Source: an uncultured Actinomycetota bacterium
Lineage (GTDB): Bacteria > Actinomycetota > Aquicultoria > Subteraquimicrobiales > CAYFXD01
Direction: 5' to 3'
DNA length: 41,928 bases
NCBI GenBank assembly: GCA_964347095.1
Contig: CAYFXD010000118.1
Span: 1 to 41,928, forward strand
The translations under genes and the position numbers were made by a program. Below the pieces are notes generated by a model. It worked only from the letters and a program-made list of their open reading frames with translations, searched no databases and had not been told where the DNA came from. Of this stretch, positions 1-41,928 are shown piece after piece (positions within the stretch are counted from its first letter, which is position 1; each line of letters starts with the position of its first letter).

Positions 1-180
1 ACGGTTAGGGCTACGACGCCCGTTTCGTAGTTCGGCTAGGTCCAACGGTCTTAGAAGTTTTAAACCGCAACCGTTGCCCCTAGACGGTACGGGCCTCTTA
101 ACCCTAACCTCCAACCATCTCCCATCTTTCGCACGGTCAACTGTAAACGGTGAACGAAATTCAGACTCTGCAATAGATCG
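1..180 (-). repeat. Family A intergenic repeat, copy A1 (CGGTT/AACCG-rich; truncated by the window edge)
   Basis: Several segments parallel copy A4 in the same orientation. AACCGCAACCGTTGCCCC parallels GAACCTCCAACCGTTTCC. GGGCCTCTTAACCCTAACC parallels TAGGCTTACTAACTCTAACC. CAGACTCTGCAATAGATCG parallels CCTGGATTGCAATGACCATC. Confidence 0.55.
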
Positions 181-210
181 AAAGCATGCAAGGAAAAGTA
201 GGAGGTTTCT

Positions 211-1362
211 ATGAGAAAAGAGTACCTAATGACGCCGGGGCCCACCCCTGTTCCGCCAGAGGTGCTGGTCTCTCAGGCAAGACCGATGTTTCATCACAGG
301 ACGCCAAAATATTCTGAAATGTTGGCGTCGGTCGAGGAAGATCTTCAGTATGTTTTTCAGACCAAAAATGATGTGCTCATATTTGCTGCATCCGGTACTG
401 GCGCCATGGAGTCTGCGGTTTCCAATCTTTTTTCAGCTGGAGACAAGGTTATCACGGCAAGCAATGGAAAATTCGGTGATAGGCTGGTACAGCTCTCGGA
501 TGCGTACGGCCTCAATCCCATCAAGCTGGAGTACAAATGGGATCAGGTAGTGAATCCGGCCGACATTGAGAAGCACCTCAAGGAAGACACGAACCATCAG
601 ATCAAGGGAGTGCTTGTTGTCCAAAGTGAGACTTCAACTGGAATTTTGAATGATATAAAGGCCATGGGCAATATAATCAAGGATTATCCTGCTATTTTTG
701 TCGTTGACTCCATAACAGGACTGGGTGCTGTTGAAGTCAAGACCGATGAATGGCACCTGGACGTAGTCATGACCGGCAGCCAGAAGGGCCTTATGTTGCC
801 ACCAGGTCTTAGCTGCGTGAGTGTAAGTGAAAAGGCGTGGAAAGCGGTGGAACGGTCGACGTTGCCCAAATTCTATTTCAGCTATGAAAAAAGCAGCAAA
901 GCACTGCACAAATCTCCACCCACCAATCCCTTTACCCCGCCGGTCTCATTGATCGCGGGGTTGCGTGAATCTTTAAAGATGATGAGAGAAGAAGGACTTG
1001 AAAACCTGATAAAAAGGCATGCCCTCCTGGCGGAAGCAGTGCGCCAGGGTATGCAGGCTGTGGGCCTGGAGCTTTTTGCGCCGCCAGAGGGACGAGGAAA
1101 CGCGGTTACCCCGGTACGTGTTCCTGAGGGCATTGACGGTACCCAGATTGTCAAAATCATGAGGGACAAATATGGAATAACAATTGCTGGCGGTCAAGAA
1201 CATCTGAAAGGCAAAATATTCCGTGTGGGCCACCTCGGATATTTTGATCGCTTTGACATAATCGTGACCTTGGCCGGCATGGAGATGGCCCTATACGAAC
1301 TGGGTTATCCAATCGAGTTGGGCAAAGCGGTAGGGACAGCAGAGAGGGTTTTTATGGAGTAG
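211..1362 (+). CDS. Class V (AGXT / serine-glyoxylate type) PLP-dependent aminotransferase. Its position next to serA suggests it is the phosphoserine aminotransferase.
   Basis: 383-aa ORF. The N-terminus LMTPGPTPVPPEVL and the SQKGLM lysine region are typical of class V aminotransferases. AGGAGG lies 5 nt upstream of ATG 211. serA follows on the same strand. Confidence 0.85.
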   Translation: MRKEYLMTPGPTPVPPEVLVSQARPMFHHRTPKYSEMLASVEEDLQYVFQTKNDVLIFAASGTGAMESAVSNLFSAGDKVITASNGKFGDRLVQLSDAYGLNPIKLEYKWDQVVNPADIEKHLKEDTNHQIKGVLVVQSETSTGILNDIKAMGNIIKDYPAIFVVDSITGLGAVEVKTDEWHLDVVMTGSQKGLMLPPGLSCVSVSEKAWKAVERSTLPKFYFSYEKSSKALHKSPPTNPFTPPVSLIAGLRESLKMMREEGLENLIKRHALLAEAVRQGMQAVGLELFAPPEGRGNAVTPVRVPEGIDGTQIVKIMRDKYGITIAGGQEHLKGKIFRVGHLGYFDRFDIIVTLAGMEMALYELGYPIELGKAVGTAERVFME

Positions 1363-1507
1363 GAGGCCCGAATGTCTAAATGACTAATGACGAATGTCTG
1401 AGGAATGCCAAATGACCAAATGACTAATGTGCAAACAACGTTTTCTTGGTGATTCATCACCATTAATCACTCCTTCATCATTAGTGCTTCGTCGGTTCCA
1501 CAAAGGA
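1363..1507. repeat. Family C palindromic spacer repeat, copy C1 (AATGAC tandem motifs)
   Basis: It starts GGCCCGAATGTCTAAATGACTAATGACGAATG...AAATGACCAAATGACTAATG. A central loop follows, then the complementary-type arm TTGGTGATTCATCACCATTAATCAC...CATCATTAG, ending in GGTTCCACAAAGG. The start and end motifs recur in C2. Confidence 0.6.
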
Positions 1508-1539
1508 TAACAGTCGTTCTCCCTGTGCATAAAACGCGG

Positions 1540-1568
1540 TTGAAGGTAATTTACCTTGATGGTAGAAT
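1540..1568 (+). promoter_or_regulatory. Candidate sigma-70-type promoter upstream of serA
   Basis: TTGAAG (1540-1545), a 17-nt spacer ending in TGG (extended -10 TG), then TAGAAT (1563-1568). It would give a roughly 170-nt leader. Confidence 0.45.
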
Positions 1569-1736
1569 CTTTCTTACCTTCGACCTTTGCTTTTCAAGCA
1601 GATAGCCAAATAGGATTTTCGATCGGTTGCAACTCTTTTTACCAACAAACTCAAAATGTTCAAAACAAGCGCTTTTTATGACGCGGCGTTGTCTGTAGAT
1701 ACCCGGGTATGGTAGAGCATACCCGAAGAACAGTGT

Positions 1737-3338
1737 ATGAGAAAATGCAAGGAGGCGGTTAAGATTAAGGTTTTGGTAGCGGATGCCATCGCTGATCTGG
1801 GTGTAGAGCAGCTTCAATCGGCGGGACTGGAGGTTGTCGTGAAGACCAAGCAAAGTCCTGAAGAACTGGTCAAGGAAATCAAAGACTATGACGCAATCAT
1901 TGTGCGTAGTGCTGCCAAGGTGACCAAGGACGTAATCGAGGCCGGTGAAAAACTTAAAATAATCGGCCGGGCTGGTATCGGGCTCGACAACGTGGATATG
2001 AAAGCGGCCACAGCAAGGGGAATAATGGTGGCCAATGCGCCGGAAGGAAATATTATTTCCGCAGCTGAACATACAATTGCGCTGCTTATGTCACAGGCCC
2101 GAAGGATTCCACAGGCAAATGTCTGTCTCAAGAACGGGGATTGGAATAGAAAGCTCAAAGGTGTGGAGCTGTATGACAAGGTTCTCGGAGTCATAGGATT
2201 GGGCCGTGTTGGAGCACTGGTGGCTGCAAGAGGCAAGGGTTTTGAAATGCAAGTGATCGCTTTTGATCCTTATGTTTCCGGGGAACGATTTCAGGAACTG
2301 GGGATAAGAATGGTGGAAAGTCTTGATGAACTGCTAAAACAAGCAGATTTTATAACTATCCATCTGCCGCTTACTGATACCACAAAGGGTTTGATCGGCA
2401 AGAAAGAAATAGATTTGATGAAAGACGGTGTTCGGATTATCAATACCGCGCGAGGTGGAATAATTGATGAGGATGCTCTGGCACAGGCTATTGAGGATGG
2501 CAAAGTCGCCGGCGCTGCTCTTGATGTGTTTTCCAGAGAACCGTGTACGTCCAGCAGACTGTTTGGCTTTGAGCAAGTTGTAGTGACGCCCCATCTGGGT
2601 GCTGCAACAGTTGAAGCCCAGGACCGCGCTGGCGTGATCATTGCCCAACAGGTAATTGCGGCGTTGCGCGGGGACTTTGTAAGTAATGCGGTGAATATTG
2701 CCGCAGCAAGCGTGGAGGAGGCGGTCAAACCGTATCTGCCGCTTGCTGAGAAACTGGGCAGGCTTTTGACCCATATTTCCAGTACTCCTATGAGTACGAT
2801 TGAGATCGAGTACGCTGGCAAAATCGCCAACTATGACATTTCGATTCTGACTGTCGCAGCGCTCAAGGGTCTTTTCGCTAATATTGTTCATGAGCCAGTC
2901 ACATTTGTTAACGCGCCCCTCTTGGCAAAAGAAAGAGGGCTCGATGTCAAAGAGGTAAAAACAAAAACGACAAAGGACTATATCAGCACTATCACATTGG
3001 TTGGCAAGGATACAGGTCAAGGGATCTCAGCCGGTGGTACCTTGGTCGGAAAGAACAATCAGGAGCGGTTCATCAATATCTATGATTTTGACATCGATAT
3101 GGTTCCTTCAGAGTACATGGCCTTTTTCCAGTATGTGGACAAGCCTGGCATGATCGGTAAGGTGGGGACTATACTGGGAGCAAACGGCATCAACATAGCC
3201 AACATGCAGGTAGGCAGAAAGGTTGTCGGTGGGGATGCTTTGATGGGTATAAATGTGGATATGCCGATTTCAGATGAGATAATGGAAAACATCAAGGAGC
3301 AAGCAGGGATTGAAAAGGGAACGTTTATCGTTTTGTAG
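1737..3338 (+). CDS. serA: D-3-phosphoglycerate dehydrogenase, long form with a C-terminal ASB/ACT regulatory region
   Basis: 533 aa. It has the NAD fold GVIGLGRVG, the conserved INTARGG and VVVTPHLGA motifs, and a long C-terminal extension ending in an ACT-like domain. The start is uncertain: AAGGAGG at 1749-1755 lies inside the ORF, so ATT 1764 or TTG 1773 may be the real start (protein would begin KVLVAD). Confidence 0.9.
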   Translation: MRKCKEAVKIKVLVADAIADLGVEQLQSAGLEVVVKTKQSPEELVKEIKDYDAIIVRSAAKVTKDVIEAGEKLKIIGRAGIGLDNVDMKAATARGIMVANAPEGNIISAAEHTIALLMSQARRIPQANVCLKNGDWNRKLKGVELYDKVLGVIGLGRVGALVAARGKGFEMQVIAFDPYVSGERFQELGIRMVESLDELLKQADFITIHLPLTDTTKGLIGKKEIDLMKDGVRIINTARGGIIDEDALAQAIEDGKVAGAALDVFSREPCTSSRLFGFEQVVVTPHLGAATVEAQDRAGVIIAQQVIAALRGDFVSNAVNIAAASVEEAVKPYLPLAEKLGRLLTHISSTPMSTIEIEYAGKIANYDISILTVAALKGLFANIVHEPVTFVNAPLLAKERGLDVKEVKTKTTKDYISTITLVGKDTGQGISAGGTLVGKNNQERFINIYDFDIDMVPSEYMAFFQYVDKPGMIGKVGTILGANGINIANMQVGRKVVGGDALMGINVDMPISDEIMENIKEQAGIEKGTFIVL

Positions 3339-3340
3339 GA

Positions 3341-3452
3341 ACGATTCTAGATACTTGATCCTTGATACTCGATCAAGAGCTTGATGCAAGATTAATCCAG
3401 CACAGTCGTTCTAAGATCTGGTATCCGGTATTGAGAATCTAGTATCCAGTTT
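3341..3452. repeat. Family B palindromic spacer repeat, copy B1 (serA-leuA spacer)
   Basis: The left arm TAGATACTTGATCCTTGATACTCGATCAAGAGC and right arm CTGGTATCCGGTATTGAGAATCTAGTATCCAG are roughly complementary. It shares TATCCGGT and TCTAGTATC blocks with B2, and ATCAAG..CTTGA.TCGAGTATC with B3 (in reverse complement). Confidence 0.55.
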
Positions 3453-3465
3453 TGAGGTGAAGTAA

Positions 3466-4974
3466 ATGGAAAAAACAAAGGTCTTTATTTTTGACACGAC
3501 ATTAAGGGACGGAGAGCAGTCACCGGGCATAAGCCTCAGTGTGCGTGAAAAACTGGAGATTGCTGAACAGCTGGCAAGATTGGGTGTGGACATCATTGAA
3601 GCAGGTTTCCCGGTTACGTCACCAGGAGATTTCCAAGCGGTTAAGGTCCTGGCAAAGAGAATCGAAGGTCCAGCTATCGCTGCGCTGTCAAGAGCGGTGC
3701 CGCATGATGTGGATGTAGCCTGGGATGCGATAAAGAATGCTAAAAAGCCACGGATCCACACGTTCATAATGGCTTCGGATGTGCAAATCCGCAGTCAACT
3801 TAAGAAAACACCGGAAGAAGCACTGGAGATGGCAGTCGCGGCCGTCAAAAGAGCCAAGAAATACGTGGAGGATGTTGAGTTCTCTCCCATGGATGCCACG
3901 CGGGCTGATTTTGAATATTTATGCAAAATGGTGGCGGCAACAATAAAGGCTGGAGCCACAACCATAAACATTCCGGATACAGTTGGCTATTCACTGCCAG
4001 ATGAGTTCGGAAAGCTGATCTACAGCTTGAGGGAGCGAGTACCTGCCTTAAATGACGTAGTTATAAGCGTGCATTGTCACAATGACCTTGGTATGGCGAC
4101 GGCCAACGCACTCGAAGCTGTGCTCAATGGAGCAAGTCAGGTTGAGTGTACCATTAACGGCATTGGTGAGCGGGCCGGCAATACCTCGATGGAAGAAATT
4201 GTGATGATCCTGGATACTCGCAAGACAACCATTAACAAGACGACCAATATCAAGACTGAGGAGATTTGGAGAACATCAAAGCTGGTGAGCTCTCTTACCG
4301 GCTATCACGTCCAATTTAACAAGGCGATCGTCGGAGCTAACGCTTTTGCACATTCCTCAGGCATTCATCAAGATGGTGTACTTAAGGAACGAACGACCTT
4401 CGAGATTATTGATCCCCGAAAGATCGGATTGAGCGAGAGCAAACTGGTGTTAGGGAAAACATCAGGGCGGCATGCGTTCCGAACCCACCTGGAGGAACTT
4501 GGATACACCTTCAGCGACAGAGAGCTGGAAAGTGCATTCGACCGATTTAAAGAGCTGGCCGACAAGAAAGCACAGATAACCGATGATGACATTGAAGCGA
4601 TAATGGCTGATGAGGTGAGGACGGCTGCTGAGATCTTTGCACTGACCCAGCTGGAGACCCGCAGCGGAACAGAGATAACTCCTACGGCCACAATCCAACT
4701 TAAGAAGAATAGCGAGATCATTGAAAAGACAGCGAGCGGGGACGGTCAGGTCGACGCGGCGTGCAAGGCAATCAGCTTGGCAACCGGCATCGAAACACGA
4801 CTTATATCGTACAATGTCAGCGCCATCACAGAAGGACTAGATGCTCAAGGCGATGTGACTATACAACTTGAAATTGAGGGGAAAAATGTTCTGGGCCGCG
4901 GAGTGGATACGGACATCATCCAGGCCAGCGCCAAGGCCTATCTGAATGCAATCAATAAGTATTTGGCAGAATAG
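3466..4974 (+). CDS. leuA: 2-isopropylmalate synthase
   Basis: 502 aa. It has FDTTLRDGEQSPG at the N-terminus, HCHNDLGMATAN, and a C-terminal LeuA regulatory domain. GAGGTGA lies upstream of the ATG. Confidence 0.9.
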   Translation: MEKTKVFIFDTTLRDGEQSPGISLSVREKLEIAEQLARLGVDIIEAGFPVTSPGDFQAVKVLAKRIEGPAIAALSRAVPHDVDVAWDAIKNAKKPRIHTFIMASDVQIRSQLKKTPEEALEMAVAAVKRAKKYVEDVEFSPMDATRADFEYLCKMVAATIKAGATTINIPDTVGYSLPDEFGKLIYSLRERVPALNDVVISVHCHNDLGMATANALEAVLNGASQVECTINGIGERAGNTSMEEIVMILDTRKTTINKTTNIKTEEIWRTSKLVSSLTGYHVQFNKAIVGANAFAHSSGIHQDGVLKERTTFEIIDPRKIGLSESKLVLGKTSGRHAFRTHLEELGYTFSDRELESAFDRFKELADKKAQITDDDIEAIMADEVRTAAEIFALTQLETRSGTEITPTATIQLKKNSEIIEKTASGDGQVDAACKAISLATGIETRLISYNVSAITEGLDAQGDVTIQLEIEGKNVLGRGVDTDIIQASAKAYLNAINKYLAE

Positions 4975-5071
4975 AAAATCGCGGAAGTGAGAGCTCGCGC
5001 TTGGCACAGGAGGTTTTCACTGCTCACTATCGGCTAACAAACCAACAGACTCGAGTAGAAAGCGAGTCGGC

Positions 5072-6331
5072 ATGGCCTTGACTATTACTGAAAAGATACT
5101 GGCGGCGCATTCGGATAAGGACATGGTGCGTCCTGGTGAATTGATCAATGTGCATCTTGATCTAGTCTTGGGCAATGACATAACTGCGCCGGTTGCGATT
5201 CGCGAGTTTGAGAAAATCGGCGCCGAATCAGTATTTGACAGGTCAAAAGTGGTTCTAGTACCTGACCATTTCACACCCAACAAGGATATTGAGTCTGCTG
5301 AACAGACCAAGATGCTACGTGATTTTGCGCGTGAGCAGCATCTGGAGAACTACTTTGAGATTGGCAGGATGGGCGTTGAGCATGCACTCCTTCCCGAACA
5401 AGGTCTCGTGCTTCCAGGGGATGCAGTCGTCGGAGCGGACTCTCACACCTGTACTTACGGGGCACTCGGAGCTTTTGCCACCGGGGTCGGGTCCACCGAC
5501 ATGGCAGCGGCCATGGCCACTGGGGAAGCCTGGTTCAAGGTGCCAGAGAGCATTAAGTTTGTATACAATGGCCAACTAGGAGGCTGGATAACGGGCAAGG
5601 ACTTGATCTTATACACAATCGGCAAAATAGGAGTCGATGGGGCGCTCTATAAGGCAATGGAATTTGCCGGAGATGCCATAGGATCGCTTTCCATGGACTC
5701 GCGTTTCTCCATGGCCAACATGGCTGTTGAAGCGGGGGCAAAGAGCGGGATCATTGAGCCAGATCAGATCACCCTTGAATATGCCGAGTCCAGGGCAAAA
5801 AGAGATTTCAAAGTGTACAGAAGCGATGCTGATGCGGAATATTGCGACATCATTCAATTCGACTGTTCTGACATAGAGCCGCAGGTTGCCTTTCCACATC
5901 TTCCCTCCAACACGAGGGGGATAAGTGAAGTTGGTGATGTGAGAATCGACCAAGTGGTCATCGGTTCCTGTACCAACGGGAGACTGGAGGATTTGGAGAT
6001 CACGGCAAAGATACTGAAGGGAAGAAAAGTAGCTGACAATATTCGGCTGATAGTGATCCCTGCGACTCAGCTGATCTATCGGCAGGCTCTTGAGGCGGGC
6101 TTATTCGAGATCTTTCTGGACGCAGGAGCCGCCATAAGCACCCCGACTTGCGGGCCGTGTTTGGGTGGTCACATGGGTATCTTGGCCGCCGGCGAAAGAG
6201 CTGTTGCAACCACCAACCGTAATTTTGTGGGAAGAATGGGTCATCCCGAAAGCGAAGTCTATTTAGCAGGCCCGGCAGTAGCCGCGGCCTCGGCAATCAT
6301 GGGAAGGATCGCAGGTCCGGAAGGACTGTGA
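5072..6331 (+). CDS. leuC: 3-isopropylmalate dehydratase large subunit (aconitase family, short type)
   Basis: 419 aa. It carries the aconitase-family Fe-S cysteine motifs GADSHTCT and GSCTNGR...CGPCLG. Confidence 0.9.
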
Positions 6332-6337
6332 GTAGGG

Positions 6338-6535
6338 AGTCTGTTAGTGGGTAGTCCGTGTTTCCAGGCCAACCGAGGATTGAAAAGCACGTTCTTATCA
6401 TACTGAACAAAGTGAAGAATCTGCCACTCGAGGTGTGCGTGAAGTCCCAGATGCTTCGGCTCCGCCTCAGAATGATCAGTGCTCAGTCGGCCTCCTTGGG
6501 TTTCGCTTCCGGCTACTCACTACGCACAATCAACG
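6338..6535. repeat. Long degenerate palindrome filling the leuC-leuD spacer
   Basis: The outer arms GTTAGTGGGTAGTCCGTG (left) and CCGGCTACTCACTACGCAC (right) are complementary in type. The inner arms CTGAACAAAGTGAAGAATCTG and CTCAGAATGATCAGTGCTCAG are similar. I found no second copy in the window. Confidence 0.35.
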
Positions 6536-6550
6536 TGTTTGGAGGTTTTG

Positions 6551-7045
6551 TTGATTCTTCAAGGCAAGGCACATAAATACGGGCGGGATGTGGATACCGA
6601 TGTTATCATTCCAGCCAGGTATCTAAGCACTTCTGATCCCGATGAGTTAGCTGGACATTGCATGGAAGACATCGATCCTTCCTTTAATCAGAAGGTCAAG
6701 CGGGGAGACATAATTGTGGCTGAAGAGAACTTTGGTTGTGGATCCTCGCGTGAGCATGCGCCCATTGCGGTCAAAGCGGCTGGGATCTCATGCGTCATCG
6801 CCAAATCATTTGCCCGCATCTTCTATCGAAATGCAATCAATATCGGATTGCCCATTCTGGAATCGAATGACGCGGTGGACGGAATCAGTTCAGGTGATGA
6901 GATCAAGGTAGATACCGAAACCGGCGAGATTACAAATGTGTCCACTGGCAAGACCTATAGATCAGCTCCGTTTCCTCGATTCATCGAAGAAATAATCGAA
7001 AAAGATGGACTGATCAATTATGTGAAACATAAGATCAAGCAGTAA
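6551..7045 (+). CDS. leuD: 3-isopropylmalate dehydratase small subunit
   Basis: The conserved part begins [24 protein letters not shown] and contains [15 protein letters not shown] at 6541-6545 sits 5 nt before TTG 6551. The longer track ORF from 6479 runs through a repeat-filled spacer and is unlikely to be the real start. Confidence 0.85.
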
Positions 7046-7054
7046 GCATCAATG

Positions 7055-7235
7055 TCTTGGTAACGGCAATAGTTGGGAAGCTCTTGCGATCGAAGACGGT
7101 TTGCGGTTAGCGGTTGTCGGTGGCGAAGGATCAAAACTGGCAGCTATCGGCCATCGGTTTGCAGTGAACGGTCAACCATGAACCGCTCTTCGGCGCCAAT
7201 CGCAGGCCGAAAACCGAATACCGATTGAGAACGGG
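7055..7235 (+). repeat. Family A intergenic repeat, copy A2 (between leuD and leuB)
   Basis: GACGGTTTGCGGTTAGCGGTTGTCGGTGGCG...GATCAAAACTGGCAGCTATCGGCCATCGGTTTGCAGTGAACGGTCAACCATGAACCGCTCTTCGGCGCC...CCGAAAACCGAATACCGA aligns along its length with A3 and with the reverse complement of A4 (roughly two thirds identity by eye). The outer arms are mutually complementary. Confidence 0.7.
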
Positions 7236-7297
7236 CATCGCAAGCCGTAGCTTTACCGGCTGTCATTTTCAAATGTTAAAAGTGAGAGAGGAACTGT

Positions 7298-8368
7298 ATG
7301 GCGGATCAAAGACAATACAAGATCGCAGTCATTCCGGGAGACGGGACCGGGCCCGAGGTAGTTAGGGAAGGGCTGAAAGCACTTGAAGCTGCAGCCGACG
7401 CGACGGGTTTCAGCTTTGAACTTGAACAGTATGATTTTGGTGGAGATAGATATCTTGCCACGGGTGAGGTGCTGCCAGAGTCTGCCATTGACGAGCTGCG
7501 GCAATTTGATGCCATTTTCCTGGGAGCCATAGGTCATCCTGAGGTGAAGCCCGGAATCTTGGAGAAAGGGATTCTACTTAAGCTCCGATTTGCCCTTGAT
7601 CAATATATCAATCTGCGACCGGTCAAGCTCTATCCGGGAGTAGCCACACCCATAAAAGACAAAGGGCCGGAAGACATTGATTTTGTCGTCGTCAGGGAGA
7701 ACACGGAAGGATTGTATGCAGGAGCAGGAGGTTTTTTGAAGAAAGGTACTCCTGATGAAGTCGCACTGCAGGAGAGCATAAACACCCGAAAAGGAGTCGA
7801 GCGCTGCATCCGATATGCCTTTGAGTATTGCAGAAGGCGCAACAGAGATAATAAGCTTACGCTCTGCGGTAAGACCAATGTGCTGACCTATGCTCATGAT
7901 CTTTGGCAGCGTGTTTTTGATGAAGTGGCACAGGAGTATCCCGACATCAAGACTGATTATGCCCATGTAGACGCAATTTGTATGTGGTTTGTAAAGAACC
8001 CGGAATGGTTCGACGTGATCGTCACAGATAATATGTTCGGGGACATAATTACAGACTTGGGTGCGATGATCCAGGGCGGTATGGGGATTGCGGCAGGAGG
8101 CAATATCCATCCGGAAGGGCCATCCATGTTTGAGCCGATTGGAGGGTCTGCTCCCAAATACGCCGGACAGAACATCATAAATCCTCTGGCCGCTGTCTCC
8201 GCAGTGCAGATGATGCTGGACTTCTTGCGTGAATCATCTGCAGCTGAAATGATTGAACAAGCAGTCATCAAGATCACGGGCACCAAGCTTAAGAGCCTAT
8301 CGGCCGGAAAAATGGGATATAGCACCTCTGAAGTAGGCGACATGGTGGTCGAGTATGTGAATGGGTAG
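7298..8368 (+). CDS. leuB: 3-isopropylmalate dehydrogenase
   Basis: 356 aa. It has IAVIPGDGTGPEV and NMFGDIITD motifs of the isocitrate/isopropylmalate dehydrogenase family. A GAGAGAGGAA ribosome-binding site precedes the start. Confidence 0.9.
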   Translation: MADQRQYKIAVIPGDGTGPEVVREGLKALEAAADATGFSFELEQYDFGGDRYLATGEVLPESAIDELRQFDAIFLGAIGHPEVKPGILEKGILLKLRFALDQYINLRPVKLYPGVATPIKDKGPEDIDFVVVRENTEGLYAGAGGFLKKGTPDEVALQESINTRKGVERCIRYAFEYCRRRNRDNKLTLCGKTNVLTYAHDLWQRVFDEVAQEYPDIKTDYAHVDAICMWFVKNPEWFDVIVTDNMFGDIITDLGAMIQGGMGIAAGGNIHPEGPSMFEPIGGSAPKYAGQNIINPLAAVSAVQMMLDFLRESSAAEMIEQAVIKITGTKLKSLSAGKMGYSTSEVGDMVVEYVNG

Positions 8369-8380
8369 GGGAAAGAAATC

Positions 8381-8449
8381 CGATAAGCGACGAGCGACAA
8401 GCGGAAAACGTTAGAATTGCCAATTGCTCATCGAAAGTCGCTGGCCGTC
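8381..8449. repeat. Short degenerate palindrome (AGCGAC tandem motif) in the leuB-ilvE spacer
   Basis: CGATAAGCGACGAGCGACAAGCGG, then a loop, then CTCATCGAAAGTCGCTGGCCG. The architecture matches families C and F. Confidence 0.35.
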
Positions 8450-8471
8450 TTTTCATAATAGGAGGAATCAT

Positions 8472-9386
8472 ATGCCACTGGAAAAGGTTGATAAGATCTG
8501 GATGAACGGGCAACTGGTCAACTGGGATGACGCCAATGTCCATGTTTTGACCCATGCTCTTCACTATGGTTCGGGCGTCTTCGAGGGCATCCGGGCTTAT
8601 GAAACCGAAGACGGCGCAGCTGTATTCCGCTTGACTGATCACATGAAGCGGCTGTTCAAATCGGCCAAGATACATCTGATGGAGCTACCCTACGGGCTCG
8701 AGGAACTCGTTGCTGCAACCAAGGAGACCATTAGGGCCAACAACCTGCGATCCTGTTATATTCGGCCCATTGCCTATCGCGGATATGGTGAGATGGGCTT
8801 GAACCCTCTGAATGTTCCCGTTGATGTATCAATCGCGGTTTGGTCCTGGGGAGCATATTTGGGTGAAGAGGGCCTTGAGAATGGAATAACAGCAATGATC
8901 TCATCTTTCCAGCGGATTGATCCAAATGCGCTGCCTCCTGCTGCTAAGGCTACAGGTCAGTATATCAACTCTATCCTTGCAAAGCTGGAGGCCATATATG
9001 GTGGTTTTGAAGAAGCCATTTTGCTGGATTCTCGGGGTTTTGTTTCGGAAGGATCAGGAGAGAACCTATTTGTTGTCAAGGAGGGCATCATCCATACACC
9101 CTCCACAGCCGCCAGTGTTCTCGAAGGCATAACGCGCGCGACGGTGATCGACATTGCCAGAGATATGGGCTTGCAGGTTATAGAGCGTGATCTGGTCAGA
9201 AGCGATCTGTTCCTGGCAGATGAAATATTCTGCACTGGCACTGCGGCCGAGATCACACCGATCAGAGAGATCGACAAACGGCCTATCGGCAAGCCAGGCC
9301 CGATCACCAAGAAACTGCAGGAGAAGTTCTTCCGGATCGTTAAGGGCGAAGAAGAGAAGTATCGGAATTGGCTGGAGTTTGTCTAA
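8472..9386 (+). CDS. ilvE: Branched-chain amino acid aminotransferase (fold type IV)
   Basis: TAGGAGGAATCAT precedes ATG 8472. The protein begins MPLEKVDKIWMNGQLV and has HALHYGSGVFEGIRAY and GITR motifs. The upstream extension of the track ORF (from 8424) is unlikely to be translated. Confidence 0.9.
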   Translation: MPLEKVDKIWMNGQLVNWDDANVHVLTHALHYGSGVFEGIRAYETEDGAAVFRLTDHMKRLFKSAKIHLMELPYGLEELVAATKETIRANNLRSCYIRPIAYRGYGEMGLNPLNVPVDVSIAVWSWGAYLGEEGLENGITAMISSFQRIDPNALPPAAKATGQYINSILAKLEAIYGGFEEAILLDSRGFVSEGSGENLFVVKEGIIHTPSTAASVLEGITRATVIDIARDMGLQVIERDLVRSDLFLADEIFCTGTAAEITPIREIDKRPIGKPGPITKKLQEKFFRIVKGEEEKYRNWLEFV

Positions 9387-9387
9387 C

Positions 9388-9506
9388 GGGAAAGCCGAAA
9401 ATGAGAAATGTGAACGACAATGCACAATGAAAGACTTCTTGCGGCAGAATCTTTTTGTTTTTTCAATGTCTTTTGTCACTTTTTGTTTCAATTTTTCACT
9501 TAGCCT
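9388..9506. repeat. Degenerate palindrome (GAAAATGAGAAATG type) in the ilvE-cimA spacer
   Basis: The left arm is GCCGAAAATGAGAAATGTGAACGACAATGCACAATGAAAGAC. The right arm is GTCTTTTGTCACTTTTTGTTTCAATTTTTCACTTAGCC. The motif is related to family F (AAATGAGGGAAAATG). Confidence 0.45.
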
Positions 9507-9521
9507 TAGGGACTGGTTGGT

Positions 9522-11123
9522 ATGGAAAAAGCTGATGTTAGATTGTACGACACAACATTGAGGGACGGCTCGCAGAGGGAGGGGCTTTCTTTCTCTGTTC
9601 AGGACAAGTTGAAAATCGCGGAGAAACTCGACGAGCTGGGGATCCACTATATTGAGGGTGGCTGGCCAGGATCAAACCCCAAGGACATTGATTTCTTCTC
9701 CGCAATCAAGCGGAAAGTGCTTAAGAACGCCAAGATCGTGGCATTTGGCAGCACCCGGCGCAAGAACATCAGAGCTGAGGAGGATAAAAACCTGCAGGCT
9801 CTGCTCAAAGCTGGGACAGACACTATCTGCATTTTTGGCAAGAGCTGGGATGTTCATGTAACCAGTGTCTTGATTACTACTCTGGACGAGAATCTCAAGA
9901 TGATCAACGATTCGATAGTGTACCTGAAGAATAAAGGTCTTGAGGTCATCTATGATGCCGAGCACTTCTTCGACGGATACTTAAAGAACAAGGAATATGC
10001 AATGGAGACCTTGCATGTAGCTGAGTCAGCTGGTGCCGATATTATAGTCTTATGCGAGACCAACGGCGGAGTGATGCCCGGCGAGGTTGCAAGGATTGTT
10101 AAAGAGGTCAAGCAGAAGATCAGCCTTCCCCTGGGCATTCATGCTCACGACGATTCAGGATGCGCCGTTGCCAACTCCATAGTGGCAGTGGAGCAAGGTG
10201 TGACCCAAGTACAGGGAACTATAAATGGATATGGTGAGCGTTGTGGAAATGCCAACCTGGTCTCTGTTATTCCCAATCTGGTTCTGAAGCTCGGGATCCA
10301 ATGTGTGGGCAGAGAGCAGTTGGCGCAATTAACTGAGGTGGCACACCACATCAGTGAAATTGCCAATGTTGCACCCGATCCTCATCAACCTTATGTGGGA
10401 GAGAGCGCTTTTGCTCATAAGGGAGGTGTGCATGTCAGCGCTGTGCTGAGGCAAAAGGGTGCGTATGAACACATCGACCCTATTTCTGTGGGTAATGCGC
10501 AGCGGATTCTGGTTTCGGAGCTGTCGGGGGCGAAAACAGTTATTCAAAAGGCGAACGAAATAGCAGGCATTGATTTGTCACATGATGAGGAAAAAGTGGC
10601 GGCTATTTTGAAAAAACTGAAAAAGCATGAGCATGAAGGGTACCATTATGAGGCAGCCGACGGCTCTTTCGCTCTGTTTGTTATGAAGAATATTGGAGCC
10701 TACAAGCCCCTCTTTGAATTGGAAAGCTACAAGGTGACAATTGATCGTTGGCGGTCTGGCAAATACGATACCGAAGCCATTGTCAAATTGCGGGTGCACG
10801 GTCATCGATTTGTCGAAGTAGCGGAGGGAAACGGACCAGTCAATGCTTTGGACAGTGCAGCAAGGAAAGCTCTTCGTACTGCATATCCGCAGTTGGCCCA
10901 GATTGACCTGGTAGACTACAAAGTACGAGTATTGAGCGAAGAGAAAGGAACAGCCGCCAACGTGAGGGTTCTCATTGAGCATGCTGATGAACATAGTTCT
11001 TGGGGCACAGTGGGCGTCTCGGAAAACATCATAGACGCCAGCTGGGAGGCCTTAGTGGACGGCATCGAATATGGACTGATCTACCGAGACAAGGCCGTGG
11101 GCAAATCCAAGGAAAGAGAATAA
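9522..11123 (+). CDS. cimA: Citramalate synthase-type LeuA paralogue (2-isopropylmalate/citramalate synthase family)
   Basis: 533 aa. It has LYDTTLRDGSQREG, HAHDDSGCAVANS and a long C-terminal allosteric domain. This overall pattern is what I associate with CimA-type enzymes rather than LeuA, and a canonical leuA is already present at 3466. Confidence 0.75.
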   Translation: MEKADVRLYDTTLRDGSQREGLSFSVQDKLKIAEKLDELGIHYIEGGWPGSNPKDIDFFSAIKRKVLKNAKIVAFGSTRRKNIRAEEDKNLQALLKAGTDTICIFGKSWDVHVTSVLITTLDENLKMINDSIVYLKNKGLEVIYDAEHFFDGYLKNKEYAMETLHVAESAGADIIVLCETNGGVMPGEVARIVKEVKQKISLPLGIHAHDDSGCAVANSIVAVEQGVTQVQGTINGYGERCGNANLVSVIPNLVLKLGIQCVGREQLAQLTEVAHHISEIANVAPDPHQPYVGESAFAHKGGVHVSAVLRQKGAYEHIDPISVGNAQRILVSELSGAKTVIQKANEIAGIDLSHDEEKVAAILKKLKKHEHEGYHYEAADGSFALFVMKNIGAYKPLFELESYKVTIDRWRSGKYDTEAIVKLRVHGHRFVEVAEGNGPVNALDSAARKALRTAYPQLAQIDLVDYKVRVLSEEKGTAANVRVLIEHADEHSSWGTVGVSENIIDASWEALVDGIEYGLIYRDKAVGKSKERE

Positions 11124-11253
11124 AAAACGCATAAATAACCAATTTAAAATCAGGAACATCACACTTCATTCACGGACAGCCGAGTGTGCGTCCATGCCAA
11201 CCTTCAACTGAATCCCGAGCCAGAGAACGCAATACTGACCTAATGGGAGTCCA

Positions 11254-12030
11254 ATGAGATTTGTCCGTTTCTGCCACAAGGACAAGACACACTACGGGAT
11301 TTTGCGGGGCGACGCGGTCCAAGAAATTAGAGGAGATCCTTTTGGACACGTCACGGTGACTGGAGTAGAGCACCATATCGATGAAGCGCAGCTGCGTGCG
11401 CCTGTTTTACCCTCCAAAGTGGTGGCGGTGGGGTTAAACTACAGAGATCATGCTGAAGAACTCAAAATGGCGATTCCCCAAAATCCCATTTTGTTTATGA
11501 AACCGCCAACCTCAATTATTGGACCCGGTGACGCCGTCGTCTATCCGAACATGTCAAAACAGGTGGACTATGAGGCGGAACTGGTCGTCGTGATTGGAGA
11601 TCAGATAAGGGATGTGGCAGTCGAACGCGCGTGTGCACATATCCTCGGCTATACCTGCGGAAATGATATAACCGCCAGAGACCTGCAGAAAAGAGACGGA
11701 CAATGGACCAGGGCCAAAAGCTTCGACACCTTCAGCCCGCTGGGCCCCTGGATCGAGACTGAGCTGGATCCTCTGGATACCAATATTGAAATGTGGCTCA
11801 ACGGCAAAAAAGTCCAAGCATCTTCGACTTCGAATATGATCTTTGACGTATTCGAGCTGGTCAGTTTTATATCACAGATCATGACTCTGCTGCCGGGCGA
11901 TATAATAATGACTGGTACTCCGCCGGGAGTGGGCTCGGTACAGCCCGGAGATACTACCGAAGTAAGAATCACCGGCATCGGAACTCTCAAAAACCATATT
12001 ATCAGGGTCAGACCTCCGGACATTATTTGA
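11254..12030 (+). CDS. Fumarylacetoacetate hydrolase (FAH) family protein
   Basis: 258 aa. It has GLNYRDHAEE, DYEAELVVVIG and LLPGDIIMTGTPPGVG motifs typical of FAH-fold hydratases/decarboxylases. Confidence 0.85.
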   Translation: MRFVRFCHKDKTHYGILRGDAVQEIRGDPFGHVTVTGVEHHIDEAQLRAPVLPSKVVAVGLNYRDHAEELKMAIPQNPILFMKPPTSIIGPGDAVVYPNMSKQVDYEAELVVVIGDQIRDVAVERACAHILGYTCGNDITARDLQKRDGQWTRAKSFDTFSPLGPWIETELDPLDTNIEMWLNGKKVQASSTSNMIFDVFELVSFISQIMTLLPGDIIMTGTPPGVGSVQPGDTTEVRITGIGTLKNHIIRVRPPDII

Positions 12031-12146
12031 ACTGCGGCCGGAAGTTCTTATTTCTAATTTCCCTATTTAGGGAGGTGTGCTCGCCGATGGCTGGCAATAA
12101 GAAGCTGCGAGGCGGCATCATAATTCAACCGCCCCTTTGACCTGAT

Positions 12147-12779
12147 CTAGGGAGTAGCTACTATGAGCACGAAAACTCCCAAAAGTAGGGTTCGCTCCTC
12201 GATGATCCGAAAGCCCGCTTGATGGACATTTGATACTGTTTCGCGGTTGATGTTTACTCCGGTTATCCGGACCACTGCTGGGTTGAGCAGGTCAAAAATC
12301 TTGCCCAAAATACCTCTTGGTCTCATGTGTTCAAAAAGCACAGCATGGCCGGTCTCTTTCAAAACCCGTCTCAACTCTCGCAGGCCTTTGACCGGCTCAG
12401 GGACTGAACAGAACACAAATGTGGCCAATGTGCTGTTGAAAGACCGGTCAGGTAGATCCAGATTCTGGACATCCATCTCCCTCAATTGGATTTTTGCCTG
12501 CGGCTGCTTCAGGCTGCGGAGCCGCTCTCTGGATTTGGCCAGCATCCTGCGACTGACATCAGTCGCGAGAACATCGAACTCGTTTGAGTAGAAAGGAAGG
12601 TTCTTGCCTGTGCCTACGCCGACCTCCAAGATCGCGGGTCCCTTTAGCTTGGAGATCGCCACCCTTCTCCATCGGCGAAAGAGAAGGAACTCCATAGGAA
12701 GCTCATAAAGGTCATAATAGGGGGAGATGCTGTCATATTTTGATTTGACATACTCTGTTCGATTATTCAGATGTTCCAT
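12147..12779 (-). CDS. Class I SAM-dependent methyltransferase
   Basis: It has the SAM-binding motif ILEVGVGTGKN followed by DVSRRML. I place the start at the internal Met (MEHLNNRTEYV). The 50-aa N-terminal extension of the track ORF (to 12929) has no recognisable content. Confidence 0.7.
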   Translation of the reverse strand: MEHLNNRTEYVKSKYDSISPYYDLYELPMEFLLFRRWRRVAISKLKGPAILEVGVGTGKNLPFYSNEFDVLATDVSRRMLAKSRERLRSLKQPQAKIQLREMDVQNLDLPDRSFNSTLATFVFCSVPEPVKGLRELRRVLKETGHAVLFEHMRPRGILGKIFDLLNPAVVRITGVNINRETVSNVHQAGFRIIEERTLLLGVFVLIVATP

Positions 12780-13133
12780 TGTTATTCCCAGTTCATGATA
12801 TCTTTTTGGCTCTTGGATTTGGATCTGAGCTGTTTTTGGTGGCATCACTCTGATCAAAACCGTTTTGGTTGCTACTCGACTATCTTGAAGTCTAGAACAA
12901 TTGGTGACTACTGTTAACCTGTTTCTCAAATGCGTGCCCTGTTTTTCCTGAATACAGGAATGAAGATGCAGGAATTAGGATCAGAAGATGAGAAAATAAT
13001 GGTGGCATAATGTAATAATTCGGGATCTAGAAGAATCCTGGCTTTTAGTGCAATTTCAACCCTCATACCTCTAGGCTCTCTGGACAAGGGAGGAACACGG
13101 ATATACCAGGTGAAACAACGAGGAGGCGAAGCC

Positions 13134-13409
13134 ATGAGTGCCGAGAACCACAAAGTGCAAATTACAGTAAGAGAGATCCAGGGACGGGGGATGTGTGCCT
13201 ACGGGATTAATCCGCAGGATTCTTGGGTCATTTCCAGCGAAGAGACTCCAGCAAACTTCTGCTCCTGGGCTCTGCAAGCTATCTTCCCATTCCTTGCTGT
13301 TTTGAGGTTTGGCGGCAAGTTTCCTTGGGAGGAGGACAAGGATACTGCAGTTGTATGCTGTCCAGATCCGCACAATCCTGTAGTGTTTGAGTTGAAGAGG
13401 ATCGAATAG
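13134..13409 (+). CDS. Small cysteine-containing protein resembling the TIGR04076 family
   Basis: GAGGAGG sits 7 nt before ATG 13134. The NFCSWAL and VVCCPDPHNPVVFELKRIE segments match my memory of the TIGR04076 pattern (FCPWAW ... VCC.DG.RPV.F.L.R). Confidence 0.65.
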   Translation: MSAENHKVQITVREIQGRGMCAYGINPQDSWVISSEETPANFCSWALQAIFPFLAVLRFGGKFPWEEDKDTAVVCCPDPHNPVVFELKRIE

Positions 13410-13440
13410 CGCACCAGAGGGCTGTGCCACGGAGAGGGCG

Positions 13441-14247
13441 ATGAGCAGCGCATTATTAACCAAAAGAGCAAAAAGCGTCTTTCCATTTTCTGTGATAGTA
13501 TTGCTGCTCCTGCTGTGCACTGTGATCGGATGTGCTATTGTGACCAGACTGCAAGAGGAGTCGAGAGCCGTAGATGCTGGTCGAGCCAAAGTTGTGGACG
13601 CCACCATAAGAATGGATGCGGGAAAGCTGAGCATCGAAGCGAGCAGGGAGAGATTGCTGGAGGCTGACTTCCGATACAACGTTGCCTCCTGGAGACCGGA
13701 GATTTCGTACAGGACTCAGGGTATCAGGGGGGATCTAAGGGTAGAACAGCCCGCCGGCGCCAAAGGGATCCCCCTCGGCAAGGTCCGCTATGAGTGGGCA
13801 TTGAGGCTGGGCAAGGACATACCAATGAATCTCAGAATTGATCTAGGGGCTGGAGAGAGCGATCTCCAGCTAGGAGACCTATTACTGGAGAGACTTTCTA
13901 TAAGCACCGGCGCGGGAAACACCAAGCTTGGTCTAACTGGGAGACCGGCTCCCAGCAGACTAAATCTGGATGTTGGCGCCGGAGATATTGACGTAGACTT
14001 AACTGGCCGTTGGAGAGATGATCTGGATGCCAGAATCAAGGGAGGAGTGGGCAATGTTGAATTGCAGCTTCCCCGTGATATCGGCGTACGTGTCGCCATT
14101 CAGCGTGGTGTAGGGAAGATCAAAACAACAGGTCTGAGCAAGGAAGGAGGGGCATTTGTTAATGAGGCCTACGGCGTCTCAAAGGCCACCTTAGACATTG
14201 ACATAAAATCCGGCGTAGGTCAGATAGATCTGCAGGTTGAGAGATGA
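13441..14247 (+). CDS. Membrane-anchored toastrack / DUF2154-DUF4097-like (LiaF/LiaG C-terminal-like) protein
   Basis: 268 aa. It has an N-terminal TM helix (FPFSVIVLLLLLCTVIGCAIV). This is followed by repeated beta-strand units with G.G motifs: DLGAGESDLQLG, STGAGNTKLGL, DVGAGDIDVDL, KGGVGNVELQL, QRGVGKIKT and KSGVGQIDLQV. Confidence 0.7.
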   Translation: MSSALLTKRAKSVFPFSVIVLLLLLCTVIGCAIVTRLQEESRAVDAGRAKVVDATIRMDAGKLSIEASRERLLEADFRYNVASWRPEISYRTQGIRGDLRVEQPAGAKGIPLGKVRYEWALRLGKDIPMNLRIDLGAGESDLQLGDLLLERLSISTGAGNTKLGLTGRPAPSRLNLDVGAGDIDVDLTGRWRDDLDARIKGGVGNVELQLPRDIGVRVAIQRGVGKIKTTGLSKEGGAFVNEAYGVSKATLDIDIKSGVGQIDLQVER

Positions 14248-14343
14248 GCCTATTGCATCTACGCAAATCGAATATGGTAGTATTGAGAAGTTGACAAGAG
14301 ATGCGATTAAATACTGACTGAACCGTTCATCAGCGGAGGAGAA

Positions 14344-14826
14344 ATGGAAAATCTCTGGCGACCTTGGAGGATCAAGTACATCTTGGGCGATAAGGAAAAA
14401 GGCTGTATCTTCTGCGACAAACTCAGGGAGCAGAAGGACACGGAGAATTACATACTACGCAGGTCAGAGACGTCATTCATCATGCTGAATATCTATCCCT
14501 ATAATAACGGCCACCTCATGGTTGTACCATATAAGCATGTTGCCAGTTTTGAGGGCCTGAGCAAAGACGAACTTGGTGAGCTTATGCAAATGGTCAATCT
14601 GTGCACAGAACTTCTGAAGAAAACCATGCGGCCTGATGGCTTCAATATAGGTGTGAATCTGGGCAGAGTAGCGGGCGCGGGTGTTAAAGACCATGTTCAC
14701 ATCCACGTTGTTCCGAGATGGACAGGGGATACGAATTTCATGCCTGTCCTCGCGGACGTGCGAGTCATACCCGAAGGGCTTGACTCAGTATATGAAAGCC
14801 TAGCAAGGGCGGTGGAGACGTTATAG
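14344..14826 (+). CDS. HIT family protein (Ap4A phosphorylase / nucleotidyl hydrolase-like)
   Basis: 160 aa. It carries the histidine triad HVHIHVVPRW and the N-terminal LWRPWRIKYI...GCIFC seen in this HIT subgroup. Confidence 0.85.
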   Translation: MENLWRPWRIKYILGDKEKGCIFCDKLREQKDTENYILRRSETSFIMLNIYPYNNGHLMVVPYKHVASFEGLSKDELGELMQMVNLCTELLKKTMRPDGFNIGVNLGRVAGAGVKDHVHIHVVPRWTGDTNFMPVLADVRVIPEGLDSVYESLARAVETL

Positions 14827-14868
14827 GCTGAAACGGGTGTACGGCTCGCTGGCTACTGAGCGTCTCAT

Positions 14869-14940
14869 ATCCCCAATTAGGGACTCCTAGCTGCTGATTG
14901 CTGACTTGGCCCCCCAATCCTGAACCCCGGACTCCGAATC
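14869..14940. repeat. Family D short repeat, copy D1
   Basis: TCCCCAATTAGGGACTCC and CCTGAACCCCGGACTCCGAATC parallel ACCCTGAATTCGGGACTAC and CCCCTGAACCCTGAATTC of D2. Confidence 0.35.
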
Positions 14941-15007
14941 TAAAGTTTCGCCTGGATACATACGATATAGAATCTGAATATCTGAGTTCTCCGACAAAGG
15001 TCGATCG

Positions 15008-15400
15008 ATGGAAGATGTGTTTAAGCCAGGCAAGACAGACGTGCAAGCTGAGCGTGGGGATGGCTTGGAGAATGAGATTGAAAAGAAACATGACCGGCAG
15101 GTCGTCATTTCTGTGCTAATTGTTGTATTCATGGTCTTCTTGGTTGTTGGCTGGGTGAATTTTCAGTCGGGCAAATCTTTTAATGTCCCTGACCAGATCA
15201 TGTATGAGAATGCGGTGTATCACACCCAAGGTGAGATAATTGAGGCCGAAGATTTGACGAGCACTGGCCAAAAGATAGACAAGATGGAGATTTATATTGT
15301 GGAAGCCACATCCGGCAAAACATATTCCAAGCCTGCGCACAAAGTTTTTCTGAAAGTGGGCGAGGACTATGTTGTATATGTTATGAAAAAGAGCAGGTAA
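15008..15400 (+). CDS. Hypothetical single-pass membrane protein
   Basis: 130-aa ORF with one clear TM helix (VVISVLIVVFMVFLVVGWV). The ribosome-binding site is weak and I recognise no family. Confidence 0.4.
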   Translation: MEDVFKPGKTDVQAERGDGLENEIEKKHDRQVVISVLIVVFMVFLVVGWVNFQSGKSFNVPDQIMYENAVYHTQGEIIEAEDLTSTGQKIDKMEIYIVEATSGKTYSKPAHKVFLKVGEDYVVYVMKKSR

Positions 15401-15524
15401 TCTCCCAGATGCCGATCGTAGCGAAGCTAAGCCCCCCTCCTAAGTGCACACTCCAATGTACAAACTTCTCGCAAATTAATGCGTCTTCTTGTGTTAAAAT
15501 CAGTACTTGGTTGTTGGTAGTTGG

Positions 15525-15770
15525 CCGGACTGTTGACAAGTCTAAAATGTCCTAGATTGTCATTGCAGTCCAGATGCGTTAGGCCGGGTGTCAGTGTCTC
15601 TGTAAAGGTTACGGTTAGGAAGCCTGTGTCCCAAACTCGGTTTGCAGTTGGCAGTTTGCGGTTCGCGCAAGATCAAAACCAGCGTTTATCGGCTATCGGT
15701 TTACCGTGAACGGTGACGCGTGAACTGGTCTTGGGCGCTAACCGCGTGCCAAAAAAAACCGCACACCGAC
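15525..15770 (+). repeat. Family A intergenic repeat, copy A3 (long form, upstream of dnaE)
   Basis: GCAGTTTGCGGTTCGCGCAAGATCAAAACCAGCGTTTATCGGCTATCGGTTTACCGTGAACGGTGACGCGTGAACTGGTCTTGGGCGCTAACC...AAAACCGCACACCGA matches A2 and A4. A further 5-prime module, TTGACA-N17-ATTGTCATTGCAGTCCAG, is shared with A4. Confidence 0.7.
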
Positions 15771-15798
15771 TTACTATCTTCACAGGAGCGTGCTCTTC

Positions 15799-18700
15799 TT
15801 GGCTAATTTTGTTCATCTTCATACCCACTCGGAATACTCACTTCTGGACGGTGCGGCAAGATTGAAGGATATGATCCAGCGGGCCAAAGAACTGCAGATG
15901 CCCGCACTGGCCCTTACTGATCACGGTTCAATGTACGGGGTCATTGCCTTCTACGAAACTGCACTTGAGGAGGGGATAAAACCGATCATTGGATGCGAGG
16001 TCTATGTTGCCCCCAAAAGCCGGTTTGACAAGTCACCACGCAAAGAAGATGCCCCGTTTCACCTGGTGTTATTGGCCGAAGCCAACGAAGGCTACAAAAA
16101 CCTAATGAAAATTTGCAGCCTTGGTTTCGTAGATGGGTTCTATTACAGACCTCGGATTGACAAAGAAGTACTGAGGGAGCACCATCAAGGGATAATTGCG
16201 CTCAGCGGCTGTATATCAGGGGAGATTGCTCGGCTGATTCAAGCACAAACGCTGGAACAGGCAAGATGCGTGGCCCGAGAGTATCAATCCATATTCGGAA
16301 GAGATAATTTCTTCATTGAGCTGCAAAACCAGAAACTGGAAGAACAGGAAGCAATCAATCAAGAGCTGGTTAGAATAGCGAAGGAACTGGATATTCCCAT
16401 GGTGGCTACCAACGATTCTCACTATACTTTTAAGTCTGATCATGTTGCTCACGACGTGCTTCTCTGCATTCAGACAGGTTCAACTCTCGATGAGCAAGAC
16501 CGTCTTAAATTTGGCTCGGAGGAGTTCTATCTTAAGAGTCGAGAGGAAATGGCGGAAGCCTTTCCCCAACACCCTGAAGCGCTGGATAATAGCGTGGCGA
16601 TCGCAGATAGGTGCAATGTTGAAATCGACTTCGGCAAGATATACTTGCCCCGGTTTGAAATACCGGCTGGCACTAATCTATATACTTATCTTGCCAAGCT
16701 CTGTCGCGAAGGTTTGGAAAGGCGCTATGGACACATCATGCCGGAAGTTGAGCAAAGATTGAACCACGAGCTATCCGTGATTGAGCAGACCGGCTTCGGT
16801 GACTACTTTTTGGTTGTCTGGGATTTCGTAAACTATGCGCGCAAGAACGGTATAAGGGTCGGACCAGGCAGAGGCAGTGCCGCCGGAAGTATCGTCTCTT
16901 ATGGTCTTGGAATTACCAGCCTTGATCCCATCAAGCACGGGTTGCTGTTCGAGAGATTTCTTAATCCCGAACGTATTACCATGCCCGACATCGACATCGA
17001 TTTCTGTTATGAGCGCCGTGACGAAGTTATTGAGTATGTTACGGAGAAATACGGTCAAGACAAAGTGGCTCAGATCATAACGTTCGGTACCATGGCCGCC
17101 AGGGCGGCCATAAGGGATGCCGGAAGGGTCTTTAATGTCCCCTATGGGCAGGTGGACAGGATTGCCAAGATGATTCCTGAAATGCCAGGCACGACCATTG
17201 AAGATGCGCTGAGGATCTCATCGGATCTGGCTCAAGAGTATGAAGAAAACGAGGTAACCAGAAAGATCATTGATACGGCAAGAGCCCTGGAAGGTCTGGC
17301 CAGGCAGGACTCAATACATGCCGCGGGCGTGGTGATTTCCGTTGATAGCTTGACAAACTACACACCAATACAAAGAAAAGGTGATGCCGAGACAGTAACC
17401 CAATATTGCATGGACGACATAAAGCAAATCGGTCTGCTAAAAATGGATTTTCTGGGCCTCCGCACGTTAACAGTTATCGATAATGCGATGCAGATCATCA
17501 AACGCACCCGGGATAAGGAAGTCCAGATTGATGAAATAGACTTTGAGGACAAAAAGACATTTCAGATGCTGAGAAAGGGCCAGAGCATCGGGGTGTTTCA
17601 GCTAGAAAGCTCCGGCATGCGATCTCTCCTGAAAGATCTCCAGCCGACTACTTTCGAGGATATCATTAATCTCCTGGCACTCTATCGGCCCGGGCCTCTA
17701 GGCAGCAATATGGTGAAGGACTTTGTAGATCGAAGACACGGCCGGCAGTCCATTAGCTATCTGCATCCCCTATTAGAGCCAATCCTTCGAGACACCTATG
17801 GCATAATTGTCTATCAGGAACAGGTCATGAAGATCGCCAGCGAGCTGGCAGGTTTTACCATGTCCGAAGCTGATATTTTTCGCGCTGCAATGAGCAAGAA
17901 AAAGCCTGAAGTTCTGGCTGAGCAGCGAGAGAAGTTTATAGGCGGGGCGATATCAAAAGGGATCAGCCAGGATACAGCTGGCGAAGTGTTTGACTTGATG
18001 GTCCACTTTGCAGGCTACGGTTTTAACCGTTCTCATTCCGCTGCATATGCAGTCATCTCATTTCAGACCGCCTTCTTGAAGGCCAACTGCCGAGTGGAGT
18101 TCATGGCGGCTTTGTTGACTTCAATTATGAGCAACAAGGACAAAGTAGCCCAATACATTAATGAATGTCGCAGGCTTGGAATAGGCATCCTGCCGCCTGA
18201 TGTTAATGAGAGCTTCAGGGGTTTTACTGTTGTCAACGATCCTGCATCAGGAAAACAATCAATTCGGTTCGGGCTGTCAGCGGTGCGCAATATCGGAGAC
18301 AACGCCATCGAATCAATTATCGCGGCCCGCAAGAATAAGGGCAATTTTGCCAATTTGCAGGATTTCTGTGAGAAAGTGGAGATGAGCGTGATCAATAAAA
18401 GGGCCTTGGAGAGCCTTATCAAGTGCGGAGCTTTTGATTTCTGTGGAATGAGCCGCAAGTATATGCTGGGAATTTATGAGCAGGCAATTGAAGCGGGGCT
18501 CCGCAGACAGAAGGACATTCAGGCTGGTCAATTCACCTTCTTTGATCTTGGCAGTGCTGAGGAGAGCGGTCAACTTACGGAGTATCTTATTTCGGAGAAT
18601 GAGGCCGGCAATGAATTTGCCAAGGACCAACTTCTAAGTTATGAAAAAGAGATGCTAGGCTTATATGTATCAGACCACCCCTTGCTCGGTCTTGAGAATA

Positions 18701-19257
18701 TCTTGAGAGTTCAAACTAGTGCTTCCTTGGCTGAATTGGGGGAGAAGAGGGATGGTTCTACGCTGTGGGTGGGCGGGATCGTGACCAAGATAACACGCAT
18801 TACCACCAAAAAAGGTGATATAATGCTGTTCTTGGCCATTGAGGATCTGGAAGGATCGGCAGAGGTCATAGTCTTTCCCACTTTGTATCAGAAGTATCGG
18901 GAACTGGTGGAGGAAGACAAAGTCCTGCGGATCAAAGGCAGGCTGGACCTGAAAGAGGATGAAAAGAAAATAGTCGCGCAGGAAATCCAACTACTGGATC
19001 CGCAGGTAATGGAGCAGAGCACAGCACCCCTCTACATTCAGGTACCGGTGGACGGATTCTCCAGCCAGCTGATACATGATCTCAAGGGTATTTTGAAGAC
19101 CCATCCCGGTTCATGCCCAGTGTTTTTACAGCTCCGGGATGGAAACCAGATAACGACGTTAAAGCTTGGGGTCAATTTTCAGATAAAGCTGCAGGGTGGA
19201 CTGTTCGCTGAACTAAAAGAGCTCTTGGGCGAAGACGCTGTGTTTTTGCAGAACTAG
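15799..19257 (+). CDS. dnaE: DNA polymerase III alpha subunit (DnaE type)
   Basis: About 1150 aa. It has an N-terminal PHP domain (FVHLHTHSEYSLLDG), the polymerase core, and a C-terminal OB fold. AGGAG at 15784-15788 favours TTG 15799 as the start; GTG 15790 is the alternative. Confidence 0.92.
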   Translation: MANFVHLHTHSEYSLLDGAARLKDMIQRAKELQMPALALTDHGSMYGVIAFYETALEEGIKPIIGCEVYVAPKSRFDKSPRKEDAPFHLVLLAEANEGYKNLMKICSLGFVDGFYYRPRIDKEVLREHHQGIIALSGCISGEIARLIQAQTLEQARCVAREYQSIFGRDNFFIELQNQKLEEQEAINQELVRIAKELDIPMVATNDSHYTFKSDHVAHDVLLCIQTGSTLDEQDRLKFGSEEFYLKSREEMAEAFPQHPEALDNSVAIADRCNVEIDFGKIYLPRFEIPAGTNLYTYLAKLCREGLERRYGHIMPEVEQRLNHELSVIEQTGFGDYFLVVWDFVNYARKNGIRVGPGRGSAAGSIVSYGLGITSLDPIKHGLLFERFLNPERITMPDIDIDFCYERRDEVIEYVTEKYGQDKVAQIITFGTMAARAAIRDAGRVFNVPYGQVDRIAKMIPEMPGTTIEDALRISSDLAQEYEENEVTRKIIDTARALEGLARQDSIHAAGVVISVDSLTNYTPIQRKGDAETVTQYCMDDIKQIGLLKMDFLGLRTLTVIDNAMQIIKRTRDKEVQIDEIDFEDKKTFQMLRKGQSIGVFQLESSGMRSLLKDLQPTTFEDIINLLALYRPGPLGSNMVKDFVDRRHGRQSISYLHPLLEPILRDTYGIIVYQEQVMKIASELAGFTMSEADIFRAAMSKKKPEVLAEQREKFIGGAISKGISQDTAGEVFDLMVHFAGYGFNRSHSAAYAVISFQTAFLKANCRVEFMAALLTSIMSNKDKVAQYINECRRLGIGILPPDVNESFRGFTVVNDPASGKQSIRFGLSAVRNIGDNAIESIIAARKNKGNFANLQDFCEKVEMSVINKRALESLIKCGAFDFCGMSRKYMLGIYEQAIEAGLRRQKDIQAGQFTFFDLGSAEESGQLTEYLISENEAGNEFAKDQLLSYEKEMLGLYVSDHPLLGLENILRVQTSASLAELGEKRDGSTLWVGGIVTKITRITTKKGDIMLFLAIEDLEGSAEVIVFPTLYQKYRELVEEDKVLRIKGRLDLKEDEKKIVAQEIQLLDPQVMEQSTAPLYIQVPVDGFSSQLIHDLKGILKTHPGSCPVFLQLRDGNQITTLKLGVNFQIKLQGGLFAELKELLGEDAVFLQN

Positions 19258-19261
19258 GTAT

Positions 19262-19432
19262 TGAGGAAAAAAGGGCAAATGAGGGAAAATGAGGGAAAAG
19301 CAAGTTTGGCATTGTGGGGCCTTCACCTTGCTCGGCGTAAACTCGCGACCAAGAGTCTCAAGGGAAAACCCGCATGAAAACGAATTTGTCAATTCTTTGA
19401 TGTTTCTTACATTCCTTGATCTTCCCTAATAT
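19262..19432. repeat. Family F palindromic spacer repeat, copy F1 (dnaE-hisD spacer)
   Basis: The left arm is GGGCAAATGAGGGAAAATGAGGGAAAAGCAAG. The right arm is CTTACATTCCTTGATCTTCCCTAATATGG. GATCTTCCCT and CTTAC(A/G)TTCCTTGA are shared with F2. Confidence 0.55.
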
Positions 19433-19453
19433 GGCCTAAAAGCAAGGAGCACA

Positions 19454-20749
19454 ATGCTGCCGGTTCGGAATTTGCCGGAAAATCTTGATGATCTGTCAAA
19501 AATCGGTTTTCTGCAGCACAGCCTGGATGATGAAGCCATGATGTCAAAGGTCAAAGCTATCATCAAGGCGGTGCGGGAAGAAGGCGATGAAGCTCTTGTG
19601 CGTTTCGCGGCTGAGCTGGACGGGGCAGAGCTTGAAATTGGACAGCTAAGGGTAACCGAGCAAGAGATAGATAAAGCCTATCAGCAGGCAGATCAAGCTT
19701 TTCTTGCGGCGCTAGGGACTGCCAGGGAACGGATTTATTCCTATCACCAAAATCAAAAAGAAACATCTTGGTTTGTCACGGAGGCTGAGGGAGTGCTGTT
19801 GGGCCAAATAGTCCGGCCGATTCAGCGGATTGGGATTTATGTCCCCGGCGGCCTTGCCTCCTATCCCTCCTCGGTCTTGATGAATGTATTGCCGGCGAAG
19901 GTGGCGGGTGTCAAGGAGATTGTGATGTGCACGCCCCCATCGAGCACGGGGAAGGTGAGCGCTCACAGCCTAATCGCGGCCAAAGAGACCGGAGTGGACG
20001 AAATCTACAAGGTGGGAGGCGCCCAGGCAATTGCGGCTCTCGCATTTGGCACTGGCACCATCAAGAAAGTATTTAAGATCGTAGGGCCAGGCAACATTTT
20101 TGTGACGCTGGCCAAGAAACTAGTTGTTGGGGCAGTGGACATTGATATGCTGGCCGGACCAAGTGAGATAGTGATAATTGCTGACATGAATGCAGACCCT
20201 CACTACATCGCCGCGGACATGTTAGGCCAGGCTGAGCATGCACCTGATGCCAGCGCCCTCTTGATCACGACTTCAGCAACCCTTGCAGACCGGGTAAACT
20301 CGGCAATTATCGACCAGCTTGGTTGCTTGGGACGCAAACAAATTGCAGGCGGCTCTTTAGAGAAGAATGGCAGAATCTATATTGCTGAATCAAAGGAACA
20401 AGCACTGGCTGCGGCAAATGCCATCGGTCCTGAGCATCTAGAGCTCATGTTGGATGAGCCTTTTGCTTATTTGAGCATGGTCGAAAATGCAGGGGCCATA
20501 TTTCTGGGTGCTCACACACCAGAAGCGGTGGGAGACTATATTGCGGGACCCAATCATGTGCTTCCCACGGGAGGAACCTCCCGCTTTTACTCATCGCTCG
20601 GCGCATATGATTTTGTCAAACGGATGAATGTTCTCTTATACAGCCGATCAGGGCTACAAGAAGTGGGTAATGACGCCGAGATACTTGCTCAAGCCGAAGG
20701 TCTCGACGCCCACGCCAAATCAATAGAAGCGCGACTGAAGACGCGCTGA
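19454..20749 (+). CDS. hisD: Histidinol dehydrogenase
   Basis: 431 aa. It has the motifs [21 protein letters not shown] and [21 protein letters not shown] precedes the ATG. Confidence 0.92.
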
Positions 20750-20800
20750 TCCTGGATTTTCAAGGCGTTGTTTGGCTTCTGAAATCGCGTTGGCTGGGTG

Positions 20801-20855
20801 AGCGGTTTGCGGTTAGTGGTTTGTGCTAGCCGAACACTGAAGACCGCGCGCCGGT
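20801..20855 (+). repeat. Family A repeat, miniature copy A5 (outer arms only), upstream of the HAD gene
   Basis: GAGCGGTTTGCGGTTAGTGGTTTGTGC matches the A2 left arm GACGGTTTGCGGTTAGCGGTTGTCGG. The following AGCCGAACACTGAAGACCGCGCGCCG resembles the A2 right arm. Confidence 0.5.
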
Positions 20856-20879
20856 ACTTTTTTGGAGGTTTGAAACTGA

Positions 20880-21893
20880 TTGAGCAGTGAATATGAACAG
20901 AAGGACAGCGTTTTCCTCCGAAAAGATGCGGTGTCTGATCTAAGGAGAGTAGACAGTCTAGTACTGGACATCGATGGTGTTATCTTAGATGTGAGATCTT
21001 CATTTAGAGTTGCCATCAGCCAGAGTACGCAATTCTATTTCACCCATATTCTAGGTTGGACCGGCAAAGCTGTGCTGATTTCCCCGCCGGAAACACAATT
21101 TTTCAAACAAGCAGGGGGCTTCAATAACGACTGGGAGCTAACGTACGCAGCTGTTCTCTTCTTCTTGGCGAAGAGCGCGAAATTTGACAATCAGAATCTT
21201 GATTTTCTCAAGAATAGGGGAAAGTCAATCAAGGACTTTACCAAGGAGGTCGCACTTCGAGGCGGCGGATTGGATGTAGCTCAACAAGTATTATTATCAA
21301 CACAAAAGCCGGATCAAGTGCGCGAGATACTAGCAAAATGGGATAAGAACAAAATAAAACAGGTTTTCCAGGAGATCTATGGAGGAACAGATTACTGCCC
21401 TGTTCTCTATGGATTCGAGCCCGAATACGTGAAGGAGAAGGGGCTTATAAATAAAGAAAGGCCGCTCCTTGAGACTCAGGATCTGGCGTTATTCACCCCA
21501 AAGATTGGGGTTATAACGGGCCGCACAAAAGAAGAAGCAGCCGCAGCTCTAGAACTTGCGGGTTTTGTGGATCTAATCGGTAATGAAGTGGTATTGTCCG
21601 ATGACGGAGGCTTGACCAAGCCGGATCCTCGGATTTTGCTGGAAATGCAAAAACTCTTGGCGGCTGAGGTGGGCATTTATATTGGCGACACCATTGATGA
21701 TTTTATGACCGTCTCTAACTATCAAAAGTTAGCTGGCGGCAAGTCTCAAGCGAAGTTCTTGTCCGGTTTAATTTTGCCACAGGAATTCGAGATTCAAAAG
21801 TTCTTTCAGCTCGGTGCAGATGCAGTGGCTCAAGAACCGAAACAGATGCTAAATGTACTCTCTCAGTTCAGAAAAGGGGGCCAGAATGGTTGA
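20880..21893 (+). CDS. HAD superfamily hydrolase with a large cap insertion; candidate histidinol-phosphate phosphatase
   Basis: 337 aa. HAD motif I is LVLDIDGVILDV, motif II is GVITGRT, the motif III lysine is in LTKPDP, and motif IV is IGDTIDD. Its stop overlaps the hisB start by 8 nt (ATGGTTGA). The functional call is inference from context only. Confidence 0.7.
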   Translation: MSSEYEQKDSVFLRKDAVSDLRRVDSLVLDIDGVILDVRSSFRVAISQSTQFYFTHILGWTGKAVLISPPETQFFKQAGGFNNDWELTYAAVLFFLAKSAKFDNQNLDFLKNRGKSIKDFTKEVALRGGGLDVAQQVLLSTQKPDQVREILAKWDKNKIKQVFQEIYGGTDYCPVLYGFEPEYVKEKGLINKERPLLETQDLALFTPKIGVITGRTKEEAAAALELAGFVDLIGNEVVLSDDGGLTKPDPRILLEMQKLLAAEVGIYIGDTIDDFMTVSNYQKLAGGKSQAKFLSGLILPQEFEIQKFFQLGADAVAQEPKQMLNVLSQFRKGGQNG

Positions 21894-22476
21894 TCGCACA
21901 GCGGTTATTAAGAGGGATACCAAAGAGACCGTAATCGAGATTTCTCTGAATCTTGACGGCAAGGGGATTGCTGACATTGGCACAGGGGTGCCCTTTTTTG
22001 ATCACATGCTTGAATTACTGGCCAAACATGGCTTATTTGATCTTGAGATCAAAGCCAAAGGGGATTTGGAGGTCGATGCCCATCACACGGTCGAAGACGT
22101 GGGCATTTGTCTGGGTCAAGCGTTCAGACAAAGTCTCGGGGAGAAGAAGGGCATTTCACGGTTTGGCTCGGCCACTGTTCCAATGGATGAATCTCTGGTC
22201 TTGGTGGCAATTGATGTGAGCGGCCGCGGCCATCTCGTCTACGACGTGGATGTTCCTGCTGAAATGCTGGGAACATTCGATACCAGCCTGGTGATCGAAT
22301 TTCTTCATGCATTTGTCAATCATGCAGCTATCACCACCCATGTAAGACTGATCACAGGAAGAAATACCCACCATAAGGTTGAAGCTGTCTTCAAAGCACT
22401 GGCCAGAGCCTTGGACCAAGCAACAGCCATCGATCCAAGAGTGGTAGAGATCCCATCTACCAAAGGGAAGATTTAA
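21886..22476 (+). CDS. hisB: Imidazoleglycerol-phosphate dehydratase
   Basis: The protein begins MVDRTAVIKRDTKETVIEISLNLDG and carries the HHTVED and HHKVEAVFKALARAL motifs. AAGGGGG lies upstream of ATG 21886. It is monofunctional, with no fused phosphatase domain. Confidence 0.9.
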   Translation: MVDRTAVIKRDTKETVIEISLNLDGKGIADIGTGVPFFDHMLELLAKHGLFDLEIKAKGDLEVDAHHTVEDVGICLGQAFRQSLGEKKGISRFGSATVPMDESLVLVAIDVSGRGHLVYDVDVPAEMLGTFDTSLVIEFLHAFVNHAAITTHVRLITGRNTHHKVEAVFKALARALDQATAIDPRVVEIPSTKGKI

Positions 22477-22478
22477 AT

Positions 22479-22587
22479 AGAGATACGAGATACTGGATGC
22501 CGGATGATTTATAAAGACCGATGGTGAATGTACGGTCTACCAAGGTTTGATTATCCGGTGTCTAGTATCAAGGATCTAGAATCGAGT
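22479..22587. repeat. Family B palindromic spacer repeat, copy B2 (hisB-hisH spacer)
   Basis: The arms GAGATACGAGATACTGGATGCCGGATGATT and GATTATCCGGTGTCTAGTATCAAGGATCTAGAATCGAG are imperfectly complementary. The central loop contains the perfect 6-bp hairpin AGACCG...CGGTCT. Confidence 0.55.
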
Positions 22588-22593
22588 TAATAA

Positions 22594-23217
22594 ATGATCG
22601 CAATAATTGACTACGGGATGGGGAATTTGTTGAGTGTTTCCAAGGCGCTGGAGAGTGTGGTCTCCGATGTTGAAGTGACTTCAGATCCCAAAGTCGCGCT
22701 GACTGCGCAAGGGCTCGTTCTTCCTGGCGTTGGCGCGTTCGCAGACTGCATGCAGAACTTAAAATCATTGCAGCTTGACAACGTGATAAGGAAGTTTATT
22801 GAGAGCAAGAGGCCCTATCTCGGGATCTGCCTGGGTCTTCAGATTCTTTTCTCCCACAGCGAGGAAGGGGGACTTTCCCCGGGTTTGGGCATTATTGAGG
22901 GTCGCGTGAAGAGGCTGCCGGCCTCGGTGAAAGTTCCTCACATGGGATGGAATCAGATAAGCAAGAAAAAACCGGCTCCGCTATTTGAAGGGATCGCAGA
23001 TCAATCCAATTTCTATTTTGTCCATTCTTATTATGTCGAGCCGGATGATAAGGACGTCGTTGCCACAACCACCGATTATGGGATTTCCTTTACCTCAAGC
23101 GTTTGGCGGGAGAACATCTACGGAGTGCAGTTTCACCCTGAGAAAAGCAGCCAGCTGGGGCTCCACGTGCTTCATGATTTCGGAAGGGTAGTCTATGATA
23201 ATATATCCGGCTGTTGA
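22594..23217 (+). CDS. hisH: Imidazole glycerol phosphate synthase, glutamine amidotransferase subunit
   Basis: 207 aa. It begins MIAIIDYGMGNL and has the catalytic GICLGLQ and FHPEKS motifs. Confidence 0.9.
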   Translation: MIAIIDYGMGNLLSVSKALESVVSDVEVTSDPKVALTAQGLVLPGVGAFADCMQNLKSLQLDNVIRKFIESKRPYLGICLGLQILFSHSEEGGLSPGLGIIEGRVKRLPASVKVPHMGWNQISKKKPAPLFEGIADQSNFYFVHSYYVEPDDKDVVATTTDYGISFTSSVWRENIYGVQFHPEKSSQLGLHVLHDFGRVVYDNISGC

Positions 23218-23917
23218 TATTCGAGGCGGCAAGTGCGTTCGCTTATACCAAGGTGAATTCGACAAAGAGAAGATCTATTCGGCAGAGCCACACCGGATGG
23301 CACAGAAATGGGAGAGTGACGGAGCTGAGTTTCTGCATCTGGTGGATCTGGACGGAGCACGAACGGGGGTGCCTCAGAATCTCGAAGCCGTTGGCAAGAT
23401 CATTGACACAGTAGGGATCCCGGTTCAGCTTGGCGGCGGCATCAGGACTCTTGCCTCTCTGGAAAAGGTGTTGGATTTGGGTGTGACAAGGGCAATCTTG
23501 GGAACGGCGCTGGTCAAAGACAGTGATTTTGTTCAAGCCGCCGTCGAGAAATTCGGTGACCGTGTGGTGGCCGGGATAGATGCCAGGCGTGGGAAGGTCG
23601 CCGTGGACGGCTGGCACCGAACAACAGAAGTGGGAACAGTCGAGCTGGCTCAAGAGCTGCAGTCTTTGGGCATAGAACATCTTATATACACGGACATCCT
23701 CTCTGACGGGGCGCTGCAAGGCATACATCTCGAAGGATTTAGGAACTTGGCTCTAAACCTGGAAATCTCCATAATCGCGTCCGGGGGCGTCACCACTCTC
23801 GATGATATTATGCAGCTAAAGGAGCTTGAGCCAATGGGGGTCGACGGGATTATCATTGGCCGGGCACTATATGAGCAAGTAGTCTCTCTGAAAGAAGCAA
23901 TTGAAGCAGCAAAATAA
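23195..23917 (+). CDS. hisA: 1-(5-phosphoribosyl)-5-[(5-phosphoribosylamino)methylideneamino]imidazole-4-carboxamide isomerase
   Basis: 240 aa. It has MIIYPAVDIRGGKCVRL, the VQLGGGIR motif and a C-terminal GIIIGRALY. It overlaps the hisH end by 23 nt. Confidence 0.9.
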   Translation: MIIYPAVDIRGGKCVRLYQGEFDKEKIYSAEPHRMAQKWESDGAEFLHLVDLDGARTGVPQNLEAVGKIIDTVGIPVQLGGGIRTLASLEKVLDLGVTRAILGTALVKDSDFVQAAVEKFGDRVVAGIDARRGKVAVDGWHRTTEVGTVELAQELQSLGIEHLIYTDILSDGALQGIHLEGFRNLALNLEISIIASGGVTTLDDIMQLKELEPMGVDGIIIGRALYEQVVSLKEAIEAAK

Positions 23918-23921
23918 CAAG

Positions 23922-23996
23922 GCGGGATGCGGGATATTGGATAAAATACTCTATTTTCTATCAAGCATCTTGAATCGAGTATCGTGTATCAAGTGC
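23922..23996. repeat. Family B spacer repeat, copy B3 (hisA-hisF spacer)
   Basis: ATCAAGCATCTTGAATCGAGTATCGTGTATCAAGTGC closely parallels the reverse complement of B1 (ATCAAGCTCTTGATCGAGTATCAAGGATCAAGTATC). Confidence 0.55.
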
Positions 23997-24055
23997 CTCT
24001 CGTAGCTGTTGAGCGGGTTCCGTACGACACGAACCATGGATGAAAAGATGAGGAA

Positions 24056-24868
24056 ATGCTTACCAAGCGGATTATTCCCTGTCTCGACGTGGACAAGGGC
24101 AGGGTGGTGAAGGGAACAAGATTTGTGGACATCAGAGATGCCGGCGATCCTGTAGAGATGGCATCCTTCTATGACCAAGAAGGTGCAGATGAGCTGGTCT
24201 TTCTGGATATTACAGCCTCGCAAGAGGAAAGAAAAACAACGTTAGAAGTGGCACGACATACCGCGGAGCAGGTCTTTATCCCTTACTCTGTAGGCGGAGG
24301 AATTCGTACGACCGACGACATCAGGAATCTTCTGTCCGCGGGTGCCGACAAAGTATCACTGAACACGGCAGCGGTCGAGCATCCCGAAATAATAACGGAG
24401 GCGTCCAAAAAGTACGGAAGTCAATGCATTGTTGTGGCGATTGATGCTAGGCAGGTTCACGGTTCACGGTTGACCGTTCAGGGTAAAACCAGTTCGGCAG
24501 AGTCTTCCGCCGCGCAGTGGGAGGTTTATCTTCATGGTGGGAGGACGCCCACCGGGATTGACGCAGTTGAGTGGGCTGAGAAGGCTGAGTCGCTGGGAGC
24601 GGGCGAGATTCTTCTTACCAGCATGGACCGGGACGGCACCAAGGACGGTTATGACATTGCGCTCACAAAGGCAGTTGCGGAGTCAGTAAATATCCCAGTG
24701 ATAGCTTCTGGAGGAGCTGGAAAGCTCGATCACTTTTTTGCAGCAATAGACCAAGCGGGTGCCGATGCAGTACTCGCGGCCTCGCTTTTCCATTACGGCG
24801 AGCTGACAATAAAGCAGGTCAAGGATTTCTTGAGCTCAAAAGGAGTCCCAATCCGGCCACCGAAGTGA
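24056..24868 (+). CDS. hisF: Imidazole glycerol phosphate synthase, cyclase subunit
   Basis: 270 aa. It has [33 protein letters not shown] and IASGGAG motifs. It contains an extended loop at nt 24454-24516 with nucleotide similarity to the family-A intergenic repeat (see findings). Confidence 0.9.
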
Positions 24869-24879
24869 AAAGCATGGGA

Positions 24880-25027
24880 GCAGTGGGCACATAGAAGAAG
24901 GCAAAAGAATACCAAGGAAGAAAAGCGGCAAAGGAAAAAGGAAGAGCGTCCTGTCATTTCTTGTCCCCGATCTTCCCTCATTTCTGTGATTTTTGCTTAC
25001 GTTCCTTGAGGACTGTTCCTCAAGGAA
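24880..25027. repeat. Family F palindromic spacer repeat, copy F2 (hisF-hisI spacer)
   Basis: The purine-rich arm GAAGAAGGCAAAAGAATACCAAGGAAGAAAAGCGGCAAAGGAAAAAGGAAGAGC is followed by the pyrimidine-rich arm CATTTCTTGTCCCCGATCTTCCCTCATTTCTGTGATTTTTGCTTACGTTCCTTGAGG. It ends in a perfect 11-bp hairpin. Confidence 0.55.
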
Positions 25028-25036
25028 AAGAAATTA

Positions 25037-25387
25037 ATGTCCGATAAAATCTCACATGGAGGGTGCACCTTGACAGAAGTGAAACTCAAATTCAACAAAG
25101 ATGGCTTGATTCCGGCAATCATTCAAGATCATGAGAGCCAAGAGGTACTAATGCTCGCATATATGAATGAGGAAGCTGTAAAAAGGACCGAAGAAACCGG
25201 AAGGACCTGGTTTTGGAGCAGAAGCCGTCAAGAGTATTGGTGCAAGGGCGAGACATCAGGGCACAAGCAGTTTGTGAAAGAAATAAGGTATGATTGCGAT
25301 GCTGATACACTGCTGGTCCTGGTCGAGCAGATAGGAGCTGCGTGCCACACTGGAGAAAGGTCTTGCTTCTATCGGGTTCTGACTTAG
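25037..25387 (+). CDS. hisI: Phosphoribosyl-AMP cyclohydrolase (monofunctional HisI)
   Basis: 116 aa. It has [44 protein letters not shown] and [10 protein letters not shown] motifs. There is no HisE domain. Confidence 0.88.
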
Positions 25388-25417
25388 CCTCCCGATCGCC
25401 GAAATTTGGAAAAGAGC

Positions 25418-25446
25418 TTTACAATTGAGAGTCTTTTTTTTATAAT
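25418..25446 (+). promoter_or_regulatory. Candidate strong sigma-70-type promoter for greA
   Basis: TTTACA (25418-25423), an exact 17-nt spacer, then consensus TATAAT (25441-25446). Confidence 0.6.
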
Positions 25447-25524
25447 GTTTTACCTGTATGTTTGAGGGGCACCCAGAATTGGGTGCTTATTGTATGAGAA
25501 TATAAACAAGGGAGCGAAACCACG

Positions 25525-26001
25525 TTGGCAAAGAAAGAGATTGTGTTAACAAGAGATGGCTACAGAAAGCTCAGTGATGAGCTCAAATTCCTTATGACCA
25601 AACGGCGGAAGGAAATCGCTGAACGCATAAAAGATTCTAGGGAATTTGGGGAGCTACTGGAGAATCCGGAGTATAACGATGCCAAAGATGAACAGGCATT
25701 TATTGAAAATAGGATTCGCCAGCTAAACGAACTGCTTTCCTTGGCTACTGTGATAGAGAGCAACAAAGTGAAAACTGGCAAGGTGGATCTGGGTTCGAAG
25801 GTGACCCTGAAGGACCTGGAAACGGGTGAGGAGCTCGATTATCTTGTGGTGGGATCAGTCGAGGCCGATCCGACAAACCACCGGATTTCCAATGAATCGC
25901 CAGTGGGACAGGCAATTATGGGCAAGAAAAAAGGCGAGGTAGTTAAGGTCGAAGCACCCCATGGGTGCATCGAATATAAGATTGTCAGAATAGACAAGTA
26001 A
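25525..26001 (+). CDS. greA: Transcription elongation factor GreA
   Basis: 158 aa, with the typical N-terminal coiled coil (LTRDGYRKL...AKDEQAFIE.RI..L) and C-terminal globular domain. It starts at TTG, with GGGAG 10 nt upstream. Confidence 0.9.
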   Translation: MAKKEIVLTRDGYRKLSDELKFLMTKRRKEIAERIKDSREFGELLENPEYNDAKDEQAFIENRIRQLNELLSLATVIESNKVKTGKVDLGSKVTLKDLETGEELDYLVVGSVEADPTNHRISNESPVGQAIMGKKKGEVVKVEAPHGCIEYKIVRIDK

Positions 26002-26027
26002 TCAATTCCAAACAACTCATAAACAAA

Positions 26028-26062
26028 GAATCACAGACTTGCGCTGTGGTTCTTTTTGTTTT
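26028..26062 (+). terminator. Rho-independent terminator after greA
   Basis: The stem is GAATCACAG / CTGTGGTTC (9 bp, including one G-U pair), with the 7-nt loop ACTTGCG, followed by TTTTTGTTTT. Confidence 0.7.
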
Positions 26063-26171
26063 ATGGTAAACTGTCCAAGATGCGTGACTTGGCCACAGAG
26101 CCTGCTTGTTTTGGTCAAAACTGCAAAACAAAGTCGGCCGAACTAGATATCCAAGAGAAATGGCGAGTGCC

Positions 26172-26224
26172 TAAGCCCGAATGACGAAAGAATGACCAAT
26201 TGGTGATGGCGGATGTCCACAAAG
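26172..26224. repeat. Family C repeat, short copy C2 (upstream of lysS)
   Basis: TAAGCCCGAATGACGAAAGAATGACCAATTGGTGATGGCGGATGTCCACAAAG contains the same terminal motifs as C1 (GCCCGAATG, AATGACCAA, TTGGTGAT, TCCACAAAG), with the centre missing. Confidence 0.55.
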
Positions 26225-26339
26225 AACAGTATTCTTGAGCTTATTAACTAGCTGTTTGAAACGGCGGGGATCACGTCGTGGCGAGCGTACACGCACTTCC
26301 CACGCATTAAGGTTCAATTATCTGCTGTGCGAGGTTTTA

Positions 26340-27905
26340 TTGCGGGATTCGAGTTTTTGGGCGGACAAAACTGCTGCAGACATCATCAAAACCAGGGGCA
26401 CAAACCACTTAATCGCAACCGGGATTACTCCCTCTGGTCCCATCCATCTTGGCAATATCCGAGAGGTTCTTACGGCCGACGCAGTCCGCAGAGGTCTGGA
26501 TCGAGCGGGCGCTGAGACCAAGCTTGTATATATTGCTGACACTATGGACCCGCTTCGCCGACTGTATCCCTTTCTGCCAAAAAGTTATGAAAAGTATGTA
26601 GGCATGCCTCTGTATCGCATTCCCTGTCCTGACAACTGCTGTGGCAACTATGCCGATCACTTCCTTAAGCCTTTTCTTGCAGCATGCCGTCGGCTTGGGG
26701 TGGATCTGGCTGCAAAAAAGGCGCACGAGCTCTATCAAAGCGGCGCATTCACGGACGTGATAACCAGAGCCTTGGAACGGCGGGACAGAATAGCTGAGAT
26801 AGTATCGGACCAGACCGGTCGAAAGCTGGCACGTGAATGGATGCCTTTGAACATACAGTGTGAGCACTGCCAGAGAATTACCAAAGCCCGAATCGGCAAA
26901 GTTGATACTGCCTCACACACTGTTGAATATAGTTGTGAGTGCGGCTATTCAGGAACAGCTGACTACAGTAAGGGAGCGGGCAAATTACCTTGGCGAATAG
27001 ACTGGCCCGCTCGTTGGAGGGCTCTGGGGGTGACGGTAGAGCCTTTCGGCAAAGACCATGCAACCGCCGGCGGCTCGTATGATACAGGCACCATTATTGC
27101 CCGAGAGATTTTTGATTATGAAGCCCCATATCCGATTATCTATGAGTGGATCTATTGGAAAGGAAAAGGGGCTATGGCAAGCTCCACCGGAGTGGCGATC
27201 TCTATCCAGTCCATGCTTGAGATTATACCGCCCGAAGGTGTGCGTTTCCTTATTTTGCGCCCCAGGCCGGAGAAGCACATCGACTTTGATCCCGAGAATG
27301 GCCTCTTGAAGTTGCTCGAAGAATATCAAGAAGTGGAACAGAAGTATTTTGATGAGCAGCATAAGCTGGAGAGTTATGAATCCAGGGCGTATGAGATCAG
27401 CCAGGTTCGCCCACCATCTGAGAAAACACATCTTCACATTCCTTTCTTGCACATTGTCATCGCGGCCCAAGTGGCCGAATACCAGCTTCAAAGGGCCGTA
27501 CACGTCCTAGAAAGAAGCGGATATAGGGTCGAAGCTGCGGAAAAGCCAAAGCTGGAGCGGTATTTGGAATACGCCAGCAACTGGCTGACCACTTTTGCTC
27601 CGGATGTTTTTAAGTTCAAGGTGCAGGAACATTTGCCCCAAGAAGCCCAAAGCCTTTCTGAGGAGGAGAAGAATTTCCTGGCCGGCCTGGCGAAGCGTTT
27701 TGACCGAATTGAGTGGAGCGCTGAGAATGTCCATAATATCATCCATGAGCTAGGCAAAGAATCTGGATTGTCTGCTCGAAAGTCCTTTCAGGTCACGTAT
27801 GTCAGCCTGCTGGGGCGCAAGTCAGGCCCTCGCGCAGGCTGGTTTATTACCTCGCTGGACCGCGATTTTGTTATCCGAAGGTTCATCGACGCCTCGCAGG
27901 CCTAG
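26340..27905 (+). CDS. lysS: Lysine--tRNA ligase, class I type
   Basis: It has FWADKTA near the N-terminus, a class I HIGN-like signature (PSGPIHLGNIRE) and a KMSSS-like AMASSTG. GAGG sits 5 nt before TTG 26340. The track ORF start at 26235 would add an unlikely 35-aa extension that overlaps a repeat. Confidence 0.85.
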   Translation: MRDSSFWADKTAADIIKTRGTNHLIATGITPSGPIHLGNIREVLTADAVRRGLDRAGAETKLVYIADTMDPLRRLYPFLPKSYEKYVGMPLYRIPCPDNCCGNYADHFLKPFLAACRRLGVDLAAKKAHELYQSGAFTDVITRALERRDRIAEIVSDQTGRKLAREWMPLNIQCEHCQRITKARIGKVDTASHTVEYSCECGYSGTADYSKGAGKLPWRIDWPARWRALGVTVEPFGKDHATAGGSYDTGTIIAREIFDYEAPYPIIYEWIYWKGKGAMASSTGVAISIQSMLEIIPPEGVRFLILRPRPEKHIDFDPENGLLKLLEEYQEVEQKYFDEQHKLESYESRAYEISQVRPPSEKTHLHIPFLHIVIAAQVAEYQLQRAVHVLERSGYRVEAAEKPKLERYLEYASNWLTTFAPDVFKFKVQEHLPQEAQSLSEEEKNFLAGLAKRFDRIEWSAENVHNIIHELGKESGLSARKSFQVTYVSLLGRKSGPRAGWFITSLDRDFVIRRFIDASQA

Positions 27906-27944
27906 TTAATTAACGGAAGAGTTAGGGTTATAATATCCATTTTC

Positions 27945-28180
27945 CATCAGTGTTCACTTTCCGGTGTGTGGTTTAGTGCCGAAGAGCGGTTCACGGTGGG
28001 CCGTTCGCCGTAAGCCGATAGCAGATAACCGTCGGTTTTGATCTTGCGAGAACCGAGAACCTCCAACCGTTTCCAACGATATAGGCTTACTAACTCTAAC
28101 CGTTACAATGACACCTACACTGGTTTAACCCGCCTGGATTGCAATGACCATCAAGCAAGGCATAGATCTGTCAACCAGTT
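27945..28180 (-). repeat. Family A intergenic repeat, copy A4 (long form, inverted, between lysS and clpC)
   Basis: Its reverse complement reads CGCAAGATCAAAACCGACGGTTATCTGCTATCGGCTTACGGCGAACGGCCCACCGTGAACCGCTCTTCGGCACTAAACCACACACCGG, collinear with A3 and A2. It also carries the TTGACA-N17-ATGGTCATTGCAATCCAG module. Confidence 0.7.
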
Positions 28181-28412
28181 CAAAATGCCCGGTGTTGCAT
28201 GCTTGCATTTTCTGCACTGCGAACAATGCCCACTGCTCGCCAACAGAAGACTTGCGGTGCCGCTGTGACAATTTGCCACCGCGAAGTGGGCTTTCCGATT
28301 TTTTAGGTTGACAGCATTTCTCGCACAAGGGACAATTAATATAGAGAAGGTGTTTATGTACGTGCCATGAACGTATATGTCACCGTGACTTACAAAGAAA
28401 GGAAGATCCTCA

Positions 28413-30896
28413 TTGTTTGAAAGATTTACCGAAAGAGCGCGGCGTGTTGTGGTTTACGCTCAGGAGGAGGCCCGCTCACTCAATCAAAACTATATAGGGA
28501 CGGAGCATCTACTTCTGGGGCTAATAAGGGAAAAAGAGGGAATTGCAGCCAAAGCGCTAAAGAACCTGGGCATCAACCTTGAGGACGTTCGGGCCCAAAT
28601 AGAGGATATTGTGGGCAAGGGCAATGTTTCTTTGCCGGGTCACATACCTTTCACGCCGCGAGCCAAAAAGGTCTTGGAATATGCATTGAGAGAGGCCTTG
28701 CAGCTGGGCCATAACTATATCGGTACTGAGCATATACTTCTCGGACTGATCCGTGAGGGAGAAGGAATAGCAGCTAAAGTGCTGGAGAATCTTGGCGCAG
28801 ATCTGGAAGGGGTCCGCAAAGAAGTTTCAGAGCTCCTTGCCGGCTTCTATGTAAGCAAGGGCACCGAACAGCCTGACACGCCAAGCGGTGGTTCGTCTAT
28901 CCTCGATGAATTCGGGCGCAATCTAACCCAACTCGCCAAAGAGCAAAAATTGGACCCGGTGATCGGTCGTATCACTGAGATCGAACGGGTTATGCAAATC
29001 TTGAGCAGGCGCACGAAGAATAATCCGGTGTTAATTGGTGAACCTGGTGTGGGAAAGACTGCAATTGTTGAGGGTCTGGCTCATCTGGTTGCCGAGAACA
29101 AAGTGCCTGAGATCCTGGGCAATAAGCAGATCTATACACTTGATCTGGGGGCTCTGGTTGCAGGTTCAAAATACCGAGGGGAATTCGAAGAGCGTCTAAA
29201 GAAAGTAATGAAAGAGATCAAGAGTCGGGGTGATGTGATTCTTTTCATCGATGAAATGCATAATCTCGTCGGAGCTGGCGCGGCTGAAGGAGCGATTGAC
29301 GCCGCGAGCATTCTAAAACCTGCGTTGGCCAGGGGCGAGCTTCAAACGATTGGGGCCACCACCCTAGATGAGTACAGAAAGCATGTTGAGAAGGACGCTG
29401 CTTTGGAGCGTAGATTCCAACCGATAAATGTTGATGAGCCAACTATCGAAGAGACTGTCGCTATTCTACTCGGACTCAGGGACAGATACGAGGAACATCA
29501 CCGGGTTGAGATCACGGACGATGCAATAACAGCTGCAGCCAACCTGGCTGACAGATATATTTCTGACCGCTTTCTGCCTGATAAAGCCATAGATTTGGTC
29601 GATGAGGCGGCGTCTCGAGTGAGGATCAAGGGCATGAGTACTGCTGCTGATCTGGAAAGCCTGGAAGATTTAGAAAAACAGCTTGAGCAAACAAAGAAAG
29701 AAAAAGAAGTGGCGATTGATCATGAAGAGTTCGAGCGCGCTGCTCTCTTGAGCGGCAAGGAAAAGGACTTGACTTCAAAGAAAACTACTTCTTCCAAACA
29801 AACCCAGGTTCTGCCGTCGTTAAAGGAGCAGGTAACCGAAGAAGAAATCGCGCATATAGTGTCCACCTGGACCGGAATCCCGGTGATCAAGCTAACCGAG
29901 GAGGAAAGCGCCAAGCTGCTTCGAATGGAGGAAGCACTTCATGAGCGTGTTATCGGTCAAGATGAAGCCATACAGGCGATTTCAAAGGCAATAAGAAGGA
30001 CTCGGGCAGGTCTTAAGGATCCCCGCAGGCCCACTGGGTCGTTTGTGTTCATGGGTCCGTCAGGTGTGGGCAAGACTGAGCTTGCGAGGACACTTGCTGA
30101 GTATCTTTTTGGCGATGAAGGCATGCTGATACAGATCGATATGTCTGAATATATGGAAAAGCATACGGTATCCAGACTTATAGGGTCACCACCCGGATAT
30201 GTTGGATACGAAGAGGGAGGCCAGCTTACCGAGGCTGTGCGCAGGAAGCCCTATTCGGTCGTGTTGTTTGACGAGATCGAGAAGGCACATCCCGAGGTTT
30301 TCAACGTACTGTTGCAGATCTTGGAGGATGGCCGGCTCACTGATGCACAGGGAAGATCGGTGGATTTCAAGAACACTATTCTAATCATGACCTCGAATAT
30401 CGGAGCCCGTTTTATACAGAAAGCAACGCCGATAGGTTTTACTAGTCTGACAGAAAAAGGCGAAAGCATGGCATACAAGGACATGAAGGCAAAGGTTGTC
30501 AGCGAACTGAAACGGACGTTCCGACCGGAGCTTTTCAATAGGATTGATGATGTAATTGTCTTCCATGAACTGTCCAAAGAGGAGATTCTGCAGATTGTCG
30601 ATCTTCTTTTCAAGAGAGTCGGCACTCAGGTAGCAGGTCAAGAAATGGCAATTGAATTGACCGACCAGGCTCGCGAATTGCTGGCCAAAGAGGGTTACAA
30701 CCCGACACTGGGAGCAAGACCTCTCAGGAGAGCAATTCAGAGGCTGGTGGAGGACCCGCTGTCAGAGGCGCTTCTTGGAGGCAAGTTCAGAGCTGGTCAT
30801 AAGATCATTGTTGATGAGAAACAAGGCCACATAGTATTTCGCGAGGCCGAAGGTGAGAAGGTAGGTAGCCGACCCGGCGGCGAGAGTGAGGCATGA
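28413..30896 (+). CDS. clpC: ATP-dependent Clp protease ATP-binding subunit ClpC
   Basis: 827 aa. It begins [12 protein letters not shown], has a duplicated Clp N-domain repeat, two Walker A motifs ([16 protein letters not shown]) and a UVR-like linker. Confidence 0.92.
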
Positions 30897-32251
30897 GCAA
30901 AACCAAATGCGTGGTGAGGTGCCAGAACTGCGGGTACCTCTCTCCTAAATGGATGGGAAGATGTCCCAATTGTGGTGAATGGAACACCATGGTTGAGGAG
31001 TCCGCCAAAGGAGACACCAGTGTCGCTCACCGGGGCTCAGAGATCCAGAAAACTCCACAGAAGATAACGGAGGTTAGCACCGCAGGAAGCGACAGGCTTT
31101 CTACCCAAATACCAGAGTTTGATCGAGTACTCGGCGGCGGTATTGTCGCCGGGTCTCTTATTTTGTTAGGGGGACAGCCTGGAATAGGCAAATCAACCAT
31201 TCTTTTGCAGGTTGGATTTAACATTGCTCAAGAGGGGAACACTGTTTTGATTGTTTCCGGCGAGGAGTCACCTCACCAGCTCCGGATGCGCGCAAATCGT
31301 CTTGATGCTGCCCATGACAATCTACTGATTCTAGCGGAAACCGATATCGAACAGATACATGCCGCTGTTGAACAGTTGAGTCCCTCATTGCTTGTGCTTG
31401 ATTCAATCCAGACGGTATTTCATCCTGAGATGTCTGCTCCCCCTGGGAGTGTAAGCCAGCTGAGAGAATGCACCAACTTCATTTGCCAATTCGCCAAGAC
31501 GAAAAACATTCCTGTGTTTATCATAGGTCATGTAACCAAAGAGGGCTCTATTGCCGGTCCCAGGGTCCTTGAGCATATGGTTGATTCAGTTCTGTACTTT
31601 GAAACAAGTTCAAACCAATCATCCAGAATCATACGCTCGGTCAAAAATCGGTTCGGCTCAACCAATGAAATCGCTGTTTTCGAGATGAAAGAAACCGGCC
31701 TGGCTCAGGTGGACAACCCCTCTGCGCTGTTCCTGGCGCAACATTCAGAAAGTCTGTCGGGATCAGTAGTTGTAGCTCTGGCTGAAGGTTCCCGTTCGCT
31801 GCTTGTTGAGTTGCAAGCACTGGTCGTGCCGTCATATCTGGCAAATCCCAGGCGATTCACATCAGGAATGGACTATAATCGCTTGTCGGTCCTGATTGCT
31901 GTGCTTGAAAAAAGGGGCGGCCTCCGCTTGGAGAATAAAGATGTGTACCTCAATGCTGTTGGCGGTGTAAAGATCAGTGAACCCGCAGCAGATCTAGGAG
32001 CGGCTCTTGCCATCGCCTCTTCTTGCCAGGATACTAAGATTGATCAGGATCTGGTTGCCATAGGTGAGATCGGACTAGGCGGTGAGGTTAGACCAATAAG
32101 CTCTATGGAAGGGCGAATAAAGGAGGCGGCAAAACTGGGCTTCAACAAGGTCATACTTCCTCACAGCGAAAAAGGACCTCCAGGCGCTGACCAAGAATGT
32201 ACCATAGTCAGCGTCAAAACCATCAACGATGCCCTGGACTTTCTAGGGTAG
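30893..32251 (+). CDS. radA: DNA repair protein RadA (Sms)
   Basis: 452 aa. It has an N-terminal zinc ribbon CQNCGY...CPNCGEW, Walker [10 protein letters not shown], the KNRFG motif and a Lon-like C-terminal domain. Its ATGA start overlaps the clpC stop. Confidence 0.92.
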
Positions 32252-32287
32252 CAAGGCAGGGCCAGCGCCACAATCAAGGTCGACCAT

Positions 32288-32432
32288 CCAAAGCCAGAAG
32301 CAAAAGCCCGAATGTCACCTGAAGCCCAAGATTGCTGCTTGCCGGCGGCAAATGACAAATCAAAATCCTTTTGGATTTTGGGCTTTGACATTGATTTGGC
32401 ATTTAGGTTTTGACCTTTTTGCTTTTCCCTGA
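32288..32432. repeat. Family C-like long palindrome, copy C3 (radA-disA spacer)
   Basis: AAAAGCCCGAATGTCACC...GGCAAATGACAAATCAAAATCC, then a TTTT loop, then GGATTTTGGGCTTTGACATTGATTTGGCATTT...CTTTTTGCTTTTCCCTG. It shares GCCCGAATGTC with C1, and its arms are imperfectly complementary over about 60 nt. Confidence 0.5.
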
Positions 32433-32595
32433 TTCCTCTCAATCTCTCAGCTCCTCAGTTATTTTTGCCGAGATACATAAGGATGTCCCCAAAACTTCGA
32501 GGGCTTGGAGGATTTGACAGAAGGGTCAGAGAATTAAATGAGAGCGTATGGATGCGTGCCTGTGCTACAATTCAATAGAACGGAGGTTTCAAAAT

Positions 32596-33684
32596 ATGAC
32601 TGCCTGGTCTCGCCAATACGATAGATATCATAGGAGCCTATTTGACGCACTGAGAAAAGTTGCTCCTGGCACAGGTCTTCGCGAAGGATTAGAGAATATC
32701 GTCAGTGCCAGAACCGGAGCTCTGATAGTCGTTGGTGACGTGGCAGAAGTCATAAAGCTGTGCAATGGTGGATTTGAGCTTAATGATTCCTTTACGCCGC
32801 AAAAAATCTATGAGTTGGCCAAGATGGATGGGGCCATCATAATGGATGAGGATGTTGAAAGGATCCTATTGGCCAATGTCCATCTTGTTCCTGATTCCTC
32901 TTTATATACTACTGAAACAGGAATGCGCCATCGAACCGCGCAGCGAGTAGCGAGGCAAACCAGGGCGCTTGTAATCTCGGTGTCGCAGCGTCGTGACGTG
33001 GTTTCTTTGTATATCAACGATATAAAATATGTTTTAGCTGACGTCCCAGTCATAATCACAAAGGCGAATCAGGCGATCCAGGCACTGGAAAGATATAAAT
33101 CTCGGCTGGACGAAGTTATGGCAAATCTTAACGGTCTGGAGTTCGAGGATCTCGTGACCATGATGGATGTAGTCACTGTGCTGCAAAGGGCAGAAATGAC
33201 ACATCGCGTCGCCCTCGAGATCGAGCACTATGTGACTGAGCTGGGAACGGAGGGGCGCCTAATAAACATGCAGATGGAGGAACTGCTGGCGAACGTGGAA
33301 AGTGACACGTTGTTGGTTATCCGTGACTATACGCGCAACCGCAGGCGGCCTGACCGGATTAGACACGAGCTTGCATCTCTCTCATCTGAGCAGCTGCTGG
33401 ACGCTCATGCGGTCTTCTCAGTTTTGGGCTATAGTGATGATGAGTTGCGCGGATTGGACAAAGCCGCTCATCCAAGGGGCTATCGACTTTTGAGCAAGGT
33501 CCCAAGACTGCCAATGTCGATTATTGGTAAGATAATTGGCAGTTTTAGCAATCTGCAAAACATTCTTGAAGCAGAAACTGAAGAGTTAAACGAAGTAAAC
33601 GGAATTGGCAAAGTAAGAGCCGAAGCTATTAAAGATGGATTAAAGCGGTTGAAGGAACATAGTCTGCTCGAACGGTTTATGTAG
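32596..33684 (+). CDS. disA: DNA integrity scanning protein DisA (diadenylate cyclase)
   Basis: GGAGG sits 9 nt before ATG 32596. It has the motifs VAPGTGLREGLENI, GALIVVG, DGAIIMD and TGMRHRTAQR, plus a C-terminal HhH domain (NEVNGIGKVRAEAI). Confidence 0.9.
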   Translation: MTAWSRQYDRYHRSLFDALRKVAPGTGLREGLENIVSARTGALIVVGDVAEVIKLCNGGFELNDSFTPQKIYELAKMDGAIIMDEDVERILLANVHLVPDSSLYTTETGMRHRTAQRVARQTRALVISVSQRRDVVSLYINDIKYVLADVPVIITKANQAIQALERYKSRLDEVMANLNGLEFEDLVTMMDVVTVLQRAEMTHRVALEIEHYVTELGTEGRLINMQMEELLANVESDTLLVIRDYTRNRRRPDRIRHELASLSSEQLLDAHAVFSVLGYSDDELRGLDKAAHPRGYRLLSKVPRLPMSIIGKIIGSFSNLQNILEAETEELNEVNGIGKVRAEAIKDGLKRLKEHSLLERFM

Positions 33685-33857
33685 TGGACGGCGGACTGAG
33701 AGCCGTACGTATACACTCAGACCTAAGCAAAGCAGTAGAACGGTAACAAGGATAGGCATATTATCATATCGGTTCTTATTATCAGAAAGCCACGAGCCAG
33801 CCTCAAGGGGTCCACATGCTGGTCTATAAATAGGTTAAAGTTGCCAAACAGGGGATT

Positions 33858-34253
33858 CTAGGTCAGGCTATACAAGCCCAAGGTGGTAATTCTTCTATTC
33901 TCTTCTTGCAGGATCTTTTCCAGGTCCAGGTCCAGCAGCGTACAAATTGCTGTTAGGTAAAACAGTGTCGTTCCAAGTTGCGCCTCGATGTTTTCCAGGC
34001 ATGACTGGCATAAACTTCCTTCCAAATGGCTCTGAGCATAATCAGTCATTTGTGAAAGAGTAGCTTTCTTGGGAACTGACTGCTTTTCTGCCCTGACCCT
34101 CAAGCAGCCACAGGCTGTGACAGATTTTGTGACAGCTCTATTTACATGTGCGCCGGCCTCTTGGAACTTTGTTATAGTATCCAAAATACTACGATGTCTG
34201 ATCAAATGCTCCGCGACTGTACCCTGAAATTTCTGGCAACAGCTTTGGTCCAT
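33858..34253 (-). CDS. Hypothetical cysteine-rich protein
   Basis: GGGAGGAG sits 5 nt before the internal ATG (protein begins MDQSCCQKF). It contains the Cys clusters CC, CGC and CQSC. The C-terminal helix pattern (IEAQLGTTLFYL...LDLDLEKIL) faintly resembles MazG-like pyrophosphohydrolases, but I cannot confirm that. Confidence 0.5.
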   Translation of the reverse strand: MDQSCCQKFQGTVAEHLIRHRSILDTITKFQEAGAHVNRAVTKSVTACGCLRVRAEKQSVPKKATLSQMTDYAQSHLEGSLCQSCLENIEAQLGTTLFYLTAICTLLDLDLEKILQEENRRITTLGLYSLT

Positions 34254-34328
34254 GAATTCTCCTCCCTCGCAGTATGTGGCACTAATGACATTATAGCCTA
34301 TTATCAACGCTCAAGGAACCAGTTTCCT

Positions 34329-34357
34329 TTGACCCCAAGAGACCGCTATGCTAAGAT
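34329..34357 (+). promoter_or_regulatory. Candidate sigma-70-type promoter for carD
   Basis: TTGACC (34329-34334), a 17-nt spacer, then TAAGAT (34352-34357), about 20 nt upstream of the GTG start. Confidence 0.5.
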
Positions 34358-34377
34358 GAGGTAGATTGGGAGGTACC

Positions 34378-34854
34378 GTGTTCAAAATTGGCGACAAAGT
34401 TGTCTATCCTCATCATGGTGCAGGAGTTATTGAAGGAATAGAGGAAAAACAAGTTCTAGATGAAAAGCAACAGTACTACATTGTAAGGCTCTCTCAGGGG
34501 CAACTAACTGTAATGGTTCCTGCCAATTCAATTCCAGGCATTGGCTTGCGCAGCATCATTTCGCCGCTCCAAGCAGAAAACGTACTTGCGACCTTGGGTG
34601 ACGACCAAAGTAAGATGCCAAAGGACTGGAACCGCCGGTTCAAAAGAAACCGTGAAAAGATCAAAAGCGGTGACGCATTAGAGGTCGCTGAGGTTGTAAG
34701 GAACCTTACGATCAGAGACGCTGAAGTTGGCTTGTCAACAGGGGAGAAGCGGATGCTGAACCGTGCACGGCAGATCCTCGTGAGCGAGCTGGTGTTTGCG
34801 CTGGACAAAGATGAAGGTGATATTAACACTCTAATTGACGGCAATTTTCATTAG
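34378..34854 (+). CDS. carD: CarD family transcriptional regulator
   Basis: GGGAGG sits 4 nt before GTG 34378. The protein begins MFKIGDKVVYPHHGAGVIEGIEEK, the typical CarD/TRCF RNA polymerase-interacting domain. Confidence 0.88.
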   Translation: MFKIGDKVVYPHHGAGVIEGIEEKQVLDEKQQYYIVRLSQGQLTVMVPANSIPGIGLRSIISPLQAENVLATLGDDQSKMPKDWNRRFKRNREKIKSGDALEVAEVVRNLTIRDAEVGLSTGEKRMLNRARQILVSELVFALDKDEGDINTLIDGNFH

Positions 34855-34944
34855 CTGCCCCTCACAACTTAATTGGGAGGTGATAAACCGGACTTATTGA
34901 TGAAAAAAACCACACAGAGACAAAAGTAACAGGAGTGTTTTTTT

Positions 34945-36015
34945 ATGTTGGTTCAGGTTATCCGCTTGTTGGGTGTCTTGGTCGGTGCGGTTGCGGGTTA
35001 TGAACTGGCGATTGAGGTTATCCGAACTCCAAAGGGTTGGCCCGGAATCATCTTATATGCTATTATCGGTTGCGGAGTAGGATACATAATCGGCGGACTG
35101 GCGGGAAAAAGACTCGACAAAGTCATGAATTGGCTTGAATCCGCAGTCCAAAAGATGCCAGGAATCGACTTGTTTATCAGTATATTGGGCCTTGTTGTTG
35201 GGCTTGTAATTGCCATTTTAGTTTCCATTCCCTTTGGCTCCATCTCCAATTCCCTCATCCGGTTGTTCTTGACCATATTCACGTATGTGATATTTGCTTT
35301 TTTGGGCATGCGTCTATTTCTTCGCAAGAAAGAAGATTTCTCATTTCTCTTTCATTCACTTGGTTCGGTTAAGAGGTCCCAAACATCTCCGGAGAATCTT
35401 AACAGCGCAGACAAGGTGCTGGATACCAGTGCTATCATCGATGGACGAATTGCAGATATCTCCCAAACAGGATTCGTGGAAGGGCGTCTTAGCGTTCCAC
35501 GGTTTGTGTTAAGAGAGCTCCAGAGTATCGCCGATTCGGATGATCCATTGAAGAGAAACCGCGGCCGGAGAGGCCTTGATGTTCTGCGTCTGCTGCAAAG
35601 AGAACGAGGGATAGAAGTGCATATCGAAGACCGCGATTATCCTGAAATTGCCGAAGTCGATGCTAGGTTGGTCACGCTCGCGAAGGAGATTGGTGGGATA
35701 ATAGTCACGAACGATTTTAACCTCAATAAAGTTGCCGAGTTGGAAGGTGTCAAGGTACTCAACATTAATGAGTTGGCCAATGCTCTGAAACCAGCTGTCT
35801 TGCCCGGAGAAGAGATGAGAGTCGCGGTGCTGCGTGAAGGCAAGGAAATGGGACAGGGCGTGGGATATCTTGATGACGGTACCATGATCGTAATTGACGG
35901 GGGCAAGGATCACCTTGGTCGGGAGATAGAAGTAATCGTTACGAGTGTGCTCCAGACCCCAGCTGGCAAAATGATCTTCACCAAACCCAAAGGTGTTGAG
36001 GCGAATAGTGCGTAG
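34945..36015 (+). CDS. PIN/TRAM domain membrane protein (YacL-like)
   Basis: 356 aa. It has N-terminal TM helices, a PIN domain (VLDTSAIIDGRI ... IVTNDFNLNKVA) and a C-terminal TRAM-like domain. Its position between carD/disA and ispD matches yacL in Bacillota. Confidence 0.85.
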   Translation: MLVQVIRLLGVLVGAVAGYELAIEVIRTPKGWPGIILYAIIGCGVGYIIGGLAGKRLDKVMNWLESAVQKMPGIDLFISILGLVVGLVIAILVSIPFGSISNSLIRLFLTIFTYVIFAFLGMRLFLRKKEDFSFLFHSLGSVKRSQTSPENLNSADKVLDTSAIIDGRIADISQTGFVEGRLSVPRFVLRELQSIADSDDPLKRNRGRRGLDVLRLLQRERGIEVHIEDRDYPEIAEVDARLVTLAKEIGGIIVTNDFNLNKVAELEGVKVLNINELANALKPAVLPGEEMRVAVLREGKEMGQGVGYLDDGTMIVIDGGKDHLGREIEVIVTSVLQTPAGKMIFTKPKGVEANSA

Positions 36016-36137
36016 GGCAAGAAATGCCAAACACCAAATTCCAAACCAAATCCCATTAGACTACGAGGGACACTGAAAAGTAGTTTTGCCTGTGTTTCGG
36101 ACAGGGAATTGTAGTTTGGGTTTGCCTTTGTTCGGGG
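36016..36137. repeat. Degenerate palindrome (CCAAA tandem motif) in the yacL-ispD spacer
   Basis: The left arm is GCCAAACACCAAATTCCAAACCAAATCCC. The right arm is GGGAATTGTAGTTTGGGTTTGCCTTTGTTCGGGG. Confidence 0.4.
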
Positions 36138-36152
36138 AGAATTGATACCAAG

Positions 36153-36836
36153 ATGATAGTGGCCATAATCGCAGCCGCCGGTATCGGCAGACGAATGGGC
36201 GGCGGGGGCAAACAGTTTTTGTTATTGAAGGGCGATCCTGTGCTGGCTCACAGTGTTCGCGTTTTTCAGAACTGCTCACAGGTCCATCAAATCATCGTTG
36301 TGACCAACGAGGCGGATGCTAGGCGCTGCCGCGAGCTGGTCCAAAGCTATCAGTTCGACAAGGTTGAGCGGATTATCGTTGGCGGAGAAGAGAGGCAGGA
36401 TTCGGTATTCAACGGTCTTCAAGTGCTGCCGAAGGCGACCGAGACCGTTATTATCCATGACGGCGCGCGTCCCCTCGTTACTCCGGAGATAATCAAGCAT
36501 TCGCTGGATGCACTGGAAGGCTGGGATGGTGTTGTTGTTGCTGTGCCTATAAAGGATACGTTGAAACTCGTCGAGATGGAGAACGTTGTCGAGACTCTTG
36601 ACCGTGAACGAATTTGGCAGGCTCAAACGCCTCAGATCTTCAAGGCCAATCTTTTGGCCGAGGCGTACCGGGTGGCGAGAAAAAATGGTTATCATGGAAC
36701 CGACGATGCGGCACTAATGGAGCGGCTGGCGTACAAAATAAGAGTCGCCGTGGGCTCATATGAGAACATCAAAATTACTACAAGCGAGGATCTAGGTATC
36801 GCCGAGGCAATCTTGGCTATGCGGGAAGCGACCTAG
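36153..36836 (+). CDS. ispD: 2-C-methyl-D-erythritol 4-phosphate cytidylyltransferase
   Basis: 227 aa. It has the motifs AIIAAAGIGRRMG, VIIHDGARP and AQTPQIF. Confidence 0.9.
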   Translation: MIVAIIAAAGIGRRMGGGGKQFLLLKGDPVLAHSVRVFQNCSQVHQIIVVTNEADARRCRELVQSYQFDKVERIIVGGEERQDSVFNGLQVLPKATETVIIHDGARPLVTPEIIKHSLDALEGWDGVVVAVPIKDTLKLVEMENVVETLDRERIWQAQTPQIFKANLLAEAYRVARKNGYHGTDDAALMERLAYKIRVAVGSYENIKITTSEDLGIAEAILAMREAT

Positions 36837-36866
36837 TCGGTCTTCGGGTCTTGTCGGAGTTTGCCA

Positions 36867-37364
36867 ATGAGAATTGGAATCGGTTTTGATGCACACAGGT
36901 TTATTGAAGGACGGCCGCTGGTCTTGGGCGGGGTGGAAATCCCTTTTCATCTTGGGCTGGAAGGGTACTCTGACGCCGACGTAGCGATCCATGCTGCCAT
37001 GGATGCGCTTCTGGGCGCTGTTGCCGCTGGAGATATCGGTCAGCATTTCCCTGACAGCGATGAGAAGTACCGCGACATCTCGAGTCTCATACTTCTTTCC
37101 AGAGTCGCTGACATCGTGCGAGCACGCAGCTTCAAAGTTGCCAATATTGACATGGTTATTGTATTAGAAGAGCCCAGATTGGCTCCCTACCGAAACAAGA
37201 TGCAGAAAAGCATTGCAGAAGCGTTGAATGTTCGGCCAGAACGGATAGGCATAAAAGCGTCTACCACCGAGGGCATGGGTTGTATCGGAAGAGGTGAAGG
37301 AATTGCCGCATATGCTGTTGCTCTGGTTGGAGACACCCATGAGCCATCCGGTGATACCGCCTGA
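36867..37364 (+). CDS. ispF: 2-C-methyl-D-erythritol 2,4-cyclodiphosphate synthase
   Basis: GGAG sits 7 nt before ATG 36867. It has the motifs MRIGIGFDAHRF, SDADVAIHA and GDIGQHFPD. Confidence 0.9.
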   Translation: MRIGIGFDAHRFIEGRPLVLGGVEIPFHLGLEGYSDADVAIHAAMDALLGAVAAGDIGQHFPDSDEKYRDISSLILLSRVADIVRARSFKVANIDMVIVLEEPRLAPYRNKMQKSIAEALNVRPERIGIKASTTEGMGCIGRGEGIAAYAVALVGDTHEPSGDTA

Positions 37365-37595
37365 CGATTTTACGCCTGACACTTGAATGCAGACCTCCGC
37401 CGGCCTCTCCGTCTCAGGGGCGAAGCTGAGACGGGAGCAGATCAGGTTGAGGATGAGGATATGGCAAAATCTTTGACGTGGGTTTTTGTCAAGTATGAAA
37501 GTACATGGTACCAAGAGACAGTGGCTCGCGGTCAAGGACTCACTTCATGCCTGGTATAAACTGGAAAAACTTCCAAGAATTTGAGGTTGTCGTCT

Positions 37596-39095
37596 ATGTC
37601 CGACAAAGCCAGGGTCCGTTTTGCGCCTAGCCCTACGGGCAATCTTCATCTGGGAAGTGCTCGGACGGCACTTTTTAACTGGCTGTTTGCCAAGTCACAG
37701 AGTGGCCAATTTATTCTCAGGATCGAGGACACCGATAGAGCACGATCGGCCAGCGAATTTGAACGGTCCATCTTGGGCGATCTCCAATGGCTGGGGCTAA
37801 ATTGGGATGAAGGTCCAGGAATTGGTGGACCATTTGCCCCATATCATCAAAGCAAAAGGCAGGAGATCTATCGCAAGATTGCTGAAGAGCTCCTCGAAAA
37901 GGGAAGAGCGTACCATTGTTACTGCAGTTCAGAAGAGCTAGAAGCAAGTCGGCAGAAGGCAAGAGCTGAGGGTAAGACTCCCCCCGTATATCGAGGACGC
38001 TGTCTGCGGATCAGCAAAGAGCAGAAAGCTCGTTTTGAGCGGGAAGGTAGGAAGCCGGTACTCAGATTTCGGGTCCCTGAGGCCGAGATTATCATCAATG
38101 ACCTCATTAATGGACAAGTGCAATTTGACAGCAGTGTCATTGGAGACTTCATTCTCCTTCGCTCAGACGGATCAGCGAGCTTCAATTTTGCCAACGTTGT
38201 AGATGATGCCTTGATGGAGATTACTCATGTGATTCGAGGCAACGATCACTTGAGCAACACTCCGCGGCACATTATGCTTTTTGAGGCTCTTGGCCGGAAG
38301 CCTCCGCAATTTGCTCATCACTCACTACTGCTTGGAACCGATCGGACCAAAATGAGCAAAAGGCACGGAGCAACTGCGGTATTTGAGTATAGGGAGAGAG
38401 GTTATTTGCCAAATGCAATGGTCAATTATCTTGTCCTTTTGAGCTGGTCGCCTGGAGATGACCGTGAAATCTTTGATCTCGATGATCTGGCGCGGGAGTT
38501 TTCTATCAAAGGAATCAGTAAAAGCCCGGCGGTCTTCGACATTGACAAATTGAATTGGATCAATAGGCAACATATTCTTAGAACCAAGCTGGAGACACTG
38601 ACAGACTTGACTATTGGTTTGTTAGACAGTGCAGACGTGCATAGCCAGGGGATTACCAGGGCATTGGAGCCTGAAGAATTCGCTGATCTGAGCAATAAGA
38701 TTGATTTGATCCGAGAACGGGCGACTACATTGCTGGACATTCCGAAAGAGCTGTCTGTGCTGGTCTTGGACTCAATTGAGTTGACTGATGAAGCCAAAGA
38801 AATGCTAGCGCGGTCCGAGTCCCATTTGGTCCTGCAGAGCCTAGCCGCGATCCTTGATGGCTGCCATGACTTGGAAAAAGAGATCAGCAGAGAGATCTTG
38901 GGCAAGCTTACGCAGGAGATGGGAATTCAGGGTATTAAGGGCAAAGCGGTGTTTATGCCCGTCCGGTTGGCTCTAACAGGAGAAACATCCGGTCCAGATC
39001 TTTCGGATCTTTTGAGTGGGCTGGGCAGAGAAAAAAGCCTTGAGCGAATTCGTTCAGCTCTACGGCACGTGAGTGAAGAGCAAGATCCGGTATAA
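37596..39095 (+). CDS. gltX: Glutamate--tRNA ligase
   Basis: GAGG sits 9 nt before ATG 37596. It has RFAPSPTGNLHLGSAR (HIGH motif) and KMSKRHG (KMSKS motif). Confidence 0.9.
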   Translation: MSDKARVRFAPSPTGNLHLGSARTALFNWLFAKSQSGQFILRIEDTDRARSASEFERSILGDLQWLGLNWDEGPGIGGPFAPYHQSKRQEIYRKIAEELLEKGRAYHCYCSSEELEASRQKARAEGKTPPVYRGRCLRISKEQKARFEREGRKPVLRFRVPEAEIIINDLINGQVQFDSSVIGDFILLRSDGSASFNFANVVDDALMEITHVIRGNDHLSNTPRHIMLFEALGRKPPQFAHHSLLLGTDRTKMSKRHGATAVFEYRERGYLPNAMVNYLVLLSWSPGDDREIFDLDDLAREFSIKGISKSPAVFDIDKLNWINRQHILRTKLETLTDLTIGLLDSADVHSQGITRALEPEEFADLSNKIDLIRERATTLLDIPKELSVLVLDSIELTDEAKEMLARSESHLVLQSLAAILDGCHDLEKEISREILGKLTQEMGIQGIKGKAVFMPVRLALTGETSGPDLSDLLSGLGREKSLERIRSALRHVSEEQDPV

Positions 39096-39145
39096 TCAGG
39101 GGAATAAAGGATGATACAGGTACAGGTCGAAGATTGGTGATCAGC

Positions 39146-40663
39146 ATGTCGATCAGAATCTACAACACCCTAACAAGAAAGAAAGAGCTGTTTGAACCTC
39201 GAGACAGTGACAAAGCGGCGATATATATTTGTGGTCCTACCGTCTACAATTATATCCATATCGGAAATGCCCGCTGCTATGTGGCCTTTGACGCAGTGGT
39301 AAGATATCTGGAATTCAGCGGTTACCAGGTCACCTACGTCCGCAATTTGACCGATGTGGATGACAAGATTATTAAGCGGGCTCTGGAAGAAGCGACAACC
39401 AGTAGTAATATTGCGTCAAAGTACACCAGGGCTTTTCATGAGGACATGGCGACTTTGGGTTGTAGAGAGCCAGATATCGAACCGACAGCAACTGAGACCA
39501 TTCCCGATATGATCAAGATGACTGCCGGTTTGATTGAAAAGGGATTTGCCTATGAGGTGGATGGAGATGTGTTCTTTGAAGTCACTGAGTTCAAAGATTA
39601 TGGGAAATTGTCTGGCCGATCGTTGGAGGAGATGAGAGCAGGAGAGCGAATAGAGATCGATCCGCGGAAACATCACCCGATGGACTTTGCCCTTTGGAAA
39701 AGAGCCAAGGAAGGAGAACCATCTTGGTCCAGTCCCTGGGGGGAGGGACGACCTGGCTGGCATATTGAATGCTCAGCAATGTCCCTCAGCAAGTTGGGCA
39801 TGGGTTTTGATATTCATGGGGGCGGGCAGGACCTGATCTTTCCTCACCACGAGAACGAGATTGCTCAGTCGGAGGCCTACACTGGCACCCGGCCGTTCGT
39901 CAAATACTGGCTGCACAACGGTTTCGTGACGATCAAAGCAGAGAAGATGGCCAAGTCGGTGGGCAATGTGACGCTGGTTCACGAAATCAGCCGATGGGAT
40001 CAGTATGCCGGAAGACCGCTTGAAATACTGAATGACCTGAGAATGTTCTTTTTGTCTACTCATTATCGCAATCCGATCGATTTCAGCCCTGAGTACCTGC
40101 ATGAGGCTCACAATAAGGTTCAGGGATTGGTGAATCTGCGACAGAACATCGACGATCTGCTTCGAAGAAAGAACAGCTTCGTTCAGGTTGATGCTCAAAG
40201 CGGACCGGAGATGGCTCTGAAGCAAGCCATAGCAGATGCAAAGACGAGGTTTAATCTGGCCATGGATGATGATTTCAATACACCAGCCGCCATTGGTGCG
40301 CTCTTTGAGCTGGAAAAAAACATCAACCTCTTCATTGACGCGCATCCTGACAGATTCTCTCTTCTAGGAAAAAGGCTCTTGGAAGAATCAAGAAGCACAC
40401 TCTTGACGCTGAGTGAAAACGTGCTGGGACTTGTGCTGCCCGAGCGATCATCTTCTTCGGTCGGTGTCTACATTGCAGGCTCTGAAGAGAGCCAACCGGA
40501 AACAGAACTGTCCGCAAGTGAGATCGAGGCGCTTCTCGAGAAGCGAGAGCAGGCTCGCAAGAACAAAGACTACAAAACCGCCGATGAGATCAGGGCTGAT
40601 TTAGATGCCAGAGGAGTGACGATAGAAGACACGCCCCACGGTGCCCGCTGGAAGTGGAAGTGA
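39146..40663 (+). CDS. cysS: Cysteine--tRNA ligase
   Basis: The protein begins [16 protein letters not shown] and has [15 protein letters not shown] (HIGH), the GWHIECS zinc site and KMAKSVGN (KMSKS). Confidence 0.9.
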
Positions 40664-40698
40664 TCGCGGAAGCAGATGCGGGCGGTTTCCGTAAATCG

Positions 40699-40745
40699 GT
40701 CCCTGAGCCCTGGACTCTAACCCCTGAACCCTGAATTCGGGACTA
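40699..40745. repeat. Family D short repeat, copy D2 (cysS-yacP spacer)
   Basis: GGTCCCTGAGCCCTGGACTCTAACCCCTGAACCCTGAATTCGGGACTAC shares the CCTGAACCC core and the AATT.GGGACT block with D1. Confidence 0.35.
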
Positions 40746-40749
40746 CAGC

Positions 40750-41280
40750 ATGAACGACTTAATAATTGTTGACGGATACAACATCATCTTCAAGGATCCT
40801 GACTACCAAAAGATAAAAGACGCTAGTTTGGAGCTGGCGCGCGTCAGGCTTATAGAAGATCTTGCCAATTATCAGGCGTACACCGGAAATGATGTGAAAA
40901 TTGTCTTCGATGCGGCCAACCAAGATTTTCAAGGTGAGCGGAAAGCGAAAGTGCTCGGAGTGGAGATTATTTTCACCAAGAAGGGCCAATCAGCGGATTC
41001 ATGTATCGAACGGCTGGCATTTAGGACAAATGCCGATAGAACGGTGATCGTGGCGACATCCGATTATAGTCTGCAGAGAGTGGTTTTCGGCAAGGGGATA
41101 TATCGAAGGACACCGGCTGAACTTTTGAGTGAAATCGGTGAAGTTAAAGAGGAGTGGAGGGTGCATGCAAAAGATGCCAAGCCATTTTTTCTTGAGGACA
41201 GATTGGATGAGCAAGTGCGCGAGAAGCTGAGAAAACTAATTTTGGAAGAGCCGGAAGAAATGGATGGCGCAGGTAGGTAA
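40750..41280 (+). CDS. NYN domain ribonuclease-like protein (YacP/Rae1-like)
   Basis: 176 aa. It has LIIVDGYNII at the N-terminus and VATSDYSLQ. Its position directly upstream of sigH matches yacP in Bacillota. Confidence 0.8.
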   Translation: MNDLIIVDGYNIIFKDPDYQKIKDASLELARVRLIEDLANYQAYTGNDVKIVFDAANQDFQGERKAKVLGVEIIFTKKGQSADSCIERLAFRTNADRTVIVATSDYSLQRVVFGKGIYRRTPAELLSEIGEVKEEWRVHAKDAKPFFLEDRLDEQVREKLRKLILEEPEEMDGAGR

Positions 41281-41306
41281 CTTGGTTCTTGTCTAGCTGT
41301 TGTTTC

Positions 41307-41336
41307 TTGACGATATGCCTGCTCCTGCGATATACT
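41307..41336 (+). promoter_or_regulatory. Candidate sigma-70-type promoter for sigH
   Basis: TTGACG (41307-41312), an 18-nt spacer, then TATACT (41331-41336). Confidence 0.4.
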
Positions 41337-41463
41337 TTTAATATAAAGGTTGTTTATGTTCATATCCTCGCATCAGTGCGGCGAAATATAACAAGACGCG
41401 GCAATGTATGGATTATACATGTAATCCCGCTATCCCACGAATCGATATCATGGAGGCAGCACA

Positions 41464-41928
41464 TTGCAGACTGACCCTGGGTATGAAAGAAGGATCCCTC
41501 CTTTGTTTGATGACTTCACCGATCTTCAGCTGGTCGGAACGGCAAAAGAGGGGGACGACACGGCTCTCGAGTTTCTGATCGACAAATACAAGAATTTCGT
41601 CCGCATTAAAGCCCGCTCCTACTACTTGATTGGCGCCGACAAAGAAGACCTAATCCAAGAAGGCATGATTGGCCTGTATAAGGCAATTAGAGATTTCCGC
41701 TGCGACAAACAAACCTCATTTCGGGCATTTGCCGAGCTCTGCATTACGCGCCAGATGATAACTGCAATCAAAACCGCAACCCGCCAAAAACATGTTCCCT
41801 TGAACTCATATGTTTCTCTTAATAAGCCTATGTACTATGAGGAAGAATCCGATCGCACCCTGGTAGATATGCTGTCGGGGAGCGAAGTAACCGATCCCGT
41901 CGAGCTGGTTATCAGTACGGAGGAGCTG
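41464..41928 (+). CDS. sigH: RNA polymerase sigma factor SigH-like (sigma-70 family), 3-prime truncated by the window end
   Basis: GGAGG at 41452-41456 sits 7 nt before TTG 41464. The open frame runs to the window edge. The segment DLIQEGMIGLYKAIRDF...SFRAFAELCITRQMITAIKTATRQKHVPLNSYVSLNKP closely resembles Bacillus SigH as I recall it. Confidence 0.85.
   Translation, partial: MQTDPGYERRIPPLFDDFTDLQLVGTAKEGDDTALEFLIDKYKNFVRIKARSYYLIGADKEDLIQEGMIGLYKAIRDFRCDKQTSFRAFAELCITRQMITAIKTATRQKHVPLNSYVSLNKPMYYEEESDRTLVDMLSGSEVTDPVELVISTEEL

Follow-up and report, generated by a model that had tools for sequence, protein, structure and literature searches.

In-frame heptamer-repeat DNA in a loop of HisF from an uncultured Actinomycetota bacterium and its homology to a dispersed intergenic repeat family

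Background

How does repeat DNA built on a 7-nt unit come to lie in frame inside a conserved essential enzyme, and what relation does it bear to the repeats between the genes of the same genome? The question is raised by the hisF gene of an uncultured Actinomycetota bacterium, which was found in a 42-kb stretch of DNA (41,928 nucleotides, here called the window) and in which part of one loop resembles a family of intergenic repeats, here called family A. The initial annotation of this locus proposed that a selfish palindromic element may have colonised a permissive loop of the enzyme, in the manner of the Rickettsia palindromic elements (RPEs).

RPEs were reportedly found by Ogata et al. in 2000 to be inserted in frame in protein genes. 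They are whole elements of about 100-150 bp with a stable palindromic structure and one insertion per site. MITEs are characterised by inverted repeats at their termini, by duplication of the target and by a cognate insertion sequence. They are reported within genes of Coxiella (PMC5896051) and of enterobacteria (PMC3184786). Among heptamer repeats, the STRR heptanucleotide repeats of cyanobacteria reportedly include an STRR inside the RNase P RNA gene (Vioque 1997), and long simple sequence repeats with 7-nt units are summarised in PMC4679880. The same study describes TAACTGA heptamer direct repeats in Beggiatoaceae, Cyanobacteria and Bacteroidetes, with one unit dominating per genome and with the ORF copies lying at protein termini or in hypothetical proteins (MacGregor 2015, PMC4679880). 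Repeat DNA in genes (Rickettsia RPEs and MITEs) and heptamer arrays (cyanobacteria and Beggiatoaceae) are therefore both already known. In this paper, we report a computational analysis of the hisF insert, of its relation to family A and of the corresponding turn in other HisF proteins.

Results

The hisF gene (24056-24868, forward strand) is a 270-aa ORF encoding the cyclase subunit of imidazole glycerol phosphate synthase. The protein matched HisF-LUCA (4evz) with E = 7e-105 using phmmer, the record P0001 carries Pfam PF00977, and the catalytic residues Asp11 and Asp130 (T. maritima numbering) are invariant alignment columns; together with a (beta/alpha)8 barrel similar to solved structures, the protein has both the sequence and the fold of HisF. 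The gene order is hisD-hisC-hisB-hisH-hisA-hisF-hisI-greA-lysK-clpC, with hisH, hisA and hisI adjacent, and the gene run around hisF is syntenic with that of the relatives L081 and L092. As the initial annotation had stated, the reading frame is intact, and it lies within an intact his operon. The closest homologues of DnaE come from metagenome relatives (76-80% identity), the nearest named relatives being deep-branching Actinomycetota MAGs (at most 66% identity); Candidatus Oleimmundimicrobium, Aquicultor and Humimicrobiaceae are included in the lower-ranked named matches.

Compared with 4evz, 1ka9 and 1h5y, the window protein carries 17 additional residues (aa 136-152), which correspond to a 17-codon (51-nt) in-frame insertion at 24461-24511 on the forward strand that starts six residues past the catalytic Asp130. 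The longer loop suspected in the initial annotation was thus borne out, and the sequence and coordinates that it gave for hisF, together with the translation of the loop inside the 270-aa ORF, were correct. Positions 24454-24490 read GGTTCAC GGTTCAC GGTTGAC CGTTCAGGGTAAAACC. A heptamer tandem array of GGTTCAC GGTTCAC GGTTGAC CGTTCAG GGTAAAA (24454-24488, forward strand) begins the 17-codon insertion and was detected by Tandem Repeats Finder (24454-24484: period 7, 4.4 copies, 79% matches) and by a lag-7 scan, in which it was the sole 35-nt stretch of the window with at least 20/28 lag-7 matches, having 20/28. It is the cleanest heptamer array of the window and, with at least three head-to-tail 7-nt units, qualifies as a heptanucleotide repeat. 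Translation of the array passes through each of the three phases. The orientation found in hisF is the only one in which the GGTTCAC unit has no stop, the opposite orientation yielding TGA.

The right part of the insert (24488-24517) gave no above-chance match elsewhere in the window. Within this portion, outside the family-A-like stretch, lies a short imperfect inverted repeat, CGGCAGAGTCTTCCGCCG (24495-24512), which was scored as a minus-strand terminator-like match in a consensus scan. The predicted fold of the hisF segment had a z-score of -0.1 against shuffles, several hisF inserts folded as RNA were not consistently better than shuffles, and neither a target-site duplication nor element ends were seen on inspection of the hisF junctions.

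An AlphaFold2 model built from a 27-sequence alignment gave a normal HisF barrel with a mean pLDDT of 83.9, and its target-normalised TM scores against the top-ranked solved HisF structures in Foldseek were 0.91-0.96. Since pLDDT falls below 50 at residues 137-150, between the strands at 125-134 and 154-159, the insert is predicted to form a disordered surface tip of the beta-hairpin after strand beta5, and the description of the loop as permissive agrees with this model of an otherwise HisF-like barrel. Published HisF structures would put the hairpin tip on the catalytic face, at a distance from the HisH interface.

Family A, as defined by alignment and an nhmmer profile, is about 165 nt long and is represented in the window by three full intergenic copies and one partial copy. 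The full copies lie at 7071-7233 (minus strand, 166 bits), at 15614-15778 upstream of dnaE (minus strand, 164 bits) and at 27939-28095 in the lysK/clpC gap (forward strand, 151 bits), the last of these being found as the same copy in the independent record L089 of the WGS set JABAOF01; the partial one is an intergenic family-A-like CGGTTTG heptamer array in the hisD/hisC gap (20802-20845) with a weak nhmmer match (E = 0.08). The two stretches quoted as family A copies in the initial annotation were located at 7161-7184 (minus strand) and 27988-28016 (forward strand). The left two-thirds of the family consists of degenerate CGGTTNN heptamers and the right end of AACCGNN heptamers; the two ends are therefore heptamer arrays of opposite polarity, which explains why the profile shows weak similarity to its reverse complement (E = 6e-5 to 0.06). 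The palindromic nature claimed for the family held only to the extent of this weak self-match and of one copy that folds better than shuffles, the fold z-scores of the three copies being 0.45, -2.2 and 0.35. A reading of family A as a structured RNA or strong palindrome was accordingly dropped, its folding not being consistently better than that of shuffled sequences. None of the full copies is free of stops in any of the six frames, so that only fragments, in one orientation and phase, can survive in an ORF.

A search of the window against Rfam returned nothing at gathering thresholds or at E ≤ 0.1, and family A had no match to plasmids in a distant search. The family A profile found nothing at E ≤ 1 in about 90 other fetched loci (1.27 Mb of related DNA), and a scan of a metagenome collection with a family A pattern of 21 specified bases added no further copies, its single match being L089, a second record of this organism's own lysK-clpC locus.

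The resemblance between hisF and family A was compared with shuffled controls. The match counts given by the initial annotation (19/20 and 20/24) were correct, and over the longer 28-mer at 24460-24487 the best match elsewhere in the window was 24/28 at 7158-7185 on the minus strand, against a maximum of 20/28 in 300 dinucleotide shuffles; the expectation of a match beyond shuffled controls was therefore confirmed. The same 28-mer agrees with the three-copy family A consensus at 27/28 positions, in an alignment read by eye. An nhmmer profile built from the three intergenic copies only, with hisF left out, matched 24460-24489 on the forward strand (E = 4.1e-4), which was its best non-self match in the window. 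The order of unit variants (CGGTTCA, CGGTTGA, CCGTTCA,.GGTAAA) is common to hisF and family A, which argues for copying and not for two arrays that merely share a unit. In Smith-Waterman comparisons with family A, the window insert had z = 8.7, that of L087 3.5 and those of other relatives less than 2, and a blastn-short search in the 1.27 Mb of related loci gave the family A of its own genome as the best match of the insert; these two methods, the first with shuffles, replaced a count of exact 11-mers shared between inserts and their own or other loci, which was too noisy. At the level of nucleotide sequence, the homology between the hisF insert and family A is thus real and more than chance, and, as would be expected of an RPE, the DNA inserted here is part of a dispersed, multi-copy family found in its own genome. 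However, only profile positions 51-80 of 167 are present in hisF, with neither element end, so that no whole or end-to-end recognisable element was found in the ORF.

The same turn was then read in other HisF proteins. At this position, the loop is 13-53 residues long in about 60 of 119 homologues, compared with the canonical 6-8, and in a rough tree the long-loop proteins are spread over several clades. All eight of the closest HisFs (73-81% identical) carry inserts at the same turn; no empty site was found in close relatives, the 6-8-residue loop being present only in more distant HisFs. With inserts in 8/8 closest relatives and in about half of the 119 homologues, the private colonisation event implied by the initial annotation had to be abandoned. 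The turn after beta5 is a clade-wide hot spot for heptamer-array inserts.

The insert peptides are typically 7-aa periodic and arranged in two blocks. Loop DNA read at about 20 loci comprises two heptamer arrays whose units differ between loci, as in L083, with (GTTCAAG)x4.3, a spacer and then (ACTCCCA)x4.6, or L081, with (GTCCRAG)x5 and then (AACCAAC)x4.6. L087 has GTTCACA-type units plus inverted, CGTGAAC-type units, L084 has (TCTCATC)x4 and L005 has (AAGGGTC)x4; further heptamer-array inserts were found in Nitrospirota, Methylomirabilota and other MAGs. All hisF array units seen are stop-free in three phases in the sense orientation. The Nitrospirota inserts L038, L056 and L074 have a conserved PDWL...L motif in common. 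No proto-repeat that might account for a hot spot is obvious in the DNA of short-loop HisFs. At the L081 locus, heptamer arrays serve as terminal inverted repeats of a mobile cassette.

Turnover of the loop is rapid. In clusters of at least 90% identity, HisF cores are 95-98% identical and loops 33-58%. Outside the loop, the hisF genes of L090 and L091, which come from SRR22388250 and SRR22387928, have about 97-98% nucleotide identity; inside it, every unit of both arrays differs, with (GTCGACA)x4 and (CTCCCSA)x4 in L090 and (GTCAAGA)x2(GTCAGGA)x2 and (CCTCCAA)x3 in L091, the whole loop measuring 87 nt in both. In one subclade, the total loop length is kept at 29 aa despite the turnover of sequence. 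P0263 has exactly 7 aa fewer than P0013, equal to 21 nt or three units, and the loop of P0011 has 11 aa compared with 29 aa in P0010, a loss of 18 aa. Compared with L092, whose hisF is nearly the same otherwise, L088 has a 57-nt insertion, in frame, within its right array. Both ends of this insertion match a repeat of the sister contig L084 that lies immediately upstream of hisF; it is an independent, recent case of repeat DNA entering the hisF loop in frame. Strain-to-strain change in unit number and sequence, a feature of heptanucleotide repeats, is therefore present in the relatives. A DGR-type mechanism, considered on account of a bAvd-like gene in L081, was rejected as the differences between L090 and L091 are not adenine-specific. 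All 119 homologues are open across the loop and none is a frameshifted allele, in a protein database that would under-represent broken genes.

The intergenic DNA of the window, L081 and L083 has a lag-7 autocorrelation of 0.32-0.33, compared with about 0.25 at most other lags, and a lag-14 autocorrelation of about 0.29; coding DNA has no lag-7 peak and only the 3-nt period. Seven of the eight period-7 arrays in the window are intergenic, the hisF array being the sole one in a coding region, so that the repeats are abundant and mainly intergenic, as is usual for heptanucleotide repeats. The intergenic lag-7 excess was 0.019 at long-loop loci and 0.003 at short-loop loci (p = 0.026, one-sided Mann-Whitney, 59 loci), an association driven by the clade of the window. 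The insert-bearing Nitrospirota loci L005, L030 and L038 have no intergenic heptamer excess in their 20 kb, and the link between inserts and genome-wide heptamer richness is therefore modest.

Part of the insert is common to L085, the closest relative, whose HisF core is 87% identical. The shared insert tail (24475-24500, forward strand) was aligned locally as GTTCAG---GGTAAAACCAG-TTCGGCAG against GTTCAGACCGGCAAAACCAGAATCGGAAG with a score of 21, which was reached by 0/1000 shuffles. The 3' part of the family-A-like stretch, GTTCAGGGTAAAACCAG, which overlaps the last 14 nt of the family-A-like 30-mer, is homologous to the L085 insert. On account of this common tail, the hisF array would be at least partly older than the split from L085. 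The sequences further suggest that GTTCA-type heptamers were probably ancestral at the loop site, because L087 has GTTCAC/GTTGAC units in both orientations. The near-consensus identity to family A may then have arisen by any of three routes, running in either direction: an exchange that still goes on, with gene conversion or template switching at heptamer microhomology as its means; seeding of the family A core from a hisF-type array; or a later overwriting of the hisF array from family A.

Discussion

What is seen in hisF is the present local form of an old heptamer-array insert that has been remodelled repeatedly. We consider it to be tolerated passenger repeat DNA in a disordered loop tip, turned over by slippage, homogenisation and exchange with intergenic repeats, and place the probability of this reading at about 60%. 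In this lineage, the intergenic DNA is rich in degenerate 7-nt arrays, which also build dispersed families such as family A. The turn of the clade ancestor would have gained heptamer-array DNA in the sole stop-free orientation and phase, extra residues at the tip of the disordered beta5 hairpin leaving the barrel undisturbed. The arrays may subsequently have changed by slipped-strand mispairing, of which only net changes divisible by three would survive (e.g. 21 nt, or three units), by homogenisation of units within an array and, now and then, by capturing other intergenic repeats or exchanging sequence with them through heptamer microhomology. In the lineage of the window, exchange in either direction would have tied the left array to the core of family A. 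Neutrality for the enzyme is suggested by the predicted disorder and the hypervariability of the loop, and we infer slippage and gene conversion as the mechanisms as well as the age of the insertion. Two observations fit this reading poorly: the replacement of all units at constant total length, which is hard to obtain by simple slippage under continuous frame constraint, and the Nitrospirota insert loci without an intergenic heptamer excess.

A recent insertion of a selfish, RPE- or MITE-like family A element, reduced by internal deletion to a 51-nt in-frame remnant, would explain why the insert is homologous to a dispersed family that is peculiar to this organism, and it would account for the z-score of the window insert (8.7, against less than 2 in relatives and 3.5 in L087). 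It would also be in keeping with the heptamer arrays that form the terminal inverted repeats of the L081 mobile cassette and with the recent 57-nt repeat insertion into the same loop in L088. We nevertheless consider it unlikely, as hisF holds an internal 30 of about 165 nt and neither element end, inspection of the junctions showed no target-site duplication, GTTCA-type heptamers already occupy the site in relatives, the L085 insert is orthologous to 14 nt of the family-A-like stretch, and family A is not a convincingly stable palindrome. Of the selfish element proposed at the outset, what stands is that repeat-related DNA lies in frame in a permissive loop; the internal 30 nt and the occupied site in relatives speak against colonisation by the element itself. 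Selection for a function of the insert, either as a peptide, such as a lineage-specific loop close to the active-site face that serves regulation or interaction, or as a signal at the RNA or DNA level within the his operon, is in our view improbable, the site being kept across many lineages, the 29-aa length being conserved in one subclade despite turnover, the two-array architecture recurring and the Nitrospirota PDWL...L motif suggesting exaptation there, but the insert being hypervariable even between near-identical strains and most of it being lost between the close pair P0010 and P0011 (29 aa vs 11 aa). The loop is also predicted to be disordered, and as a nucleic-acid signal the insert has a fold energy no better than shuffles and no Rfam match. 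In one variant of the signal explanation, the repeated heptamers may be sites for an oligomeric nucleic-acid-binding protein; the units differ between genomes and arrays, so that no single binding specificity fits.

The shift of frame that 7-nt units produce would permit hisF to act as a contingency locus, switched off and on by slippage to give phase-variable histidine auxotrophy in a cross-feeding community. Wholesale turnover at constant length would be easier if the frame were transiently broken, and two arrays can compensate each other; against this, all 119 homologues are open (although broken genes would be under-represented in the protein database) and the arrays are short, with slippage rates that should be low at only 4-5 units, and we find a contingency locus hard to credit. 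Chance or compositional resemblance of two unrelated heptamer arrays could draw on the CGGTT-type unit on which both are built and on the inflation of matches by low-complexity periodic DNA relative to shuffles. The order of unit variants common over four units, the profile E-value of 4e-4, the 24/28 match against a shuffle maximum of 20/28 and the lack of a comparable match in the 1.27 Mb of other loci leave chance the least credible of the explanations considered. A more speculative proposal, to which we give little weight, is that the arrays are written or rewritten by an active, undescribed DNA-level process for which the HisF loop is a natural reporter, and that they perhaps form a reversible frame switch of histidine prototrophy. 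Candidate processes may be a machinery that uses heptamer arrays as element ends, or templated array replacement; if true, such rewriting would explain how all units differ at constant length and about 97-98% hisF identity.

Taking the insert as passenger repeat DNA, its resemblance to known systems is partial in each case. As with RPEs, a housekeeping protein that keeps its fold contains dispersed-repeat sequence in frame, at a permissive site exposed on its surface, and the comparison with Rickettsia made in the initial annotation is sound in so far as sequence of a dispersed family stands in frame. Unlike an RPE, the hisF sequence is not a whole element and has no empty site in close relatives: it shares an internal 30-nt fragment only, its DNA is a 7-nt tandem array, its site holds different arrays in many lineages with fast turnover, and full family A copies are unreadable in any frame. 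The likeness to MITEs in genes is that small non-autonomous repeats contribute in-frame coding sequence, whereas terminal inverted repeats and target duplication were not found at the hisF segment on inspection.

The heptamer systems come closer in the nature of the repeat. Like STRRs, the heptamers are plentiful in intergenic DNA, are found now and then within a functional gene where its structure permits them, and differ in length from strain to strain; unlike them, the hisF array belongs to a different host phylum (Actinomycetota-related), has different units and lies in a protein-coding gene for an essential enzyme, in which it must therefore be stop-free in three phases and have its length filtered to multiples of three. 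With the TAACTGA repeats it shares intergenic arrays, occasional ORF copies, tolerance of the stop-free orientation only and 7-aa periodic peptides. It differs from them in the coexistence of many units, in the position of the array within a conserved enzyme and in the recurrent use of one site across lineages.

What is unusual is the combination, in which a frame-breaking 7-nt unit is kept in frame inside a conserved essential TIM-barrel enzyme, and in which one turn is used by many uncultured lineages, evolves much faster than the rest of hisF and shares sequence with intergenic repeats. The finding raises the question of whether heptamer arrays could make biosynthetic genes phase-variable. 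It also provides a compact marker locus for the origin, homogenisation and movement of heptamer repeats and, for HisF as a model protein of enzyme design, a natural guide to a site that is highly permissive to insertion.

Variation of the heptamer arrays within the HisF loop

The HisF loop of one strain, represented by the hisF-bearing locus L088, carries a 57-nt in-frame insertion (524-580; CTTGTCCTGCC...GCGTAGTCGAAGGG) that is missing from the loci L092 and L084, and both ends of this insertion match a repeat located directly upstream of hisF in the sister contig (L084:33-73). Two further hisF alleles, L090:694-1518 and L091:595-1419, share approximately 97-98% identity outside the loop, whereas within it both arrays differ in every heptamer unit while the total length is the same, at 87 nt. 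Such a concerted replacement of the arrays is not easily derived from simple slippage with a constant frame constraint.

Heptamer repeats outside hisF

In the window, a second intergenic heptamer family with GATACTT/GATCCTT units was detected in both orientations (3342-3373, 22553-22586 and 23974-23994), one copy of which precedes the start codon of hisF by approximately 60 nt. In addition, a tandem repeat of AGGGAAAATG is located between dnaE and hisD (19272-19303) and its inverted partner, 27 nt in length and 81% complementary, between hisF and hisI (24957-24983); the hisD-hisF block is enclosed by this repeat pair. GC skew was positive in all 2-kb bins of the window (1-41928), and the + strand carries almost all of the long ORFs, a pattern compatible with a single replichore segment on the leading strand.

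The locus L081 contains a cassette of approximately 600 nt (136-731) in which a small gene resembling the 23S-rRNA-IVP/bAvd four-helix-bundle family (300-644) is flanked by 36-nt inverted repeats that are built from GACTGAA heptamers and are 86-96% complementary. The same flanking genes enclose an empty orthologous site, without the cassette, at L092:1310-1396, and no such cassette was apparent in the counterpart spacer of the window (14826-15008). In L081, heptamer arrays seem to serve a mobile cassette as its terminal inverted repeats.

Certain heptamer units are found repeatedly in different phyla. Two Bacillota loci, both with canonical short HisF loops, have heptamer arrays outside hisF (L009:13703-13727; L036:2549-2571 and 4159-4177), the units of which (GTCAGGA and GTTCAAG) are the same as those in the hisF inserts of other lineages.

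HisF length variants in other lineages

In L027 (10394-10516), the length at this HisF site has changed in another manner: the end of strand beta5 (KRSTVAIDAKRSTVAIDAKR) is tandemly duplicated within the loop. The 384-aa homologue P0002 has an internal duplication of approximately 110 residues covering beta3-beta5; this represents either a genuine duplication of part of the gene or an artefact of the assembly. Nitrospirota HisF proteins carry loop inserts of 42 aa (L038:10394-10519, L056:10394-10519 and L074:3658-3783), among which the motif (E/D)(I/V)PDWL...L is conserved with heptamer-derived ends at its sides. In this lineage, the insert may have been recruited as a structured segment.
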